A stretch of 64,000 bases of DNA from a virus (Duplodnaviria; Heunggongvirae; Uroviricota; Caudoviricetes): IMG/VR virus record IMGVR_UViG_3300017938_000005; one strand, 5' to 3'. Each line of letters starts with the position of its first letter. Positions within the stretch are counted from its first letter, which is position 1. Under the pieces are notes generated by a model. The model was not told where the DNA came from. It saw only the letters and a list, made by a program, of their open reading frames with translations, and did not search any database. Positions 1 to 64,000 of the stretch are shown here, one piece after another. Both the position numbers and the translations under genes were made by a program.

Positions 1-1088
1 TCGTCGATCGCTGGCCAGTGGACCGCGCTTCCGTCCGCGAGAAGCTCGTAACGCTGGAGCTGCTCCGTCGTCGCCTTGCGAATCCGTTCGAAACGATCGC
101 GCTGCACGAGAAGAACATATTCACTGGATGCGCGCGCGAGCGAAACGTAGAGCCACGTGGACCCGACAGTGATGTCCACGATCTGGAAACCGGTCGGCTG
201 TTCTCGCTCCTGCCGAAACTGCTCGACGTCCTCGTATCCGTCACAATTCATGCACTCGAACATCGTGTGGTCGTGGATCTCGAGCACCTTCGGGATGCTC
301 CCGTCTTCCTCCACCTGGTAGCCGCCCGCGAGGTTCCACGCGACGGGGATCCCGTAATCGAAGAACGTCTGGAAGACGATCCTGTCACGCTCGCGGAGCT
401 GCTCGGTCGTCAGCCACCCGCCGTACGGGTCGTGGATGTGTGGGTCAGCGCCGGCTTGGTAGAGGACGATGTCGACGTTGTTGACCACTATCCGGTCGAG
501 ATTCTCCTCGAGCCCCTCTTCCAGGAACACCTTCGCCTGGTCGGGCCGCGTCCAGTTCATGCCCGCGGTGAAGTGATGGACCCAATCGATTCCGAGCTTC
601 TGGATGATGTTGTCGGTGCCGTTGCCGTAATGCATGTCGAGGTCGAGAATGCCTACGCTCTCAGCGAGCTTCTCCTCTTTCAGGGCAAGCGCCGTCACCA
701 TGAGCCCGTTGAACGTGCAGAACCCTTCCGCCCGCGCGTGGCCCGCGTGATGGAAACCCGAACACGGCGCCGCTGCCACGCTCTTCGTCTCGAGCGCGCG
801 GCGCGCCGCCGAGAGCATCGCGCCCGACGTGTAGGGGAGCGAGTCCGCGACCTCACGCGATCGATTGCCGAAGCCGTTCGGCGCGCGGCAAGCGAGCACG
901 TCCTCCACGAATTTGCGATCGTGTGCCCGCGCGAGTTCGACCACGGTGACGGGTATGGGTTCGACGATCTCGATCGGGAATTTTTCTTTCCATGACGCGA
1001 CGACGGCGGCCGGTTTGCCCGCGCTCGGCGAGGCGCGCTCGGAGCTGACGACCATCTTGGGCGTGTAGAAGACGGGGATCGATTTCAC
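1..1088 (-). CDS. Zn-dependent histone-deacetylase-family (Rpd3/HDA1/AcuC-like) deacylase with C-terminal DUF2442-like domain; 3'-partial (runs off window)
   Basis: Not in ORF track (no stop in window). Manual translation from GTG 1088 (GTGA overlap with upstream stop): MKSIPVFYTPKMV..SPSAGKP..SGFHHAG..GFCTFNG..ILDLDMHYGNGTD..LYQAGADPH..NLAGGY, i.e. all HDAC catalytic/Zn motifs; ends ..RIRKATTEQLQRYELLADGSAVHWPAID (DUF2442-like). Confidence 0.9.
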   Translation of the reverse strand, partial: MKSIPVFYTPKMVVSSERASPSAGKPAAVVASWKEKFPIEIVEPIPVTVVELARAHDRKFVEDVLACRAPNGFGNRSREVADSLPYTSGAMLSAARRALETKSVAAAPCSGFHHAGHARAEGFCTFNGLMVTALALKEEKLAESVGILDLDMHYGNGTDNIIQKLGIDWVHHFTAGMNWTRPDQAKVFLEEGLEENLDRIVVNNVDIVLYQAGADPHIHDPYGGWLTTEQLRERDRIVFQTFFDYGIPVAWNLAGGYQVEEDGSIPKVLEIHDHTMFECMNCDGYEDVEQFRQEREQPTGFQIVDITVGSTWLYVSLARASSEYVLLVQRDRFERIRKATTEQLQRYELLADGSAVHWPAID

Positions 1089-1291
1089 GGCCGCTCCTCG
1101 CTCGACCCGAGATAGACGTCGGGATAGATCGCGCGCTCGGCTTCCCGGATCGTGCAACCCGCACGCACAGCTTCGCCCACGAGTCGCCTGTACCGGAGGA
1201 AGAGTTCAAGCTCACGACGATCGCCTGGCGCGAGGCGACCGAGAGCGCTCTCAACTTCACGATGTCCCTTGAACGACATTCTCTTCCTCAT
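1085..1291 (-). CDS. hypothetical protein
   Basis: ATGA-coupled start at 1291 (MRKRMSFKG..) within track ORF 1085-1375. Confidence 0.55.
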   Translation of the reverse strand: MRKRMSFKGHREVESALGRLAPGDRRELELFLRYRRLVGEAVRAGCTIREAERAIYPDVYLGSSEERP

Positions 1292-1509
1292 TCCACCGCG
1301 TCGCCGAGCTTCGCGTCTTTGTGATCGAATAAATCGCATCGACGGATCTCGGTGAAGCCGTTCAACGCTTTCCATTTCGCGACCGTCGTTTCAACGAACC
1401 CCTCATAACGGGTGAACCGCTTGTCGCAGATGTACACGTAGCGAGGAACGATCGGGTAGTCGTCCTCGAGTACCGTCTCGTCCTTTGCGAGCTTGAACGT
1501 CGGCATCAT
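1288..1509 (-). CDS. hypothetical protein
   Basis: Track ORF, protein-like composition, coupled to neighbours. Confidence 0.7.
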   Translation of the reverse strand: MMPTFKLAKDETVLEDDYPIVPRYVYICDKRFTRYEGFVETTVAKWKALNGFTEIRRCDLFDHKDAKLGDAVE

Positions 1510-1510
1510 G

Positions 1511-1945
1511 TCACTCCTTCACGACGACGCCGAGAATCGGTTTGTCCGGCGCAATTCTCCGGAGACTCTCGAAAGGATTCTCCGTCCGTTCGGCGATCCC
1601 CTTGAAAAAAGTCATGGTCTCCCCGCATGCCACGGTCGCTGCCCTCACGTAGGCATGCACGTACGTCATGACGTTGTCGGCCGCTTTGGCCCTCTTCGCT
1701 TTCTCCCTGTCGTACGGTGGAAGCGAACTGAGTTCGGGGTGCTGCGCGAGGAGCGCGTCCCGCACGCGCTGCCAGAGCGCTTCTTCTGCGAACTCGTGAG
1801 TCCAGACTGGGTGTCCGAGGACGTGCTCCGTGAGGCGATGCTGCGCGTCGAAACCGGTCTCGTCGTCCTCGCCGAGCACGTAGCCGGTCATCATCCCCGC
1901 GACAGCGGCCATGTGGAACGTCTGCTTGTCGTCGCCGTTGCTCAT
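1511..1945 (-). CDS. hypothetical phage protein
   Basis: Start trimmed to ATGA overlap at 1945 (MSNGDDKQ..HVLGHPVWTHE..). Confidence 0.7.
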   Translation of the reverse strand: MSNGDDKQTFHMAAVAGMMTGYVLGEDDETGFDAQHRLTEHVLGHPVWTHEFAEEALWQRVRDALLAQHPELSSLPPYDREKAKRAKAADNVMTYVHAYVRAATVACGETMTFFKGIAERTENPFESLRRIAPDKPILGVVVKE

Positions 1946-2190
1946 GATCGCTGACAGCTCCAATCGTTTCGCCACGAATTCGGCAGGCGCAAGCCACCTC
2001 CGCATCCCGGCCACGATGTTCCGGATGCACCGTGATGCCTGCACGAGTGTCCACAGCTCGGGCACGAGACGTAGTCGCCGCCGTGAACGTAGTTGTGGTG
2101 CACGTCTTCGCGCTCGTAGGTGAACCGAGCGCCGCACTCGGAGCACGACGCCTTGTACTGGGTGATGCCTTCTTGGATGATCCGCTTCAT
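1942..2190 (-). CDS. zinc-ribbon protein
   Basis: CSEC..CPSC motifs. Confidence 0.7.
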   Translation of the reverse strand: MKRIIQEGITQYKASCSECGARFTYEREDVHHNYVHGGDYVSCPSCGHSCRHHGASGTSWPGCGGGLRLPNSWRNDWSCQRS

Positions 2191-2384
2191 CGTCGCCCTT
2201 CCTCCTCTAAGAGAACTTCGCTCTCCACGAAGCCGCCGTCCCTCAACGCTTGCTCAAAGGTCGAATCTCCAGTGAAACCGTTTTTGCCGGGTCCACACAT
2301 CCCCAATCCACCTTGACCCATGTGCCAGCACCGACGCTTGCCGCAGCCCGGGCGCCGGCAGATGTCATCCTTGCTTTTGCTCAT
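2187..2384 (-). CDS. small Cys-containing hypothetical protein
   Basis: MSKSKDDICRRPGC..; ATGA coupling. Confidence 0.55.
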   Translation of the reverse strand: MSKSKDDICRRPGCGKRRCWHMGQGGLGMCGPGKNGFTGDSTFEQALRDGGFVESEVLLEEEGRR

Positions 2385-2583
2385 GCTCCTTCTTTGGCTC
2401 CTTGCACTTGGAACAGACGTGCTTCGGGAACGTCCCGTCGGCTCGCATCGGTCCTCGGTTCGGGACCGTCGTTCTTGATCTTGAACAAGTTCCCGCACGC
2501 CTCGCACCTTCGAATTCCGCTCATGGTCAGTGGTTCCTTACTGTACTGCTTTTCGGATCATCGATACCGTCCTTTTTCCTTTT

Positions 2584-2787
2584 TCATCGTTCTCCCGGTT
2601 GGAGGCGCGACGCGAAAACGGACGGAAGCGCTTCTGGAATTTTGATCGCGAGCCGCACGAACGCCGCGCGATTTCGCGCCCACGTCGACATGCGCGCCAT
2701 GGTCACGTCGTCACTCTCTTTCGAGAGGCTCGCCGTGTCGCCCGAGACGACGTCCAGCATCAGCAGCGCGAGCTGGCGGCCTGTCAT
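2584..2787 (-). CDS. hypothetical protein
   Basis: Track ORF coupled to upstream stop. Confidence 0.55.
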   Translation of the reverse strand: MTGRQLALLMLDVVSGDTASLSKESDDVTMARMSTWARNRAAFVRLAIKIPEALPSVFASRLQPGER

Positions 2788-3455
2788 CCGAGCCCCACGA
2801 ACCGGGCGCCGAGCGGCGCGACCGAGCGCGCCACGAAACGCGAGCCGAGGATCTTCTCGAGCTGGGCCTCGGACGCCCGCCCCGAGGCGATGAGCATCGA
2901 GACCGTCTGGTGGAACGGCCTCGCTCGCTTGCGCAGGACGAGGCGCTTGCTCATGCGGTAACCCTGCACGAGGACCCCGAGCACCTTCGGATCAAGCGGC
3001 TCTTGAAAGAGCCGAACGAAGTCGATCGACGCGCCCGTCTCGATCGGCTTCCAAGGCGGCGATGCGTCGCCGATCGCTTTGGCTTCCGCGAGGGCTGCGC
3101 GGAGGTCGGACGCCGCTTGAGCGCTCCGCCCTTTCTTGAAGATCGTCGCCTCGGCCGCGGCGCCCGCGAGGAGGATCGCGAGGTAACACCATCGCTCGTC
3201 GGGCTTGCCGATGTTGAAGTACGCGATCTGCACGTGCCCCGACCCCTCCATGCGGACGAGGACCTCGGGCATGTTGCGCACGAACGTGCAGCTCCACGCG
3301 GCGACGACGTGGCCCGCCTCGTGAACCGCGGCCCGGATGTAGGGCGTCTCGATGGGCGCGATCGACCTCGGTGGCGCGCGCCTGCCGGCGAGCACCGGAA
3401 TCGCGAACATCATGAGGCCCACGAAAACGCCGAGGAGGATCGCGAACGTGATCAA
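2784..3455 (-). CDS. membrane-anchored FtsH-type (peptidase M41-like) zinc metalloprotease domain without AAA module
   Basis: TTG start overlapping upstream TGA; N-terminal TM (LITFAILLGVFVGLMMFAIPVL); AAVHEAGH zinc motif, GSG, LLAGAAAE, A.SDL motifs typical of M41. Confidence 0.8.
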   Translation of the reverse strand: MITFAILLGVFVGLMMFAIPVLAGRRAPPRSIAPIETPYIRAAVHEAGHVVAAWSCTFVRNMPEVLVRMEGSGHVQIAYFNIGKPDERWCYLAILLAGAAAEATIFKKGRSAQAASDLRAALAEAKAIGDASPPWKPIETGASIDFVRLFQEPLDPKVLGVLVQGYRMSKRLVLRKRARPFHQTVSMLIASGRASEAQLEKILGSRFVARSVAPLGARFVGLG

Positions 3456-3784
3456 GGCAAGACCTTGGTAACCTTCGCCACGGTCACGAGGGCGCGCATC
3501 TCTCCTTCGATCTCTTGCTTTTGATCGAGGCATGCGAAGAAGCGCTCGAGGAGCGCGAGCATCTCCGGCTCCGCCGATTTCTTGAGGAGCGCGTTCTCGT
3601 CTTCGAGGCGCTCGATCTCCGCGAGTGCGCGAGCAAGGTCACGGCGATCTTCGGCCCACGCCAGGATGTTCTGGTTACGGATCTCGAGGTCACGCGCCTG
3701 CTCCGGCGTGTCGTCCTCGTCCGACGAGATGATCGCGGGTGTGGGTTTCGAGATGCGTTTCCGGATGACCTCGATGTCGAGCAT
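3452..3784 (-). CDS. coiled-coil hypothetical protein
   Basis: MLDIEVIRKR..; coupled. Confidence 0.65.
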   Translation of the reverse strand: MLDIEVIRKRISKPTPAIISSDEDDTPEQARDLEIRNQNILAWAEDRRDLARALAEIERLEDENALLKKSAEPEMLALLERFFACLDQKQEIEGEMRALVTVAKVTKVLP

Positions 3785-4080
3785 TACGGCTTCACTTTCT
3801 TGGCTTCGAAAAGGGCTTTCTCCATCGCCTCGATTCCACTCTTCCATTCCGGGTTCGCATGCATGCTCTGACGCGTGAACTCTCCGAGCGACCGGAGAAG
3901 TTCCTCGCCCGCGGCGAGGACGCTGTCCTTCTCGCCCTTCAACGCGAGCGCCTCAGCGCGAAGCTCCTCGTATTGCGAGGAGGCAATCGTGAGGCGTCCG
4001 ACGCTGCTCACCGGGTGAACGAGCCACGCGGCACGCTCGCGCGAAGGTCGCGGCGTCGGAAGACCGTCTTCGGCGCTCAT
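3784..4080 (-). CDS. hypothetical protein
   Basis: MSAEDG.. start at ATGA overlap with ABC ATPase stop. Confidence 0.6.
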   Translation of the reverse strand: MSAEDGLPTPRPSRERAAWLVHPVSSVGRLTIASSQYEELRAEALALKGEKDSVLAAGEELLRSLGEFTRQSMHANPEWKSGIEAMEKALFEAKKVKP

Positions 4081-4886
4081 AGCGTCGCGAAGCGCTCGCG
4101 CACTTCCCTTTGCATCTCCGCAAACGCGGGCAGGTCTTGCGGGCGCTCCTGCCACGCCAGGCCGCGCTCGATGAGATCGTACGTGTGGAGGATCTTCGCG
4201 CCGAGCGAGCGTCCCTCGCCGTCGCGCGTTCGCCCGAGGAGCCAGAGGTGATCGGCGATGGTGAGGATCGCGGCGATGTCGTGCGTCACGACGAAGATCG
4301 TGTTCTCTTCTGAGAGCGATGCAACCTGCTTGATGAGTTCGCACACCTTGTCCTTCATGATGGGATCGAGACCCGTCGTCGGCTCGTCGAGGATGAGGAA
4401 GTGTTCGGAGCAGAGGAGCTGCTGCGCGATGGCGACGCGTTGCCGCTGGCCGCCGGAAAGCTCCGCGGGGAAATCGAGCGCCTTGTCCGCGAGCCCGAAC
4501 TTCGAGAGCATGTCGTTCGATTTCTGCGCCGCCCCCTCGCCCGACGCGCCGGCGCGGCGCGCCGCCACCTTCAGGTTGCCGAGGACGGTCTTGTGGCGAA
4601 GGAGCGGGTAATTCTGCGCGACGTAACCGACGACGCCGGCCGCGACCTTCTTGCCGCCCACGAGGATCTCGCCCGACGTCGGCTCTTGAAGCCCCGTCAT
4701 AATCCGCGAGAGCTGCGTCTTACCGATCCCGCTCGGCCCGAGCACGCCGATGACCTGCCCCGTCACGACATCAGGCCGAACGATGTCGCGCACCTCCGCG
4801 GACAGATCCTCGAGGATCGGCTTGCCGCCGTACGACAGGCCCACGTTTTGGATGCTGATGAGGACGTCCTTGTACTCGTGATTCAC
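4077..4886 (-). CDS. ABC transporter ATP-binding protein (NitT/TauT/SsuB-like)
   Basis: Walker A GPSGIGKT, signature LSGGQRQR, Walker B ILDEP, H-loop VTHD; GTG start at 4886. Confidence 0.93.
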   Translation of the reverse strand: MNHEYKDVLISIQNVGLSYGGKPILEDLSAEVRDIVRPDVVTGQVIGVLGPSGIGKTQLSRIMTGLQEPTSGEILVGGKKVAAGVVGYVAQNYPLLRHKTVLGNLKVAARRAGASGEGAAQKSNDMLSKFGLADKALDFPAELSGGQRQRVAIAQQLLCSEHFLILDEPTTGLDPIMKDKVCELIKQVASLSEENTIFVVTHDIAAILTIADHLWLLGRTRDGEGRSLGAKILHTYDLIERGLAWQERPQDLPAFAEMQREVRERFATL

Positions 4887-5140
4887 GGCGTCACCGGCAC
4901 CCCTTTGAACTCCGACTCCGCAGCCGGGGCGAGGGCTGCGTGCAGAATGTGAATCGCCGTATCGGGGCTCCATTTGTCCATCAAGTCCAGGAGCTTCTCG
5001 AGCGCCGCGTCCTTGCGTGCGACTTCAGCGCGAAGGGCGCGGAGGTGTCGCTGGAGATGTTCGACGCAATCCCGATCATCCCAGTGCACCTCACGGCCAT
5101 ACTTCGTCACCAATTCGATATCGCATCGCGGACATTTCAT
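4883..5140 (-). CDS. hypothetical protein (CxxC)
   Basis: MKCPRC..; coupled. Confidence 0.6.
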   Translation of the reverse strand: MKCPRCDIELVTKYGREVHWDDRDCVEHLQRHLRALRAEVARKDAALEKLLDLMDKWSPDTAIHILHAALAPAAESEFKGVPVTP

Positions 5141-5454
5141 GACGCGCGCCTCTTGCCTGTGACTTCCGCCCACGCGCGCTCGAAATCTTCAACACCAACG
5201 TGTTTCGATTCCATGAAATTGCCGCTGCTCGACCAGTGCCACACCTGCTTGCCCTCGCGCCCGTCTTCCTTCGCCCTCACGGCCATCGACCAGCCCCATG
5301 TCCGGCCGTCCCAACGGCGAAGCAGGCCGACAGCGGCGAGGAGCTTCTGCCGATCCACTTCCTCCTCCCACTCGTCCATGGAGAAGACGACGCGGGGTGG
5401 TCCAAACACGAGAAGCAACGTCGGAACGAAGTCTTTTTCTTTCCGCAGTTTCAT
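5137..5454 (-). CDS. hypothetical protein
   Basis: Track ORF. Confidence 0.6.
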   Translation of the reverse strand: MKLRKEKDFVPTLLLVFGPPRVVFSMDEWEEEVDRQKLLAAVGLLRRWDGRTWGWSMAVRAKEDGREGKQVWHWSSSGNFMESKHVGVEDFERAWAEVTGKRRAS

Positions 5455-5455
5455 G

Positions 5456-5824
5456 TCACCCGTGCGAGAGGAGCACCATCACGAAGTCGCCGCCCTCGGT
5501 GACGAAGAACTCGTGGCAGATGACGTTGTCCGTCTCGTCCGCCGCCTTTTCCAACGCTGCCTCGATCGTGGACGAGTTCATCGCGAGCTTGCCGAGGAGC
5601 ACGGACTTCAGGTTCACGGGGTACCCCGGCTCGTCGTCGCGATACCCGATGCTGAGGATGAGGCGCTTCTGTCCTTCGAGGTATTCGACACCGATGCTCT
5701 TCGGCGCGACGCTGTTGTCCTTGGTGAAGACGTCCGCTTGACGGAAGAGTTGTTCCACGGCGTCCTCACTCTCCGCGTCAGAGATGAAGACTTTGAACTT
5801 CGAGTGGACTTGGTGCTTGATCAT
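5456..5824 (-). CDS. small soluble protein, probable accessory member of the ABC/OmpA cluster
   Basis: Bacterial-style compact alpha/beta sequence (HSKFKVF..APKSIGVEYLE..LSIGY..CHE); lies between permease and ATPase. Confidence 0.7.
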   Translation of the reverse strand: MIKHQVHSKFKVFISDAESEDAVEQLFRQADVFTKDNSVAPKSIGVEYLEGQKRLILSIGYRDDEPGYPVNLKSVLLGKLAMNSSTIEAALEKAADETDNVICHEFFVTEGGDFVMVLLSHG

Positions 5825-6075
5825 GAGTGCTCCTTCTTCCCGCCCACGCCGTTCGTGTGGGCGGATATCTGTTTAGCGATGATGGGACGATGGACTTCTG
5901 ACTTCTTCGTGACTTCTGGTTGCGGCGCCCACCACGAGAAGTACCGGGTGAGGACCTTCCGCACCTCGCGCGCAGCGGCCTTGCGCGAGGCGTCCTGATC
6001 CATGTTCTTGAAGCCCTCGGCGTCGCCGAAGAACCCGCGCAGCGCGGCCTGGGCAAGCTCGTCGACAAACGTCAC
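5821..6075 (-). CDS. hypothetical protein
   Basis: GTGA-coupled start 6075. Confidence 0.5.
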   Translation of the reverse strand: MTFVDELAQAALRGFFGDAEGFKNMDQDASRKAAAREVRKVLTRYFSWWAPQPEVTKKSEVHRPIIAKQISAHTNGVGGKKEHS

Positions 6076-6407
6076 AGGGACCTCACGAGCCAGATGTCGA
6101 ACACGATCGCAACTCCCGCGATGACCGATGCCACGGTCCACGTCTGGCGCCGGTACGACCACCCACTTCCCAATTGGAATAGTCCCGCGAGCGCCAAGCA
6201 GAAAATGGTGCCCGGCAGCGACCTCACGATGATCGCGTTCCAGAGCGCGCCGAAGACGCACGTGAACGCGTAGCTCGGCGCTCGCGGCAGACCCTTGATG
6301 GGTTTGCCGCCGCCCTTCAGCGCCCAGACAACGATACCGGCGAAGAGGCCCGCGCTGACGACGAGCACGCCAAGGCAGCCGAAGAACAATTCATGCTCGG
6401 GCGTCAT
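6072..6407 (-). CDS. membrane protein (about 4 TM)
   Basis: Several hydrophobic stretches; ATGA start at 6407. Confidence 0.7.
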   Translation of the reverse strand: MTPEHELFFGCLGVLVVSAGLFAGIVVWALKGGGKPIKGLPRAPSYAFTCVFGALWNAIIVRSLPGTIFCLALAGLFQLGSGWSYRRQTWTVASVIAGVAIVFDIWLVRSL

Positions 6408-7183
6408 TGCCTCTCCAAGGTAAGGCTCGCGTACGGGCAGAGGATCTTCTTGAGCCACACGAAGGCGAAGTCCTGCGCGACGCCGACGCCGAGGACGACG
6501 ATCTGGATCGCGAAGACCGAGTCGAGGCGGATGTGCTTGTCCTCAGCGAGCATCATCGACCCGAGGCCGCCCTCGAACCGCACGAGCCCCTCGACGAGCG
6601 TGAGCATCACCCAACCCATCGCCGCGTTCTGGCGAACCGCGTCGATCACGGCGTCGAGGTGGCCGAGCACGACGACCTCGACGACGCTCCCCCACGGCCC
6701 CATCCGGAGCGTCCGCGCGTGGTCGAACTCCTCGCGCGGGATCGCCTCGACGACATCGTAGAGGCTCGTGACGAGGAAGACGCCCATGCCGAAGACGAGG
6801 AGCGCAACCTTCAGTCCGTGGCCCCCGCCAAAGAGGATCGTGAAAAGAACGACGAAGCCCGTGAGGCCGAGGAAACGCATCTTCGAGAGCGCGCGGACGA
6901 ACGGGCGCACCGCCGGCAGCACCGTGAGGTACGCGAGCGGCAGCGTGAGGAGGCACGACAGACCGATGGCCTGGAAGTTCGTCGAGAGCGAGACGAAGAG
7001 CTGCGGCAAGAGACCTTGGTCGACAAGGTTCGGAAACGCATGCACGACGTCCAGAGGACCGGGCAAGAAAGCCGGGCGCATCGCCCAAGCCGCGATGAGC
7101 AGAACGACGGTCGCTGCCCCGAAAATCAGGTGAACGCGTTTCGAAACGCGACCATTCGGGATCCACGCGTCGCGGAAGCTCAT
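6404..7183 (-). CDS. ABC transporter permease (NitT/TauT/SsuC-like)
   Basis: About 6 TMs; LPGPLDVV, EAA-like loop EEFDHARTLRMG, GGLG motifs. Confidence 0.9.
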   Translation of the reverse strand: MSFRDAWIPNGRVSKRVHLIFGAATVVLLIAAWAMRPAFLPGPLDVVHAFPNLVDQGLLPQLFVSLSTNFQAIGLSCLLTLPLAYLTVLPAVRPFVRALSKMRFLGLTGFVVLFTILFGGGHGLKVALLVFGMGVFLVTSLYDVVEAIPREEFDHARTLRMGPWGSVVEVVVLGHLDAVIDAVRQNAAMGWVMLTLVEGLVRFEGGLGSMMLAEDKHIRLDSVFAIQIVVLGVGVAQDFAFVWLKKILCPYASLTLERQ

Positions 7184-7404
7184 GAACCGAGGCTCCAGGT
7201 GGTGCGGACGTAAACGAATCGTGCTTGGGGAAAGACCTTCTGGATTTCCGTCAGATCGCCGCGTGCGGGATCCGCGCGTTTAGCGAGCAGAGGAGTGCCG
7301 ACGGAAGCCCACCGGACTTTCTTGTCCGCGTCCTGCGAACCGCAGAAATAGGTACCGGGCGCCAGCTCGATCACGTGGAAAGCCTCGAACATCTCTTCTT
7401 TCAT
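7180..7404 (-). CDS. hypothetical protein
   Basis: MKEEMFEAF..; coupled. Confidence 0.6.
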   Translation of the reverse strand: MKEEMFEAFHVIELAPGTYFCGSQDADKKVRWASVGTPLLAKRADPARGDLTEIQKVFPQARFVYVRTTWSLGS

Positions 7405-7817
7405 CGGGCAGGAACTTTGACTTTCTTCTCCTTGAGCTTCGCTTCGAGTTCGGCGCAGCGCGCTTCGAGGTCGGCATGCTTGCGTTTCCAATCCTCGTTC
7501 GCCTTCTCGAGGTTCTGGCGCGCCTCGAAGTTCTTGTGGTGCGCCTCCATAGAGTCCTCGCGCTCTTTCTTCAGCGCGTCCTCTACGGCCTTGAGCTTGC
7601 CGCGCAAGAGCTTCTCGAGCGCCGTGAGGCTCGCGACGAGCACCATCGCTTGCCCCGCGGTCGCGACCGCTGCGTCACGAGCCGAGCGCGTCTCCTCCAA
7701 CTCCTTGAGAATCTCTTGCATCTGCTTCACTCCAAAATATTTGCTGAAATAGTAAACCCCGAGCCCACCAGCGACGGCCCACCACGGCCACGAAGGCTTT
7801 TCAATCGCAGCAGTCAT
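7401..7817 (-). CDS. single-TM coiled-coil protein
   Basis: TM WWAVAGGLGVYYF followed by heptad-rich coil; GGAGG RBS. Confidence 0.7.
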   Translation of the reverse strand: MTAAIEKPSWPWWAVAGGLGVYYFSKYFGVKQMQEILKELEETRSARDAAVATAGQAMVLVASLTALEKLLRGKLKAVEDALKKEREDSMEAHHKNFEARQNLEKANEDWKRKHADLEARCAELEAKLKEKKVKVPAR

Positions 7818-8043
7818 CCCACCCTCCTCTCGCAAGGGCGTTCTCGAACCACTGCAGGTACCGTCGTCTCGACGCGGCAAAGCCACGGTGCTCCCAAACA
7901 TCCAGCGCGGCACGCCAGAAGACCTCCGCGCCGGCGGGGTTACCGAGCGCGAAGCATTCATAAAGGCCGAGGACGAAGTACTCGTTCGTCTTCATGCGCG
8001 CCTCTTCGGGCGACAGCTTCCCGGCTTGGTACGTCTTCACCAC
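7801..8043 (-). CDS. hypothetical protein
   Basis: 3' part of track ORF 7801-8208, GTG start. Confidence 0.5.
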   Translation of the reverse strand: MVKTYQAGKLSPEEARMKTNEYFVLGLYECFALGNPAGAEVFWRAALDVWEHRGFAASRRRYLQWFENALARGGWDDCCD

Positions 8044-8306
8044 TATCGCTCCCCCGAAGAACATCTCACTGCGAGCGCGTTCGCGAGCGCGACGATGCGG
8101 GCGAAGGCGCGCCGGATGTCGAGAACGTCTTCCTCCGTGCGCGGACCATCCGTCCCCATGCCCATCACTGCGGGGGCGAGCGCGTTGCGAAGCTCGGGCA
8201 CGAGGCATTTGACCTGCTCGGGTGTCAGCGCGAGGCGGTCTGCAATCATCTCGCCGTGTCGCTTTAGCTCTTCGGGCGTATAGCCCTGAGGTTCATAGAG
8301 TGTCAT
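8043..8306 (-). CDS. hypothetical protein
   Basis: MTLYEPQG..; coupled. Confidence 0.55.
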   Translation of the reverse strand: MTLYEPQGYTPEELKRHGEMIADRLALTPEQVKCLVPELRNALAPAVMGMGTDGPRTEEDVLDIRRAFARIVALANALAVRCSSGER

Positions 8307-8479
8307 GAGGATATGCTGCCGAAAGTGGCAACGATGGCCTGTCCCATCGTGCGAGATTTTCCCGGCTTGAGAACATGAAGGGTTCCCGACCAGGAGAAAA
8401 GAACGAGCTTCTTCGGCCATCGCTTCGCGAGCTTCTCGAGTTCCGAGATCGCGCGCTTCTCTCGAGCCGTGAGCTTCAC
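8303..8479 (-). CDS. hypothetical protein
   Basis: GTGA-coupled start. Confidence 0.55.
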   Translation of the reverse strand: MKLTAREKRAISELEKLAKRWPKKLVLFSWSGTLHVLKPGKSRTMGQAIVATFGSISS

Positions 8480-8706
8480 TCGTCGTCCTCCCCGACCAAG
8501 ATGTCCTCTACCTCGCTGAAGAACTGATGCGCGTTCACGCCGTCGATCGTGCCGTCGCGATACTGGAGATTCTTCACCCATTCGATCTTCGCGCGGACGA
8601 GTCGGTAGTCCGACACGAGCCTCATCACGGCTTGACGGTCTCCCGTGAGGGCGTCCTTCTCGAGTTCATGCGTCCGGCTTTCGTTCGATTCGCTCATCGC
8701 ATTCAC
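8476..8706 (-). CDS. hypothetical protein
   Basis: Track ORF, coupled. Confidence 0.65.
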   Translation of the reverse strand: MNAMSESNESRTHELEKDALTGDRQAVMRLVSDYRLVRAKIEWVKNLQYRDGTIDGVNAHQFFSEVEDILVGEDDE

Positions 8707-8987
8707 CTCGGGAGGTACACGATCACTTTGCCCCGACGCCGCGGACCGAGGACTTCGAGAAGCTCTTTGTGGGAGAGGATCTTGCGCTCGTTCTTCCTCG
8801 GACGACGTTTCCGGATGTTCATCTTGCTGAGGATGCAGTCGCCAAGGCAGTATTCGTGTGTCGTTGATCCGTTGTACTGGTCAGCGTGGTCGGCTGCTGC
8901 AACGGCGCCGGCCTCGTAGGCCTCACGGAGTAGGCGTGACTCCTCCGTGCCTGCGTTCATCCGCTCAAAGAGCTTCGCGGTCTTCAT
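8703..8987 (-). CDS. hypothetical protein
   Basis: Track ORF, coupled. Confidence 0.65.
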   Translation of the reverse strand: MKTAKLFERMNAGTEESRLLREAYEAGAVAAADHADQYNGSTTHEYCLGDCILSKMNIRKRRPRKNERKILSHKELLEVLGPRRRGKVIVYLPR

Positions 8988-9275
8988 TCACGCCTCCTTC
9001 CGGGTGAGGAGCGCGAAGATTCTCTTGAGAACGTCATCCTCTTGGCTCTCGGTGAACGCCTCGTCGGGCCCCTCACCGTAACCGTCGTTCTTACCAAGAA
9101 GACTGACGCCAAAGCCTTTGCCCGGGCGCCACTCCACGACAGCGTGGCGCCCGCTCTCGGAGATGTCGAGCCACCAATGGCCGCTCTCGAGATTCTTCGG
9201 ACGATCGAGCGACGCTTTCGCGCCCGGAAGCAAGATTGCAACGCTCTCCTCGAGCCTCTCGATGGGATTCTTCAT
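8988..9275 (-). CDS. hypothetical protein (stand-alone domain resembling the N-terminus of some XRE-HTH proteins)
   Basis: WWLDI..VVEWRPGKGFGVS..YGEGPDE pattern; family link is from memory only. Confidence 0.65.
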   Translation of the reverse strand: MKNPIERLEESVAILLPGAKASLDRPKNLESGHWWLDISESGRHAVVEWRPGKGFGVSLLGKNDGYGEGPDEAFTESQEDDVLKRIFALLTRKEA

Positions 9276-9279
9276 CGTT

Positions 9280-9672
9280 TCACCGATCCGGATGAGGAAT
9301 ATTGGGGTTCTTGGGAAAGATCGAACCGAAACGGTCTTCGAATTCGCGACGGACTTCCACGTCGGTCAACTTCCCGACGTCGATGCCGAGCGCGCGGAGG
9401 TCGTAGCGCATGTCCTGAGTCGGGATGTCCGCCACGCCGACGAGCTTCACTTCGCGGCGCGCTGCGGGTTCACGATGCTTAGCCAGCGCCGCTCCCAGCG
9501 CCGCGTCGATCACGTCCGCCGCCGCGAGAAGCACGGGAGCGACGTCGCGCGCGACAGCTTCCGTTTGACCCCCGATGCTTGCGTCCTCGAGCCACTTGCC
9601 GTAGCTCCGAAGCTCGCGAGCACGGCTCGACACGGCCGTCGACACGGAGAGGACGTGCGGCTCGATCGCCAT
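9280..9672 (-). CDS. hypothetical protein
   Basis: MAIEPHV.. start overlapping stop of SBP-OmpA gene. Confidence 0.6.
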   Translation of the reverse strand: MAIEPHVLSVSTAVSSRARELRSYGKWLEDASIGGQTEAVARDVAPVLLAAADVIDAALGAALAKHREPAARREVKLVGVADIPTQDMRYDLRALGIDVGKLTDVEVRREFEDRFGSIFPKNPNIPHPDR

Positions 9673-11450
9673 CAGTTCCCCGACCCCATGATGACGTCGA
9701 CGCGGCGGTTCTTCGCGCGACCCGTCTCCGTGTCGTTCGACGCGACGGGCTTGTCCTGCCCGAACGATTTGACGCTGAAGCGGTCGGCGGGAAAGTTCGT
9801 CGTCGACTGCTTCATGAGCCACGCCTTCACCGCCTGGGCACGCGCCTCGGAAAGCGTCTTGTTCCCCGTGGCGTCGCCGGTGTTGTCCGTGTGACCGTCG
9901 ATCTCCACCATGAGGTCCGTGATGACGAGGTCCTTCTCAAGTGCGTCGAGCGTCTTCTGCGCTTCCGGCGTGAAGGCCGCGCTCCCCGTCTGAAACGTGA
10001 TCGACCAGCTCTTCTTCGAGACGACTTCCGTGATCGCCGCATCCTTCTTGTAGACGGCCACGTCCGCGGACGTCGTCATCACTGGGGCCTTCTTCGCGAG
10101 ATCCTCGACATAGGACGTGTCGAGCACGTCCGCGACAGGCGGGTAGTTCGGCACGAGCTTCGGGTACTGCTGGACGGCGATGTCGCCGAACGTCGTGTAC
10201 GTCGCGGCGAAAAGGTTTGTGGAGCCTGCCGTGAGACCGAAGACCTGCATGTCGTCGGCGAGATCGGAGACCGACGATCCGCCGAGCGGCACCGGCAGGC
10301 CCGTCTTGTCGTTCTCGGTGACGCCCTTGAAGTACTTGACCCAGTACGCGCCGCTCTCCTCCTTGTAGACCGCCGCGCTGATCTCGCCGCCGCGGTCGAG
10401 CGCGCGCGGGTAGCTCCGCACCTGGTCGCCGCCGTCAAAGGCCGCCTGGAGGATCCCCTCGACGACGTCCTTGTGCGCGCGATCCCACTTCCGGATTCCG
10501 ATGAGCGCGCACGGCATCTGGCTCCGGTACTCCTTCGTCGAGACGATGCTCGCGAGGCCGCCCTTCTGCTGCGCGACGTTCACGTCGCCGGGGGTCCACG
10601 TGACGACGCCGTTCACGCACACGTTCTTCGTCTGCCCGGTCTTGTGGCCGGCGTGCACGACGGGACGGTCTTCGCAGACGCCGAGGATGTATTTCTTCGG
10701 GGCCTCGAGGTAGTCGTCCACACTCACCCAGTTGAGCGCGTCCGGGTCGTACGTCTTCTCGTCCGGGTTGTTCGGGATCCCGTTGTCACCAGCCCATTTC
10801 ATCGCGGCGTTCCAGTCCCCGTCGCGGATGACGCCCGCGATGAGCGCGCCCTGGGCTTTCTTCGGATTCGACTTCCACTCCGCGGGTCCCATGAACTTGT
10901 CTTCGCCGCGCGAGTAGCCGAGGACGCCGACGGTCTCGGCGGTGCAGTCCGCGCAGATCTTCTTCAGGTCCGCGTTGAGTCCGGCGAACCAGCTCGGCGT
11001 GCCGTCACCCATGAGCGTGATGAAGTGGACGCCGTTCTTCGACTCGCCACCTTTCGCGACATCGGTCGCGAGGGCCATGAGCTGCGCCGCCATCTTGCTC
11101 GTGTCGTTCTCGCGGGTGAAGTGGAGGTTCACGTTGTGGCCGGCCATGAGCGAGCCCTGCGTCGTGTCGGCGCCGCCGTTCGCGTACAGGAGTCCCATCT
11201 GCGCGTTCCACGCCCACACCATCATGCGCACGTCCGTGCCTTTGCCCGCGAGCGCGGCGCCCGGCAGCGGCGTTTCGGGCACAGCGGCCTTCGAGACATG
11301 CTCGTCGAGCGTCGGGAGCGCGGCCGTCTTCGGCACGGAAGCTTCGTGGCCGGGCTGCGCGTTCACGAGGAACCGGATCCCGAAGAAAAGGCCCGCAGCG
11401 ATGGCCACGGCCGCGATGATCTTGGGCAGGGGTTTGATTCGAGTCGCCAT
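9672..11450 (-). CDS. ABC substrate-binding protein (NMT1/THI5/SsuA-like) fused to C-terminal OmpA-like peptidoglycan-binding domain
   Basis: N-terminal signal anchor ([19 protein letters not shown]); PBP2-type VTWTPGD motif; C-terminal [46 protein letters not shown] = OmpA_C. Confidence 0.9.
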
Positions 11451-11477
11451 GATGGATGTCCTTACCGTTTCGCGTCG

Positions 11478-12521
11478 TTACCGTTTCGCGTCGTTGTTCT
11501 TGAAAAGCTCGGAGAAGCTGTCGGGCGCCGCTTCTTCCGCTTCGCCCGCAACCTCGGTGATGCGGACGCCGGGGGCCGCGTCCACGCGGACGTTCGGCTT
11601 CGTGTTGAGGAGGGCGCTGCCCTTCTCCTCCCAAGCCTTGAGCTGCGCGAGCGCGTCCTCCTCGTAGATGCCCTGGTCGAGATCCATACCGTTGATGAAG
11701 CCCTTCGACATGTCGAGGAACGTCTCGATCTCGCCCATCTTGTTCGCGTAATCGTCGGTGAGCTTCTCCATCGTGAGATCGAACATCTCGCGCTCCGCGC
11801 CCCCGCCCTCCATGATCGCCTGCGCCTTCGTGAAGGCACCGTAACCAGCGAGAAGCGCCTTTCGCTCGGCGGTCTTCACCTCGACCTCGCCCTTGATGTC
11901 TTCGCAAAGGAGCGCCGAAGCCGCACGCATCTTCTGGAGCGCCTTCAAGAGCACTTCCATGCGCTCGAGGAGATTGCCGAGTGTCATGTTCGACTTCTGA
12001 AGACGTCCCGCCTGCCGCGCGCGGAGCGCAAGCTCCTGCTTCATCTCGGCTTCGTTGTCTTTCGAGTGCTTCTGCGCCTGCTGCGCGAGCTGAAGGTTGT
12101 GGATTCGATCGCTCTCGTTTTTCTCGATCGTGGCCTTGAGCTTGTCGCGCTGGCCGCGAAGGCTCCCGATGGACTTGTCCATCTCGGCGAGTCGCTCCTC
12201 GAGCCGCGACACGTACGTGTTCAGGATACCGATCGGGTCGATCTCGACGAACTGCCCCGTGAGCCAGCGCGTCAGCGAACGGTATCCGTAGAGGAAGAGC
12301 GTCCGGATGCGCTTGTCGAGGACAGCGTAGCCCACGAGTCCAATCGCGGCGCATAGGCCGATGAGCTTCAGGGTGTTCGTCGCCGCGTCAACGAGGAACG
12401 GCACGATCGATCCCCACCAGTAGATCCCTGCGGCCGCGAGCGCACCCACGAGGATCAGCGTGATGAGGTTCTGGCCGAAGAGTTCCTTCTTCTGCAGCTT
12501 CGAGATCGTCGATTCAGCCAT
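11478..12521 (-). CDS. PspA/IM30-like long coiled-coil protein with two N-terminal TM helices
   Basis: Two hydrophobic helices, then DPIGILNTYVSRLEERLAEM.. and long heptad coils as in PspA-type proteins. Confidence 0.7.
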   Translation of the reverse strand: MAESTISKLQKKELFGQNLITLILVGALAAAGIYWWGSIVPFLVDAATNTLKLIGLCAAIGLVGYAVLDKRIRTLFLYGYRSLTRWLTGQFVEIDPIGILNTYVSRLEERLAEMDKSIGSLRGQRDKLKATIEKNESDRIHNLQLAQQAQKHSKDNEAEMKQELALRARQAGRLQKSNMTLGNLLERMEVLLKALQKMRAASALLCEDIKGEVEVKTAERKALLAGYGAFTKAQAIMEGGGAEREMFDLTMEKLTDDYANKMGEIETFLDMSKGFINGMDLDQGIYEEDALAQLKAWEEKGSALLNTKPNVRVDAAPGVRITEVAGEAEEAAPDSFSELFKNNDAKR

Positions 12522-12522
12522 G

Positions 12523-13200
12523 TCAGGTCCCCAGCGCCGCGAGGCGCTCCTTGAGGTTCGAGAGGCGCGAGGTCACCTGGTGGTGCGCAGCTTCGAAACC
12601 GCCGCGAATTCCGTCGAGCCTACGGATCTCCTCCTTCGCGTTCGCGACGTCCGAGTCGCGCTTCGTGCGGAGCGCGGCGATCTTCTCCTGGATGGCTTTG
12701 ATCTGCTCCTCGCTCGACTTGATGAGTTCGTCGGAGGACGAGATCGATTGGTCGGACTCGGCGACGCGCTTCTTCCGGTTCTCGTCCCACGAGTGCTCGA
12801 ACTCGTGCTTCGCGGAGTCCATCGCCGACAGGAGCGTCTCGAGGGCTCCGGAGATCTCGACCCCGGTCGTGTGCGTCGTCTTCAAGGCGACCTTGAAGCG
12901 CGTGCGCTCGTCGGAGATGTCTTCCTTGAGCGAATCGTACTGCTCCATGAACTTGGCGTACGGAGCGGGACACGCGGCCTGGAGACGCGCCTCGAGCTTC
13001 GCGAGCGCCGCAGGATCAGCACCCACGAGGGCGCTCCCCGGCGCGGGATCGTAATGATCCTGTCCCACGTGTTGCACGGCGTGTGCCGGCGCCGCCGGCA
13101 CCGGCGTCTGGCGTGTGGGGCGGTCGGGAACTTCTTCCGCGACGAGACCCTTCAACTTATCGAGAAACCCACCACTTTTCTTCTGCACGGACTCGCTCAC
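12523..13200 (-). CDS. coiled-coil protein, first gene of the PspA-like/SBP-OmpA unit
   Basis: GGFLDKLKGLV amphipathic start, long coil; GGAGG RBS. Confidence 0.8.
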   Translation of the reverse strand: MSESVQKKSGGFLDKLKGLVAEEVPDRPTRQTPVPAAPAHAVQHVGQDHYDPAPGSALVGADPAALAKLEARLQAACPAPYAKFMEQYDSLKEDISDERTRFKVALKTTHTTGVEISGALETLLSAMDSAKHEFEHSWDENRKKRVAESDQSISSSDELIKSSEEQIKAIQEKIAALRTKRDSDVANAKEEIRRLDGIRGGFEAAHHQVTSRLSNLKERLAALGT

Positions 13201-13322
13201 CCGGTCCTCCTTGCCATCACTCTAGCCGTCGTTACGTTGGGGGCCGCAAGTTCGCATGCCCCGACCCGTACGTCAAACCGCAGTACGAGAGAAGTAAGAA
13301 TCAATCATCGTCGCGTCAAGTG

Positions 13323-13350
13323 ACTGTACATGAACCATGCCGGTATGCAA
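13323..13350 (-). promoter_or_regulatory. sigma70-like promoter TTGCAT-N16-TACAGT with GTCA-N2-TGAC box (13315-13324)
   Basis: Read directly; upstream of 13200 unit. Confidence 0.6.
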
Positions 13351-13376
13351 GTGACTTCGTTCACGGCTGACCACCA

Positions 13377-14327
13377 TCAACCGTATGCGGCGAGGTAACG
13401 TTCAGTCATGCCCACGATCGCGGCGTCGATGGCGATGCGGTCGGGTTCGTGGCGGACGGTCGCGCCTGCATCGTAAAGTGCGGCGCACTCGGCCTCGGTC
13501 CTCTCGGCGTACTCGACGATCTGGTCGTAGGTCCATGCCCCGGCCCGGATGGAGAGAAACTCCGCGGCGTCGGGCCTCTTCACGACGACCTCGCCAGTCG
13601 TCATGATCTCCTTGCACATGCGGAGGAGCCTCACGAGGTGCGCGGCGTGCTTCGTGTCGAGCCCGAACTTCGCCTCGAGTTCGGCGCGCGCGGCGTTGCG
13701 CGTCTTCTTCCAGTTCTCGAACTGGTCGTAGTGCCTCTTGGCCGCTTGGTACTGCTTCTCGCGCGTGAAGACCGTCATCAGCTCGCGCGAGAGTTCGATC
13801 TCGAGGGACTGATCCACGGCGGCGTCGAACGCGCCCAACTCGGCCTTCGAGATCTTGCTCACCTCGGAGAGGCCGAACTCCTTGCGGGTCGGCGGCGCCT
13901 TCGGCGGGTCGACGAGCCACTTGCGGTGCGTCTTGATGCGCTTCAATTGCGAGTGCGCGTAACCCGCAAATGTCCAGCGCGCCTTCGCGGAGACGAAAGC
14001 GTGCCGCATCGCGCGAAGCTCCTCGCCGAACGCGTCGATAGCGAGCACGTGCTCGTCCGCCACGTGGAGCACCTCAATGATGTTCGGGTTGCACTCGGCC
14101 GCGAGCCCCGCGAACTTCTTGAGCGAGTAAACGACGCGGTCCTCCGCGGCGCCTTTCTTCGCCTCGCGCGTCTCTTGCTCGAACGTGTGAAGGAACCCGA
14201 AATGAAATGCCTTCGGCTCGATGCACACGCCCTTCGAATCCAAGTCCGACGTAGGTGTATTCATGCCGTAGGCGTGCGAGCCGTGGCGGACGAGGAGGAT
14301 CGTGCGGGACGCGACGTCGAAATTCAT
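13377..14327 (-). CDS. predicted nucleotidyltransferase (RlaP/YcgL-like, pol-beta superfamily)
   Basis: GSHAYGMNTPTSDLD motif, NPNIIEVL, KHAAHLVRLLRM. Confidence 0.88.
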   Translation of the reverse strand: MNFDVASRTILLVRHGSHAYGMNTPTSDLDSKGVCIEPKAFHFGFLHTFEQETREAKKGAAEDRVVYSLKKFAGLAAECNPNIIEVLHVADEHVLAIDAFGEELRAMRHAFVSAKARWTFAGYAHSQLKRIKTHRKWLVDPPKAPPTRKEFGLSEVSKISKAELGAFDAAVDQSLEIELSRELMTVFTREKQYQAAKRHYDQFENWKKTRNAARAELEAKFGLDTKHAAHLVRLLRMCKEIMTTGEVVVKRPDAAEFLSIRAGAWTYDQIVEYAERTEAECAALYDAGATVRHEPDRIAIDAAIVGMTERYLAAYG

Positions 14328-14695
14328 TTCGCTCCACCACTCGCCGCTTTCCATTCGGGGACGAGATTGAAACCTGCTTGCTCGAGTTTCTCCCGGATCC
14401 GGGAGAGGTCCTTCTCGCCAAACTTTTTCTTGGAGAGGATCACCCCGCAGTCGTGGAGCGCCGCGTACATCCCGAGCGCGTATTGGCCCGGTGTCCAGCC
14501 CACCACGTCATAAAGGAGACCGTAACCGAATCGCCGCCACTCGCTGTCGGCTCCGCCGCGCGCCGTCTTCAAGAGGTTCCGAATGTTGTCGCGCCACGTG
14601 GTGTTCGAGTCCGTACCGACGATCGACCTCACGACGATGTTCTTGCTGTCCGCGTAGTGCGTGCCAGGCGGTAGGGCCGGCTTCAAGCGATTCAT
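14324..14695 (-). CDS. hypothetical protein
   Basis: Track ORF directly behind promoter. Confidence 0.7.
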   Translation of the reverse strand: MNRLKPALPPGTHYADSKNIVVRSIVGTDSNTTWRDNIRNLLKTARGGADSEWRRFGYGLLYDVVGWTPGQYALGMYAALHDCGVILSKKKFGEKDLSRIREKLEQAGFNLVPEWKAASGGAK

Positions 14696-14704
14696 GGTCA
14701 CGTG

Positions 14705-14732
14705 ACTTTACTTGAATCAATCTGGGATGCAA
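14705..14732 (-). promoter_or_regulatory. sigma70-like promoter TTGCAT-N16-TAAAGT with perfect GTCACGTGAC palindrome (14697-14706)
   Basis: Read directly in AT-rich gap. Confidence 0.6.
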
Positions 14733-14740
14733 ACAATTCT

Positions 14741-14986
14741 TCAGTAACTCGCCTCCACCCATGCCGCGCCTTCGACGTCGACTTTCTTCGCCACCAGGTA
14801 CGCGATCGTCTCGGCCTTTCCGCGCTCGAGATCGAAGTAGTAGCGAGGGTTCGGGTCCATATCGCTCTTCCAGATGGGGACCTCGATGCCCTGGTGCCAC
14901 CGACCGCGGTCGCAGTACGCCGGGCGCTCCTGGAGCCACGCGATCATGGTCCCGTCCGAACGGCGGAGTTCGTGACACGTGCTCAT
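14741..14986 (-). CDS. hypothetical protein
   Basis: Track ORF (RPAYCDRGRW..RYYFDLE). Confidence 0.7.
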   Translation of the reverse strand: MSTCHELRRSDGTMIAWLQERPAYCDRGRWHQGIEVPIWKSDMDPNPRYYFDLERGKAETIAYLVAKKVDVEGAAWVEASY

Positions 14987-15132
14987 TTCTTAATCTCCCT
15001 CTTCGTCTCCTTTTGGCTTGGAGGCGGGAGCTTCTTCATCCGCCAGTCGACGACCACAGAGAGGGCGAAGAGGAAGACGACGAGAAGAAAGCCGCCCCCG
15101 ACGAACACGGCGAAGAACGTCCCCGGGTCCAT
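14983..15132 (-). CDS. small single-TM protein (49 aa)
   Basis: Manual translation MDPGTFFAVFVGGGFLLVVFLFALSVVVDWRMKK..; ATGA overlap. Confidence 0.55.
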   Translation of the reverse strand: MDPGTFFAVFVGGGFLLVVFLFALSVVVDWRMKKLPPPSQKETKREIKK

Positions 15133-15136
15133 CGCG

Positions 15137-15313
15137 TCACATCCTCGCTTCGGCCTTGATGCCGCGAAGTTCGTCTATGGCTTCCGCACATTCGTTAAGG
15201 AGTTCTTCCACGGCGATCGGGTCCATCTTCGCACGGCCCTCCCCGTCCCTCGTGTAGAGCTTCACGCGGTCGCGAATCTTCTGGCGAAGGTCGTCCAGGT
15301 CTTCGAGCGTCAT
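15137..15313 (-). CDS. hypothetical protein
   Basis: MTLEDLDDLRQK.. Confidence 0.55.
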   Translation of the reverse strand: MTLEDLDDLRQKIRDRVKLYTRDGEGRAKMDPIAVEELLNECAEAIDELRGIKAEARM

Positions 15314-15663
15314 CACGGCCACCACACCATGAAGTCGTTGTGGATGATCGCGGACATGACGAGGAGCAGCACCCCGATGACCAAGTTCGCGAGGGACGAC
15401 TTCATCGCCCGCGCGAAGTCGGCCACGTCGCCTTCGCCGTCCGGGCCAGAAATGCCCGCCTTTCTCGCGAGGTCGACGATGGTGAGGTCCGTCATCTTCA
15501 CGCCGCGCATCGCGCGGAGCAGGCAGAGGAGGCCACACATGTGGAGGAAGGTCACGCGCGGCGCGCCGAGCGGGACCGCGAACCAGCGCCACTCGATCGT
15601 GGCGAAGTACGCGCACGAGAGGCCCACCGCGACGGAGATGAACCACGACACGAGCCACTTCAT
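15313..15663 (-). CDS. membrane protein
   Basis: Three hydrophobic segments. Confidence 0.7.
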   Translation of the reverse strand: MKWLVSWFISVAVGLSCAYFATIEWRWFAVPLGAPRVTFLHMCGLLCLLRAMRGVKMTDLTIVDLARKAGISGPDGEGDVADFARAMKSSLANLVIGVLLLVMSAIIHNDFMVWWP

Positions 15664-16589
15664 TTCACACCTGATTTGGTTGGTCGGGTCACGGATTCGA
15701 ACGCCGGTAGACGCGGAGGATGGACCGCGACGTCAGCCGCCGTGCGAAGTGTGTTCGCATTTGCATGACGAACGGGACCATCCTCGAACTCGAAAGCAGT
15801 TTCCGGCGGATCGCAGAGACAGGCGTGGAGCCTCTCTTTGCACGTCGAGCAGTGGTAGCCGCCGTCCTCGACACGGCACACGTTTTCTGGAGCGGGATTC
15901 TTGCGACGCATCTTCGGGAGCGGCGCTCCGCAATAGGGACAGAACTTCGGCTCGGGCGGCGAAGTAAAAATGCGATCGACGTGGCGCCCTTCGAGTGCCA
16001 TCCGAGCACGACCTGCGCCTTCCCTCAACCGGACGAGCTTCTCGTGCGTCTTCAGTTCCCAGTGCCCCTCCACCTCGCTCGAATCTTCGCCGTACACGTT
16101 GACGTAGAACACGATCGCTGGATCGCTTCGCGCGGCCTCGCAGCACGCAGGCACGGGAAGCATCGCGGCAGCCTCGCCGGCGCGCATGTCCCAAAGCATC
16201 CTGAACTCGTATTCCTCGCTCTCAGAAAGCTTGCCTTCCTTCTTCTCTTTTTCGCGAAGCTCGGCCCATCGCTCGCGCTCCGCCGGCGAGAGGCCAGCGC
16301 TCCGCTTCGGCCAGTATCGATAAAGCTCCACGAGCTTGCCGCCGACGAGGCGCCCGACGCCGCGGATGTTCCTCAGATCTCCGAAGACGCGGAGTACGTC
16401 ACCCGCTTGCGCCGCCGCAGCGTGTCCGAATTCGTCGTAGATGTGGAAACCGTTTCCGTCCATGAAGATGACGTGACGACAGCCAGCGCCTTCCGAGTCC
16501 GACTTCTTCACCACGAGATCCACGAATTCGTCGTCGAGCCTTGCCGCTTTGAACGCCTCCATCGCGTCCATCTTCGATTCGGCTCTCAT
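15660..16589 (-). CDS. hypothetical protein with Cys-rich zinc-finger C-terminus
   Basis: CPYC..CSTC..CLC motifs; ATGA start at 16589. Confidence 0.7.
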   Translation of the reverse strand: MRAESKMDAMEAFKAARLDDEFVDLVVKKSDSEGAGCRHVIFMDGNGFHIYDEFGHAAAAQAGDVLRVFGDLRNIRGVGRLVGGKLVELYRYWPKRSAGLSPAERERWAELREKEKKEGKLSESEEYEFRMLWDMRAGEAAAMLPVPACCEAARSDPAIVFYVNVYGEDSSEVEGHWELKTHEKLVRLREGAGRARMALEGRHVDRIFTSPPEPKFCPYCGAPLPKMRRKNPAPENVCRVEDGGYHCSTCKERLHACLCDPPETAFEFEDGPVRHANANTLRTAADVAVHPPRLPAFESVTRPTKSGVK

Positions 16590-16816
16590 GACTTCACGCG
16601 AACGGGCACCGAGAAACCGATGCCAACGTTGAAGGGAAAGTAGAACCAGTACTTCACGTCGCCGGGCGTCTCCATGCGGTACACGGTCAAGAAAGATCCG
16701 CGTCGCCATCGCGTGATGCTCGTGAACGGGATCTCGAGGTCCTTCGCGTCGGTGCGATCCCAGCGCCAAGCCCACCAGGCTTCACGATCGCGGATCCCCT
16801 TCGTGACGGTGCTCAC
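16586..16816 (-). CDS. hypothetical protein
   Basis: Track ORF, coupled. Confidence 0.65.
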   Translation of the reverse strand: MSTVTKGIRDREAWWAWRWDRTDAKDLEIPFTSITRWRRGSFLTVYRMETPGDVKYWFYFPFNVGIGFSVPVRVKS

Positions 16817-16950
16817 GGATAATTCCCGAAGTCGTCCGGGATGGGCGAGACACGCCGCATCCGGAAACCGTGCTTCGACTGCACGAGCTTCACCACGAAT
16901 TTGCGCACGCTGCGTCGGTGCCTACGAAGCCTTCTCGTTTTCGGATTCAT
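16813..16950 (-). CDS. small basic protein
   Basis: MNPKTRRLRR..; coupled. Confidence 0.45.
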   Translation of the reverse strand: MNPKTRRLRRHRRSVRKFVVKLVQSKHGFRMRRVSPIPDDFGNYP

Positions 16951-17297
16951 CGATCGATCCTCTCCTTCAATCGTTTGCAGACGATAAACGCCGCGGCCGA
17001 TGCCTCGCTCGGCGACGGGTTCGAGACCGCGAGGCGAATGAGTCCCTTCGTCTGTTCGTCGAGCTGAACGCCTTTCTGTTTCTCCCTGAGCGCGAGCCTG
17101 ATCTGCACCTCCGAGAGCTTCGTCTGCAAGCAGAAGATCTCGATCTGCTGCTCTTTGTTCCTCTCGAGAACGCCCTCCATGTGTTTGATCCAAATCTGGA
17201 AACGCTTCGTTCCCCAGCGAAGGAACAAAACGAGCCCGACGTTCATCGCCATGCTCACGCCGAGCGAGATGAAGAACGAGAAGGGCGACATGCTCAC
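16947..17297 (-). CDS. single-TM coiled-coil protein
   Basis: N-terminal hydrophobic helix. Confidence 0.65.
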   Translation of the reverse strand: MSMSPFSFFISLGVSMAMNVGLVLFLRWGTKRFQIWIKHMEGVLERNKEQQIEIFCLQTKLSEVQIRLALREKQKGVQLDEQTKGLIRLAVSNPSPSEASAAAFIVCKRLKERIDR

Positions 17298-17395
17298 CGC
17301 GCGCGTTTCTTCACGTCGTTCGTGTTCAGATTCATCGGTCCTCCGTCATACTGCAAACTTGAGTGCAAATCACTCCCCAGATCGACCCGATCAAT

Positions 17396-17581
17396 CTACG
17401 GAGCGACCCAGTTGGGCGGACGACCCTTATGGAGCAGAATAAATGCCAGCTCCTCCAAAGCAAGCCTGCGATCCGCAATCGTCATGCTCTCCAAAACGTC
17501 TCGCAGCGCCGCGCGGTTTCGAGTCTCCAGCCATGCGAAGATGTACTTCGCGAGTTCTTCATCGTTCATCGCGATCCTCAC
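17396..17581 (-). CDS. hypothetical protein
   Basis: Track ORF. Confidence 0.55.
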   Translation of the reverse strand: MRIAMNDEELAKYIFAWLETRNRAALRDVLESMTIADRRLALEELAFILLHKGRPPNWVAP

Positions 17582-17925
17582 TCCCAGACTCTCATCGTCA
17601 CCTCTTTGACGCTCTTCGCTTCGAGATCCGGGTACGTACCGTGATCAAACGCGCCAATGAAGTCCATCACGGGCTCCGGCAGACTCGGATCCATGATCTG
17701 CGCGTCGTGAAGCGTCGCCCTGTAGTACCAGTGACCGTCGTCACCCTTCGTGCCGTTCACGATGCGGAGGCCTGACCAATAATCCGGACACGCCTTGTAG
17801 ATCCCGTTGAGGATCGGACACATCGTGTAGGAGAGCTTCTCGCCCTTGATGCCTTGGGCCCGCAAGCTCATGGCGACTTCGTCCGGCGTCTTGCCGAGCG
17901 ACTGCAGGTATTCCGTGATCGTCAT
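17578..17925 (-). CDS. hypothetical phage protein
   Basis: MTITEYLQSLGKTPDEVAMSLRAQGIKG..CP. Confidence 0.7.
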   Translation of the reverse strand: MTITEYLQSLGKTPDEVAMSLRAQGIKGEKLSYTMCPILNGIYKACPDYWSGLRIVNGTKGDDGHWYYRATLHDAQIMDPSLPEPVMDFIGAFDHGTYPDLEAKSVKEVTMRVWE

Positions 17926-18143
17926 TTCCGCTTCTCCTTGATCTCTGTCTCGATCTTCGAGACCGAGACGATGAACACGCCCGCCGTCGGGTCCCAAGTG
18001 TCGCGACCAACGTCGTCCGCCAATCGTTTTTCGAAATAACGTTGGATGTGCGCCGCGATCCGTTCCTCGGAGGGTTTCTCCCCTTCGAAACCGACGCCCT
18101 CGACGTTGACAATCGTCTGGAAAGAAACGCTCACCTTTTTCAT
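17922..18143 (-). CDS. hypothetical protein
   Basis: Track ORF, coupled. Confidence 0.65.
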   Translation of the reverse strand: MKKVSVSFQTIVNVEGVGFEGEKPSEERIAAHIQRYFEKRLADDVGRDTWDPTAGVFIVSVSKIETEIKEKRK

Positions 18144-19375
18144 TTCTTCTCCGCTCCCGCGCCGAGCTTGCGCTCGAGATCGTTGAACGCAGCTTCGAGG
18201 CTCGCCGTACCGGCCTTATCGCCCATCGCATACGCGACGCTCGCGTTGTCGCACGCGTCGACGATGCTCTTCCACGTCGAGTGCCGCATGACGCCTTCGA
18301 GCAGGATCACGGCCCCGACCTTCCCCGCGCGCACGCGCTTCTCGAGCGTGTTCTCGCCGCGCGGGCTGTCGTGATCGATCACATGCCACTCGACGTCGAA
18401 GCCAAAGCGCTCCTTGATCGACACGATCTTCTCCGGGACGAGCATACCTCCCGCGAGAAGGATCGGGCCCTCGAGCGCGCGCAAGAGCGGGAGCTTCGGC
18501 CACGAGTGCGCCGCCGCAGGAGCCTTCTTGTCTTCGACCAGCTTCGCCTTCGCGAGGGCCGCGCCAAGCGCGGTGACCGGTTCCTTCTGGGACGGGCGAC
18601 GCGACGGCGTGACCGGCTTCTCAGCGTCGCGATCATAATCGGCCACCTTGCGCCGGCATTTCCGCGCGATGTTCTCCCAGTCGCCGGTCGAGCCAAACGC
18701 GAGACCCCGGATGAAACCGGTGACACCCCCCTCGGTCTTGAGCGCGCCGAGCACGGGCAGGTAGCTACCGAGCCTCTCGCTCGCCTCGTGATGGGGAGGC
18801 AAGCGATCTTGAAAGATGCGCACCTCCGCGACGACGGCCTGGAGCAAAGGCCCGAGGCGCGTGTGGTGGTATTTCTCCGCGGTGACGTCGCTCCGCAAGA
18901 CCTCGATCTCCTCCACGAGCTTCCACGCGGCCTCGACGTCCTCAGGCCGCGCGGCGCGCCGCTCGAGCCGAGGTGGAGCCTTGACGGGATCCGCGATCGA
19001 CGACGAAGGGGTGGGCTCCACAGAAGACGACAGAGGTTCGACGAGCGAACCTGGCACAAGCGGTAGCGCAAGCTCGAGACCCATGTGCCGTGCGAAAGAG
19101 GTGAGCTGCTCGACGAGTCGCACCTTCGACTCCGCAAAAACAGAAGCCTCGGGAACCTCGGGCATCCCGAGCACGGCAAAGATGGCGTTGCGCACCCGGC
19201 GTTCGCAATCCCGTCTCGCGGCTTCCGCGTGAACCGCGAGCGCCGCACGCAGGCTGTCGCATTTCTCGAGCAAGGGCCCCATCTCCACGGTCACCTTGGC
19301 CTCGACACCGGCTTGCAAGTTGTCTTCGATCGCGGGCATGTCCGTTCGTCCTTCCTGAACCATCTTCAACATCAT
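18140..19375 (-). CDS. hypothetical protein with C-terminal DUF2325-like domain
   Basis: C-terminal GAVILLEGVMRHSTW..AC..ASVAY resembles the DUF2325 flavodoxin-like fold. Confidence 0.7.
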   Translation of the reverse strand: MMLKMVQEGRTDMPAIEDNLQAGVEAKVTVEMGPLLEKCDSLRAALAVHAEAARRDCERRVRNAIFAVLGMPEVPEASVFAESKVRLVEQLTSFARHMGLELALPLVPGSLVEPLSSSVEPTPSSSIADPVKAPPRLERRAARPEDVEAAWKLVEEIEVLRSDVTAEKYHHTRLGPLLQAVVAEVRIFQDRLPPHHEASERLGSYLPVLGALKTEGGVTGFIRGLAFGSTGDWENIARKCRRKVADYDRDAEKPVTPSRRPSQKEPVTALGAALAKAKLVEDKKAPAAAHSWPKLPLLRALEGPILLAGGMLVPEKIVSIKERFGFDVEWHVIDHDSPRGENTLEKRVRAGKVGAVILLEGVMRHSTWKSIVDACDNASVAYAMGDKAGTASLEAAFNDLERKLGAGAEKK

Positions 19376-19378
19376 GAG

Positions 19379-20050
19379 TTACCGTCCTGCCATGCGGCGC
19401 TTCGGGTTCCATCGACCCTCTTCGACGCGCCGCGCGTTGTCGATCGGGATGAACGCTTCGAGATCGAGCTTCTTGATCGCTGCGTAGACCTTCGAAGCGT
19501 GCTCGCCGAGCTGCGCGAGCGGCGAGTTCGCGAGCCACATGAGCTGGTGCAGGGTGAGGATTCCCGGCTCTTGCTCGGTGACGTCGAGCCGGAGATATTC
19601 CTCGACAAACCTCCACGTCGCGCTGTCCATCACGCTCTTCGTGATGTCGAACATCCTGTCATCCGGATCGAAGTCCGGCGGCGCCTCGCGCATCGCGCCC
19701 CGGAAACTGTTGCCGCCCTCGTCGTAGCAGGCGCGCCCGTCCAGCTTCGTCGGCAGACCGAGAAAGAGGTACGGTGCGCGCGCCTCGAAAGCCCACCGAG
19801 TCGGATCGAGGATGCGCTCGTCATCGTGAAGGACGATCCATCCATGCTGCACGAACGGCAACGTTCCCCCGCGCCAGAACGTGGACTTCTCGTCCACGGG
19901 TCCGAGCCAATGTCCGTAGACCGCGACGCCGCGAACGAGCTTCGCGTCCACGATCGCGCACGCGATCTCGTAGCAGCGTCCCGCCCACGCGAGAGCCTTC
20001 TCGCCAAGCGCCTCTTCGCAGTGCGCGAGCGTCAACTCGTCGGGTTTCAT
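19379..20050 (-). CDS. putative transglutaminase/papain-fold (Cys-His-Asp) protein
   Basis: GRCYE..QHGWIV..ILDPT spacing of triad; ATGA start 20050. Confidence 0.6.
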   Translation of the reverse strand: MKPDELTLAHCEEALGEKALAWAGRCYEIACAIVDAKLVRGVAVYGHWLGPVDEKSTFWRGGTLPFVQHGWIVLHDDERILDPTRWAFEARAPYLFLGLPTKLDGRACYDEGGNSFRGAMREAPPDFDPDDRMFDITKSVMDSATWRFVEEYLRLDVTEQEPGILTLHQLMWLANSPLAQLGEHASKVYAAIKKLDLEAFIPIDNARRVEEGRWNPKRRMAGR

Positions 20051-20256
20051 AACATCGCCTCGCGTCGCGGCCGGCACGCGTGATTCTGGCAGTCGCATTT
20101 CGGATCGCCGCACAACACCTCCAAGCCTTCTCCGAAGTTGTCCCAAGTGGCGATGCGGTGCCTCTGTCCCTTGTGATTCTTCGGCAGGCAGCACCGAAGC
20201 GTGAATCCAGAGATCTCTGCGTTGCACAGTCGCTCTTTCTTCGCCCGCTTCTTCAT
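20047..20256 (-). CDS. small Cys/His-rich protein
   Basis: C..CCLPKNHKGQRH..C..C.C. Confidence 0.6.
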   Translation of the reverse strand: MKKRAKKERLCNAEISGFTLRCCLPKNHKGQRHRIATWDNFGEGLEVLCGDPKCDCQNHACRPRREAML

Positions 20257-20717
20257 CGCCCCTCCTTGATGAAGTCGTGCTTCTCTTCTGCGGCCCAGTC
20301 CTCCCGCTCCGACGGCGTCGGCTCGTCTTCGGGCTCGTCATGACATTTCCGGGACACGATGTTCTGGCGCGGCGAGTCCGACCAAAAACCCCAGCGCGCC
20401 CTAGTGCGCCGGCTCGCGAGCGCGTGGAACGCCGAGTGGAGATCCTCGATCAACTCGGAGTAGCGCATCACGAGCGCCTGGACGCGCGCGTCTTCGGTCG
20501 GAGGAAGACCCGAAAGCACGTAGACGCCTTTGCACGCGATGACGGTCATGATCTTCTCGCGAAGCTCGTCCGGAAACTCCCGGTCGCCCGTGCAAAGGAT
20601 CACGTCCCGGATGACGTCCTTCTCGATCTCCGCGACCGCGGCGAGGTAGTCCTCGTCGCCAAGCGTCTTCGGGACCTCACGAACGGCGCGCGCCGCATCG
20701 TCGAAATAGCTCGTCAC
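20253..20717 (-). CDS. hypothetical protein
   Basis: Track ORF, coupled. Confidence 0.65.
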   Translation of the reverse strand: MTSYFDDAARAVREVPKTLGDEDYLAAVAEIEKDVIRDVILCTGDREFPDELREKIMTVIACKGVYVLSGLPPTEDARVQALVMRYSELIEDLHSAFHALASRRTRARWGFWSDSPRQNIVSRKCHDEPEDEPTPSEREDWAAEEKHDFIKEGR

Positions 20718-21004
20718 TTATAACCTCCGGGATGCGGGGACTCGAAGTGCTTCGCGCGGTACTCGTTCAACTGGTCTTCCTTCGGCAGGTGCATCGCGTA
20801 GACCTCCATCACCTTGAGCATGCTCTCGCCGCGCTTGTAGCGCTCCGCGATGGTCCCGCACTTCGCCGCCACGTCCTCGCCGGGCATGATGTAGATGGGC
20901 TCGTCTTGCCAATCCCACGTGTCGCAGACGACGATCATGTGCGTCGCGCCGCGCTGCTTGCCGCTGTCGAACCAGTGGCCGATTTCCGCCTTCGAGGTTC
21001 CCAT
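20714..21004 (-). CDS. hypothetical phage protein
   Basis: MGTSKAEIGHWF..GATHMIVVCDTWDWQD. Confidence 0.7.
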   Translation of the reverse strand: MGTSKAEIGHWFDSGKQRGATHMIVVCDTWDWQDEPIYIMPGEDVAAKCGTIAERYKRGESMLKVMEVYAMHLPKEDQLNEYRAKHFESPHPGGYK

Positions 21005-21012
21005 GGACCGGC

Positions 21013-21306
21013 TCAGCCCGTGTATCCGTCGTGGTCCTTGTCGTACCCACGCGTGTATCGCCGCTCTTCGGGCACCTTCGTCACGCTGCCCGCAGCATCC
21101 TTCGCGACAGCCTGCTCGGTCTTGGGTTTCCGCGCGTGGCGCACGTGCATCCCGGGAATGCATTTCGTGTGAAGTCCGGCGACCGGCTCCGCGCCACCGA
21201 TGGGAACGATGGCCCATTCCGTCCTAAAGTTACCGCAACCAATGCAGATGAGATCGGTGCGCGAGACCTTCTCGAGCGCGACCTTGCAGAACCGCTTCTT
21301 CTTCAT
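21013..21306 (-). CDS. zinc-finger protein
   Basis: CIGC..HTKC; GGAG RBS. Confidence 0.7.
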   Translation of the reverse strand: MKKKRFCKVALEKVSRTDLICIGCGNFRTEWAIVPIGGAEPVAGLHTKCIPGMHVRHARKPKTEQAVAKDAAGSVTKVPEERRYTRGYDKDHDGYTG

Positions 21307-21348
21307 GGGGTGCTCCTTTAGTCAAACAACTTCAATCAGCTTCACATG

Positions 21349-21377
21349 ACTGTAACAGATGCAAAGTGGTATGTCAA
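21349..21377 (-). promoter_or_regulatory. near-consensus sigma70 promoter TTGACA-N17-TACAGT, followed by GTCATGTGAA box
   Basis: Read directly. Confidence 0.75.
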
Positions 21378-21670
21378 GCTCTCACAAACGGCCTGCAGTC
21401 ACAATGGGGACGCGCGCAATGAGTCCAGTCGATGCGTGCCCATGTGTAGAGCGTCGTCGGCCATACATGCCCGCAATCAAGACAGCACACGATCGAACGA
21501 TGACCGTAAAACGCGGAACCGCCGCCACCGTGACCCGAGTGCTGCGAGCGCGTCGGCCTCACTTCGCAACCGACAGCTTGGATGCCTTTGCGATTACGAT
21601 CACGACCCCACTTGCCGCGTTTGCATTTCGGGCACTTGATCGAGACCGGTGTTCCGGTCGGCATCGTCAA
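21374..21670 (-). CDS. Cys-rich hypothetical protein
   Basis: CPKC..CLDC; overlaps the upstream ORF, so uncertain. Confidence 0.5.
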   Translation of the reverse strand: MTMPTGTPVSIKCPKCKRGKWGRDRNRKGIQAVGCEVRPTRSQHSGHGGGGSAFYGHRSIVCCLDCGHVWPTTLYTWARIDWTHCARPHCDCRPFVRA

Positions 21671-22190
21671 GGCGCCTCCGCCCGCGCAGCGGGCACGGCC
21701 GCGACTCCGGACCCTTCACGAACGCGTCGCGCCAGTACGAGAGCACCGCGATCCACTCCTGCGGACCCGGCGCGCGCACGCCGCGCTTCATGAGCCTCGC
21801 AGCGTCGTCCGCGGAGATCTCTCCCGCTTCGTAGACGCGATAGCCACGCTTCTTCAGCTTCGTGATCTCCTTCGGATCGGCAGGTGCCGCTCCACGTTCA
21901 ATGCGGATACATTCGTGACCACGCACGTCCCAGCGATGCGACCATTCGATCGCGCGACCCGAAACACGACGCGCGGCTCCAGACGGCGGGCGCGAGACGA
22001 ACTCGTCCTTCAAGTCCACGACGTAAAAAGGCGCGGGCAGCGGCAAGAGTTCCTCGCGACGCTTCGAAGCGTCTTTCCGAGCCATGCGCGACGAAAGCGA
22101 CGCCGGATGACTCTCCACGATCTGCTTGTGGTCGTTGATCGACTGGATGAGCATCGAGACGATCCACGGGTCGTTCGTCATCGGCTGCAT
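21600..22190 (-). CDS. hypothetical phage protein
   Basis: HRWDVRGH..YW..FVKGPE motif common in phage early proteins. Confidence 0.6.
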   Translation of the reverse strand: MQPMTNDPWIVSMLIQSINDHKQIVESHPASLSSRMARKDASKRREELLPLPAPFYVVDLKDEFVSRPPSGAARRVSGRAIEWSHRWDVRGHECIRIERGAAPADPKEITKLKKRGYRVYEAGEISADDAARLMKRGVRAPGPQEWIAVLSYWRDAFVKGPESRPCPLRGRRRLDDADRNTGLDQVPEMQTRQVGS

Positions 22191-22247
22191 CCACTCGCCG
22201 GCAGCGCGGCGGGAGATCGCGGCGTGTCGTGCTCTCGTTCTCGAATT

Positions 22248-22607
22248 TCATGGCCCAAGGTCCTCCTTGAGTTCGTGCTCGCCGCTCCACGGATTCGGCT
22301 CGAGCGTGTTCGATTGAGCATAGGAACATTTGGGATTCGTATGCTTGCCCCTCACGACCGCGCACATGATCCTCGGCCCGGGGTCCGACGAAAGCGATGC
22401 CGAGGAGGCAGGGCGCAGGGTTCCCGGCCCAGCAATCTCGCGCGCGCCCTCGTCGAGGACGGCGTCGAGCCATGCGCGGCGACGACTCGTTTCAGGATGA
22501 ATGAACTCGTGAAGCTCGCCCTGCGCATTCGCGCGAACGTCACCGTCGATCTTCCAACCGCGCGCAAGGAGGAGCTGCTTGATGTCGTCCAGAATGGGGC
22601 GCGTCAC
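22248..22607 (-). CDS. hypothetical protein
   Basis: GTGA-coupled start. Confidence 0.5.
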   Translation of the reverse strand: MTRPILDDIKQLLLARGWKIDGDVRANAQGELHEFIHPETSRRRAWLDAVLDEGAREIAGPGTLRPASSASLSSDPGPRIMCAVVRGKHTNPKCSYAQSNTLEPNPWSGEHELKEDLGP

Positions 22608-22930
22608 GCGATCCTCCGCGAGTAACCGACCGTCCTGCGCGCGTTCGGAGGCGTCGCGACGGGCGACGGAGCAGCGATTCCGACGACCGCCGCAGCCTTG
22701 CGGACCATCCGATGCGCGATCTCGATGAACGCGCGACCCTCGAACCACGTCGCGCGGCAGGGGCCACACTCGCGAAGCGCCGCGCTGAGCCGCCGCTCGT
22801 GGAGGCTTCGCGCAGACGGCGACAAATTGTTCTCACCGAGCTTCCGAAGGAGGCGCTCGGCCTCCATCTTCGCGTCGACCAAAGAGCGCTTCTCGCGCTT
22901 CTGCCAAAAACGACTCGACTTCGGCGTCAT
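22604..22930 (-). CDS. basic hypothetical protein
   Basis: Track ORF; GAGG RBS. Confidence 0.6.
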   Translation of the reverse strand: MTPKSSRFWQKREKRSLVDAKMEAERLLRKLGENNLSPSARSLHERRLSAALRECGPCRATWFEGRAFIEIAHRMVRKAAAVVGIAAPSPVATPPNARRTVGYSRRIA

Positions 22931-22940
22931 AGCATCCTCC

Positions 22941-23306
22941 TCAATACCGCTGCCATTCGCGGAGGTAGCAACCGGACGCAGCCTGCATCGTCCCGTCGTC
23001 CGTGACCGGCAGGACGCGATAGAAGGTCTCTCCCCGCGTCGTCTTCATGTCCATCTGGAAAGACATCGCGAAGCCTTCGTGACGACCCTCGCGGAACTTG
23101 ATCCAGCCCGTCCAAGCATGCCGGTCCCGTCCGCGCGCGTACGTCGCGGAGGTGAACGTGGCTCCCGGGTGATAACAGCCGAGGACGGTACTCCCGAAGG
23201 ACTCATCACCGGCATGAGCCGCCGGCAGCGCGAGCGCTCCCGAAGAGGAAGACGCGAAAAACGATGCCGTGAAAACAGCGGCGACCAAGAACCGGCCGGG
23301 TTTCAT
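22941..23306 (-). CDS. secreted protein (signal peptide)
   Basis: MKPGRFLVAAVFTASFF..AHA signal; two Cys. Confidence 0.75.
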   Translation of the reverse strand: MKPGRFLVAAVFTASFFASSSSGALALPAAHAGDESFGSTVLGCYHPGATFTSATYARGRDRHAWTGWIKFREGRHEGFAMSFQMDMKTTRGETFYRVLPVTDDGTMQAASGCYLREWQRY

Positions 23307-23590
23307 GACGACAGACCTCCAGTCTCGATCCCAGCCTCGCCGAGCCGCGCCACGGCCGCGTCGAGCGTCTCGAGCGCGATCTCCTGCGCCACATCCAGCT
23401 CCGCGCAGACCTCGAGGAGCTTCTCGAAGAGCGCGGTCGGGACCCTCGTCGTCTCCGGCCCCATCTCGACGTCGTCGGACCCCGCGAGCGCCATCGCCGC
23501 GTCCGCCACGTCGGCTACGGCCTCCTCATGGTCGCGGGCCGCGCCCGCGATCTTCCCCAACTCGGCCATCTTGTCGCACGCCTCGCACAT
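23303..23590 (-). CDS. acidic hypothetical protein
   Basis: MCEACDK.. Confidence 0.6.
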   Translation of the reverse strand: MCEACDKMAELGKIAGAARDHEEAVADVADAAMALAGSDDVEMGPETTRVPTALFEKLLEVCAELDVAQEIALETLDAAVARLGEAGIETGGLSS

Positions 23591-23736
23591 CGCCGTCCTC
23601 CTCGCAGGTTGAGATACCAACAACTACCACTGCATAACACTGACTTGCATTCCTCACAAGTCCTCTCTGCAGCATCACATGCAACTTGTATGCTCACGGA
23701 CGCCGGGCTCGGCAAGGCCTGACGCGGCGGCCGTCA

Positions 23737-25977
23737 TCATTTTTCTTCCTCTTCCTCCTCCGGCTCGGGCGGCTCGGGCGGCACCGCGTTGTCCAGCTCG
23801 AACTTGCCCATGTGGACGTTCATGACGAAGCGCTTGTCCTCACCAAGAAGGCGGCGTCCCTCGTCGTCGATGCCCGCGATGGAGAAGTGGTCGCCGCGAC
23901 CATCGATCACCCGCCAGAGCGTCCCCTTCTCATGGGCCGCCCCGCCTTGCGTCGTCACGGCCTGTTTCAAACGGATCGCTTTCCCGAGCCAAGCTTTCCG
24001 CTGCTTTTTCTTCCTGTACTTCCACGCGCCGTCCTCGGTCTTGCGCCGCGGGATCGGTTCGAGCGGCTTCGGCGCCTTGCGGTTTCCCGCGTGGTACTCC
24101 TCGGCCGCGAGGAGGAAGGGCGCCCACTCGAGGTAGTCGGCGCGCGTCCGCGGGTCATCGAAGAATTGGTGGAAGTCTCCGGGCTTGTAGGCATCGACGT
24201 GGAAGACTTTCGAAGCATCGACCATGAACGTGCAGCGGATGGAGCTACCGTCGTCCTTCCACGTCTGCGTCTGGCGCTCCCGCTTCCACTCGTAGACGCA
24301 CTTTTTCGACTTGGGTTTCCACTCGAAGACGCGCGCGAGCTTGCCGGGACCGGGGTTTCCGTAGGGACGGTAGCGCGTCGGGCGGTAGTCGCTCCGCTTG
24401 TGGCGGTAGTCGCGATCCATCCGGGCGTTCTCCTTGATCGCTTCCTCCTTCTCCCACTGGATCTCTTGACCGATGGTGATCGAACCGGCCTTCAGGGACG
24501 CGTTCAGGCGCGCGCGGTACGCCTCGAAGTCGGGGCGCTCGCCAGGCGCGAGCGCGCGCGTGTCGTCGTAGACGAGTTCGAGGGCCTGCCCGAAACCTGC
24601 GTCCGTCCACACGGCCCAAGGCGGGTGTGGGTGGAAGACGGGCGACCGATCGAGCAGTCCCTGGAGCACGAGCACGAGGCGGTTGTGCCTCTTCATCTCG
24701 TCCTGCACGTGCTTGACCATCTCGTCGTAGTGAACGTTCGAGCGATCGAAGGGCTTGTAGTCGCGTGATTCGCGGAAGTAACTCCTGGACCTCCAGCGAT
24801 CCTTCTCCGGGTGCTTCTTCGCCTCCGCTTCTTCTTCCGCGATTTCTTTCTCCTCTTCCTCGACCATCGCGTCGTACTCGTCCTTCGTGATGATCTTGTC
24901 GACGCGATCCGAGAACATTTTCGCGTAGAGCGGGCCACCTTTCGACACTTTCCAGGAAGCCATGTCCGGGAAAAGTTGCTCGCCGAACTCGATGCCCGTC
25001 CCGAGGCAGAAGAGCTGCGCGCCGTTGCGGAGATAGAGGTACGTGAACTTGTCCGTCTTCTCCTCGTTAATGATGTTGAGAAACTCGGCCAAGTTCCCCC
25101 ACTCGCGCTCCTTCTTGGCGCGCCGCACTTGGAACGCAGCGACGCAGCGTGGGAACGGGAGGATCCGTTCCATATTTTCCTTCTTCGCGAGCCAGCGATC
25201 GAAGGCGTGCATGTCCTTGAATTCCATGCCGCCGACTTCGTAGCGCGCCAAACACTCCTCATCACAATAACAGCGACGCTGCATCAGTCGGATCTTCTCG
25301 CCGACGGGGGCGGGCTCACCCTGCCGGATCTGGATGATCTCTTCGACGAGACCCGCGTAAAGTTCGACCGAGAAGATGCGATCTTGGATGGCCTCAATCG
25401 CTGGCTCCATCGCCTCGGCCTGGGCCTCCATCGGGATCAATTCCGCGGCGAGCCATCGCCCGAGCCCCTCGTTCACGTCCCTGATCTCCTTGAAAAGCTC
25501 CGGGAGCGTCTTCTCCTTCGCGAGGACGAGCGCCTTCTTGTACTTGCCCATGTCCTTGTCGCCCGCTCCGCGGAGCGCGAGCGCCTGGGTCTCGGAGCCC
25601 GCCGAGGGGAGCACCGGTCCCGTGGTGATGGCGAGGCGCGCGGTGATCTCCTTCACCTTGTCCATGAGCCCGCGGACCTCGGCCTGGCGCGAGGCGATCT
25701 CGTCGCGAATGACGCGCTCGGGATCGGGCTCGTGCTCGCAGCGCTTCCAAAACTCGTCTTCGTGGACGCGGTCGTAGCCGCGGCTCGGCGCCGTGATCTC
25801 GACGTAGTTCGATCCCACGCGCGTGACGCAGCCAAACCACTTCTTCGTGCCGCCCTCACCGTCGTCGTCCGACACCCAATACCAGCGCCCGATCTTCGGC
25901 GCCGCCGGATCCTCGTTCGAGACTTCCTCGGCAGGCTTACCACGTTCCGCTTTCTTGGAGACGAGGGCGTCAGCCAC
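23737..25977 (-). CDS. large (about 746 aa) coiled-coil protein of unknown function
   Basis: Long track ORF with coding-type composition; GTG start 25977 inferred. Confidence 0.85.
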   Translation of the reverse strand: MADALVSKKAERGKPAEEVSNEDPAAPKIGRWYWVSDDDGEGGTKKWFGCVTRVGSNYVEITAPSRGYDRVHEDEFWKRCEHEPDPERVIRDEIASRQAEVRGLMDKVKEITARLAITTGPVLPSAGSETQALALRGAGDKDMGKYKKALVLAKEKTLPELFKEIRDVNEGLGRWLAAELIPMEAQAEAMEPAIEAIQDRIFSVELYAGLVEEIIQIRQGEPAPVGEKIRLMQRRCYCDEECLARYEVGGMEFKDMHAFDRWLAKKENMERILPFPRCVAAFQVRRAKKEREWGNLAEFLNIINEEKTDKFTYLYLRNGAQLFCLGTGIEFGEQLFPDMASWKVSKGGPLYAKMFSDRVDKIITKDEYDAMVEEEEKEIAEEEAEAKKHPEKDRWRSRSYFRESRDYKPFDRSNVHYDEMVKHVQDEMKRHNRLVLVLQGLLDRSPVFHPHPPWAVWTDAGFGQALELVYDDTRALAPGERPDFEAYRARLNASLKAGSITIGQEIQWEKEEAIKENARMDRDYRHKRSDYRPTRYRPYGNPGPGKLARVFEWKPKSKKCVYEWKRERQTQTWKDDGSSIRCTFMVDASKVFHVDAYKPGDFHQFFDDPRTRADYLEWAPFLLAAEEYHAGNRKAPKPLEPIPRRKTEDGAWKYRKKKQRKAWLGKAIRLKQAVTTQGGAAHEKGTLWRVIDGRGDHFSIAGIDDEGRRLLGEDKRFVMNVHMGKFELDNAVPPEPPEPEEEEEEK

Positions 25978-26374
25978 GATTGCGCTCGAAATGCACGAAG
26001 TCTTCTTTCTCGAGGCGCGAGGCGACGAAGCGCGCGTCGCTCGAGCGGAGGACGATCTTGTGAATGTCCGCACCCTTGCACGTCTTGGCGATCACGCTCG
26101 CCGCGGAGGAGACGATCGCCGTCGCCTCGCATTCGGTCTTGCCCACGAGATCCACGAGGTACCCGCTGCGCCCATCCTTCGAGCCTTGGATCTTGTCATC
26201 GACGTAATACCGGAAGCGATAATGGAGCTTGAACGTCTCGTCACCCTCGTCCCGGTAGAGCGTGGCGAGCCAGTCCGCGCGCTGGAAAAAGGTCCCGCTC
26301 CTGTCGACGGCGTTCCGGAGCGGAACGAACCAAACGGCAGCGATGTAGCGCCCGTCCTTCAACTCGAGCATCAC
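25970..26374 (-). CDS. hypothetical protein
   Basis: MLELKDGRYIAAVWF..; coupled. Confidence 0.7.
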   Translation of the reverse strand: MMLELKDGRYIAAVWFVPLRNAVDRSGTFFQRADWLATLYRDEGDETFKLHYRFRYYVDDKIQGSKDGRSGYLVDLVGKTECEATAIVSSAASVIAKTCKGADIHKIVLRSSDARFVASRLEKEDFVHFERNRG

Positions 26375-26751
26375 TTCTTCTTTCCTGCTTCCTCCCGGAA
26401 ACTGACCCACCAGGGAAACATCTCGAGCCACGTCTCTTCGCCTAGCGCCTCCCGCGCCCTCGACATCCAGAGTTGGTCATCGAGTCGATGAAGATTGATG
26501 TGCCCGAACATCGGATCGTAGTGCCCGCAGATCTCGACGACGAGTTGACGCAGAAGCGCTTCTTTACTGACAGAAACATCGTCAGCGTCGCCGGCATCGT
26601 CTGCATCGTCCAAGCCCGCCTTGAGCAGCCGGACAATCTGATCCGCGTTGTCGCGCGTCTTGCCCAGCAACTTGCTCGACGCTTCAGAGATCCTCGCGAC
26701 TTCTCGGAGCATCTCGGTCCGCTTTCGCTTGTTCTTGGTCGCCTTGGTCAC
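26371..26751 (-). CDS. hypothetical protein
   Basis: Track ORF. Confidence 0.65.
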   Translation of the reverse strand: MTKATKNKRKRTEMLREVARISEASSKLLGKTRDNADQIVRLLKAGLDDADDAGDADDVSVSKEALLRQLVVEICGHYDPMFGHINLHRLDDQLWMSRAREALGEETWLEMFPWWVSFREEAGKKK

Positions 26752-26893
26752 GGCTTACGCCCCCGCAGTGTTCGGAGCACCCTGAGCACCACGCCCGCCG
26801 AACCGACACCACGCTGCGCGAAAGAAAACGCAAGGAAGTCGTTCTCATCGGGACCTCCCGGGACTCGAGACCGGCGTCGCCGAAAAACAGCGC

Positions 26894-27061
26894 TCAGTTC
26901 TTCCTTAGCCACCGCCGCCTCGGCACGCTCGACCTCTTCCCACGGATGGCGTCGCCGAGGACGGCCTCTGCCTTCAGGATCGCCAAGGTCACGCGATCGT
27001 TCGCGTCCATCTCGCCTGCATCCATCTCACCCGCGTCCGCCTTCTTCGAATCATCGTTCAT
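26894..27061 (-). CDS. hypothetical protein
   Basis: MNDDSKKADAGEMDAGEMDA..; behind promoter. Confidence 0.5.
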   Translation of the reverse strand: MNDDSKKADAGEMDAGEMDANDRVTLAILKAEAVLGDAIRGKRSSVPRRRWLRKN

Positions 27062-27076
27062 CACTTGACTCCCACA

Positions 27077-27105
27077 GGTATACATCTCATACCAACTGAA
27101 TGCAA
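27077..27105 (-). promoter_or_regulatory. sigma70-like promoter TTGCAT-N17-(TG)TATACC; GTCAAGTGAT box at 27060-27069
   Basis: Read directly. Confidence 0.6.
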
Positions 27106-27167
27106 GGGACGGACCACGAGGAGAGCGTACGACATTTTGTGGTACCACGTCCCGGGTGAAGAGGCCG

Positions 27168-27338
27168 ATGAAGAAGCGTGCAGCGAAAACGATGAAGCAT
27201 CCGCAAGATAGCCACCGCTACCTCGATCCGTACGAGGTTTGGAAGCGCGTGATGCGCGTCGAGATCCCCAAGGCTCCGTGGGAAGAGATCCAGCGCTCGC
27301 ACTTCACCTACTGGTACATGCCGCTCGCGAAAGATTAG
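27168..27338 (+). CDS. small hypothetical protein; only convincing plus-strand gene
   Basis: GAGG RBS before ATG, GC3-rich codons, occupies a gap with no convincing minus-strand gene. Confidence 0.55.
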   Translation: MKKRAAKTMKHPQDSHRYLDPYEVWKRVMRVEIPKAPWEEIQRSHFTYWYMPLAKD

Positions 27339-27387
27339 GGCTCACGCGCGAATGGAAGCACCCGTCACCCGCTTCACGACGATCATT

Positions 27388-27702
27388 TCACTTTTTCGAA
27401 CGCACTTCACCAGCAAGCATGGTGGGATCCGTAGCTGGATCGCCAACCACTTCAACGACCTCTTCGAGATCTGCGAGCGACGATGGCGACAGCGGTGGTG
27501 GCGCAATGCTCACGAGCATCGGATTACAGTCGGGACACGTAACGAGAAGCTCACCGCTCTCAGGTAACGACGTCGCCAACCACCCATGAACCATCTTGAG
27601 ATGCATCTCGGCATTCGGCTTGAGCTTGGTGATGACGACGCGAAACGTCGTTCGCTTCGAACACTTGTCGCACTCCACGCTGACAGGAAATTCGATGCCC
27701 AT
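27388..27702 (-). CDS. zinc-finger protein
   Basis: CDKC..CPDC. Confidence 0.7.
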   Translation of the reverse strand: MGIEFPVSVECDKCSKRTTFRVVITKLKPNAEMHLKMVHGWLATSLPESGELLVTCPDCNPMLVSIAPPPLSPSSLADLEEVVEVVGDPATDPTMLAGEVRSKK

Positions 27703-27724
27703 GGATCATCCCGTGCTCGTCCGG

Positions 27725-27919
27725 TTAGCTCCCAATACGACGAATAACCCACGGCGCATCGTTAGGGTCGGGCGCTGTTGGAAACCCACGCACCCCGTAC
27801 GTGCGCATCCACGTCAGCGTGTCGAGAATTTGCGCCCGTGTTCCGATGATGCGCAGACCGACTGTCTTGAGCCAGCCGAAGCCCTTGAGCCACAAACCAA
27901 AGTTCTGGTTCTGTTTCAT
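27725..27919 (-). CDS. hypothetical protein
   Basis: MKQNQNFGLW..; GGAG RBS. Confidence 0.55.
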   Translation of the reverse strand: MKQNQNFGLWLKGFGWLKTVGLRIIGTRAQILDTLTWMRTYGVRGFPTAPDPNDAPWVIRRIGS

Positions 27920-28590
27920 CTTGTCTCCTTCGCGGGTGTCGACCGGATGAGGTCGTCGCGCAGCGGACGACCGATGCGGGGCATCTGCTTTCGCCACTCC
28001 TCGCGGACGGAGTAAACGATCGGCACGCCGAGGACCTCATCGCCGAAGACAGCCCTCAAGCGGTTTGCTTCCGCGCGCGTCTCGATCCCGAACGAGACGG
28101 CGTTCAGAGCAGGCTGCTGTCGAGACTCCTCCACCGAAATGATTCCCCGGCCCGGCGGCCGCGTGTCGACGTAACTCCCGTCCGGCAGCCGCGCTCCCGC
28201 GTAGCTGATCATGAGGGTCTCCGCGATCGCCGGATGATCCGCGACGAACGAGACGAGGTAATCGTACGCGCGGTGAACTTCGTCCGGCACCTCGGGACGC
28301 GCTGGCGACGGAGGCAGCATCATGGGCGAAAAATAATCCTGCGATTCGTAGCGCGGGTTGTACCGATCCTCGAAGGGCCTCTGCATCGCGAGGTGAGCGT
28401 CTCTGAACGACGGCATCTCCACGAACGGACTCATCGCATTGCCGAACTTCGCGAGATCGGGATCGTAGAAGACGAGCCCAACCCGATGATCTTCCGCAAC
28501 GCTCATCACGTTCGTGCTCGGCCGCTTTCGCTTCCACCAAGCCACCACCACGGCCGCGCCCAGGGCGCCCATCACGAGGCGAGCTTTCAT
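27916..28590 (-). CDS. N-terminally anchored hypothetical protein
   Basis: TM GALGAAVVVAWW. Confidence 0.7.
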   Translation of the reverse strand: MKARLVMGALGAAVVVAWWKRKRPSTNVMSVAEDHRVGLVFYDPDLAKFGNAMSPFVEMPSFRDAHLAMQRPFEDRYNPRYESQDYFSPMMLPPSPARPEVPDEVHRAYDYLVSFVADHPAIAETLMISYAGARLPDGSYVDTRPPGRGIISVEESRQQPALNAVSFGIETRAEANRLRAVFGDEVLGVPIVYSVREEWRKQMPRIGRPLRDDLIRSTPAKETR

Positions 28591-28600
28591 CAGGAATGCG

Positions 28601-28813
28601 TCAGTGGTGCTGCGCTGAGCCGCCGCTGCCGCCGCCGCCTGTGCCCACCGAGCAGCTCTGTGAGCCCGATGCGATGCAGAAAGCGAGGAGGCCCGCTGCG
28701 AAAGCGATCTTGCCGGTCTCCGCGAACGTCCCTCGCGTGAAACCGGAAAGCGCCGCCCACAAGATCCAACCGAGCACAGCGATCACAAGGGTGAGAATGC
28801 CGACGATTGCCAT
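28601..28813 (-). CDS. small two-TM membrane protein
   Basis: Two hydrophobic helices, Gly-rich tail. Confidence 0.7.
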   Translation of the reverse strand: MAIVGILTLVIAVLGWILWAALSGFTRGTFAETGKIAFAAGLLAFCIASGSQSCSVGTGGGGSGGSAQHH

Positions 28814-28870
28814 GGACCTAAGCCTACGCCCATCTGCCCTTCGTCGCCAACTGTCCCGGGCTAGGGCACC

Positions 28871-29173
28871 TTACAGCGGATTTGTCGCTCTCATTGCGCG
28901 CTCTTTCGCGTCTGCAAGGTGAAGTGCAATCGCGCCACAGAGGCTCGGGTCCGCGAGGGCGGCGTGCTCGAGCGCCTCGTGCCCATACTCCTCCGCGTCG
29001 AGCAAACGCTGGAGTTCGCCTGTCTGTGCCAAAAGCGCGTACGAAGCGAGGGCTCTACCCGCCCACGTGATGGCCGTCTCACGCTGCACCCTCTCGATCG
29101 TCTTGCCATGAAGCTCGACCATCGCCTTGTCCGTCGCGGCGGAGAGCTGCGCGCTCAAGATGTCCATCTTCAT
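28871..29173 (-). CDS. hypothetical protein
   Basis: MKMDIL..AITWAGRA. Confidence 0.7.
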   Translation of the reverse strand: MKMDILSAQLSAATDKAMVELHGKTIERVQRETAITWAGRALASYALLAQTGELQRLLDAEEYGHEALEHAALADPSLCGAIALHLADAKERAMRATNPL

Positions 29174-29439
29174 CCTCGCTTTTCTTCCTCGGCCAACCGC
29201 TCCAAGTCCCATGCGATCAAGGCTTCGTTGTCATAGGCGAACGCGAGCGCGCTGAGGACGCGCGCGGGCCCAAGGAGCGGGTAGCGCGCGATGAGCGTCG
29301 CGATCGGCACGCCACGCTTGTGAAAGTCCCAAAGACGGCGCACCGGGACGCGCGAGCCCTCGATGAGCGGACTGCCGTCTCGAAGCTCGACGTGCGGATG
29401 CACCTTCACCTCGAAGCGCGCATCCTCATGAACAAACAT
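29170..29439 (-). CDS. DUF433 domain protein (antitoxin-like wHTH)
   Basis: GSPLIEGSRVPVRRL..G..IATL...YPLL...V..ALAFA signature. Confidence 0.85.
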   Translation of the reverse strand: MFVHEDARFEVKVHPHVELRDGSPLIEGSRVPVRRLWDFHKRGVPIATLIARYPLLGPARVLSALAFAYDNEALIAWDLERLAEEEKRG

Positions 29440-29729
29440 CACAGAATGGGTTCCTTCAAGATCGTCGCGATGGCCTGCTCGTCGAGCCCGTGCACGCCGA
29501 TGCCCGCGGCCGAAACGGAGACGACGTTCGATCGCTGAACAGAGCGGCCCGCGGGACTCTCGTGAAAGACGTAGACGTAGAAGAGCCAGCACTCCGGATC
29601 GGTCTTATTGCGCCGGACTTTCCCGACTTCCGTATCCGGGTCCTCCTGGAACGCGAACTCGCAACGCGCGTGGAGCGCCTTGCAGACGTCATGGAGCGTC
29701 GTCACGATCGCCTTTGCCTTTCCCCGCAC
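29439..29729 (-). CDS. hypothetical protein
   Basis: Track ORF. Confidence 0.65.
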   Translation of the reverse strand: MRGKAKAIVTTLHDVCKALHARCEFAFQEDPDTEVGKVRRNKTDPECWLFYVYVFHESPAGRSVQRSNVVSVSAAGIGVHGLDEQAIATILKEPIL

Positions 29730-29755
29730 TCCTCAACCAAGCCATTCCCTATCCT

Positions 29756-30025
29756 TTACTTGACGTAACCTGCGATGAGAAGACCGCCGCGAATCCCGAC
29801 GTACTCGCGCTTCGTCTCAGCTCCCCGCGCCTCCTCCGCCGCTTTCCTTCGGGCAGATTCGCGATCCTCTTCGAGGCGCGCGAGACGCGTCTCACACGAT
29901 CGACACCTCAGCGACAGGCCGTCCTTCGATGAGTCTGACTCGTCGAACATCTCCGGAGGCAGCGGCTCCTTGCACGAGGTGCAAATCTTCTCCTCCTCCA
30001 CACGAGGGGCAACAACATCGTTCAT
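29756..30025 (-). CDS. zinc-finger protein (type found N-terminal to HNH nucleases)
   Basis: KICTSCKEPLP...F...KDGL..RCRSCE. Confidence 0.7.
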   Translation of the reverse strand: MNDVVAPRVEEEKICTSCKEPLPPEMFDESDSSKDGLSLRCRSCETRLARLEEDRESARRKAAEEARGAETKREYVGIRGGLLIAGYVK

Positions 30026-30285
30026 TTAACGCCCGCCTCTTTCGCCACCGCTCGGAGCTTCGAGATGCCGCCTTCAGCATGAAGCGGGCAGAGCCACGCA
30101 CACTTGCCGCCGAAATCGACGAGCGAACCGCGCGACCCCGCGTTCACCTCCGTCCACCCGATAATCTTCGCCTCGTCCTCGGAAAGACCCATGGGAAACA
30201 CCTCGCTCAAGAGAAACTGCTCGCGCCCGCACGTGTCGCACCGGATCGAACGAACAGCTCGAACCATCCTTTCCACTCCGCGCAT
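30022..30285 (-). CDS. zinc-finger protein
   Basis: CDTC..WLCPLH. Confidence 0.65.
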   Translation of the reverse strand: MRGVERMVRAVRSIRCDTCGREQFLLSEVFPMGLSEDEAKIIGWTEVNAGSRGSLVDFGGKCAWLCPLHAEGGISKLRAVAKEAGVK

Positions 30286-30286
30286 A

Positions 30287-30547
30287 TCACTCCAGGTCGA
30301 GCTTGAGCGCGTGGATGGCCTTCGAGACGAGCTTCCACGGGCCCCACATCATGCGCTGGTGCCCGCGAATGGTGCCCTCTTTCTTCTTGCCTGCGCTGTC
30401 GCCGAGCGAGACGACGAAGTAGTCCGAGGTGCCCTCGAGCGGGACATCCTCGAGTTCACTCGCGTGCGAGATCTCGAGCACACGGATCGTTCGCTTCTTC
30501 TGCGGGTTCTGAACGGGGACCGACTCGATCGTGATTCGGAGCGCCAT
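30287..30547 (-). CDS. hypothetical protein
   Basis: Track ORF. Confidence 0.65.
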   Translation of the reverse strand: MALRITIESVPVQNPQKKRTIRVLEISHASELEDVPLEGTSDYFVVSLGDSAGKKKEGTIRGHQRMMWGPWKLVSKAIHALKLDLE

Positions 30548-30553
30548 GATCCT

Positions 30554-31234
30554 TCAGGCCGCCTTCTGCATCGTCTTGCGCCCGTAGTTCTTGACCGTGT
30601 GCTTCTTCATCTCGGACATCTTGGACCCGAACGTCTGCGTCCCATCCGACCAAGCCTGGTAGCCCGCGGCGTCGCATGAGAGCGGCGTCGAGAGCTGGTG
30701 GCAGTAGTCGTACGGACCTTGGGCGCCCGCGTCCCAGTAATCCGTGAGGACGAAATTCGAGATCGCGGTTTTGCCCTGCTTAAAGCTGCCGCCCTGTACC
30801 GGATCACAGACCTCGTAGGAGAGCATCACGTTCTTGCCGTCCACGAAGCAGTAGAGGACGCAGAACGGGTCGGCCGCTGTCTCGAAAATCTCGTGCGATG
30901 CCGCGATGCTGATCTGGTCGAGCAGCGCTTGCCCCGAGAAGTTGCCGTCGGAACGGATCGTCTCGACGCCGAGGAAAAGCACTGGCCTGCCCTTGTCGTC
31001 GACAGAATGGTACGCGAGCGCACCGGGCGCCTCGGGAAGCATGTCCTTCAAGACGAGCACGCGATCCGTGCTCTCTTTCGCCGGCCCGACTTCGACGGTC
31101 ACCGTGAGCGTGCCGAGGGCTGGCGCGAAGACGAGGTCGTACGCTTCCTGGATGTCGGAAACCATCTGCCCGAGCACCGCGACTGGGGCAAGCTCGGCCG
31201 CTTTCGACTGATTCACGAACGCGTAAGTCGTCAT
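30554..31234 (-). CDS. zincin-like metallopeptidase domain protein
   Basis: ALAYH..ASHEIFETAADP..EVCDPV..ISNFV pattern. Confidence 0.7.
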   Translation of the reverse strand: MTTYAFVNQSKAAELAPVAVLGQMVSDIQEAYDLVFAPALGTLTVTVEVGPAKESTDRVLVLKDMLPEAPGALAYHSVDDKGRPVLFLGVETIRSDGNFSGQALLDQISIAASHEIFETAADPFCVLYCFVDGKNVMLSYEVCDPVQGGSFKQGKTAISNFVLTDYWDAGAQGPYDYCHQLSTPLSCDAAGYQAWSDGTQTFGSKMSEMKKHTVKNYGRKTMQKAA

Positions 31235-31497
31235 GGTTCGTTTCCTCCTTGGATGCATTCGCTCCTCACTTCACACGCGGACTCTTCGCTCTTCGCCTTC
31301 TCGGCGGCCTCCTCGAGCTTCTGCCAAGTCTCGTAGGCCATCTCGAGGACGATGCGCCCATCATTCTTGCGCAGCGACACGACGCCGTCGTCGAGCGTGA
31401 CGTAGTCGACGCCCGCCATCTGTCTCTTGACGAGGATAGAGTTCTGCTTCGAGAGCTTCGCGACGAGCGCGTCGAACGTTTCTGGTCTCGCTGCCAC
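31231..31497 (-). CDS. hypothetical protein
   Basis: Track ORF. Confidence 0.6.
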   Translation of the reverse strand: MAARPETFDALVAKLSKQNSILVKRQMAGVDYVTLDDGVVSLRKNDGRIVLEMAYETWQKLEEAAEKAKSEESACEVRSECIQGGNEP

Positions 31498-31547
31498 GGA
31501 TCAAACCCGTCCCTCAGGAAAGATATCACGAACACGTAGCGCAGCTA

Positions 31548-31799
31548 TCACGAACCGTCGCAGTATCGGAAGCGCGGCTTCTTCTCGCCACCCACGTCGA
31601 CTTCCTCAGTGAAGTTCTCCAGCGTGCGCGTCCATCGAGTGCCGTGCGAGACCGACGTGTAATGGACGAGCGGCGCAAGCGTCGCCTCGTCGATCGAGAC
31701 GCCTGTCGCTTCGTATAGGGGCCCCTTGTGGTGTTTGTAGAATCCGAGCCGGAAATTCTTCGCCCTGAGCTTCTCCTGAGCCTCGTCCTTGTCGTCCAT
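31548..31799 (-). CDS. DUF1653 domain protein
   Basis: GFYKHHKG.LY....E.T...V.Y.....W.R...NF.E.V....PRF. Confidence 0.85.
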   Translation of the reverse strand: MDDKDEAQEKLRAKNFRLGFYKHHKGPLYEATGVSIDEATLAPLVHYTSVSHGTRWTRTLENFTEEVDVGGEKKPRFRYCDGS

Positions 31800-31834
31800 C
31801 TTTCCCTCTCCTTCGTTCTTCGCGACCTTCGCGA

Positions 31835-32143
31835 TCAATCTTCAGACTTTGGTTCAGGCCGCTTCGCCGCCGGCATCACCGCTGTCACGGCCTCGGAACG
31901 AAGATCCTTCTTCGTCGGGATCTCTTCCGGCGAGAAATCCTCTGAACTGCGTACGTGTGCCCGGGACGCGAGGGCGCCGATGCCGGCGGCGTCGGCCCGC
32001 GCTTTCGGGATCACGTAACCGACCACGATGCCCGCGATCGCGAAGAGCGCGTGGCTCGGGATCGTCCCCTTCGAGACGAGGTACGTCATGCAGACGAGGA
32101 GCACCGAGAGGAGGAGCGCCGCTGGCCAAGAGACTCGAGACAT
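31835..32143 (-). CDS. two-TM membrane protein
   Basis: WPAALLLSVLLVCMTYLV..ALFAIAGIVVGYVI. Confidence 0.65.
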   Translation of the reverse strand: MSRVSWPAALLLSVLLVCMTYLVSKGTIPSHALFAIAGIVVGYVIPKARADAAGIGALASRAHVRSSEDFSPEEIPTKKDLRSEAVTAVMPAAKRPEPKSED

Positions 32144-32168
32144 CGTCCAAGAATACAACGAGTCCGGG

Positions 32169-32387
32169 TCATCGACATTTCGCGCACGTCGGATGGTGCG
32201 CGAGCACGCCGCCGAACCCATGCGCGAGCTTCCGGAGTTCGACGCGCCGGTGCGGCGGGAACCATCCTTCGGGGCAGTCGCACACGATGTACGACTGCCG
32301 CTCGCATTCTTCGCACGACGCGTTCTTCGCCTTTTGCGCGAGGAGCGGCGAGCAGGTGTGAGGCTTCGGGGAAGGCATCGCACCCAT
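32169..32387 (-). CDS. Cys-rich hypothetical protein
   Basis: CEEC..CDCP..CAKC. Confidence 0.6.
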   Translation of the reverse strand: MGAMPSPKPHTCSPLLAQKAKNASCEECERQSYIVCDCPEGWFPPHRRVELRKLAHGFGGVLAHHPTCAKCR

Positions 32388-32388
32388 C

Positions 32389-32655
32389 TTACTTCAATCC
32401 CTCCGCTCCACAGTCGCACGGAAGGCCGCGCGCACCAGGTTCACCAGCATCATGGAGTGATGCGCAACCCTCCGCATGCTCCACAAGATGATCGGCGACT
32501 TCACGCTCCGCCCTATACCGGAGGTTGTTCTCCCGAAGGCGCTCGATCGCGACCCGAACGGCTCGCGGGCCACTACCGCCGAGCGCGTCCGCCGCATCGA
32601 GCACGCCAATCACGTCACGCATCGCCTGTTCGTAACCATCGTGGTTCGCGCTCAT
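32389..32655 (-). CDS. hypothetical protein
   Basis: Track ORF. Confidence 0.6.
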   Translation of the reverse strand: MSANHDGYEQAMRDVIGVLDAADALGGSGPRAVRVAIERLRENNLRYRAEREVADHLVEHAEGCASLHDAGEPGARGLPCDCGAEGLK

Positions 32656-33164
32656 CCGTCCTTCCTCTCGCTCTCCACGGCCGCGATGAACCCGCGAACG
32701 AAGTTCTTCATCGCGGTCTCGTCCTCGCGCGGGAGCTGCCTTTTGCGCTCCGGGTCGGCGCCGACGTCCGTGTGACGGTAGATCGCGAAGAGCCTGTACT
32801 GGCCGCGGTCGTTGTTCGCCATGTGGTACTGGACAAAGAGGCCGTAATGGAACTTTTCGTTAAACACGGCAACGAGTCGCCCGAGGTCATCGTTCGTGAT
32901 CTTCTCGCCATTGTTCCACATGCGGGTACACCCGCTGCCGATCTCGAAGCCGACGAGTTCATGCGGACCGCAGATGGAGAGAAACGTCGTCCTCTCCCGA
33001 AGCTCATCGTTCTCTTTCCGGAGCCGCTCAATTTCGACGTTCCCGAGCGCGAAGCGTTCCGCCGGTCCCACCGATTCATTCGACAACCGTGCGCGAAGAT
33101 CCGCGTTCTCTTTCTTCAACGCCTCGACGCTCTCGTTTGACCGACTATCTCGATCGCGGCTCAC
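32652..33164 (-). CDS. hypothetical protein (N-terminal coil)
   Basis: GTGA-coupled start. Confidence 0.65.
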   Translation of the reverse strand: MSRDRDSRSNESVEALKKENADLRARLSNESVGPAERFALGNVEIERLRKENDELRERTTFLSICGPHELVGFEIGSGCTRMWNNGEKITNDDLGRLVAVFNEKFHYGLFVQYHMANNDRGQYRLFAIYRHTDVGADPERKRQLPREDETAMKNFVRGFIAAVESERKDG

Positions 33165-33469
33165 GACTTCGCCTCGAGCATGAAAAACTCCCCACACGCG
33201 CGGCACTCGGCGAAGTGCACAAGCCTCGCTGCGCGTCCCATGACGGCAGGGATTTCCGACGCGCCTTTCTTGACGCGAAGCTTCTTCCCGCAGTCGGGAC
33301 AGTCCTTTGCGCCGTCCGGGAGCGGTCGCACGGGCTTGCATTTGTCCGGGTCGAAATTCTTGAGCATCTCGAGCACCGCTTCACGCGCCCCGGCCCGCTC
33401 TTCTTCGGGCATCTTCTCGATCGCCCTGTCGAGCCCGACGACCTTGGGAGGTTTCCGATCCTTCTTCAT
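33161..33469 (-). CDS. zinc-finger protein
   Basis: CPDC..CRAC. Confidence 0.7.
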   Translation of the reverse strand: MKKDRKPPKVVGLDRAIEKMPEEERAGAREAVLEMLKNFDPDKCKPVRPLPDGAKDCPDCGKKLRVKKGASEIPAVMGRAARLVHFAECRACGEFFMLEAKS

Positions 33470-33660
33470 CAGAGCCTTTCCCTCTCAGCGTCCCAGGCGC
33501 CGCGGATCGCGACCGCCTGCTCGCGCGCCGCGTCACGCGCCGCGACGAGCGCGAGGAGCACCTTCGCGGGAACAACGACGGTCCGCTCATACATGTCCAC
33601 GTGATCGTGAGCCCACGCCCTCCACTCCTCGGCGCTCGAGTTCTCGTCCGGCTCTTTCAT
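33469..33660 (-). CDS. hypothetical protein
   Basis: MKEPDEN..; coupled. Confidence 0.5.
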   Translation of the reverse strand: MKEPDENSSAEEWRAWAHDHVDMYERTVVVPAKVLLALVAARDAAREQAVAIRGAWDAERERL

Positions 33661-33848
33661 CCTGACTCCGTCTGAAGCTCCGCGAGCCTCTTCTCCAACC
33701 TTGCAACCGCCGCTTTCTTTTTCTTGATCTCGAGGAGCAGCGAGCACACCTCGTCGTGCACGTGCCTCGCGCACCGGTTTCCCCGCAGCACTTTCTCGCC
33801 GCAATCGATCATGTCGCCGTTGTCCCAGACGCGCGCTCCGCATCCCAT
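33657..33848 (-). CDS. small Cys-containing protein
   Basis: MGCGARVW..DCG..RCARH. Confidence 0.5.
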   Translation of the reverse strand: MGCGARVWDNGDMIDCGEKVLRGNRCARHVHDEVCSLLLEIKKKKAAVARLEKRLAELQTESG

Positions 33849-33999
33849 CGTCATCGCTCCTCGCCGCAATCGACGCAGACCCAGTACGCGTGCTCGAGCG
33901 CGTCGGGGTTGTCCGTGTTGCACTCGATTTCTCCGACACGATGGGACCCGCATTTCTTGCAAGGCTCTTCCCACGTCTCGACGTCCTTCTCCGCCCAGG

Positions 34000-34404
34000 T
34001 CACGCGCCCTTCTTCCTCTTCGATGAAGAGCGTTTGGGACGGGAAGGCTTACGGAGCAAGCGATCGATCTCGGCCGCGACAAGTGCGCCCGCCTTCTCGA
34101 GCATCCGGATCCGCTGCGCATCCGATACGGGCTCCCGGAGCACGTTTCCGTCGTAAGGCCGTTTGTCGTAGCAGTCGTCCCACGGCCACGGGTCGTCGAA
34201 AGTCACGCCCGCCGCGAACTCCTTCATTACGTAAATGCGACTGCTGGCCGCCGAGGCTGCGTAACACGCTGCCGCCATCGCGATCTCGGCACCATCGTGC
34301 TCGTCATCATGCCACTCGTCGTAGTTCTCTTCCGAGATCTGCCGCGCACGTTCTTTCGCGATGCGCTCGGCACCCATCTGCATGGGGGGTTCGATGTTAG
34401 CCAC
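34000..34404 (-). CDS. conserved phage protein of unknown function
   Basis: ERARQ..HDDEH..E(I)A.AAACYA..WPW..KAGALVAAEIDRL pattern recurrent in many phages. Confidence 0.8.
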   Translation of the reverse strand: MANIEPPMQMGAERIAKERARQISEENYDEWHDDEHDGAEIAMAAACYAASAASSRIYVMKEFAAGVTFDDPWPWDDCYDKRPYDGNVLREPVSDAQRIRMLEKAGALVAAEIDRLLRKPSRPKRSSSKRKKGA

Positions 34405-34906
34405 CGAGAATCTCCTTCATCCGGATCTCGCCGATCGCTGTGCGGATCTTGCCGATGTCTGTCTCGAGTTTGCGCTTCTGCGCGTCGTGCTCCGTCGCGC
34501 GCCGGAGCCAGTCCGAAGAATGCCCCTCAGCCTCAGCGAGGCGTCGCGAGACATCGGCGAGGGACCTCGAGAGTCCTTCGTGGTTCTTCTTCAGCTCCTG
34601 GTGCTGTCGGTCGCTCTCCGCGAGCTTCGCATTCACGGCCACGAGGCGCGCGTTCTCCTCGTGAATCGCGTCGAGGTTCGTCTGGCCCATGAGAACGACG
34701 GGACGGTATTCGCTCCGCACAGTGCTCTCCTGGTAGCCACGCGCCCACGTCTGCTCGTGGACGTCGTCGCGAACGTTATACGCCATCAAGATAATCCAAC
34801 CGTTCTTGACGTATTCAGCGACTGCCGTCGGATGGACCTCCGGCGTCTTGTCGATCCCGTCCCAGCGCACGCCCTCCGCAATGCTCACGCTCCCGCTCGA
34901 CTGCAT
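34397..34906 (-). CDS. coiled-coil hypothetical protein
   Basis: C-terminal heptads. Confidence 0.65.
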   Translation of the reverse strand: MQSSGSVSIAEGVRWDGIDKTPEVHPTAVAEYVKNGWIILMAYNVRDDVHEQTWARGYQESTVRSEYRPVVLMGQTNLDAIHEENARLVAVNAKLAESDRQHQELKKNHEGLSRSLADVSRRLAEAEGHSSDWLRRATEHDAQKRKLETDIGKIRTAIGEIRMKEILGG

Positions 34907-34910
34907 AGGC

Positions 34911-35192
34911 TCACCCTTCCTTTCGCGTCGCCGTCTCCACCTTCTTCGTCTTTTTTGCCCGCGCCTTCTTCGTCTTCTTCGCCTTGGCCAGCGCATCGTC
35001 GAAGCGCGCAAACGGGTTCACCTCGAAACCGTCGCGCACGAAGGCGCCGCCTTCGACTTTGTACTTCCGCTCGCACTGACAAATGTGACTGAAGCGCTCG
35101 TCCGCAAGCTCGAGAAAATGAACCGGAAGCGGACTGCCGCACTCACATGTCACCCGGTTCTTCTCGCCCGTCTCTGCCGCTGCATTTTTCAT
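34911..35192 (-). CDS. zinc-ribbon protein with Lys-rich tail
   Basis: CECG..CQC; KAKKTKK tail; GGAGG RBS. Confidence 0.6.
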   Translation of the reverse strand: MKNAAAETGEKNRVTCECGSPLPVHFLELADERFSHICQCERKYKVEGGAFVRDGFEVNPFARFDDALAKAKKTKKARAKKTKKVETATRKEG

Positions 35193-35257
35193 GGAGGTCG
35201 CGAGCATACTGCAAACGTACGACCACCACCAAGCTCTTTCAGCCCAGACTCACAGGC

Positions 35258-35440
35258 TCACGAGGCGCCGCGGAGCTGGAGCAACTCCTTGATCATGTCC
35301 TGAAGATCCGTGTACGTCGCCGCGACTCGATCGTGCTCATCCCAAAAGCACGGCGTGTTCGGCGGAATCTTCCGGCCGTCCACCTCGCTCACGCACTTCA
35401 AGAGCTGCTTCAAGCGATCATCGCTCAGCTCCCGGCTCAT
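35258..35440 (-). CDS. hypothetical protein
   Basis: MSRELSDD..; coupled. Confidence 0.55.
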   Translation of the reverse strand: MSRELSDDRLKQLLKCVSEVDGRKIPPNTPCFWDEHDRVAATYTDLQDMIKELLQLRGAS

Positions 35441-36012
35441 CGGGTCCTCTTCCATGGCCGGCCCAAAATCTCTACGGCAAGCTCGACGTGTTCGTCGCGT
35501 AGGCCGACCGAGAAGCTCGTCTTCACGTGACGGTCCTTGTGCGGATCGGTGTCAGAGTCGTCATCCAAGATGACGAACGCGCCCACTTCACGAGCCCCGG
35601 CGTTCGACGCAAGCCACCTGTCGATCTCTGCGCCGCGCGCGTGGGAGACGGCAATCGACGCGATCTCTTTCGTGACCACGTCGAGCGGTGCATTCGCGCC
35701 GTGCTTATCGAAGACGTTCTCGATCTGCTCGCCGATCAACTCTTTCGGGAGCGGCGTCGTGTCGATCACCTCGCCGACGAAACCCGCAGCGCCAAGGATC
35801 TCCCGAAGCTCGACGAGCGGGTGCCCGTAGCGCCACGACGAGGACACCACAGCGACGGCGCCGGTTCGCACGCAGATCGCGTTGAGGCGCGCGACCGCCT
35901 CGGGATCGATCCCCGCGACGCCGCCGGATTTCAACGAATCTCGAAGACGCTCCTTCATCATGAAGATGTGCGAGTTCAAGACGCCGTCGAAGTCGAGAAA
36001 AATAATCTTCAT
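35437..36012 (-). CDS. HAD-superfamily phosphatase, Swiss-army-knife RNA-repair-like (HAD_SAK_2)
   Basis: IIFLDFDGVLN, VVSSSWR, DTTP, RGAEIDRWL, VILDDD, GL motifs. Confidence 0.88.
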   Translation of the reverse strand: MKIIFLDFDGVLNSHIFMMKERLRDSLKSGGVAGIDPEAVARLNAICVRTGAVAVVSSSWRYGHPLVELREILGAAGFVGEVIDTTPLPKELIGEQIENVFDKHGANAPLDVVTKEIASIAVSHARGAEIDRWLASNAGAREVGAFVILDDDSDTDPHKDRHVKTSFSVGLRDEHVELAVEILGRPWKRTR

Positions 36013-36788
36013 CGCCCTTTCCCGACTGTATGGGAATTTAGCAACGTAGCGGAATAACAGAGTTGCTCGATCTGCTCGATCTGCTCGAGTGGACCAGGTA
36101 TGCGCGACAGCGACCGACCAACCCCCTCCAGCGTCTTACACCGGAGCATCGCGCGAAACTTCAGATCCCGAAGGCTCTCGTTTCGCACGACGAGCTTGAC
36201 GATCAACCCGGGCGTCACGGTGTCCCCGCACGCGATGGGCGAGCCCCGCCCCACCGAGAACACGGATGCTGGGAGCGCACCCACGGAAACGAATTGCGAG
36301 CGGGACCCGATGCGGAGGTCCACGATCGAGAAATCGTCGGCGATGTTCGGCGGAACGTAGAGGTGGGAAGGGCGCAGCACGATCGATGCCTGCGTCTGCA
36401 GGTGCACTTCCGACATGCACGAGACTTCGGTCGGGCCGAACCCGAGCGTCGCGCCGACGGGCTCGCCGTCGTCCAGAACCTCTTCGATCATCTCGTAGAA
36501 ACGATCGTCTTTCGAGAGGGACTCCACGGGCTCCCACGCGAGCGGCACGCAGCAGTACCGACAATGGGTTCGGCCGCTCTCTACGGGGGCCGAGCACGAA
36601 GGACACTTCAAGACGAAGGGACGAAGAACCTTGGGATCACGGAGCGTCCGGAATCTTGTTGGCGGACCTGTGACATCACCCGCAAGCACGCTCGGTGCAG
36701 ACGTGCTCCCGACGACCCACTTGGTTCCGTCATAGATGGAAACTTGGTTCGGCTCCATCCACGAGGAGAACGCGCGCCTCGTCATCAT
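36009..36788 (-). CDS. chimeric protein: fibre-like repeat + zinc ribbon + beta-sandwich domain
   Basis: YDGTKWV/LAGDVTG, CPSC..CRYC, then beta-rich domain. Confidence 0.7.
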   Translation of the reverse strand: MMTRRAFSSWMEPNQVSIYDGTKWVVGSTSAPSVLAGDVTGPPTRFRTLRDPKVLRPFVLKCPSCSAPVESGRTHCRYCCVPLAWEPVESLSKDDRFYEMIEEVLDDGEPVGATLGFGPTEVSCMSEVHLQTQASIVLRPSHLYVPPNIADDFSIVDLRIGSRSQFVSVGALPASVFSVGRGSPIACGDTVTPGLIVKLVVRNESLRDLKFRAMLRCKTLEGVGRSLSRIPGPLEQIEQIEQLCYSATLLNSHTVGKGR

Positions 36789-37057
36789 GGCTTCTTGGGT
36801 TTCATCCCGTAGTCTCGCGACTGCGGTGTCATGAATCGCACAGCGTTTTCGAAACGAGCCAAAAGAATTCCGTCCTGAGAGACCACCCGCGCGCCGATCC
36901 CCATGCTGCGCGCATCCTGCATCGCTTCTTCGATGTGCTTACGCCATTCGCCGACGCGGTCTTTGGGGGCCTCCGCGCGGAACGGAGGCCTCACCGCGGG
37001 CAAGAAAGTCGGCGCGTGCTTCGTCTTGCGCATCGCGAGATTCAAGTTACCCCACAC
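36785..37057 (-). CDS. hypothetical protein
   Basis: Track ORF; start uncertain. Confidence 0.5.
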   Translation of the reverse strand: MWGNLNLAMRKTKHAPTFLPAVRPPFRAEAPKDRVGEWRKHIEEAMQDARSMGIGARVVSQDGILLARFENAVRFMTPQSRDYGMKPKKP

Positions 37058-37089
37058 CCGTGTCGTTGTCGCTCGCGCGAGGATGAGAT

Positions 37090-37752
37090 CTACGAAGCGT
37101 CCGGCACCATGGGCTTGAACTCGCCCTTGTCCTTATCGTCCTTCGACTCCGAAGACTTCTCCGCCTTCTCGACCCCAGAGACTGGCGGGTTCGGGTTCGG
37201 CCACTGCTTGACGAAACCCGTCGTCACGTGCGAGCCGCGTTCGCCCGTCGGGAACTGGTCGACCATCTCCGCCTTCCACGAACCACCGAAGCCCGAGCCG
37301 CGGGGCATCGAGTTCACCGCCGAAGCGATCTCGCGCGCGATCATCTCTTGGCGAAGCGAGATCTCTTCGTGCGTCTCGATCTTGAAGCCGAGGAGGGCCG
37401 CGATGCGCGACGTGCAATCGTCGCAGAGCACGAGGCCCATGCGGGCGTCTTCGTCCTCCGGAGGAGAGGCCGCAAACGTCGCCCCCGGCGCGAAGGCCGC
37501 CGGCGGCGGCGGCATGGGGAGCCCCATTGCCGCTACGGCCGCTTGCCACGGATCCATCGGAGGCGGCATCGGAGGACCCGCCTGCATCGGAAAGGGCGGG
37601 TAGAAAGCGGAGGGCGGCGGCGGAGCCACCGCAAAGCGGTGCCCGCGAAGCACGAGTTCCACGCGACACCGCTCGCGTCTCGGCCACGCGGCTGACTCCT
37701 CTTCGGACTTCGCTCCGCAGAAATCACATTGGAAGATCATCGTCTCGCTCAT
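37090..37752 (-). CDS. zinc-finger protein with Pro-rich insertion
   Basis: CDFC..LCDDC separated by PPP-rich linker. Confidence 0.7.
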   Translation of the reverse strand: MSETMIFQCDFCGAKSEEESAAWPRRERCRVELVLRGHRFAVAPPPPSAFYPPFPMQAGPPMPPPMDPWQAAVAAMGLPMPPPPAAFAPGATFAASPPEDEDARMGLVLCDDCTSRIAALLGFKIETHEEISLRQEMIAREIASAVNSMPRGSGFGGSWKAEMVDQFPTGERGSHVTTGFVKQWPNPNPPVSGVEKAEKSSESKDDKDKGEFKPMVPDAS

Positions 37753-37779
37753 GGTCCTTTTTCTTTCTTGTCGTCGTCG

Positions 37780-38880
37780 TCACATTTCGGGAGGCACGCC
37801 CGGCAACGCGGGCAACGTCCAAACCTCGGGATTCTGGTCCACCAACGTCGGGTTGCCGGACCCATCCGTCAAGACCGCCAGCGGCGGCCTCGAACGCTTC
37901 GACGTCCCAATCCAATCGAGAAGCGTGGCGCCGATCCCATACGTCCACATCGAATCGCGCACGCCATCGCCGCCGTCGCCGAACGGATTCTTGAACACGT
38001 ACCTGTGACGACCGAGCGCGGTCGCCTCATTCCTGAGCCATGGCTCGCGGAACTTGAGGATGAGCATCGCGGCGAGCACTTCTTCTTCGGGAGGTACGAC
38101 CCAATCGTGAAAGTGCATCACTTGATCGTCATCGAGGTCAAACGCCATCCGGCGATTCTGCTGCGCGATGAGGGAATTCCTATGAGCGATCAAGTAGCGG
38201 TGTCCCGTGATTCCGCCGCGCACGACAACGAACCTGTTCTTCGCCCAGGACGCATGCTCTTGCTCGTTCATGAACGCGAGGAGGACCTCCGTCGCCGGTT
38301 TGTTCAGCTCGCTCTTGTCGACGAAGCAATCGGGACAGCACGGGGTCGGGCGCTTCACGGTCGCCGCCGCTGCCGCGTCTTCTTTCTTCGCGAGCGCCTT
38401 GCTCGCTTCACTCGGCGTCGAGAAGGGCTCTTCCTTTTCTTCTTTCTTCTCTTTCTTCGGTGCGTCGCCGCTCGCGGACGTGCGGTAAGGATCTTTCGAT
38501 GCGGGCGCGTCCTCGTCGAGCTTCGCACGCGAGGGCGCCGACGTCTCGCAAACCTCGATACGGCCGTCCTTCGAGCGCACCGCGGTTAGCACGTTCGGGC
38601 CGGGCTTCACGATCGACGCGACGATCGGTCCGACCTCCGCGAGCGGCGCAGAGACGAGGACGCGCCGCTCGAGAAAACGCGACGGGTTCTGCATGCCGCC
38701 CGCACCCTCGGTCGAGACCCAACCTTTCTCGATGAACGCCGCGCGAAGCTTCTTCAGCACGCGCTTCTCATCGGAAGTCGGTCGCTTAATCACGAGTCTC
38801 GTGAGCTTCTCGGGCGACTTCGGGTGCGGCTCGAGACGCCAGTCGCCGTTCCACGCCGGGATGTACCAAGCATCCATCAC
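37780..38880 (-). CDS. hypothetical phage protein
   Basis: 366-aa track ORF; GG.TG.RY.I and VPP..VLA motifs. Confidence 0.8.
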   Translation of the reverse strand: MMDAWYIPAWNGDWRLEPHPKSPEKLTRLVIKRPTSDEKRVLKKLRAAFIEKGWVSTEGAGGMQNPSRFLERRVLVSAPLAEVGPIVASIVKPGPNVLTAVRSKDGRIEVCETSAPSRAKLDEDAPASKDPYRTSASGDAPKKEKKEEKEEPFSTPSEASKALAKKEDAAAAATVKRPTPCCPDCFVDKSELNKPATEVLLAFMNEQEHASWAKNRFVVVRGGITGHRYLIAHRNSLIAQQNRRMAFDLDDDQVMHFHDWVVPPEEEVLAAMLILKFREPWLRNEATALGRHRYVFKNPFGDGGDGVRDSMWTYGIGATLLDWIGTSKRSRPPLAVLTDGSGNPTLVDQNPEVWTLPALPGVPPEM

Positions 38881-39578
38881 GACGGCACCGCGAGTCCCAG
38901 CTCCTCGGCCACATCGGGCGAGAGGTTACTCGCGTCCAAGACGACGCCGTTCGCGGCGCCGTTCACACCGTTCACGCCGTTCGCGCCGTGCTCGTGATGC
39001 TCGTGTGCTTCGAGCTGCGGCGCCGCTCCGTTCTCCTCACCATCGTCCCCGAGAAGCTTCTTGCGAAGCGCGCGAACGATGTCTTCCTGCCCTTCCTTCT
39101 TCGCGATGGCGATCGCTTTCATGAGCTTGTCGGGCGAGTTCGATTTCGCTGCGAGGATCTCGGGCACGAGGCTCACGAGCTGGCGGATCGCCTGCGCGCC
39201 GAACTGCTCCGGATTGGCATATCCCCCAACCTGCTGCAGGCTGGAGCCCATGTACACGCCCGTGCTGCTCGCCATCGTGGCAAGCGGTTGCGGACCCGAA
39301 GCACCGAGCCCGCGCGTGTACTTCGCCCCCGGCCCGCGGATCGTCATGAAGAGTTCGCGGGCGCGCATCGTCACGGCGCCGATCTGCTCGAGGTTGTCTT
39401 CGAGGTCGCCGTCGAGGAGCGCGCGAAGCTCCGCGCGCACCGCGCGGATGAGCGCCTTCGGGACCTCGCGTGGACCAAGCGCGCTCGCCTCTGCCGATGC
39501 TCTCGCTCTGTCCTGATCCAAAGCCGCGATCTGCGCGATCTGCGTCGCGAGCGGCACGCCACTGACAACAGCCGTCAT
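38877..39578 (-). CDS. hypothetical protein
   Basis: Track ORF; GGAGGTGAGG RBS. Confidence 0.75.
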   Translation of the reverse strand: MTAVVSGVPLATQIAQIAALDQDRARASAEASALGPREVPKALIRAVRAELRALLDGDLEDNLEQIGAVTMRARELFMTIRGPGAKYTRGLGASGPQPLATMASSTGVYMGSSLQQVGGYANPEQFGAQAIRQLVSLVPEILAAKSNSPDKLMKAIAIAKKEGQEDIVRALRKKLLGDDGEENGAAPQLEAHEHHEHGANGVNGVNGAANGVVLDASNLSPDVAEELGLAVPS

Positions 39579-39603
39579 CGTCCTCACCTCCGCGCCGCTT
39601 CAC

Positions 39604-39864
39604 CTAATCGGCGACGCCGCAATCACGTTCGCAGACGCTCGCGCGAGGTGCAAGTATAAATGCAGTACGCGCGACACGCGAACACGCGAACGACATCACG
39701 ACAACGATCGCGCGAGACTGTTCGCGCTGGATCGCAGGCCATGCCTCGACGAACGTCACCAAATCCCCGAAGTCGCCGCTCTTACCGCGCACGTCACACC
39801 AGAAAGCGAACGCCTCCTTGAAGTCGTCGTTCACACACCTGGACGACGTCCTGTAAACGCTCAT
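39604..39864 (-). CDS. hypothetical protein
   Basis: Track ORF; 3' half overlaps a TATACT -10-like box, so uncertain. Confidence 0.45.
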   Translation of the reverse strand: MSVYRTSSRCVNDDFKEAFAFWCDVRGKSGDFGDLVTFVEAWPAIQREQSRAIVVVMSFACSRVARTAFILAPRASVCERDCGVAD

Positions 39865-39876
39865 GTCCCTCGCGAG

Positions 39877-40245
39877 CTACGAAGAGCGATCGCGCGCTTC
39901 GATCCACTCGGGCGGCGGCGCACCCTTCCACCATCGCGGCGGCTTGCCCTCGAGCTTGTCCTCCGCCGCCTCGACCATCCACCGCGTCGTCGTCATCCCG
40001 AGGTGCTTGGCGTCCTCCTCGATGCCCTTCTTCAGGTTCACCGGGATGCGGAACGTCACGGTCATCACGTTGCCGTGGCGCGCCCTCGTCCTCTTCTCAT
40101 GAGACGCATCGACGCCCAATCCGTTTCCGTTTCCGTTTCCGTTTCCACTTCCGTTTCCGTTGACTTTGCTCGCGCGGGCACCGCTGGCCCTCGATCGGAT
40201 CTTCGACCTCGATCTCACGCTCTTGCGCTTCTTCGCCTTCGCCAT
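39877..40245 (-). CDS. ribbon-helix-helix (CopG/Arc-like) DNA-binding protein with basic tail and NG repeat
   Basis: VMTVTFRIPVNLKKGIEEDAKHLGMTTTRWMVEA. Confidence 0.75.
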   Translation of the reverse strand: MAKAKKRKSVRSRSKIRSRASGARASKVNGNGSGNGNGNGNGLGVDASHEKRTRARHGNVMTVTFRIPVNLKKGIEEDAKHLGMTTTRWMVEAAEDKLEGKPPRWWKGAPPPEWIEARDRSS

Positions 40246-40347
40246 CGTTCCGAGCCTCGTAGGCGATGGCGCGTCACACCCTGCGACACGTTCTCGCTCT
40301 CCCGCTCTTCTACCACGCTACGCAGCGATGCTGCAAATGGCGATCAC

Positions 40348-40662
40348 CTATGGCTTTTGTCTCGTCACCACCGGAGCCGGCGCCGTCCTCGCCCGGAAAG
40401 CTTCGAGACGTCTCTTCTCCGAGGCCAGGAAGGCCATCGTCTGGCGATCGCATGCCTCCGCAACAGCCGTCCAGATCGCTTGGACGCCCGCCCCGAGCTT
40501 CTCCCACGCCACCGCCACGTCGGCGTGACCGACCTTCCTTACCCACGTCTCGTAAGCGAGCTTGCCATCCGGACGCCCCTCCACCGGCAAAACGATGACC
40601 GGTTTGGGAGTCGCCGCGGGCGCTGCTGCTGCAGGATTTTTTGTTCCATCGCTCTTGGACAT
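40348..40662 (-). CDS. hypothetical protein
   Basis: Track ORF; GGAGG RBS. Confidence 0.7.
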   Translation of the reverse strand: MSKSDGTKNPAAAAPAATPKPVIVLPVEGRPDGKLAYETWVRKVGHADVAVAWEKLGAGVQAIWTAVAEACDRQTMAFLASEKRRLEAFRARTAPAPVVTRQKP

Positions 40663-40671
40663 ACCCGCCTC

Positions 40672-41265
40672 CTATGCCGCCGCGAACGTCGGGTAGCCAC
40701 CCTTGTAGTCGCGCTGGACGACGTCAATATCGACGTCCTCGCCCTCGACCGTAACGTCATTCGGAGTGAGCTGGATGAGACAATAGCCTCGGGCGCGGAC
40801 GTTCGAGACATCCGAACATGAATGCCAGTACCGCGAGATGTACGGAAGCGCGAAGAGCTGCGCGTCGCTGAGCGGGCATCCCGCGCCGACGTAAAGCCCA
40901 GCTTGGTAGCCCGCGCCGACGACGGCCTTCGACCAAGCATTAATCTGCGTCGTAATGCTCGCAGCATCGAGATTCGATCCCTCGATATCGAGCCACACCG
41001 TCACGCCCTTCGGGATGCCGAGCGCAGCGAGCCTCGAGAGCGTGTGCGACGGATCCACTTCGAGCGCGTACGTGACCGGCGCGAACGCGATCCCAGCAGC
41101 GAGCTGCGCCGCAAGTTCGTCCGGCGTGACGTGGTCAATGTATCCCGCGCGCCACGAGATGCCGCGCGCCGCGAGCTTGGCAAAGTCCGGCGCGGCGAGC
41201 GTCGCGAGCGTGTCGCAGCCGAAGGTCAGGGTGACCGCGGACGCGGCGGCGAGGACCGCCCTCAT
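40672..41265 (-). CDS. DUF1906 / GH25-like (Rv2525c-like) putative peptidoglycan hydrolase
   Basis: GCDT..GY..G(I)PKGVTVWLDIEG..W...V..AGY.AGLY..YW..IQ..VDID layout. Confidence 0.78.
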   Translation of the reverse strand: MRAVLAAASAVTLTFGCDTLATLAAPDFAKLAARGISWRAGYIDHVTPDELAAQLAAGIAFAPVTYALEVDPSHTLSRLAALGIPKGVTVWLDIEGSNLDAASITTQINAWSKAVVGAGYQAGLYVGAGCPLSDAQLFALPYISRYWHSCSDVSNVRARGYCLIQLTPNDVTVEGEDVDIDVVQRDYKGGYPTFAAA

Positions 41266-41537
41266 CGGACGCTCCGGATTTTGTTCGTCATCATGTAGGG
41301 CTCCTCTTGCTCTTCAGAAAATTCGTGGATGAAAAAAGCGATGCGGTTGCATGGGCACACAATCGCCATGTTCGGTCGAAGCTCGCCCAAGATCACGCGC
41401 ATCACGATCCCCTTGAAAGCGTCCTTGCAGTGCGGGCACCTCGACGTAATCTCGATCACGATTCCTCCGGCCGCGCGTACCAGGTCTGCTGCACGCGCCA
41501 ACGCGTGCGCGAACCATCTGCATCCACGACCACGCAA
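41262..41537 (-). CDS. zinc-finger protein
   Basis: CPHC..CPC; start uncertain. Confidence 0.45.
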   Translation of the reverse strand: MRGRGCRWFAHALARAADLVRAAGGIVIEITSRCPHCKDAFKGIVMRVILGELRPNMAIVCPCNRIAFFIHEFSEEQEEPYMMTNKIRSVR

Positions 41538-41656
41538 CCGCGGGCGCCCGTGAGCTTCAAGCGCGCAGCGGCCAGGATCGCCGCGCCGCTCGGGAACGAG
41601 GCTTCCTCGTCCACGACCTCTTTCCCATCATCGAACGTCACCCGGAATTTCATCAT
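41456..41656 (-). CDS. hypothetical protein
   Basis: Preceded by triple GGTGAGG repeat. Confidence 0.5.
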   Translation of the reverse strand: MMKFRVTFDDGKEVVDEEASFPSGAAILAAARLKLTGARGCVVVDADGSRTRWRVQQTWYARPEES

Positions 41657-41684
41657 CGCCTCACCGCCTCACCGCCTCACCGCC
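41657..41684. repeat. 8-bp tandem repeat (CGCCTCAC)3+CGCC = triplicated Shine-Dalgarno on minus strand
   Basis: Read directly. Confidence 0.85.
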
Positions 41685-41844
41685 ATGGTTGTTGGTGCAT
41701 GAACGATAAGCCAGACGATCAAGACGGCCAAGAAAACGGCCAAGACGATCGGTACTCCCTCCGTGCGAAGCCTCCCCCACGCCAGCTCCGCATCGCGCCG
41801 CTCGCAGTGACCACGACGAATCGAAGGGCTCACGCTCTTCGGCG

Positions 41845-42096
41845 TCACGTGCGCTTCCTCAGCTCTTCGCGAAGCTCCGTGCACCGCGCTTGTGTCTCGG
41901 TCAGGGCTTCGAGGTACGCGGCCCGCTCGCGCTCGCTCCGCGCGAGTGCGCTTCGGAGCGCCTCGTTCTCCTTCGTCAAGATCTCGAGCTGCACCGTCAG
42001 ACCCTCGCGACTCGGTTGTCCCGAGACGCGACACCAGTGCTTGTCGCCCTGGCCGTCGCATTCTCGGGTCCCATGACAACAGACCGCGGGCGTCAC
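41845..42096 (-). CDS. hypothetical coiled-coil protein
   Basis: GTGA-coupled start. Confidence 0.5.
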   Translation of the reverse strand: MTPAVCCHGTRECDGQGDKHWCRVSGQPSREGLTVQLEILTKENEALRSALARSERERAAYLEALTETQARCTELREELRKRT

Positions 42097-42320
42097 AGGT
42101 TCTTCTCTCCCCACCACGTCTTCACGATCCAGGCGCCCTCGTCGCCCTTCTTGCGGACCTTGCTCTTCTTGTGAAGCACGCTCTTCGGGCACCACATCGA
42201 ACCCTGCGCGCCGTCGCGGAATTTCCCCTCGACCCGGATCGCCATCTTCGTCTCGCCGACGCACTTGCACTTGCCGACGTTGAACGGCTCCTCGCCGCGT
42301 TCCCATTCCTCAGTCTCCAT
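42093..42320 (-). CDS. hypothetical protein
   Basis: ETKMAIRV..WCPKSV..W pattern common in phages. Confidence 0.7.
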   Translation of the reverse strand: METEEWERGEEPFNVGKCKCVGETKMAIRVEGKFRDGAQGSMWCPKSVLHKKSKVRKKGDEGAWIVKTWWGEKNL

Positions 42321-42927
42321 GACGCGTCCTCCTCTCGAAGGTGAGGAACTCGACGCCCTCTACTTCCGAAAGCGTCTCGCTCCCGTCCTCGCCCCTCACG
42401 GACTCCGCCGCGGGCTCCGCACGGACGCATCGCCAGTCCCACGGATCCGGGCGAATGATCGGGAAGCGCGTCACCTTCTCCATCCCAATCCGTCGGTCGC
42501 GCTTGCCGCGCTCCTCGGCCCGCGCGATGTACGTGATCTCCAGCGTGGTCGCGAGCGGCAGCGCGAGCTTGTAGATCTCGCCGCCGCCAATGACGAACGG
42601 TGACGGGTCATGCGCGTACGCGCGCTCGAGGGCGCGATCGAACGTCGTCCACCACGACAGCGACGAGGCGGCCGAGGCATCGACCGCCTTCGGCTCGATG
42701 AGACCCGCGAGCGACGCCACGTGCGGGGATCGCGACACGACGAGGCTGTGGCGATTCGGCAAAACCTTGCCGATCGACTCGTACGTCTTTCGTCCCATGA
42801 TGATCGCGTGGCCCGTCGTGAGGCGCTTGAACCGAAGCATGTCCGAGCGGACGTGCCACGGGATCTTGCCGTCCTCGGCGATGACGCCGTCCGGAGTCAT
42901 CGCGGCGATGAGCGTAAGGCTCTTCAT
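42310..42927 (-). CDS. folA: dihydrofolate reductase
   Basis: IAA...GVI..G.IPWH..SD..RFK..T.GH.IIMGRKTYESIG..LPNR..VVSR; VIGGGEIY. Confidence 0.93.
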   Translation of the reverse strand: MKSLTLIAAMTPDGVIAEDGKIPWHVRSDMLRFKRLTTGHAIIMGRKTYESIGKVLPNRHSLVVSRSPHVASLAGLIEPKAVDASAASSLSWWTTFDRALERAYAHDPSPFVIGGGEIYKLALPLATTLEITYIARAEERGKRDRRIGMEKVTRFPIIRPDPWDWRCVRAEPAAESVRGEDGSETLSEVEGVEFLTFERRTRHGD

Positions 42928-43196
42928 CGGACCGCCCTTCCGTTCTTCGCTTTCTTCTTTCTAGCCTCGGCCCTGAGTCTTTTCTGCTCATCCTTCAAGG
43001 CGAACTCGAGATTCGAGATCAACGTCGCAGCGAGCGGCCCAAGCTCGCCGCGACGGCCGCGCGTGAGTCGTTTGAAGTCACGCACCAAGGACCACGCGTC
43101 CTCTTTGCGGTGGCGCGCGAGCCAGAGCACCTCGTCCGCCACCGTCTTGACCTCGTTCGTCACCATCTTGAAAGACATCTTCCGCGAACGAGTCAT
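42924..43196 (-). CDS. hypothetical protein
   Basis: Track ORF, coupled. Confidence 0.65.
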   Translation of the reverse strand: MTRSRKMSFKMVTNEVKTVADEVLWLARHRKEDAWSLVRDFKRLTRGRRGELGPLAATLISNLEFALKDEQKRLRAEARKKKAKNGRAVR

Positions 43197-43480
43197 CCGC
43201 CAAACCCTGGGTCGATCTCGTCATACGAGGCCAAGCCTCCGACGTCATTGGCATCCTCATGAGAATCGCTCTCGGGATACCCCTCACCACCCATGCCGTC
43301 CGATGAAACGAGCACCTTCTCGGTCGTTTGTTTCACCGCCGACGTTTTCGACGATTTCGACGATTTCTTTGTCATCTTCTTCGCCGACTTCTTCACCGAC
43401 TTCTTCAACGCCTTCTTCGGTGCAGCCTTCGACTTGACTTTCTGAGCCTTCTTCGCAGCCTTCTTCTTTGCCTTCGTCAT
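43193..43480 (-). CDS. Lys/Ala-rich histone-H1-like protein with acidic C-terminus
   Basis: MTKAKKKAAKKAQKVKSKAAPKKALKKSVKKSAKK.. Confidence 0.7.
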   Translation of the reverse strand: MTKAKKKAAKKAQKVKSKAAPKKALKKSVKKSAKKMTKKSSKSSKTSAVKQTTEKVLVSSDGMGGEGYPESDSHEDANDVGGLASYDEIDPGFGG

Positions 43481-43488
43481 GACTCACC

Positions 43489-43776
43489 TCACCTCGGTTT
43501 GCGTTTCGCGGGCGGCTCGACGCCCTCCTTGAAGGTCACGTTCGGGAGAAGCTCCCATCCATCGCGTGAACCCTCGAACTCGGGGTTACCGGGAATCCAC
43601 TCCCAGACGCGGCCCACGCCGTCGAGACCGTAGAGCGCCTCGGAAGGGAACCCCTCGTCGCCCATCGTCATCGCCGTCACGATCTGCGTGAACGGCGGCA
43701 CGATCTCCTCGGGCGAGAGCGGCCCCTCGTCCTTCGTTTCGCTTTTCTTCATCTCCACCACGTTGTCCGTCGTCAT
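43489..43776 (-). CDS. hypothetical protein
   Basis: Track ORF. Confidence 0.7.
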   Translation of the reverse strand: MTTDNVVEMKKSETKDEGPLSPEEIVPPFTQIVTAMTMGDEGFPSEALYGLDGVGRVWEWIPGNPEFEGSRDGWELLPNVTFKEGVEPPAKRKPR

Positions 43777-45644
43777 GAGACCTCCGAATCAGGGACCTTG
43801 CCAGCCATCTTTATTCTGCCCTTGTGGGACGCAACCTCCGCGCGCACATTCGATCCCTCGGAGAGATCGAGCGCCTCGAGCAACCTCTCCTTCTTCTCGA
43901 GCACGGCGCGCACCCGCCTGTCGACGGGGTGATCCGTCACGAGGATCGTGATGAGCACGGCGCGCTTCTGTCCGATCCGCATCTCGCGGTCCTCCGCCTG
44001 GAGGTTGTTCGCCGGGACGAAGTCGCGGTCGAGGAATAGCATGTTCGAGGACCGCGTGAGCGTGACCCCGACACCCATCGCGCCGATGGTCCCGGCGAGG
44101 CCCTTGAGTTTTCCCGCCTGAAAAGCCGCGACGTGCGCCGTCCGGTCGCGATCGTTCGTCTCGCCCGTGATCCACGCCCAACCCTTGCGCGCGCCGAGCT
44201 GCTTGATCGGATCCTTGTGGTAACTAAACACCACGACGGGCTCGCCCGTCGCCTCGTACTCCTCGACGAGCTGCTCGAGCGAGTCGAGCTTCCGCGAGGC
44301 AAGCTCGCGGCGCACCGTGGACAGGGATCCCTCGGGTGCGCAGGCCCCGAGCACCTCATCGTCGCTCAGTCTGCCGAGCGCGGAGTTCTCCGGCTCGCCC
44401 CAGTGCGGCATGCCGCGCACGTCGACCGCGATCTCGAGGAAACGTCGCGTCTTCTCTGGCAGCTCTGGGAGCACCTCCTGCCTCGTGCGCCGGAGCGCGA
44501 GCGTCGCGAAGCGTGCTCGGGCTTCGGGCTCGACCTCGTCGTCCACGGCCCAGTCGTAGCCGCCCCAGAACTTCCTCTTGCCGTGGAACATCTCGACGAA
44601 CTTCGGGAAGGACCCGAACGCGTCGCTCGCGCCCGAGCTGCCTTTTCCTTGACCAGGGAAGGATTGGCAGAGCGTCCAAAGCTCCATCGGCTCGTTGAGG
44701 AGCGGCGTTCCCGTGAGCATCCAGGTCGTCCAGCACTGCGCCGCGACCGTCCGCACGCCGATCGTGCGCTTCGCATTTCGGTTCTTGCACCAGTGGGCCT
44801 CGTCGACGATGAGCTGCACGGCGTGCTTCGGCCGCGGCCCGATCCAGATGTGCTCGACCTCGGCCTCGTCGTCGCGCGCCGTGAAACCTTGGCCGCAGAG
44901 TCCCCCATGATCCTTGTCACATCGGTACGACCACCTCTGGATCTTCTTCTCGATCCCGCGGCGGTCTTCCTCGACGAACTCCTCGACGAGCACGCTCGCC
45001 TCGTCCACATAGGATGCCGAGAGGCGGCCGCACGTAGGGCACCTGAGTCTCGACTCGATGCTCTCATAGGGGAGCTTCGAATAGGCGATGATGCAGATCT
45101 CGCCCGGCTCCGCCCAGATCCCGTAGGGGGGCTGCCAGATCCGCGCCGTGAGATCGGGTCGCCAGCGCCTCGCCTCCTCGAACCAAGATCCGAGCACGAC
45201 GGGAGGCACGACGATGAGCGCGGCCTTCGAGGCGTCGAGCGCCGAAAGCGACTGCGCCGTCTTGCCGGTGCCCATGTCGTCGGCAAGGATGGCCCGGCGC
45301 CGCGATCGGAGGAACTCCGCGCCCTGCTTCTGGTAAGCGTAAAGCTTCGGCGCGTTACACTTCCACGCCGCGGAGCGGACCGCCGCTTGGACTTCCTTCG
45401 GGGCAAAGATCTCGACCCTCGCCTTCGAGAGCGCCGCGCATGCGAGCATCGCGGCGTGCACGGGCACGAGGAAATCGCGCTGCGACAGGACCTTCACGTC
45501 CGGCGCTTTCGAAGACGGCACGCTCGCCTGCCACCCGTACGGTGAGAGCAGGCATCGGAAGTCCCCCTCGCTGCCCTTCTTGAGCGAGAACTTCACTGCG
45601 CCCGCCGCGCCGGGCGCGCCGTACCTCTCAAGCTGCACCTGCAT
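43773..45644 (-). CDS. SNF2-family (SMARCAL1/HARP-like) helicase/translocase
   Basis: ILADDMGTGKT, LIVDEAH, MLTGTP, GVGVTLT, QAEDR..RIGQ. Confidence 0.93.
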   Translation of the reverse strand: MQVQLERYGAPGAAGAVKFSLKKGSEGDFRCLLSPYGWQASVPSSKAPDVKVLSQRDFLVPVHAAMLACAALSKARVEIFAPKEVQAAVRSAAWKCNAPKLYAYQKQGAEFLRSRRRAILADDMGTGKTAQSLSALDASKAALIVVPPVVLGSWFEEARRWRPDLTARIWQPPYGIWAEPGEICIIAYSKLPYESIESRLRCPTCGRLSASYVDEASVLVEEFVEEDRRGIEKKIQRWSYRCDKDHGGLCGQGFTARDDEAEVEHIWIGPRPKHAVQLIVDEAHWCKNRNAKRTIGVRTVAAQCWTTWMLTGTPLLNEPMELWTLCQSFPGQGKGSSGASDAFGSFPKFVEMFHGKRKFWGGYDWAVDDEVEPEARARFATLALRRTRQEVLPELPEKTRRFLEIAVDVRGMPHWGEPENSALGRLSDDEVLGACAPEGSLSTVRRELASRKLDSLEQLVEEYEATGEPVVVFSYHKDPIKQLGARKGWAWITGETNDRDRTAHVAAFQAGKLKGLAGTIGAMGVGVTLTRSSNMLFLDRDFVPANNLQAEDREMRIGQKRAVLITILVTDHPVDRRVRAVLEKKERLLEALDLSEGSNVRAEVASHKGRIKMAGKVPDSEVS

Positions 45645-46139
45645 CTACAGGACCTTGTTGCCGTGCTTGAACGATCGCGTTTTGTTGTAGGCCATCTTCT
45701 CGAGCACGAACTTCTCGATGTCGATCCGGTGCTCGCCCGCGAAGTCGAATGCGCGGATCAAGAGGTCCGCGATCTCCGACGGGACTCCGCAGAGCTTGTA
45801 CGGGCGCTCGGGGTCGTCGTTCTGGCGCTCGTGCACCACCACGACCGAGACGTGCTTGCCGCGTGAGAGGATGGGCGCACCGCTCTCGTGGTACGCGGGC
45901 ACTTTCTCCTCGTACCAGATCTCGGCCACGCCGCCGCCTTCGCGGTACGCTTCGAACGCTTCCGAGATCTCGGTGTGGAGCAAAGCGATCCCGTCGCCCA
46001 TCGTGCGCGGTTGGTCGTGAAAGCCGTGCGCCTTAGCGTTGTCGTACGCCGCATCGCGCAGGGTGTTGAGGCTCTTCGGATCCGCCTTGGGAGGGTCTGC
46101 GTCGTGGAAAGTCGTTCCAGGAATCCTCGCCATGGTCAT
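45645..46139 (-). CDS. MazG-like NTP pyrophosphohydrolase
   Basis: AKAHGF..IALLHTEISEAFEAYR..SEIADLLIRAFD..KM.YNKTR..KHG. Confidence 0.87.
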   Translation of the reverse strand: MTMARIPGTTFHDADPPKADPKSLNTLRDAAYDNAKAHGFHDQPRTMGDGIALLHTEISEAFEAYREGGGVAEIWYEEKVPAYHESGAPILSRGKHVSVVVVHERQNDDPERPYKLCGVPSEIADLLIRAFDFAGEHRIDIEKFVLEKMAYNKTRSFKHGNKVL

Positions 46140-46366
46140 TTCCCTTTCTGCAGCTCTTCACGCACGAGCGTGACGGTGCGCGACGAATGGAGCACGACGT
46201 CCGCGGGGCACCCCTTCGCGATGTTCTCCTTTGCCATCTCGATCTCGCGAGCGAGGTAACGCTGGTATTCCTCCGGCGTCGGGTTCCACCCCGTCTTCTC
46301 TTTCCACTCGCTCGCGAGCGCGGCGGACGACTCCGTCGCCTTGGGGAACGCGGTCGCCGCGCTCAT
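46136..46366 (-). CDS. hypothetical protein
   Basis: MSAATAFPK..; coupled. Confidence 0.55.
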   Translation of the reverse strand: MSAATAFPKATESSAALASEWKEKTGWNPTPEEYQRYLAREIEMAKENIAKGCPADVVLHSSRTVTLVREELQKGK

Positions 46367-46800
46367 GTCGAAGCTCCGAGCATCCCGCGGATGAAGACGA
46401 AAGCGTCGTCGTGATCCGTGAAGCGATCGTCGGCGAGGTCGGCGAAGATGCAGCGCGTGGAAGCGCCGGAGACCACGATCCTCGGACGCTTCGCGGCGTG
46501 CTTCGAGTTTTCGGCCTCCTTCAGCGCCAAGGCGTAACCGAGTTCGACCCACGCCCCGGTGCTCGCGTTTTCGGGCTGAATGAGCCACACGACGTCGGCC
46601 GTCTCTACCCCACGAAGATCGGCCTTCGCGGCAGACGTCCGAATCCTCGGGTCATCCGGCGAAGCATTCCCCGCGCTCCGAACGTCCTTGGTCCAGTCGT
46701 GCGTGATCTCGAACCCTGCGGCCCTCGCGTCAGCGATCCTGCGCTCTGCTTCCTCGAGCGGGTTCGAGGCGGTGGCGATGTAAAGTCGAAGCTTGTTCAT
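46363..46800 (-). CDS. nucleoside 2-deoxyribosyltransferase-like (dNMP glycosidase fold)
   Basis: LYIAT..GFEITHDW..DLRGVETADVV..STGAWVELGYALAL. Confidence 0.85.
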   Translation of the reverse strand: MNKLRLYIATASNPLEEAERRIADARAAGFEITHDWTKDVRSAGNASPDDPRIRTSAAKADLRGVETADVVWLIQPENASTGAWVELGYALALKEAENSKHAAKRPRIVVSGASTRCIFADLADDRFTDHDDAFVFIRGMLGAST

Positions 46801-46817
46801 TCTCTCCTCCTTCATAG

Positions 46818-46857
46818 AAAAAAGCGGGCGCCCGAAGTCTCCTTCCAGCGCCCGCTT
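46818..46857 (-). terminator. Rho-independent terminator
   Basis: GCGGGCGC / GCGCCCGC stem followed by TTTTTT on minus strand, downstream of 46884 gene. Confidence 0.8.
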
Positions 46858-46883
46858 CCTTCATCGTTCCTCGATCTGACTTC

Positions 46884-47432
46884 TCAGGAAGCCGTCTCGA
46901 CCTGGAACTTCTCCTCGGGGGCCATGCCGCCGCCCGCCGCGTCGCTCGTGTCCTCTTCCTCGTGGACCTCGACGTGGCGAACCGCGCCGTTCGACATCTG
47001 GATCTTGAGTTCCAGCATCGAGCGGCCCTTGCCGATCGGGCGGCGCGCACCCGGGTGGGTGATGTACGCCTTGAAGCCCGCCTTGTTCGGCCACATGCCT
47101 TCGAGCTGCTTCCACTCGGGGACACCGATGGTCGTGCCCTTGGGCGCCTTGACGATGTCGCCCTTCGCGCCCTTGAGCTTCTCCGAGCCGCCGTTCTTGA
47201 CGAACTCGCAGTCCTCGAGCAGCTCGAAGACGAGCGAGTTCGACTGGAGCTTGTCGCTCCGGTCCTTGTTGATGAAGTTCACGAGGATGCCCTTCATCAC
47301 GTACGTGCCGGCTTCCTCGGGCGGGCTCCACCATCCGTCGACGCTGCCGCCGAACTTGCCCGTCCACTCGCTCATTCCTTCTTCCGCGGCCGGCGCCTGC
47401 GCCGGTGCGTTCTTCACGTTGTCTTTGGCCAT
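46884..47432 (-). CDS. putative ssDNA-binding protein (beta-rich core, acidic tail)
   Basis: Beta-strand-rich core, acidic EEEDTSD tail, own terminator, helicase neighbourhood; function inferred. Confidence 0.6.
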   Translation of the reverse strand: MAKDNVKNAPAQAPAAEEGMSEWTGKFGGSVDGWWSPPEEAGTYVMKGILVNFINKDRSDKLQSNSLVFELLEDCEFVKNGGSEKLKGAKGDIVKAPKGTTIGVPEWKQLEGMWPNKAGFKAYITHPGARRPIGKGRSMLELKIQMSNGAVRHVEVHEEEDTSDAAGGGMAPEEKFQVETAS

Positions 47433-47455
47433 AGCAATTGCTCCTGTTGTTTTTT

Positions 47456-47483
47456 CCACGAACCACGAACCACGAACCACGAA
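47456..47483. repeat. 7-bp tandem repeat (CCACGAA)4
   Basis: Read directly in 5' UTR of 47432 gene. Confidence 0.95.
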
Positions 47484-47526
47484 CCCACCCCGGCACAAAA
47501 GTGCCAAGGCAGAACTTTAGGAATCT

Positions 47527-47738
47527 AAAAAATCCGGGAAGCGGAAGGCTTCCGATCAAACGAGCGCGAGAGCTTTGTTCACCGCTCTACGCTTCACCCT
47601 TGAATCCTCGAAGCTCATCGCTGCCACTGTCTGAGCGCTGACCGCGGGTGTCCGTACCGAATAGGCGAGGGAAGGCTTGCGCCGTCCTGAATTGATGCTC
47701 CTATCGCCCGTCCTCTCTTCCACCTTCCGCCCCCGGAA
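47527..47738 (-). ncRNA. putative structured ncRNA downstream of coiled-coil gene
   Basis: About 15-bp closing stem (47723-47737 with 47533-47548) followed by U6, inner hairpin (47663-47709), AG-periodic 7-nt tract; no ORF. Confidence 0.6.
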
Positions 47739-47754
47739 CTTGCCACCGCCTCCC

Positions 47755-48267
47755 TCACACGGGCGTGCGGTGATTCATCGTCTCCACGAGGTCGTTCAGC
47801 TCGGCGAACTTCGCCTGGAGCGCCGCGACCCTCTCGGCCCTCTTCGCCTCGGGCAAGTGGCACGTGTACTCCACCTCCACGCTCACGTTGTCCGCGAGCT
47901 TCGAGTTCCACACGCTCTCCTCCTCGACCGTCTTGTCCTGCGCGCGGACGGGCAGGGCCTCGTGCCACGCGATGGCGCCCTTCAGCTCCGCGAGCCTCTT
48001 CGTGCACCAGGTGAGCGGCCTCGACTTGCCCTCAAAGTCGACGGTCGCCTTCGTGTTCGCGACGGCCACGCGCGTCTGGAGATCGATCATCTCCGAGACG
48101 AACTGCTGCGAAAGCTCCAGCTCCGTGGAGAAGACGTACGCGGGCACGCTCTTCGTCTTGTGCGTCACGCTCGACTGGGCGTTCTGCGCGTGCTTCGCGA
48201 TCTTGCCCTTGATGTCTTTGATGCGCCGAAGCGCCTGCGCGATCGTCAGTTCTCTGATCTCACCCAT
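47755..48267 (-). CDS. all-helical coiled-coil protein (DIP1984/DUF6847-like, tentative)
   Basis: LTIAQALRRIKDIKGKI start and LNDLVETMNHRTPV end; family assignment from memory. Confidence 0.8.
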   Translation of the reverse strand: MGEIRELTIAQALRRIKDIKGKIAKHAQNAQSSVTHKTKSVPAYVFSTELELSQQFVSEMIDLQTRVAVANTKATVDFEGKSRPLTWCTKRLAELKGAIAWHEALPVRAQDKTVEEESVWNSKLADNVSVEVEYTCHLPEAKRAERVAALQAKFAELNDLVETMNHRTPV

Positions 48268-48452
48268 CGGGCACACCTTTCCCCGTGAGCCGCCCCGCCG
48301 GCACCCCGGCGTTCGGACGGACATCTTCCTTCGGAGGACAGTCTCACGAGGGAACGCTCGTTCGACCTTCTCCTTCAGGTTGCCGGCTTCCAGGCACCTA
48401 GCCCTGGCGTCAGCTCGTCGAGTCGCCTCGACTCGGGATGCAATAGTGGGCT

Positions 48453-48600
48453 GCGACCGGGACGGTCAACCGAAAAAATCGAGCGGCATGACGCGGCAAT
48501 GATGCATGAGCGCGATCAGAAATGTACTTGCCGAAAGTTGCGCTCGGAAAGTTGATGTGACACTTCGACGTACGATTTTTCTCCGTCGCAGTCCGGTCGC
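48453..48600 (-). ncRNA. putative structured ncRNA upstream of coiled-coil gene
   Basis: Three-segment stem GCGACCGG/CCGGTCGC, GACGG/CCGTC, GAAAAAATCG/CGATTTTTC enclosing a 14-nt-periodic tract. Confidence 0.55.
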
Positions 48601-48608
48601 GACCCGGA

Positions 48609-49430
48609 TCAGCGCACGTTCGAAATCAGAACCTCGCCGACCTTCACACGCGACGCTTTTTTCGCGGCGATCGCGTGCGTCACCGAGACGCTCTCGATCC
48701 CGAACTCTTTGTAGAGTGCACGGATCGTTTCGCTGTCGCCCTGGCTCGCGATGAACTTCGCGCCGCGACGGTCTGCCGTCACGAGCGCCGCTGCGAGCCG
48801 CTCGTGCTCTTTCAGCGCGAAGCGATCCGCCGTGTACGAGGTGAAGTCGGCGGTCTTCGAGCGCGGCAGGTACGGCGGGTCCACGTAGATGAAGTCGCCC
48901 CTCTTCGCGGCGAGGATGCGCGGCTCGAAGTCCTCGGAGCGGAGCGTCACGCCCGCGAGTGCCGCGTGCCATGCGGCGACGACGTCGGGCTCCACGATGA
49001 CCGGGTTCTTGTAGTCTCCGATGGGGACGTTGAAGTGCCCGGCGCGATTCACGCGATAGAGGCCGTTAAAACAGGTTTTATTGAGGTAACAAAAACGCAC
49101 AGCGCGCGCGAGCGGCTCCGTTTCTTCCTTGGCCCTCACCTTGTAGTACGTCTCCTTCGAGTGCTTGATCTCGAGGAGCTTCTTCACGAAGTCCGTGGCC
49201 CCGTCCTGCACCACCGCGTACGCGTTCATCAGCTCCGCGTTCACGTCGTTCAGGACTGCATAGCCCACCTGGTGCGCACGCGAGAGCTTGCCGGCCGCAT
49301 GGAGCGCCATGAACACGGCGCCGCCGCCAACGAAAGGCTCGTGATACGAGCCCTCGAACACGGGAACGCGCGCGAGGATGGTCGGCACGAGCTTCGTCTT
49401 ACCGCCGGCCCATTTAAGAAAAGGCTTCAT
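48609..49430 (-). CDS. dam: Dam-family (D12 class) N6-adenine DNA methyltransferase
   Basis: PFLKWAGGK, YHEPFVGGGAV, NKTCFNGLYRVN..GHFNVPIG, YVDPPY. Confidence 0.93.
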   Translation of the reverse strand: MKPFLKWAGGKTKLVPTILARVPVFEGSYHEPFVGGGAVFMALHAAGKLSRAHQVGYAVLNDVNAELMNAYAVVQDGATDFVKKLLEIKHSKETYYKVRAKEETEPLARAVRFCYLNKTCFNGLYRVNRAGHFNVPIGDYKNPVIVEPDVVAAWHAALAGVTLRSEDFEPRILAAKRGDFIYVDPPYLPRSKTADFTSYTADRFALKEHERLAAALVTADRRGAKFIASQGDSETIRALYKEFGIESVSVTHAIAAKKASRVKVGEVLISNVR

Positions 49431-49759
49431 TCCTGCTCCACGGCTCGCGCTGTCCCGTCGTCTACCATCTTCCGGAGCCCGCGCTCGAACTCCGAGCGGA
49501 CGCGCTCCGCGACGCTCGAGAAGCTCGCATCCACCCGCCCGCACGCGAAAGCTGCGATGGAGATCCACTCGCCGGCGAGCCAGAACACGATGGCCTGCCT
49601 CTCGCGCTCGTCCGGATCGCGGCCTACCCTCGCCTTGAAATCGTCGAAGAGAGAACGCAGCTCGCTTTTGAAAGCGTGGCTGGGATCCGACTGCCTCGCC
49701 TTCATGAGCATGTCAATCTCCGAAAGCGCACCCGAATCCGCGTTCATCTGCGCGCTCAC
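49427..49759 (-). CDS. hypothetical protein
   Basis: GTGA-coupled start. Confidence 0.55.
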   Translation of the reverse strand: MSAQMNADSGALSEIDMLMKARQSDPSHAFKSELRSLFDDFKARVGRDPDERERQAIVFWLAGEWISIAAFACGRVDASFSSVAERVRSEFERGLRKMVDDGTARAVEQE

Positions 49760-50325
49760 TTCTTCGACCCATCCTTGCCGCCTTCTTTGCCGCCTTCCTC
49801 GTCGCCCTTCTCCTCGCCGGGCGGCAAGAGGAGCTTGAGCAAACGATCGTTGTGCGACGTGAGCACCGGCGAGAGATTTTCGACCCACGTCTTCAACTTC
49901 TTGTTCTTCATCTTCTTCGGGTCGACGAGCGCGCGCTTCTCGATGAGCTTTCGGCCCGAGCGCTCGTGCTGCTTGGCGGCGCGCGTGAGCGTCGTGTTCG
50001 CGAAGTCGTCGTCGCTGAACGTCGCGCGCACGCCGAGGCCGGCGATGTTGTCGAGCCCGCGCTTGTAGTCGCGCTCGAGCACGAGACGGATCTGCGAGGC
50101 GCGCTTGCGCATGTCGATCACGATCTTCGAGTCGGCGCTCGGCATCCGCGCGATGCCGAGAATCTTCTTCGTCATCATCGGCCAAGGGATCGGCGCGCCG
50201 GGCTTGCGCTCCGCCGCGTAGTTGAGGAGCGACGCCCCGCGACTCGCGAGCCCCGTGTCGTCGGGACTCGGCTCCCACTCTTCGAGGATGCTCATGAGGT
50301 CGTGTTTGTCGTGCTTGGAAGCCAT
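49756..50325 (-). CDS. hypothetical basic protein
   Basis: MASKHDK..; GGAG RBS. Confidence 0.75.
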   Translation of the reverse strand: MASKHDKHDLMSILEEWEPSPDDTGLASRGASLLNYAAERKPGAPIPWPMMTKKILGIARMPSADSKIVIDMRKRASQIRLVLERDYKRGLDNIAGLGVRATFSDDDFANTTLTRAAKQHERSGRKLIEKRALVDPKKMKNKKLKTWVENLSPVLTSHNDRLLKLLLPPGEEKGDEEGGKEGGKDGSKK

Positions 50326-50330
50326 GCGTG

Positions 50331-51200
50331 TCACTCCTTCTCTCCGTTACCGTTACCGTTCCCATTTCCGTTCCTGCTACCGAGGCTGTCGTTGTAGGCG
50401 ACGATGGCCTCATAGGCGTCGTTGATGGCCTGGAACGCTTCGACCCCGCTGTCGTCGCCGATCACGTCCGGATGAATCTTCCTCAGCGCCGCGCGCTGGT
50501 TCTTCCGTGCACGGGCCTGGTCCGCGGGCCTGCCCCACACCGGCCTCGGGATCCCGAGTAAGTCGCACGCGTTCCTCAGACCGCTCTTGTCGGGCGGCTG
50601 GTTCGAGAAACGGTTCGAGAACGTCGTGAGGAGCAGCTCGACCTCGCGCATCGCCTCCATGGCCCACGCCGCAGCGCGCTCGTCGTTCTTCGGCAAACGC
50701 GAGGCGATCCAAGCAGCGATGGCCTCACGCACGATCGTCTTGTGGCGTCCAGACGGGGTCTTCTTGGCCGACTCCTCGCCGCTCGCGATGCGCTTCGAGC
50801 GCCCGAAGGTCGACGAGGCCCGGTACACCTTGCCAGCCGCCGTTGTCCGGATGTGGCCCTCGCTGTCGTACCGGATGAGCCGTTCACGGATGACGTCGTC
50901 CTGGGTCACGCCTTCGCCTTTGCCGTTCTTCTCACGCCAGACGCGCGCGCACTCGGCGAAAAGCGTGACGGCCGTCACGAGCGGCATCCCATCCTCGACA
51001 CGCGCCCAGAAGATGTCCGCAGCATCGCCTGCTGCGAGGAGCCGGCAGCGATGCCGCACGTTGTTCACCATCACGTCCGGATGACGCATGTGGATGAAAG
51101 CCCCGATACCCGCCTTTCCGCACGCCTTACGCTCCTCCGGCTTCGCCGCGTCGTACTCCTTGCGCTCGGCGAGCGCGAGCTTCTTCATCGGCGTCATCAT
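50331..51200 (-). CDS. C-terminal J-domain (DnaJ-type, HPD motif) protein
   Basis: ACDLLGI..ALRKIHPDV..EAFQAINDAYEAI. Confidence 0.82.
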   Translation of the reverse strand: MMTPMKKLALAERKEYDAAKPEERKACGKAGIGAFIHMRHPDVMVNNVRHRCRLLAAGDAADIFWARVEDGMPLVTAVTLFAECARVWREKNGKGEGVTQDDVIRERLIRYDSEGHIRTTAAGKVYRASSTFGRSKRIASGEESAKKTPSGRHKTIVREAIAAWIASRLPKNDERAAAWAMEAMREVELLLTTFSNRFSNQPPDKSGLRNACDLLGIPRPVWGRPADQARARKNQRAALRKIHPDVIGDDSGVEAFQAINDAYEAIVAYNDSLGSRNGNGNGNGNGEKE

Positions 51201-52777
51201 GACTCTTCTTCCTCCGCACCCTTGTCACCGTCGCTGTCGCCGTCGTCCACATCGAAAGCCGTGTTCTTGATGATGCCCGCGCCGAGCGAGGACACGCGCC
51301 CCTTGATCGCCTTCGAGGCAGTCTCCAAGGTGTCGATCGCGCCCTCGGCCCTCCTGCGAATCTCCTCCGGCGACGCACCCGCCGCCGCGCTGCGCTGCAC
51401 GCTGACCTCTACCATCGCACTGCAAACGGCGCGCGTCGCACGCAGAATGTCCTGCACGCCCTCGGTCACGCGCACGAAGGTCTCGTTCGTCGCCGAGCCC
51501 TGCTTCTTGTACTCCTCGAGCCTCGAGATGAAGCCCTTATCGAACTCGTCGATCGACTCGAGCAGCGCCTCCACGTCTTCGCGCACGCTCGAGAAGTCCT
51601 CCCTCACGCCGGAGAAGTCCTCCCTCAAGCCAGCCAGATCCTCCTTGAAGCCGCTCAAGTCCGGCGTCTTCGCGACAGCCGTGGCCACACGTTTGTCGAG
51701 CGCACCGAGACGCTTGTCGAAGGTCTCGGCAGCCGCCTCGAGAAGATCCTCTTGGTCGCCCCTCAGGTCGTCCGCGAGCTGCTGAATGCGTCCCGAGATG
51801 AAGACTTCGAGTTCCTCATGCGATTTTCCGCGCTTCGCGAGTACCGCAACTTCGGATCCGATCCCGCCGACCGACGCCAAGAGCTTCTCGCCCCACGCCT
51901 GCCGGCGCTGCTCCTCCTCGTCGAGCTTCGAATGCACGGAACGAATGGATTCGAGAAAATTGGCGCCGACGTGAAGGAGCTTCGTCTTCTCCGAAACGAT
52001 CGCTTGCACGATTTCTGCCGAGACGCGCCCGAGATCTTCACGCGTCACGCTCGGCACGCTCGTCACGCTCGACCGGCTCGAAGCCTCGATCCTTTGTGCG
52101 ACCTCGAGCACGAAATCCGACTGCGCCTTGACCTCGGCCTTGAGGGAAGTGATCTCGGTCTTCAAGTCACCGAATTGCGTGCTCACCTTCTCGAGCACAC
52201 CGATCATGAGATCCCAACGTCGCTCGCGTTCGACCTCGATGCCCGTGCTCCTATCCTTCTCCCTGTCCTCGGAGGCAGGCCCTTGCTCTTCCTGTCCTCC
52301 CACAGAAGTTTCGTCTTCAGCGTCCTCCTCTTCCGCGTCCTCCTCTTCCGCGTCCTGCTCTTCCGCGTCCTCCTCCTTCGGAGGAGGCGCCCGGAGAGCT
52401 TCGGGCCGAAACCAATCCGAGGGATAGCTCTCGGAAGCCGTGTTCCGCTTCGCCTTCACGTAGAACGACGCGAGGACTGGATCGCTCGCGATTCGCTCGA
52501 GCGCTTCGCGACCCGCAGGCAGGAGCGTGTAGTTCCGATGCTTGCCGACCCCGCGCCCCAGGATTCTGCACGAGAGATAGGCCGCCTTCCACCAGGCCCA
52601 CGCGAGCTGCGCACGCCAGATGTACTCCGTTGATCCCGAGAGCGCCCTCGGCACGTCGGACGGGAAGACCTCCATCGAGCCGAAACCGGACTCGCCTCGC
52701 GAGACCTTGTCGAGCACGTGCCGCGCGGCGCGTTGCACGGTCGAGAGGCGTTCGGTTTCAACGGAAGGACGAAGCAC
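51197..52777 (-). CDS. long coiled-coil protein with acidic EEDAE repeats
   Basis: 526 aa, extended heptads; 15-bp repeats around 52320-52376. Confidence 0.8.
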   Translation of the reverse strand: MLRPSVETERLSTVQRAARHVLDKVSRGESGFGSMEVFPSDVPRALSGSTEYIWRAQLAWAWWKAAYLSCRILGRGVGKHRNYTLLPAGREALERIASDPVLASFYVKAKRNTASESYPSDWFRPEALRAPPPKEEDAEEQDAEEEDAEEEDAEDETSVGGQEEQGPASEDREKDRSTGIEVERERRWDLMIGVLEKVSTQFGDLKTEITSLKAEVKAQSDFVLEVAQRIEASSRSSVTSVPSVTREDLGRVSAEIVQAIVSEKTKLLHVGANFLESIRSVHSKLDEEEQRRQAWGEKLLASVGGIGSEVAVLAKRGKSHEELEVFISGRIQQLADDLRGDQEDLLEAAAETFDKRLGALDKRVATAVAKTPDLSGFKEDLAGLREDFSGVREDFSSVREDVEALLESIDEFDKGFISRLEEYKKQGSATNETFVRVTEGVQDILRATRAVCSAMVEVSVQRSAAAGASPEEIRRRAEGAIDTLETASKAIKGRVSSLGAGIIKNTAFDVDDGDSDGDKGAEEEES

Positions 52778-52788
52778 GGAACTGCCCC

Positions 52789-53598
52789 TCAGGAGAAGCT
52801 CGGAACCTTGAGGAGGCGATCGATCGCAGTGATCGCTTCCGTCGCCTGACGGACCTGGTCGGCCGCCGCCTGCCGCGCTGCGCGAAGCTCCGCGTACATC
52901 GCGTCGCTCATCTTCTCGGGCTTGGGAAGCACGATCAGCATCGCATCGCTCACCTGCGCAGTCGCCGCCGATGCAACCGACGCAGCCGACGCGGCACCGT
53001 TCATCGGGCGCCCGAAGCTCGTCAAATCGAGCTGTCCAGGCCCTGCGGCAGTCGGCACGCTCGCACCCCTTTTGGCGCTGAGCTTGCTGCGCGCTTCGTA
53101 CCCCGCACGGGCACGATCCGCGACCGTGTAGAGGGCACCGCGCGAACGACTCGCCGGAACAGGCTGAAACGTGTCGTAGTCGACGCGAACGAGGACGCCG
53201 CGCTTGTTGCAGAGATCGTAGAGCGCCGCGGAGAGCTGGCTCGTGAGCGCGTCGCCCGTGAGCTTGGAGTCCGCTTCGAGGTGCCGGGCAAGCTCGCCGT
53301 AGGGCATGGGCTTGTCCATCAGCCGGCGGAAGATCATGTCGGGGAGCGATCCCTCGCGCGGCAGGTACCCGGGACGCTCGGCTGAGAACGTCGCGGCGAC
53401 GGCGCCCGGCGTCTTCAAGCCCGGCGCCACGGTCACGGCGACCTTTGCAGCCGCCTTCGCTCCACCCTTCTTCGCCCGCTTCGCCGCGACCGCGACCGGC
53501 TTCGCGACGGTCTTCGCCTTTTTCGCAACGGCCTTCGCCTTTTTCGCAACGGTCTTCGTGTTCTTCGAGCCGTGCACCTTCACCTTCTTGCTGCCCAT
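52789..53598 (-). CDS. H1-like Lys/Ala-rich N-tail plus winged-helix DNA-binding protein
   Basis: VAKKAKAVAKKAK.. then LPDMIFRRL..MPYGELARHL..LSAALYDLCNKRGVLVRV. Confidence 0.75.
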   Translation of the reverse strand: MGSKKVKVHGSKNTKTVAKKAKAVAKKAKTVAKPVAVAAKRAKKGGAKAAAKVAVTVAPGLKTPGAVAATFSAERPGYLPREGSLPDMIFRRLMDKPMPYGELARHLEADSKLTGDALTSQLSAALYDLCNKRGVLVRVDYDTFQPVPASRSRGALYTVADRARAGYEARSKLSAKRGASVPTAAGPGQLDLTSFGRPMNGAASAASVASAATAQVSDAMLIVLPKPEKMSDAMYAELRAARQAAADQVRQATEAITAIDRLLKVPSFS

Positions 53599-53687
53599 CG
53601 ACTTATCACTTTCGCTTGCGGTCGCCCCCGGAACAGGACCCGTCGCGCACCTATGGCGCGGGTCCTTCCTCGATCCGGGAAACGAGC

Positions 53688-53749
53688 CTCTCACACGCAG
53701 ACTCTCACACGCAGAGGATGACTTAGCAGATCAAGTCATCATTCGTCAA
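53688..53749 (-). promoter_or_regulatory. promoter region: TTGACG-N17-CTAAGT overlapped by GATGACTT-N8-AAGTCATC dyad, then 14-bp tandem duplication
   Basis: Dyad 53717-53740; CTCTCACACGCAGA x2 at 53688-53715; -35 at 53744-53749. Confidence 0.55.
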
Positions 53750-53823
53750 ACAAATTGGGAACCACTCAATGGGTATTCGTCTGACGACCTCTTCTGTCAA
53801 GAGTGCCGCTCGCAGAATCGATC

Positions 53824-54147
53824 TCAACCGCCCTCACGCACGCGGCGCGCGGCGCTCGGCTTCACCACGAGCCGGCATATCGGCGCCCCCGCCCCGGTCT
53901 GCACGTGCGCCCTCGGCCGCGGGAGCATCCCCTTGCCGTCCGGGCCAGGAAGCATGACGTAACTCCACGACACGCGGTCCGATTCCCTCGGGCATGCCAT
54001 CCCGAAGACCTTGAGCGCGTGCGCGACTTCTCCCCGCGTCGCGTTGTCGGGAAGGAGCACGATGCCGCAATAAAACCAACTCTCGCGTCGCGCGTCGAAC
54101 TCCTCGACGTGGAACAGGTACAGCTTCCGGTTAGGACGCCACGTCAT
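53824..54147 (-). CDS. hypothetical protein
   Basis: MTWRPNRKLYLF.. Confidence 0.6.
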   Translation of the reverse strand: MTWRPNRKLYLFHVEEFDARRESWFYCGIVLLPDNATRGEVAHALKVFGMACPRESDRVSWSYVMLPGPDGKGMLPRPRAHVQTGAGAPICRLVVKPSAARRVREGG

Positions 54148-54175
54148 GTCCGCTGTCCCGAAGGATACCCCACGC

Positions 54176-54457
54176 TCACCGGCGCCTCCTTCTCTTTCCC
54201 GGCGCTTTCGCAGGCTCGCTGCCCGCGAACCCGCTCGCCCCATCCCAGCTCGTCCTCGAAAGCCAACCGACGAGGGCGAGGCCGAGTGACGACGATGTCT
54301 CGGGGCTGTCCATCTCGAGCGCGATGATCTGGTGGCCCTCTTCCTTCGAGATCGAGACCGACACGCTAGCGTCGCCTTCGACCTCGAGAATCAGGTATCG
54401 GGCGTTCGCCCTGGGCGAGAGGGTAACCTTGCTCACGCGCGTTTCACCCGCTGTCAC
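54176..54457 (-). CDS. hypothetical protein
   Basis: Track ORF. Confidence 0.6.
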   Translation of the reverse strand: MTAGETRVSKVTLSPRANARYLILEVEGDASVSVSISKEEGHQIIALEMDSPETSSSLGLALVGWLSRTSWDGASGFAGSEPAKAPGKRRRRR

Positions 54458-54665
54458 GCTCTTCCTTGTTCAACTGCCTCACGGCCTCGCGGGCTTCGGA
54501 TCGCTTGCTCCATGACGCGACGAGCTGAGTCTTTCCTTTCCCTTCTCCTTGCCCACCGAAGTCCATCCTCTCATACACGCCCCACTTGAGCGAACCCAAA
54601 GCGCCTGCGATCTTGTCGACGAAGAACGGGACTCTTTTCTCCATGACTCGACGCGCACTTGTCAT
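54444..54665 (-). CDS. hypothetical protein
   Basis: MTSARRV..; coupled. Confidence 0.55.
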   Translation of the reverse strand: MTSARRVMEKRVPFFVDKIAGALGSLKWGVYERMDFGGQGEGKGKTQLVASWSKRSEAREAVRQLNKEERDSG

Positions 54666-54997
54666 CTTCGTGCTGCTTTCCGCGTGGTACCTCGCCGCGT
54701 ACGCGAACTGCTCGAGCGGGCAGGGCGAATCGCGCTCTTGCCCGTCCCCTTCCCCTTCCCCTTCCCCTTCCCCTTCCCCTTCCCCTTCCCCTTCCCCTTC
54801 ATGAGCATTTCGAGTCCATGACCCAGCGCGAAACGAAACATCGCCGTGCGCGAGACTTCCACAGGAACGAGGCTCGATTTTCGTAGTACGTCGACCTTGC
54901 CGACCCAGGACTTCGGGACCCGGAAGTTGATCGACCGCGTGACTTCGCTCGGAACGTTGCGCCCCGACTTCGACTTCATCTTCGACTTCACGCTCAA
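54662..54997 (-). CDS. ribbon-helix-helix DNA-binding protein with (GK)n tail
   Basis: RSINFRVPKSW..VSRTAMFRFALGHGL; (CCCCTT)n repeat about 54746-54800. Confidence 0.72.
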   Translation of the reverse strand: MSVKSKMKSKSGRNVPSEVTRSINFRVPKSWVGKVDVLRKSSLVPVEVSRTAMFRFALGHGLEMLMKGKGKGKGKGKGKGKGKGTGKSAIRPARSSSSRTRRGTTRKAARR

Positions 54998-55662
54998 CCC
55001 CCCAAGCTCGACGCGTAGAGCTTCTCACAAGCTTCGGCGTAAGCGTCGATGGCCGCGACGCGCGCGAGACAAGCCGCGCGCTCCTTGACGAGATCGGGAT
55101 GCTTCTCGGCGAAAGCCCTCGCGCCCGCGCCCGCCCCACCGGCCCCCGCCCCCGTGATGACCGGCAGGGACGGAACCTGCGTGCCTGTGCGCTTGGCCCT
55201 CATTCCCTTGCGCTTACTGTCCTGCTGCTCGCGGATGATGCGCGCGAGATCGTCGTCACCTGCGACGACGGCGACGCTCTCGGCGCCACGCTTCGCCTGG
55301 CGCCGCCCCACACGCTTCACACCGCCCTCGCCTTTCGCGCCGTGCCCGCGCCTGGGCGATGCGGGAGAAGGAGAAGAAGAATCCTCCACGACCGTCTTCC
55401 CGAGCGCTTTCCCGCTGAACCCGAGGCGCCGCGCAATGGCGTGGCCCTTCTTCGTGAGGAGATAGCCGCTCATCGACTTGCCCTGGTAGACGAATCCGTA
55501 GCGATGGGCGAGGAGGTAGAGCGCCTGCACCGTCACCCTCACGCCGAGCGAAAGCTCCGCGGCGACCTGGGCGGAGGTGAGCGGCATCCGCGCAGAGAGG
55601 AGCTTGAGGATGCGCCAGGGCTGAGTGTCCTTCTTCGGGAGGTACGTGGGATGAGTTGACAT
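54994..55662 (-). CDS. winged-helix (MarR/ArsR-like) DNA-binding protein
   Basis: RILKLL..PLTSAQVAAEL..TVQALYLL...GFV..YLLTKKG. Confidence 0.75.
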   Translation of the reverse strand: MSTHPTYLPKKDTQPWRILKLLSARMPLTSAQVAAELSLGVRVTVQALYLLAHRYGFVYQGKSMSGYLLTKKGHAIARRLGFSGKALGKTVVEDSSSPSPASPRRGHGAKGEGGVKRVGRRQAKRGAESVAVVAGDDDLARIIREQQDSKRKGMRAKRTGTQVPSLPVITGAGAGGAGAGARAFAEKHPDLVKERAACLARVAAIDAYAEACEKLYASSLGG

Positions 55663-55669
55663 GTATCCC

Positions 55670-55698
55670 TCTATACATCCTCCACGGCCTCTTCACAA
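55670..55698 (-). promoter_or_regulatory. sigma70-like promoter TTGTGA-N17-(TG)TATAGA; ATG 8 nt downstream
   Basis: Read directly. Confidence 0.55.
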
Positions 55699-55727
55699 GA
55701 GAGTCGGCCCTGCGCTAACAACCCGTG

Positions 55728-56324
55728 CTAACAACCCGTGCAGACAAGGCCGCCGTACGTCTCCGCGTTGCTCACGCACGTCGCGTCCCACGCCGTCGTG
55801 CAACACGACGGGAAGAGGTTGCACGTGATCGTCACGATGTAACTGGGGTCGCAGCCCTTCGGGAGCGCCGCGCCCGTCGTGCACGGTGAGTGCGAGCACG
55901 TCCCGAGGTCAATCGAGCAGACGCACGCCCCCGCGCTGCACGCGCCCTTGCTCCCCGTGCAAGCAAGTCCGCAGCCGTTGCAATTCTTGGAATCGCTCGA
56001 CTCGTCCACGCACTTGTTCGAGCAGCATGCGAGGCCGCCCCCGCAGCCGCCGTCGCACGGGGGCGACGTGACGCCGCCGTCGCCGTCTGATCCCGCGTCG
56101 CTCGCCGAGTCCGCACCGCCGTCGGAAGCGACGCCATCTACCTGCGCTCCGTCACCCTGTCCATCGTTCCCCTGGCCACCGTCCACCTGCACGACGTCGG
56201 GATCGCCGCCACCGTCCAAAGGATCACCGCCATCGAGATCCGTGCCCGAGACTCCGCCACATGCGAAGAGCCCGCAAGCGACTACCACGACCATCACCAC
56301 ACCCGTACAGCCCATGCGATTCAT
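55728..56324 (-). CDS. myxobacterial-type Cys-rich secreted lipoprotein
   Basis: Signal/lipobox-like LFACGG, DGG-rich linker, CCSNKCVD..SKNCNGCGLAC repeat. Confidence 0.82.
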   Translation of the reverse strand: MNRMGCTGVVMVVVVACGLFACGGVSGTDLDGGDPLDGGGDPDVVQVDGGQGNDGQGDGAQVDGVASDGGADSASDAGSDGDGGVTSPPCDGGCGGGLACCSNKCVDESSDSKNCNGCGLACTGSKGACSAGACVCSIDLGTCSHSPCTTGAALPKGCDPSYIVTITCNLFPSCCTTAWDATCVSNAETYGGLVCTGC

Positions 56325-56461
56325 GATTCCATTCCCCCTTCAAGGTTCTCCCGGCGCCATCGATTCCACCGCACCTCGTTCGCGACGAGGCAGAAGACGA
56401 GCACGGCGGGCGGAAGCCCCGTCACCGCGAGGAGCATCAAGAAGTACAGCGGCGGCATCAT
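56321..56461 (-). CDS. small single-TM protein
   Basis: YFLMLLAVTGLPPAVLVFCLV. Confidence 0.5.
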   Translation of the reverse strand: MMPPLYFLMLLAVTGLPPAVLVFCLVANEVRWNRWRRENLEGGMES

Positions 56462-56694
56462 GACTTCTCCGAGAGGTAACGCGCGATGTAAGCCTTCACG
56501 TGGCCCGGCGTGACCATGCCATCGCTCGTCCTCTTCCACTGCCCGCGCTCGATGGTGTTCCAATCGCGACCCGTGAGCTTCAAATAATTCACGATCGTCT
56601 TCTTGCCCGTGCGCGGGTTCTTGATGACGGCATTGCCCTTGCCCGTCGTGAACTCCCACGTCTCGCCGCCCACTTGAACTTTCCTCACGACCAC
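56458..56694 (-). CDS. hypothetical protein
   Basis: Track ORF. Confidence 0.7.
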   Translation of the reverse strand: MVVRKVQVGGETWEFTTGKGNAVIKNPRTGKKTIVNYLKLTGRDWNTIERGQWKRTSDGMVTPGHVKAYIARYLSEKS

Positions 56695-58703
56695 ACCTTC
56701 CCCGGCGCACGAGCGGCGCGCTTGCTGCCCCGCTTACCGCTCTTGCCGTCGTCTCCGAGCACCACGGGCTCGGATTCCGCGAGGATGCTCGCGTCGTAGT
56801 TCGGCAAGCCCTGCGAGCGAAGGTGCCCGACAACCGCGCCGACTTCGTCCTCCGTGACCATCGGAACCTGGACCCGAACGAGCGCATCCGAGTCGCCGGT
56901 CTTCACGAGCGCGTCGCCCCTGCCGAGGAGGTGCTCCGCGCCCTGCTCGTCGAGCACGACTTTGCTGTCAATCGCCTGCGCCGTGCGAAAAGCCACCCGC
57001 GAAGGGAAGTTCGACTTGATGAGCCCCGTCACGACGTCGACGGACGGGCGCTGCGTGGCGACGACGACGTGGATGCCCGCGGCGCGCGCCTTCTGCCCGA
57101 GCCGCACGAGGAGCGGCTCGACGGCCTTCTTCTCCTGCATCATCAGGTCGGCAAGCTCGTCGACCACGACCACGATGAACGGCATGCGCTCGGTGCGCGA
57201 GACCTTGCCGTTGAACGACGCGAGGTTCTTGACCCCCCCGCGAGCGAGCTGCTGGTAGCGACGATCCATCTCTTCGCAGCACCACGAGAGCGCGCGGATC
57301 GCTCGATCCGCTTCCGTCACGACCGGGCAGAGCAGGTGCGGCACGCCCGCGTAGGGCTGAAGCTCGACGACCTTCGGGTCGATGAGCACGAGGCGGACTT
57401 CTTCCGGCGAGCGCGCGAAGAGGAGCGACGACAAGAGAACGTTCGTGCCCACGCTCTTACCCGACCCCGTCGCGCCGCCCACGATGAGGTGCGGCATCGT
57501 CGCGAGGTCCGCGTAGACACCCTCGCCGCGAACGTCGCGCCCGATCACGACGGGGAGCGAGGCCGACTTCTTCGCCTCTTCCCAGCGCGCGTCCTCGAGA
57601 AGCTCGCGAAGGCCTACCGCAGCACGCTCCTCGTTCTGCACCTCAAACCCGACGCGCCCGAGGCGCGACGGCACGACGCGGACCTTGCGGCCGAACGCGA
57701 GCGACAAGTCCCCCTCGAGCCCCATCACCTTCGAGAGCTTCGTGCCTGCCTCGATCCCGCACTCGAACGTCGTGACGACCGGACCCGGGACCACCGCGAG
57801 CACGCTCGCCTCGACGTCGAACGACGAGAGCGTCAAAACGAGGTGGCGAGACTCTTCGGCGAGCTGCGCATCGCCGGCCGCGCCCGCGCACGCTTCAGTG
57901 CGCAAGAGAAGCGACGTCGCCGGCTTCTCGAACTCGCGGACAACGCGGCTCTTGAACCCGATCCCGTCGGGAGCGGAGACGCAAGGAAGCGTCGCAGAGA
58001 AAGACGACTCCGGCTCCCACGATTCCCGCTCCGACGCCACCGACGACGAAGGCACCGACGACGAAGGCACCGGCGATGACGTCCCCGCATCCGCATCTTC
58101 CTGCGAGCAGGCGTCCGCGACCGACACCGGCGCGAGCGACTCCGGCTCCGCCGCCCAAGCCCCCGGCGCGGGAGACATCGGCTGCGTGTGCGGCATGTCC
58201 GCACGCACCGGACGAAGCGGCGCCGCGCCACTACGACCACGGCGCGCCGCGATACTGCGGAGGTCGACGCGGGACGCGAAGACCAGGAAAACAAGGAAGA
58301 GCGCCATGAGAGACGCCCCCACGGTCCCGAGCCCAGACTCCGCGAGATCGCCGAGGCCCGCACCCAAGAACCCGCCATCGCCGCCCCAGACGCGGACGAG
58401 CGTTGCGAAGACGAGCACGAGTCCCGCATCCGTGAAGCCGCGGAAAGCCTTGTAACCCTTGCCGCGCCAGAGAGACGCGGCTCCGAGCACGAGCATCAAG
58501 ACGCCGGCCCAAGCGACGACCCCGAGCGACGCCGAGAGCACGTGCCCGATCGCGTCGCCCAAGGGGCCGAAGAGGCCCGCGAGCGAGAGCATCCCCGCGA
58601 ACGCGGAGATCCCCGCCGCCACCGCCATCGCCTTGTCTTTCGTCGCCGCCCTGCTCACCTTGTTCACTTCATGCCTCTCTTCGCAATCATACCGTTTTGT
58701 CAC
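56685..58703 (-). CDS. ftsK: FtsK/SpoIIIE DNA translocase (TM region + alpha/beta motor, no gamma domain)
   Basis: N-terminal TMs; GPVVT.FE..G.K.S; MPHLIVGGATGSGKSV; IVVVVDELADLMM; ATQRPSVDVVTGLIKSNFPSR; GAEHLLGRGD. Confidence 0.93.
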   Translation of the reverse strand: MTKRYDCEERHEVNKVSRAATKDKAMAVAAGISAFAGMLSLAGLFGPLGDAIGHVLSASLGVVAWAGVLMLVLGAASLWRGKGYKAFRGFTDAGLVLVFATLVRVWGGDGGFLGAGLGDLAESGLGTVGASLMALFLVFLVFASRVDLRSIAARRGRSGAAPLRPVRADMPHTQPMSPAPGAWAAEPESLAPVSVADACSQEDADAGTSSPVPSSSVPSSSVASERESWEPESSFSATLPCVSAPDGIGFKSRVVREFEKPATSLLLRTEACAGAAGDAQLAEESRHLVLTLSSFDVEASVLAVVPGPVVTTFECGIEAGTKLSKVMGLEGDLSLAFGRKVRVVPSRLGRVGFEVQNEERAAVGLRELLEDARWEEAKKSASLPVVIGRDVRGEGVYADLATMPHLIVGGATGSGKSVGTNVLLSSLLFARSPEEVRLVLIDPKVVELQPYAGVPHLLCPVVTEADRAIRALSWCCEEMDRRYQQLARGGVKNLASFNGKVSRTERMPFIVVVVDELADLMMQEKKAVEPLLVRLGQKARAAGIHVVVATQRPSVDVVTGLIKSNFPSRVAFRTAQAIDSKVVLDEQGAEHLLGRGDALVKTGDSDALVRVQVPMVTEDEVGAVVGHLRSQGLPNYDASILAESEPVVLGDDGKSGKRGSKRAARAPGKVWS

Positions 58704-58709
58704 CTTAGG

Positions 58710-58738
58710 ATTATAAGTCGTTCGCGGTTCCCCCGCAA
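58710..58738 (-). promoter_or_regulatory. sigma70 promoter TTGCGG-N17-TATAAT; GTG start 7 nt downstream (leaderless candidate)
   Basis: Read directly. Confidence 0.75.
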
Positions 58739-58783
58739 GTCCCTTCCGCGCACCGAACCGAACAGCGTCACCCGCGCGCCGCG

Positions 58784-59056
58784 CTAGGACGGCTGGAGCA
58801 CCTCGTTCGAGCGGAGCACCTCGATCTGGCGCGCGAACTTCTCGAGGTTGACGTGGTGCTGGACCACCTTCTTGTCGCTCACGATGTAGAACTTGCCGAG
58901 CTTCTTCTCGCGATCGGTCAAGCCTTCGCCCGAGCGCGCCGCCTTGTTCTTGCAGAGCTTGCGCCCGCCCTTCTGCTCCGCGAGGAAACGGTTGATGCGC
59001 TTCATGAGCGTGCGCTCCTCGATGTTCACCTTCGTCCTCTTGTAGTCCTCGGCCAT
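58784..59056 (-). CDS. basic hypothetical protein
   Basis: MAEDYKR..; GGAG RBS. Confidence 0.7.
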   Translation of the reverse strand: MAEDYKRTKVNIEERTLMKRINRFLAEQKGGRKLCKNKAARSGEGLTDREKKLGKFYIVSDKKVVQHHVNLEKFARQIEVLRSNEVLQPS

Positions 59057-59091
59057 GGTCTTCTCCTTCTTCTTTCCTTTCACGAACTCGC

Positions 59092-59694
59092 TCAAACTTT
59101 CGCCTTCGCGAGCGCCCGCTCGCGCTGCGCGAGCTTGCGCGTCCACTTCGAGACGAGCGTCGCCGCGAGCTTCTGGCGCCGCTCGTACTTCTTGATGTTC
59201 TCCCGCGCCTCCGAGACCCGCGTCTCGAGCCTCTTCATCTTCTCCGCGGCGCGAGCCCTCGCGCTGCCCGCGCGCGCCCTCTCGCCCTCCTCGAGCATCT
59301 CCGAGCGAAGCTCCGCGCGGGCGGGCGCGCCCTTCTTGTACTCCCCGCTCGCGACCCAACCCTCGTCGACTTCCCAGCCCGCGCGCGGCGGAACGAGCAT
59401 CACAGCTTCGAGCCGCGTGAGCACGCGTTCCAGCGCGCCGCCCGACGACCGCCACCACCGACCCCTCGGATCCGGTTCGTCCGCCACCAAAACCGATACC
59501 GTGCACCCCGGATCCGCATAGATATTCTGCATCCAGCGAAGAACGCGGTCGTACTTCTTGGCAAGCTGTCCGGTCACGCGGCAATACGCCCAACGCCGAC
59601 GCTTCGGCCGCTCGAACCTGCACGGCGCCGCGACCGGGCCATCCGGCGTCTTGAGCGAGATGAACCCGGTACCCGACGAGATCGCGGCGCTCAC
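59092..59694 (-). CDS. hypothetical protein with C-terminal coil
   Basis: Track ORF. Confidence 0.7.
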   Translation of the reverse strand: MSAAISSGTGFISLKTPDGPVAAPCRFERPKRRRWAYCRVTGQLAKKYDRVLRWMQNIYADPGCTVSVLVADEPDPRGRWWRSSGGALERVLTRLEAVMLVPPRAGWEVDEGWVASGEYKKGAPARAELRSEMLEEGERARAGSARARAAEKMKRLETRVSEARENIKKYERRQKLAATLVSKWTRKLAQRERALAKAKV

Positions 59695-60113
59695 TGCTCG
59701 ACCTCACACCGGTCCAGAAGGTCCGTCACCTCTTCGTCCGTCATCTTCGCGTAGTCGGCGAAGCTCCAGGTAAAGTCCGCCCGGCGAAGCTTCGCCTTCG
59801 TGTCGACGGCCGCGTCCTCGGTGAAGTCGTTGCAGAAGGAGACGCGCTGCTCCTGGACGTCCACGAACACGACCGGGTGCTCGCGGTCGCCCGCCAAGGA
59901 GCGCCCGATCCCGAAGCCCGTCTCGTCCGCCTCGTGGCCCTTCACCAGCTCGCAGAAAATGATCCGTGCGAGGTAGTTGTCGTCCGTCCAGCGCCACTCC
60001 TTCGCGAGTGCGCACCGCACGACGGCCGCGATGCTACTACCGGACCAGTGTGCGTAGAATACGACGTCCTTGCCGTCCCTATCCCGCACCACGATGTTGC
60101 TCCGATCACCCAT
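59691..60113 (-). CDS. conserved phage early protein (MGDR..HW.G type)
   Basis: MGDRSNI..YAHWSG..RWTDDNYLARII..TGFGI pattern. Confidence 0.8.
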   Translation of the reverse strand: MGDRSNIVVRDRDGKDVVFYAHWSGSSIAAVVRCALAKEWRWTDDNYLARIIFCELVKGHEADETGFGIGRSLAGDREHPVVFVDVQEQRVSFCNDFTEDAAVDTKAKLRRADFTWSFADYAKMTDEEVTDLLDRCEVEQ

Positions 60114-60151
60114 GTCAGCTCCTCACCTTTTTGAGCCCACCAACCCAAAAC

Positions 60152-60178
60152 CCTATATAGACAGAATGTCTACTTAGG
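60152..60178. promoter_or_regulatory. 27-bp dyad site A: CCTATATAGACA-GAA-TGTCTACTTAGG
   Basis: Read directly. Confidence 0.75.
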
Positions 60179-60295
60179 TACTTAGCCTCATTGCACCCAT
60201 CGTGCCAGTCGCAAACCCACGAGATCCTTGACCTGGGCCGCGCGACGTGAACCCGAGGCCACGGCGGTGCCGTGAACCCGGGTTCACGACCTCGT

Positions 60296-61081
60296 TCACT
60301 TCCCCATCCCCGCCGCGATGCTGCGCTTGAGCGCCTCGAAGAGGTCGACGATGATCGCCGGAGGCGCCGCGTCGGGCAGGCTGATCTCTTTGCCCGCGAT
60401 CTTCTGGTCCACCGCGTCCCGGATGCGGTCCTGGTACTCGTCCTTGTACTTGTCCGCCTTGAATGCCGGGGTTTCGAGCCGCTTGATGAGCTGCGCCGCG
60501 AGATCCAGCTCGATTTCCTTGAACTCCGTCTTCTCGCTCGGCGCGATGCCCTCGAACGCGCGCACCTCGCTCGCGTAGTACGCGTACGACATGAGGAGGC
60601 CCCCGCGGTACGGGCGAATGAGGACGAGCTGCACGCGCCCGCGCGTCCAGTAGCGGCCGACCGCGATCTTCTTCGCGACCTTCATCGCCTGCGCGAGGAG
60701 CTGGTACGATTTTCCGGCGCCCTTGTCCGGCCCGATGTAGTAGCTCTTTTCGAGGTACGCGAGATCGACGCTCTCCTCCGGCACGAACTCGACGATCTCG
60801 AGCGAATCGGTCTTCGCGGGTTCGAGCTTCTTCAGCTCTTCGGCCGTGAACTGGACGTACCGATCCTTGGCGTACTCGAAGCCCTTCACCATCTCCGTGC
60901 GGTCGACAACCACGTTCTCGACCGGGCAGAGGTACTGCTGCTTCATGCGGCTCCCGCATTTGCCGTGGAGCATGTTGAACGACGCGTCGTGGGACGACGC
61001 CGTCGTGTAGACCTTGAACGGGATCGACACGAGCCCGAACGAGATCGTTCCTGAACCGATTGCGCGCGCTGACGAAGACAT
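60296..61081 (-). CDS. ku: Ku (NHEJ DNA end-binding) protein
   Basis: G.ISFGLVSIP.K.YTA..F..LH..C..R..YLCP..KG(F)EY.KD.YV..IVDLFEALKRS; ATG at 61081 with AGGTGAGG RBS. Confidence 0.95.
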   Translation of the reverse strand: MSSSARAIGSGTISFGLVSIPFKVYTTASSHDASFNMLHGKCGSRMKQQYLCPVENVVVDRTEMVKGFEYAKDRYVQFTAEELKKLEPAKTDSLEIVEFVPEESVDLAYLEKSYYIGPDKGAGKSYQLLAQAMKVAKKIAVGRYWTRGRVQLVLIRPYRGGLLMSYAYYASEVRAFEGIAPSEKTEFKEIELDLAAQLIKRLETPAFKADKYKDEYQDRIRDAVDQKIAGKEISLPDAAPPAIIVDLFEALKRSIAAGMGK

Positions 61082-61105
61082 GTGGCTCACCTCACCTTTC
61101 CGACC

Positions 61106-61134
61106 CTTATAACGCCGACTCCCGACCCATGCAA
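61106..61134 (-). promoter_or_regulatory. sigma70-like promoter of ku, TTGCAT-N17-TATAAG
   Basis: Read directly. Confidence 0.7.
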
Positions 61135-61160
61135 CTATATAGACATTCTGTCTACGTAGG
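61134..61160. promoter_or_regulatory. 27-bp dyad site B: ACTATATAGACA-TTC-TGTCTACGTAGG
   Basis: Read directly; abuts the ku -35 and contains the TPR stop codon. Confidence 0.75.
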
Positions 61161-62021
61161 CCCTGTAAGGCCCGATTCCGCGCGCTTCGAGCGCCCGCGC
61201 CTCCGCTTCGGCCTCGCGGACCCCGGCCCCGCCGTCGACCCCGCCACCGGCGCCAAGTGCGCGCGGGCGATGTCCGCCCACGTGCCGTTCGGCTCGAGAT
61301 CCAGGTACTTTTTCCAGTTTGTCCGCGCCTCCGCGCCCCGACCCATCTGCTCGAACGCCATCGCAAGGTTGAAGTGCGCGTCCGCGAAGCGGGCGTCCCG
61401 AGCGATCGCCTTGCCGAAGTGCTCCGACGCGGCGAGCGCGTCGCCGCGTTCGAGCATCACGTAACCGAGGTTGTAATGCGCTTCCGGCTGGCGTTCGTCG
61501 ATCGCAACGGCCGCGCGATAGAGCGTCTCGGCCTCGCGATCCTCACCGCGACGAAAAAGGATGTTGCCGAGATTCGTGTGCGCGATGGCGAGCCCCGGGT
61601 CGAGCAGGATCGCGCGCCGGTACATCGCTTCCGCCTCGTCGTACGTCGCGGGATTCTCGTCGAGCTGACTCGCGCGGACGTAGAGGTTGTAGGCCATGTG
61701 ATACGCGTTCGGCGGCCGGAGCGTGATGACTTCGCCGCCCTCGCCCTCACACGAGCCTTCGCTCACGCGGACACGCTCACTCGGAAACCGGATCACCGTC
61801 GCGACGTCGTCGACTTCATCCTCGGACGATCCACCGCCAAGCATGATGACCTTGCCCCATTTCGCAGACTCCACGGTCTTGCGCGCGGCGTCGAGCGTGA
61901 GCTGCCCCGAGGACGTCTCGCTATACGGGAGCCACGCGCCGTTCTTCTTCGCGTCGTTCTTCTTCCCGTCGTTCTTCTTCCCGTCATGACGGGGCACCGG
62001 GAAACCAATCACGTCGCCCAT
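61152..62021 (-). CDS. tetratricopeptide repeat protein
   Basis: Four TPRs (AIAHTNLG, PEAHYNLG, ADAHFNLA..); DGKKN x3 near N-terminus. Confidence 0.9.
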   Translation of the reverse strand: MGDVIGFPVPRHDGKKNDGKKNDAKKNGAWLPYSETSSGQLTLDAARKTVESAKWGKVIMLGGGSSEDEVDDVATVIRFPSERVRVSEGSCEGEGGEVITLRPPNAYHMAYNLYVRASQLDENPATYDEAEAMYRRAILLDPGLAIAHTNLGNILFRRGEDREAETLYRAAVAIDERQPEAHYNLGYVMLERGDALAASEHFGKAIARDARFADAHFNLAMAFEQMGRGAEARTNWKKYLDLEPNGTWADIARAHLAPVAGSTAGPGSARPKRRRGRSKRAESGLTGPT

Positions 62022-62022
62022 G

Positions 62023-62514
62023 TCACACGCCTCCCTTCTTTTCCTTCGCGACCTTCTTCGCGGGGATCTCGACGGCCCCGAGCTTCCGCTCTCCCTCGTG
62101 ACCAGACACCTCGAAAGCCTTCACCTCGACGCCGCCCTTGCCGTCCGCGCAGACGTGGTACTCGTATTCCTCGCCGACGTCTTTCGTATCCGGCGGATAG
62201 AGGTAGACCGAACCGACTTCGATGTCGGGCGATTCCCCGTTCAAAATGTCGAGCCACTTGCCGCCGTCGAGAACCGAGTGCTTGCGGCCCGTGTGCTTCA
62301 GGAAAGTCACGAGCTGCGCCGCGAGGCACCCCATCCCGTTGAACGACCTGAACTTCGCGTCGCCGGTGAAACCATTCACGAGCGATTTGCTCACGACGAA
62401 ATCGCGCACCTCGGCGCCGAGGCCCGGCTCTTCGGGGTACCCGTCCATCTGACGGTAGATCGCCACGATCTCTTTGCCGTCCTCGAAAACCCTCACGAGC
62501 GCCCGCGTCCCCAT
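62023..62514 (-). CDS. conserved phage early protein (MGTR..YRQ.DGYP type)
   Basis: MGTRAL..IYRQMDGYP..NGMGCLAAQLV..EEYEYHV. Confidence 0.82.
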   Translation of the reverse strand: MGTRALVRVFEDGKEIVAIYRQMDGYPEEPGLGAEVRDFVVSKSLVNGFTGDAKFRSFNGMGCLAAQLVTFLKHTGRKHSVLDGGKWLDILNGESPDIEVGSVYLYPPDTKDVGEEYEYHVCADGKGGVEVKAFEVSGHEGERKLGAVEIPAKKVAKEKKGGV

Positions 62515-62957
62515 CACTCGCCCCCTTCCGCGTCCAAAGCCACCTCGTAAGCATTGACCTCTTCCGCGCTCGGCTCCCGGGTCGCGCGACAATCTTCCTC
62601 GACCTTGTGCCAGAGCGAGCCCGCAATCGGCACGAGGGACGCGCCGCACGAACCGCACGTGTCATCGTCCTCGTCCACGCCCCTGTCGTCTCCGAACTCA
62701 GTATCGAGGCGTGCCACGCACTCTTCCGAGAGCTTACCCGTCTTGGCCGCATGCTCCCGCTCCTCCGGGGTGAGCGCGTCGGCGTAGATATCCCATTCGC
62801 ACGCGCGAACGGCGCGGAGGAGGTTCAGGCATTCGATCGCCGTGAACCCGTCGAACGCGTACTCGCGCGTGTAGCCGGAGATCCCCGCGAGCTGTCGAAG
62901 CTCTTCGATCCCGCTCTCGCCGAACTTATTGCTCTCGCCCTCTGCGTCCTCGCTCAT
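62514..62957 (-). CDS. hypothetical protein with C-terminal zinc ribbon
   Basis: MSEDAEG..CGSC..H..C; GGAG RBS. Confidence 0.7.
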   Translation of the reverse strand: MSEDAEGESNKFGESGIEELRQLAGISGYTREYAFDGFTAIECLNLLRAVRACEWDIYADALTPEEREHAAKTGKLSEECVARLDTEFGDDRGVDEDDDTCGSCGASLVPIAGSLWHKVEEDCRATREPSAEEVNAYEVALDAEGGE

Positions 62958-62982
62958 GATGGCTCCTTTTGAATCCCGTTGC

Positions 62983-63011
62983 ATCCTAACACATACCAAT
63001 GCATACCGCAT
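62983..63011 (-). promoter_or_regulatory. sigma70-like promoter ATGCGG-N17-TAGGAT
   Basis: Read directly in AT-richer gap. Confidence 0.5.
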
Positions 63012-63067
63012 GCCCGCTCGAACTCCGCGATCCCCGCTCGCGCGAGCCGGCGCACGTGAAGCGCCGT

Positions 63068-63304
63068 TCACGTCCACTCCGTGAACCACGGCGCCGGCAA
63101 GGCCACGAGAGCGGCCCGGCGCTCGTGCTCGCGGAACTTTGCGAAGGACGTGAAAATCACCTCGACCCCGCCGCCGAGCTTCGCGCCGAACGTCACGCCG
63201 TCCGCGATCCTCGCGATCTCGCGGCGGAGCGCCGTCACCATCGCGGCTCGCCGCGCGAGCGCCTCACCACGAGCCTCTTGCCTCACGCCTTTCTTCGCCT
63301 TCAC
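63068..63304 (-). CDS. hypothetical protein
   Basis: GTGA-coupled. Confidence 0.55.
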   Translation of the reverse strand: MKAKKGVRQEARGEALARRAAMVTALRREIARIADGVTFGAKLGGGVEVIFTSFAKFREHERRAALVALPAPWFTEWT

Positions 63305-63546
63305 GGCTTCCCCGCTTTCCCGTCGAACCTCGCCGCGAGGCGATAGAGCGCCATGAAGTTCCGGGCGCTCTCGCCCCTGACGATCCACACGCCGCCGCTC
63401 ACGATGGCGTCGTCCCCGAAGACTTCGCGCACCATCTCCGGTCGAACGCCTTCTGACGTCACGACGAAAGCGCCGTTCGGAAGAACGGTCCAACCGCATG
63501 CCGCCATGTGGCAGATAAGCTCTTTCACCGGCGCGGAGAAGTTCAC
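63301..63546 (-). CDS. hypothetical protein
   Basis: GTGA-coupled. Confidence 0.55.
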   Translation of the reverse strand: MNFSAPVKELICHMAACGWTVLPNGAFVVTSEGVRPEMVREVFGDDAIVSGGVWIVRGESARNFMALYRLAARFDGKAGKP

Positions 63547-63797
63547 GGCTTCCCCGAAGCGCCAAGAGCGTCGAGAGCACCGAGAAGCGCTTCGTAAGGA
63601 ATCTCCGCCGTCTCGATGCGCGCATCCGTGTGCCAAAGGGCCATCTTCCAGAGCCGCGGCGCCTTGGACTTCGCCATCTGAAAAAGCTCGCGGAGGGCAA
63701 GAATCTCCCGAACCCGATCAGCGTCCAGGTGCACAAGCGCAAGCTCGCACCCGTCCACGGAATCCGCGTTGCCGAAGCCGCGCATCAAGAGCTTCAC
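63543..63797 (-). CDS. hypothetical protein
   Basis: GTGA-coupled (VKLLMRGFGNADS..). Confidence 0.55.
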   Translation of the reverse strand: MKLLMRGFGNADSVDGCELALVHLDADRVREILALRELFQMAKSKAPRLWKMALWHTDARIETAEIPYEALLGALDALGASGKP

Positions 63798-63994
63798 GAC
63801 GCCACCCGAAGTCCTTCCAGACCGGACGGCTCGACGATCTGCCACCCGTGGACCATGGCCATCTCGAGCGCGCGCCCGTGAGCCGCGTCGCCGTCGCCGA
63901 GCGGATTCGACTGCGCGAGCACGCGGCCCCGCTCCGTCACCACTTGACCGATCCACGCCCCGCCAACCATCCCGACTCGAACAATGACCTTCAC
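63794..63994 (-). CDS. hypothetical protein
   Basis: Track ORF. Confidence 0.6.
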   Translation of the reverse strand: MKVIVRVGMVGGAWIGQVVTERGRVLAQSNPLGDGDAAHGRALEMAMVHGWQIVEPSGLEGLRVAS

Positions 63995-64000
63995 GACTCA

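What the first reader, a model, noticed from the sequence alone, without database searches (positions are those of the whole stretch)
47527..48608. Candidate protein-RNA system: coiled-coil gene bracketed by two stem-closed, 7/14-nt-periodic non-coding elements
Seen: in a window that otherwise has almost no intergenic space, a 170-aa all-helical gene (47755-48267) has about 340 nt of non-coding DNA upstream and about 320 nt downstream. On each side a long-range inverted repeat closes a 90-175 nt interior with 7- or 14-nt periodicity. Inference: a ribonucleoprotein module in which the protein (tentatively DIP1984/DUF6847-like) oligomerises on RNA heptads. My recollection that genes of this type are followed by similar heptad-rich tracts in other bacteria is unverified.
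Basis: partly seen in the sequence, partly recalled or inferred. Interest (0 to 1): 0.85.

Follow-up and report, generated by a model that had tools for sequence, protein, structure and literature searches.

The report
Heptad-rail RNA behind DIP1984-like gene
Directly after a small phage gene of unknown function lies a conserved, folded non-coding RNA of about 208 bases that displays nine or ten evenly spaced UNAGC units; the same gene-plus-RNA pair recurs in about ninety uncultured phage loci and matches no catalogued RNA family, so it is probably an undescribed RNA-protein partnership, while the gap in front of the gene is just its promoter and leader.

Summary
The downstream half of the finding is real. 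Window 47532-47739 (- strand) is a structured RNA. A 16-bp closing stem holds a second helix, a hairpin and a single-stranded rail of 9-10 heptads (consensus nnUnAGC), and a U-tract follows.

A covariance model built from 15 relatives finds one copy per locus in 86 of 91 sources. Each copy lies on the gene strand, downstream of the homologous gene. The closing stem covaries (90% of cells paired, against 38-47% when the partner is slid). Rfam has no match.

The 170-aa protein has the fold of PDB 3kdq (C. diphtheriae, function unknown). It is a distant relative of DIP1984/DUF6847, below the curated cut-offs, and is predicted to form a symmetric homodimer.

The upstream half is not a second RNA element. 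Its long-range stem is no better than chance and is not conserved. That gap holds a conserved promoter-plus-leader cassette.

In distant relatives the pair sits beside RNase P RNA, tRNA clusters, tmRNA and a CCA-adding enzyme.

This scan has already noted the same gene-RNA pair on other DNA. I found no publication on it.

The parts
48386..48481 (-). Promoter-plus-leader cassette, conserved and single-copy. It has a T-rich tract, a -35 TTGACC (48464-48469), a 17-nt spacer and a -10-like CTATTG (48441-48446). These are followed by a leader hairpin (about 48416-48438) and a second hairpin with a GCUAGGUG loop (48390-48407).
   Evidence: Three-way alignment. An nhmmer profile finds it once in the whole window (E = 1e-15) and once in each of 13 relative loci. 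In those it lies either directly before the DIP1984-like gene or before methylase-(165-183 aa)-gene. The motif is unique in the window. The generic sigma-70 scan does not call it.
48268..48385 (-). Remaining 5' leader and ribosome-binding region of the gene (inferred).
   Evidence: Non-coding by GC3. It lies between the cassette and the start codon shared with homologues.
47755..48267 (-). 170-aa gene with the DIP1984 (PDB 3kdq) fold: four helices plus two beta-hairpins. Conserved basic N-terminal helix (TIAQALRRIKxxKGK) and C-terminal LNDxVExxNHRT.
   Evidence: 44 homologues. 475 clusters at 50% identity with E <= 1e-3. Alignment A1. AlphaFold pLDDT 91.6. Best PDB hit 3kdq. NF038048 E = 0.057, below the cut-off. 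Homodimer model score 0.76 against a best control of 0.00.
47532..47739 (-). Heptad-rail non-coding RNA, about 208 nt, beginning 16 nt after the stop codon.
   Evidence: R1 covariance model 139 bits, E = 3e-38, the only hit in the 64-kb window. MFE -91 kcal/mol, z = -3.0. No Rfam match.
47722..47737 (-). P1, 5' arm of the closing stem.
   Evidence: Covariation across relatives.
47533..47549 (-). P1, 3' arm of the closing stem. A U6 tract follows at 47527-47532, giving a terminator-like 3' end.
   Evidence: (terminator-like site). T-runs follow the 3' arm in many relatives.
47697..47713 (-). P2, purine-rich 5' strand. It pairs with 47558-47573.
   Evidence: MFE fold. The equivalent helix 4 of the model has 5 of 6 pairs with double changes.
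47558..47573 (-). P2, 3' strand.
47670..47687 (-). Internal hairpin in a variable region. Relatives carry one or two hairpins here.
47577..47645 (-). Single-stranded rail. It begins GCGGUCAGC-GCUCAGAC and continues with about 7 more heptads. The later units are degenerate here (AGG, AAG, AAC).
   Evidence: Family consensus from 80 distinct sequences: A 93-100%, G 80-100%, C 47-94%, U two bases before the A 63-100%, spacer positions <= 56%.

Best explanation
The gene and the stretch behind it form one transcription unit.

Transcription (inferred): a conserved promoter in the upstream gap (-35 TTGACC, 17 nt, CTATTG) starts an mRNA with a leader of about 165 nt. The mRNA encodes the 170-aa DIP1984-fold protein and continues straight into a 208-nt structured RNA. 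Transcription probably ends at the U-tract that follows the RNA's closing stem.

The RNA (shown): a 16-bp clamp (P1) and a second helix (P2) hold open a rail of nine or ten single-stranded heptads, each presenting U-N-A-G-C.

Function (inferred, my best guess): the rail is an assembly platform on which several copies of one protein bind side by side, one AGC per binding site. This is how HutP and TRAP read spaced triplets. The most likely protein is the homodimer encoded immediately upstream. The resulting particle probably acts on RNA metabolism, because distant relatives of the pair sit among RNase P RNA, tRNAs, tmRNA and a CCA-adding enzyme.

The upstream gap is not a second RNA element.
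For: The RNA is real and specific:
- The R1 model finds one hit per locus in 86 of 91 sources. All hits are on the gene strand, downstream of the gene and usually directly behind it, and none lies elsewhere in 475 kb. L117 and L118 also carry it.
- 90.3% of structure cells are paired, against 38-47% when partners are slid. 21 of 24 pairs show double changes and 0 of 500 shuffles reach the observed values.
- The closing stem beats all 20 shuffles in 48 of 73 non-redundant loci, although the arm sequences differ.

It is RNA of the gene strand:
- G-U pairs are common in P1 and P2, while non-standard pairs are rare in P1 and a minority in P2.
- A T-run follows the 3' arm.

The rail:
- Exact 7-nt-spaced runs of up to 7 units occur in nearly all loci, with p about 0.
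- A, G and C of each unit are conserved and the spacers are free.

The protein:
- Fold of 3kdq.
- Predicted symmetric self-association: score 0.76, best of 3 controls 0.00; this mark was reached by 20 of 30 proteins solved as pairs of one chain and by 1 of 23 solved as single chains. The counts hold only roughly because four copies and my own alignment were used. Runs agree in >= 95% of contacts and partner pLDDT is >= 87. 3kdq may be remembered by the model.
- The invariant residues include R14 and K20, and K17 and H166 are nearly invariant, on the N- and C-terminal helices.

The promoter cassette is conserved and always lies upstream of the operon.

Context:
- RNase P RNA lies directly behind the RNA in 9 of 31 loci scanned with Rfam.
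- 23 tRNAs in L117; tmRNA plus PolyA_pol/HD in L118.
Against: - No experiment or RNA-seq shows a transcript.
- Protein-RNA binding rests on adjacency alone.
- The predicted oligomer is a dimer, not a ring or filament.
- The window's own rail is degenerate in its second half.
- A true DIP1984 gene on plasmid pMMA2 has no such RNA behind it, so the pairing is not a property of the whole superfamily.
- The -10 element is poor and the generic sigma-70 scan finds no promoter.
- This window has no tRNA, RNase P or tmRNA genes. Here the pair sits among DNA-metabolism genes.
Confidence: 0.6

Rival explanations
1. The RNA is real, but the neighbouring protein is not its ligand. The rail would be read by a host factor or another phage factor (a decoy or sponge). 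Alternatively the element is a cis-acting 3' UTR that stabilises, terminates or autoregulates the mRNA. The gene linkage would then reflect only co-transcription.
For: - The RNA begins 16 nt after the stop codon and ends in a stem plus U-tract, like a 3'-UTR terminator module.
- No binding data exist.
- The predicted protein oligomer is only a dimer.
- pMMA2's DIP1984 gene lacks the RNA.
Against: - The pairing holds over about 90 loci, from 28 to 95% protein identity and from 30 to 67% GC, while every other neighbour changes.
- A plain terminator or stabiliser does not need 9-10 conserved phased AGC units.
Confidence: 0.22
2. One reading: two like RNA elements bracket the gene, and both are bound by the protein.
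For: - An inverted repeat of 13-15 nt exists upstream (I8/I9).
- The MFE fold of the upstream gap uses it.
Against: - The upstream stem is no better than shuffles (9 of 40) and is not conserved in L024 or L028. The fold has z = -1.5.
- One arm of the stem lies in the promoter spacer, so the transcript that starts there would not contain it.
- R1 has no hit upstream.
- In L025 and L027 a protein gene fills that space.
Confidence: 0.04
3. A DNA-level element: iterons or a protein-binding repeat array in double-stranded DNA (origin, partition or packaging site), or merely a heptamer microsatellite.
For: - Heptamer tandem arrays are common in phage contigs.
- The window has one such array at 47456-47485.
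Against: - The rail units differ from one another in sequence, unlike slippage repeats.
- Long-range stems covary and include many G-U pairs, which would be mismatches on the other strand or in a cruciform.
- The orientation is always that of the gene.
Confidence: 0.04

Closest known systems
HutP with the hut terminator RNA of Bacillus subtilis (PMC2425495)
   Same: The protein reads XAG triplets repeated with 4-nt spacers, that is a 7-nt period, in single-stranded RNA. The spacers are sequence-independent and several protomers bind one RNA. The rail here has the same period and an A-G core.
   Different: - HutP is a hexamer with a different fold. No HutP family hit appears for this protein.
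- HutP sites are 2 x 3 units in a 5' leader that controls termination. Here there are 9-10 units clamped by long helices in a 3' element, with an extra conserved C and an upstream U.
- Binding here is not shown.
TRAP (MtrB) with the trp leader (established knowledge, not tested here)
   Same: A multimeric protein binds many phased (G/U)AG triplets in single-stranded RNA.
   Different: TRAP is an 11-mer beta-ring and its spacing is 2-3 nt rather than 4. It acts as an attenuator in a 5' leader and is unrelated in sequence and fold.
DIP1984 family / DUF6847 ('septicolysin' in annotations), PDB 3kdq
   Same: Same fold (TM 0.75 by query, 0.83 by target). There are full-length weak HMM matches. The CPR-MAG relative L111 passes the Pfam PF20935 cut-off (31.3 bits against 27).
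   Different: - The window protein is far below the curated cut-offs (13.6 bits against 70; no Pfam hit).
- The family has no known function. The 'cytolysin' name is unverified (PMC3358182 says the exact role is unknown).
- The pMMA2 member has no heptad RNA.
Ro60 (Rsr) with bacterial Y RNAs (PMC4201824, seen only as an abstract)
   Same: A small structured ncRNA is encoded next to its protein partner and linked to RNA quality control. Here the pair sits in tRNA, RNase P and tmRNA islands in distant relatives.
   Different: There is no Y RNA or any other Rfam match. The architecture has no tRNA-like module and the protein fold is different. RtcB is not adjacent in the 4 huge-phage records checked.

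Membership tests
DIP1984 family (NCBIfam NF038048) / DUF6847 (Pfam PF20935) | Score at or above the curated cut-off of the family model. | tested here: not met
   Window protein: NF038048 13.6 bits against a cut-off of 70, E = 0.057. No PF20935 hit at E <= 0.1. Relatives score higher: P0039 38.8 bits, and L111 gets PF20935 31.3 against 27.
DIP1984 family (NCBIfam NF038048) / DUF6847 (Pfam PF20935) | Fold of the solved member (3kdq): helical bundle with beta-hairpins, matched over the full length. | tested here: met
   Foldseek best PDB hit 3kdq_C: TMq 0.75, TMt 0.83, 166 columns, probability 1.00. AFDB clusters include an entry named 'Septicolysin'.
Any Rfam 15 RNA family | A covariance-model match. 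| tested here: not met
   Nothing overlaps the element at E <= 10 in the window, and there is no gathering-level hit in the whole window. No match falls on the element in 31 relative loci.
HutP/TRAP-type phased-triplet RNA recognition | Phased conserved triplets with free spacers in single-stranded RNA. | tested here: met
   Column conservation: A 93-100%, G 80-100%, C 47-94%, spacers <= 56%, period 7. The rail is not part of any covarying helix.
HutP/TRAP-type phased-triplet RNA recognition | A ring-shaped multimer whose protomers each bind one triplet. | tested here: inconclusive
   Only a symmetric dimer interface is predicted among four copies. No RNA-protein modelling or assay was possible.
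HutP/TRAP-type phased-triplet RNA recognition | Protein homologous to HutP or MtrB. | tested here: not met
   No such Pfam or NCBIfam hit. The fold search gives 3kdq only.
Intrinsic terminator at the 3' end of the RNA | A G+C-rich stem followed directly by a U-run. | tested here: met
   The scan calls the stem at 47553-47537 with tail CGGAUUUUUU. P1 is followed by U6 at 47527-47532, and T-runs follow P1 in many relatives. Function was not tested.
Sigma-70-type promoter in the upstream gap | -35 and -10 hexamers with 16-18 nt spacing. | tested here: inconclusive
   TTGACC, 17 nt, CTATTG is conserved in 10+ relatives, but the -10 is weak and the generic scan finds no site.

The most novel reading that the evidence does not exclude
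The DIP1984-fold protein and the heptad-rail RNA form a previously unknown ribonucleoprotein. Dimers would line up on nine or ten phased UNAGC units held open by an RNA clamp. Large phages (and sporadically CPR bacteria) would carry the particle as part of their own RNA-processing toolkit, alongside RNase P RNA, tRNAs, tmRNA and a CCA-adding enzyme. This would give a first function to the DIP1984/DUF6847/'septicolysin' fold as an RNA-binding module.
Probability: 0.45. Interest if true: 0.85.

Novelty: categorically new. Interest (0 to 1): 0.8.

Why it matters
If the pairing is functional, it defines a new class of structured RNA and the first clue to a protein fold that has had a crystal structure (3kdq) since 2009 but no function. 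On Acinetobacter resistance plasmids that fold is annotated as a 'cytolysin' without evidence.

The RNA architecture, a clamp that presents a long phased single-stranded rail, is unusual. It predicts a specific and easily tested binding mode. Its recurrent placement beside phage-encoded RNase P RNA, tRNAs and tmRNA suggests that giant phages carry one more RNA-handling component than is known.

The family is large: 475 protein clusters at 50% identity.

Tried and rejected
- Rfam at permissive thresholds on the window and on 31 relatives found nothing on the element.
- tblastn of the window protein and of P0039 against the phage and plasmid collections gave no match.
- Phage T5, a lead from earlier notes: no hit to NF038048 or to R1. 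T5.085 (212 aa) is followed by a 363-nt gap with AAG/AAA units at about 7-8 nt spacing. However, hhalign against A1 gives only 7.7% probability, so I could not confirm the relationship.
- RtcB adjacency, another lead from earlier notes: RtcB is present in 1 of 4 huge-phage records and lies about 270 kb from the gene there.
- Reverse search for the RNA without the gene:
  - A strict start-of-rail pattern returned only a known locus.
  - A five-heptad AGC pattern returned more than 119 loci. These are perfect heptamer microsatellites with no A1-type gene, shown by hmmsearch of the six-frame ORFs of these loci and by 7 records searched, 5 of them 96-100% complete by CheckV.
  - Two scrambled control patterns saturated equally. 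This test is therefore uninformative about linkage.
- A search for remnants of the extra genes that relatives carry in the two gaps found none.
- A sample of 301 genomes of the phylum of MAG G003 held only the two carriers already known. The pair is therefore sporadic there, consistent with mobile or phage DNA.
- My GC3-based attempt to measure intergenic space over the whole window was too crude to use.

Full report
**What is at the coordinates**

All genes in this part of the window run on the minus strand. Their content is phage-like:
- a D12 adenine methylase (48609-49568 as an ORF);
- the 170-aa gene (47755-48267);
- a 183-aa gene (46884-47435);
- a nucleoside deoxyribosyltransferase-like gene;
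- a MazG-like pyrophosphatase;
- an SNF2 helicase.

No whole genome is held for the window.

GC at third codon positions is 0.9-1.0 inside the genes. It collapses to 0.5-0.65 in all three phases over about 48300-48560 and 47440-47720.

**The protein**

- It has 44 full-length homologues in the word-indexed search.
- A profile search of 1.84 billion representatives finds 475 clusters with E <= 1e-3. All are metagenomic, and many lie on contigs of 200-600 kb.
- Pfam gives nothing for the window protein. NCBIfam's DIP1984 model matches it over its whole length but weakly (E = 0.057). It matches relatives better: P0039 at 9e-10.
- An AlphaFold model built on the alignment is confident (pLDDT 91.6). 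It shows four long helices and two beta-hairpins.
- The best solved match is 3kdq, an uncharacterised C. diphtheriae protein, with TM 0.75/0.83.
- The tentative DIP1984/DUF6847 label is therefore right at the level of fold and superfamily. The protein fails the curated family cut-offs.
- A four-copy complex prediction supports a symmetric self-interface through helices 2 and 3 and the second hairpin. The score is 0.76 and the best of three controls 0.00. This mark was reached by 20 of 30 proteins solved as pairs of one chain and by 1 of 23 solved as single chains. The runs agree in at least 95% of contacts and partner pLDDT is at least 87. The counts are rough for this set-up, and 3kdq may be remembered by the model.

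**The downstream element is a conserved structured RNA**

Synteny in close relatives shows that a gap of 263-285 nt always follows the gene, whatever comes next. Aligning these gaps shows two things: the long-range stem is conserved through compensating changes, and a conserved core begins GCGGUYAGC.

Over 111 loci fetched from viral, metagenome and GTDB collections:
- A script finds a closing stem just after the stop codon, with arms of quite different sequence. It beats all 20 shuffles in 48 of 73 non-redundant loci.
- Exact 7-nt-spaced runs of nnnnAGn units, up to 7 in a row, occur in nearly all loci with shuffle p about 0.

A covariance model built from 15 close relatives (A4, R1) gives these results:
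- One hit per locus in 86 of 91 sources.
- Every hit is on the gene strand, downstream of the gene and usually directly behind it.
- There are no hits elsewhere in 475 kb.
- It also finds the RNA in L117 and L118.
- The window's hit is 47532-47739 (139 bits) and is the only one in the 64 kb.

On the model's alignment:
- 90.3% of cells pair, against 38-47% when partners are slid by 1-3 columns.
- 21 of 24 pairs show changes on both sides.
- No shuffle of 500 reaches the observed values. The alignment is fitted to the model, so this leans towards the structure. The independent stem script agrees.
- G-U pairs are frequent. Non-standard pairs are rare in P1 and a minority in P2.
- T-runs follow the 3' arm in many loci, including U6 at 47527-47532 here.

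These features point to an RNA of the gene strand that ends at a terminator-like stem. The window element folds at -91 kcal/mol, z = -3.0. Rfam 15 has no match in the window or in 31 relatives. Literature searches for DIP1984, DUF6847, septicolysin and heptad ncRNA found no description.

**Anatomy in the window**

| Feature | Coordinates (minus strand) |
|---|---|
| P1 closing stem | 47722-47737 with 47533-47549 |
| P2 (purine-rich strand with pyrimidine-rich strand) | 47697-47713 with 47558-47573 |
| Internal hairpin | 47670-47687 |
| Short GGUAC-GGACAC direct repeat | from 47658 |
| Heptad rail | 47577-47645 |

The rail reads GGUCAGC, GCUCAGA, (3-nt skip) UGGCAGC, GAUGAGC, UUCGAGG, AUUCAAG, GGUGAAG, then two looser units. 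Across 80 distinct family members the A is 93-100% conserved, the G 80-100%, the C 47-94% and the U two bases before the A 63-100%. Spacer positions never exceed 56%. The window's copy is somewhat degenerate in its second half.

**The upstream gap is a promoter and leader, not a second element**

It has no counterpart in L024 or L028. The gap folds no better than shuffles (z = -1.5).
- What is conserved is a block of about 100 nt at 48386-48481. It holds a T-rich tract, TTGACC, 17 nt, CTATTG, a hairpin, and a second hairpin with a GCUAGGUG loop.
- A profile of this block hits once in the window and once per relative. In some relatives it lies directly before the gene. In others it lies before methylase-(165-183 aa gene)-gene (gene order).
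- It is therefore the operon's promoter cassette.
- The generic sigma-70 scan does not call the site. Promoter identity is therefore inferred from conservation and position.

**Context elsewhere**

- In distant relatives the gene-RNA pair is followed within about 50-250 nt by a class A RNase P RNA. This holds in 9 of 31 loci scanned with Rfam.
- L117 has 23 tRNAs within 5 kb. L118 has a PolyA_pol/HD (CCA-adding type) gene, a TrmB-like gene and a tmRNA.
- In this window there are no tRNA, tmRNA or RNase P genes.
- The pair also occurs on long contigs of a few Patescibacteria MAGs. The L111 protein passes the PF20935 cut-off.
- Only the 2 carriers already known turned up among 301 sampled genomes of that phylum. 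The pair is therefore sporadic there.

**Limits of the association**

- A bona fide DIP1984 gene on A. baumannii plasmid pMMA2 has no heptad rail in the 400 nt behind it.
- T5 gives no hit to the family model or to R1. The candidate T5.085 plus its 363-nt gap resembles the arrangement only loosely.
- RtcB is not adjacent in four huge-phage records.
- A pattern search meant to find the RNA without the gene picked up heptamer microsatellites instead. Two scrambled control patterns saturated equally.
- This explains the window's TTCGTGG x4.3 array (47456-47485) as an ordinary repeat type. It says nothing about linkage.

**Most likely mechanism**

Shown:
- a conserved, covarying, strand-specific structured element coupled to this gene family;
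- phased UNAGC units with free spacers;
- a DIP1984 fold for the protein.

Supported by a model only: self-association of the protein.

Inferred:
- co-transcription from the upstream cassette and termination at the U-tract after P1;
- the rail as a multi-site platform for the neighbouring protein, read in the manner of HutP (XAG with 4-nt spacers, PMC2425495) or TRAP;
- a role in RNA metabolism.

I put the whole reading at about 0.6. The existence of the RNA family I put at above 0.9. Binding by this particular protein I put at about 0.5.

**Earlier notes and verdict**

Earlier notes of this scan describe the same gene-RNA pair on other DNA. I re-derived the core claims independently. I could not confirm the T5 lead. 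The RtcB lead was not borne out in the records I checked, and the one plasmid DIP1984 gene I examined lacks the RNA.

This is an undescribed RNA family with a likely protein partner.

Noticed in passing
L005:4222-4565, L066:3314-3653, L062:2070-2545, L018:3914-4275, L008:3801-4291, L013:3814-4153, L009:3803-4132, L006:3983-4346, L017:3807-4145: Full-length bacterial class A RNase P RNA genes (254-308 bits) sit directly behind the heptad RNA on large phage-like contigs. One literature search found no clear description of phage-encoded RNase P RNA.
   Followed up: partly
window 47456-47485 (-): A perfect TTCGTGG x4.3 tandem array lies just 5' of the ribosome-binding site of gene 46884-47435, between that gene and the RNA's U-tract. 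Heptamer microsatellites of any sequence are common in IMG/VR. L045 carries four different heptamer arrays around its gene and RNA. Function unknown.
   Followed up: partly
window 48527-48556 (-): A direct repeat of CAACUUUC(C/G)G, 14 nt apart, lies about 60-85 nt upstream of the -35 element. It could be a regulator site. It is not obviously conserved in L024 or L028.
   Followed up: no
window 49431-49755: Homologous methylases are 272-276 aa, so the real start is probably the internal Met (MKPFLKWAGGK). That would leave another gap of about 325 nt between the 192-aa gene and the methylase.
   Followed up: no
window 50331-51200 (-): A 289-aa protein with a weak DnaJ-domain match ends in a GNGNGNGNGNG repeat.
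   Followed up: no
L118:2594-4852 and 8335-8691: A PolyA_pol/HD (CCA-adding type) gene and a TrmB-like gene lie upstream of the DIP1984-like gene, and a tmRNA lies 1.8 kb downstream. A TrmB-like gene also precedes the gene in L111.
   Followed up: partly
L116:23142-23504 (phage T5 record 43142-43504, - strand): A 363-nt gene-free stretch behind T5.085 (212 aa) holds AAG/AAA units spaced about 7-8 nt apart. It is not annotated among T5's stable RNAs in the record.
   Followed up: partly
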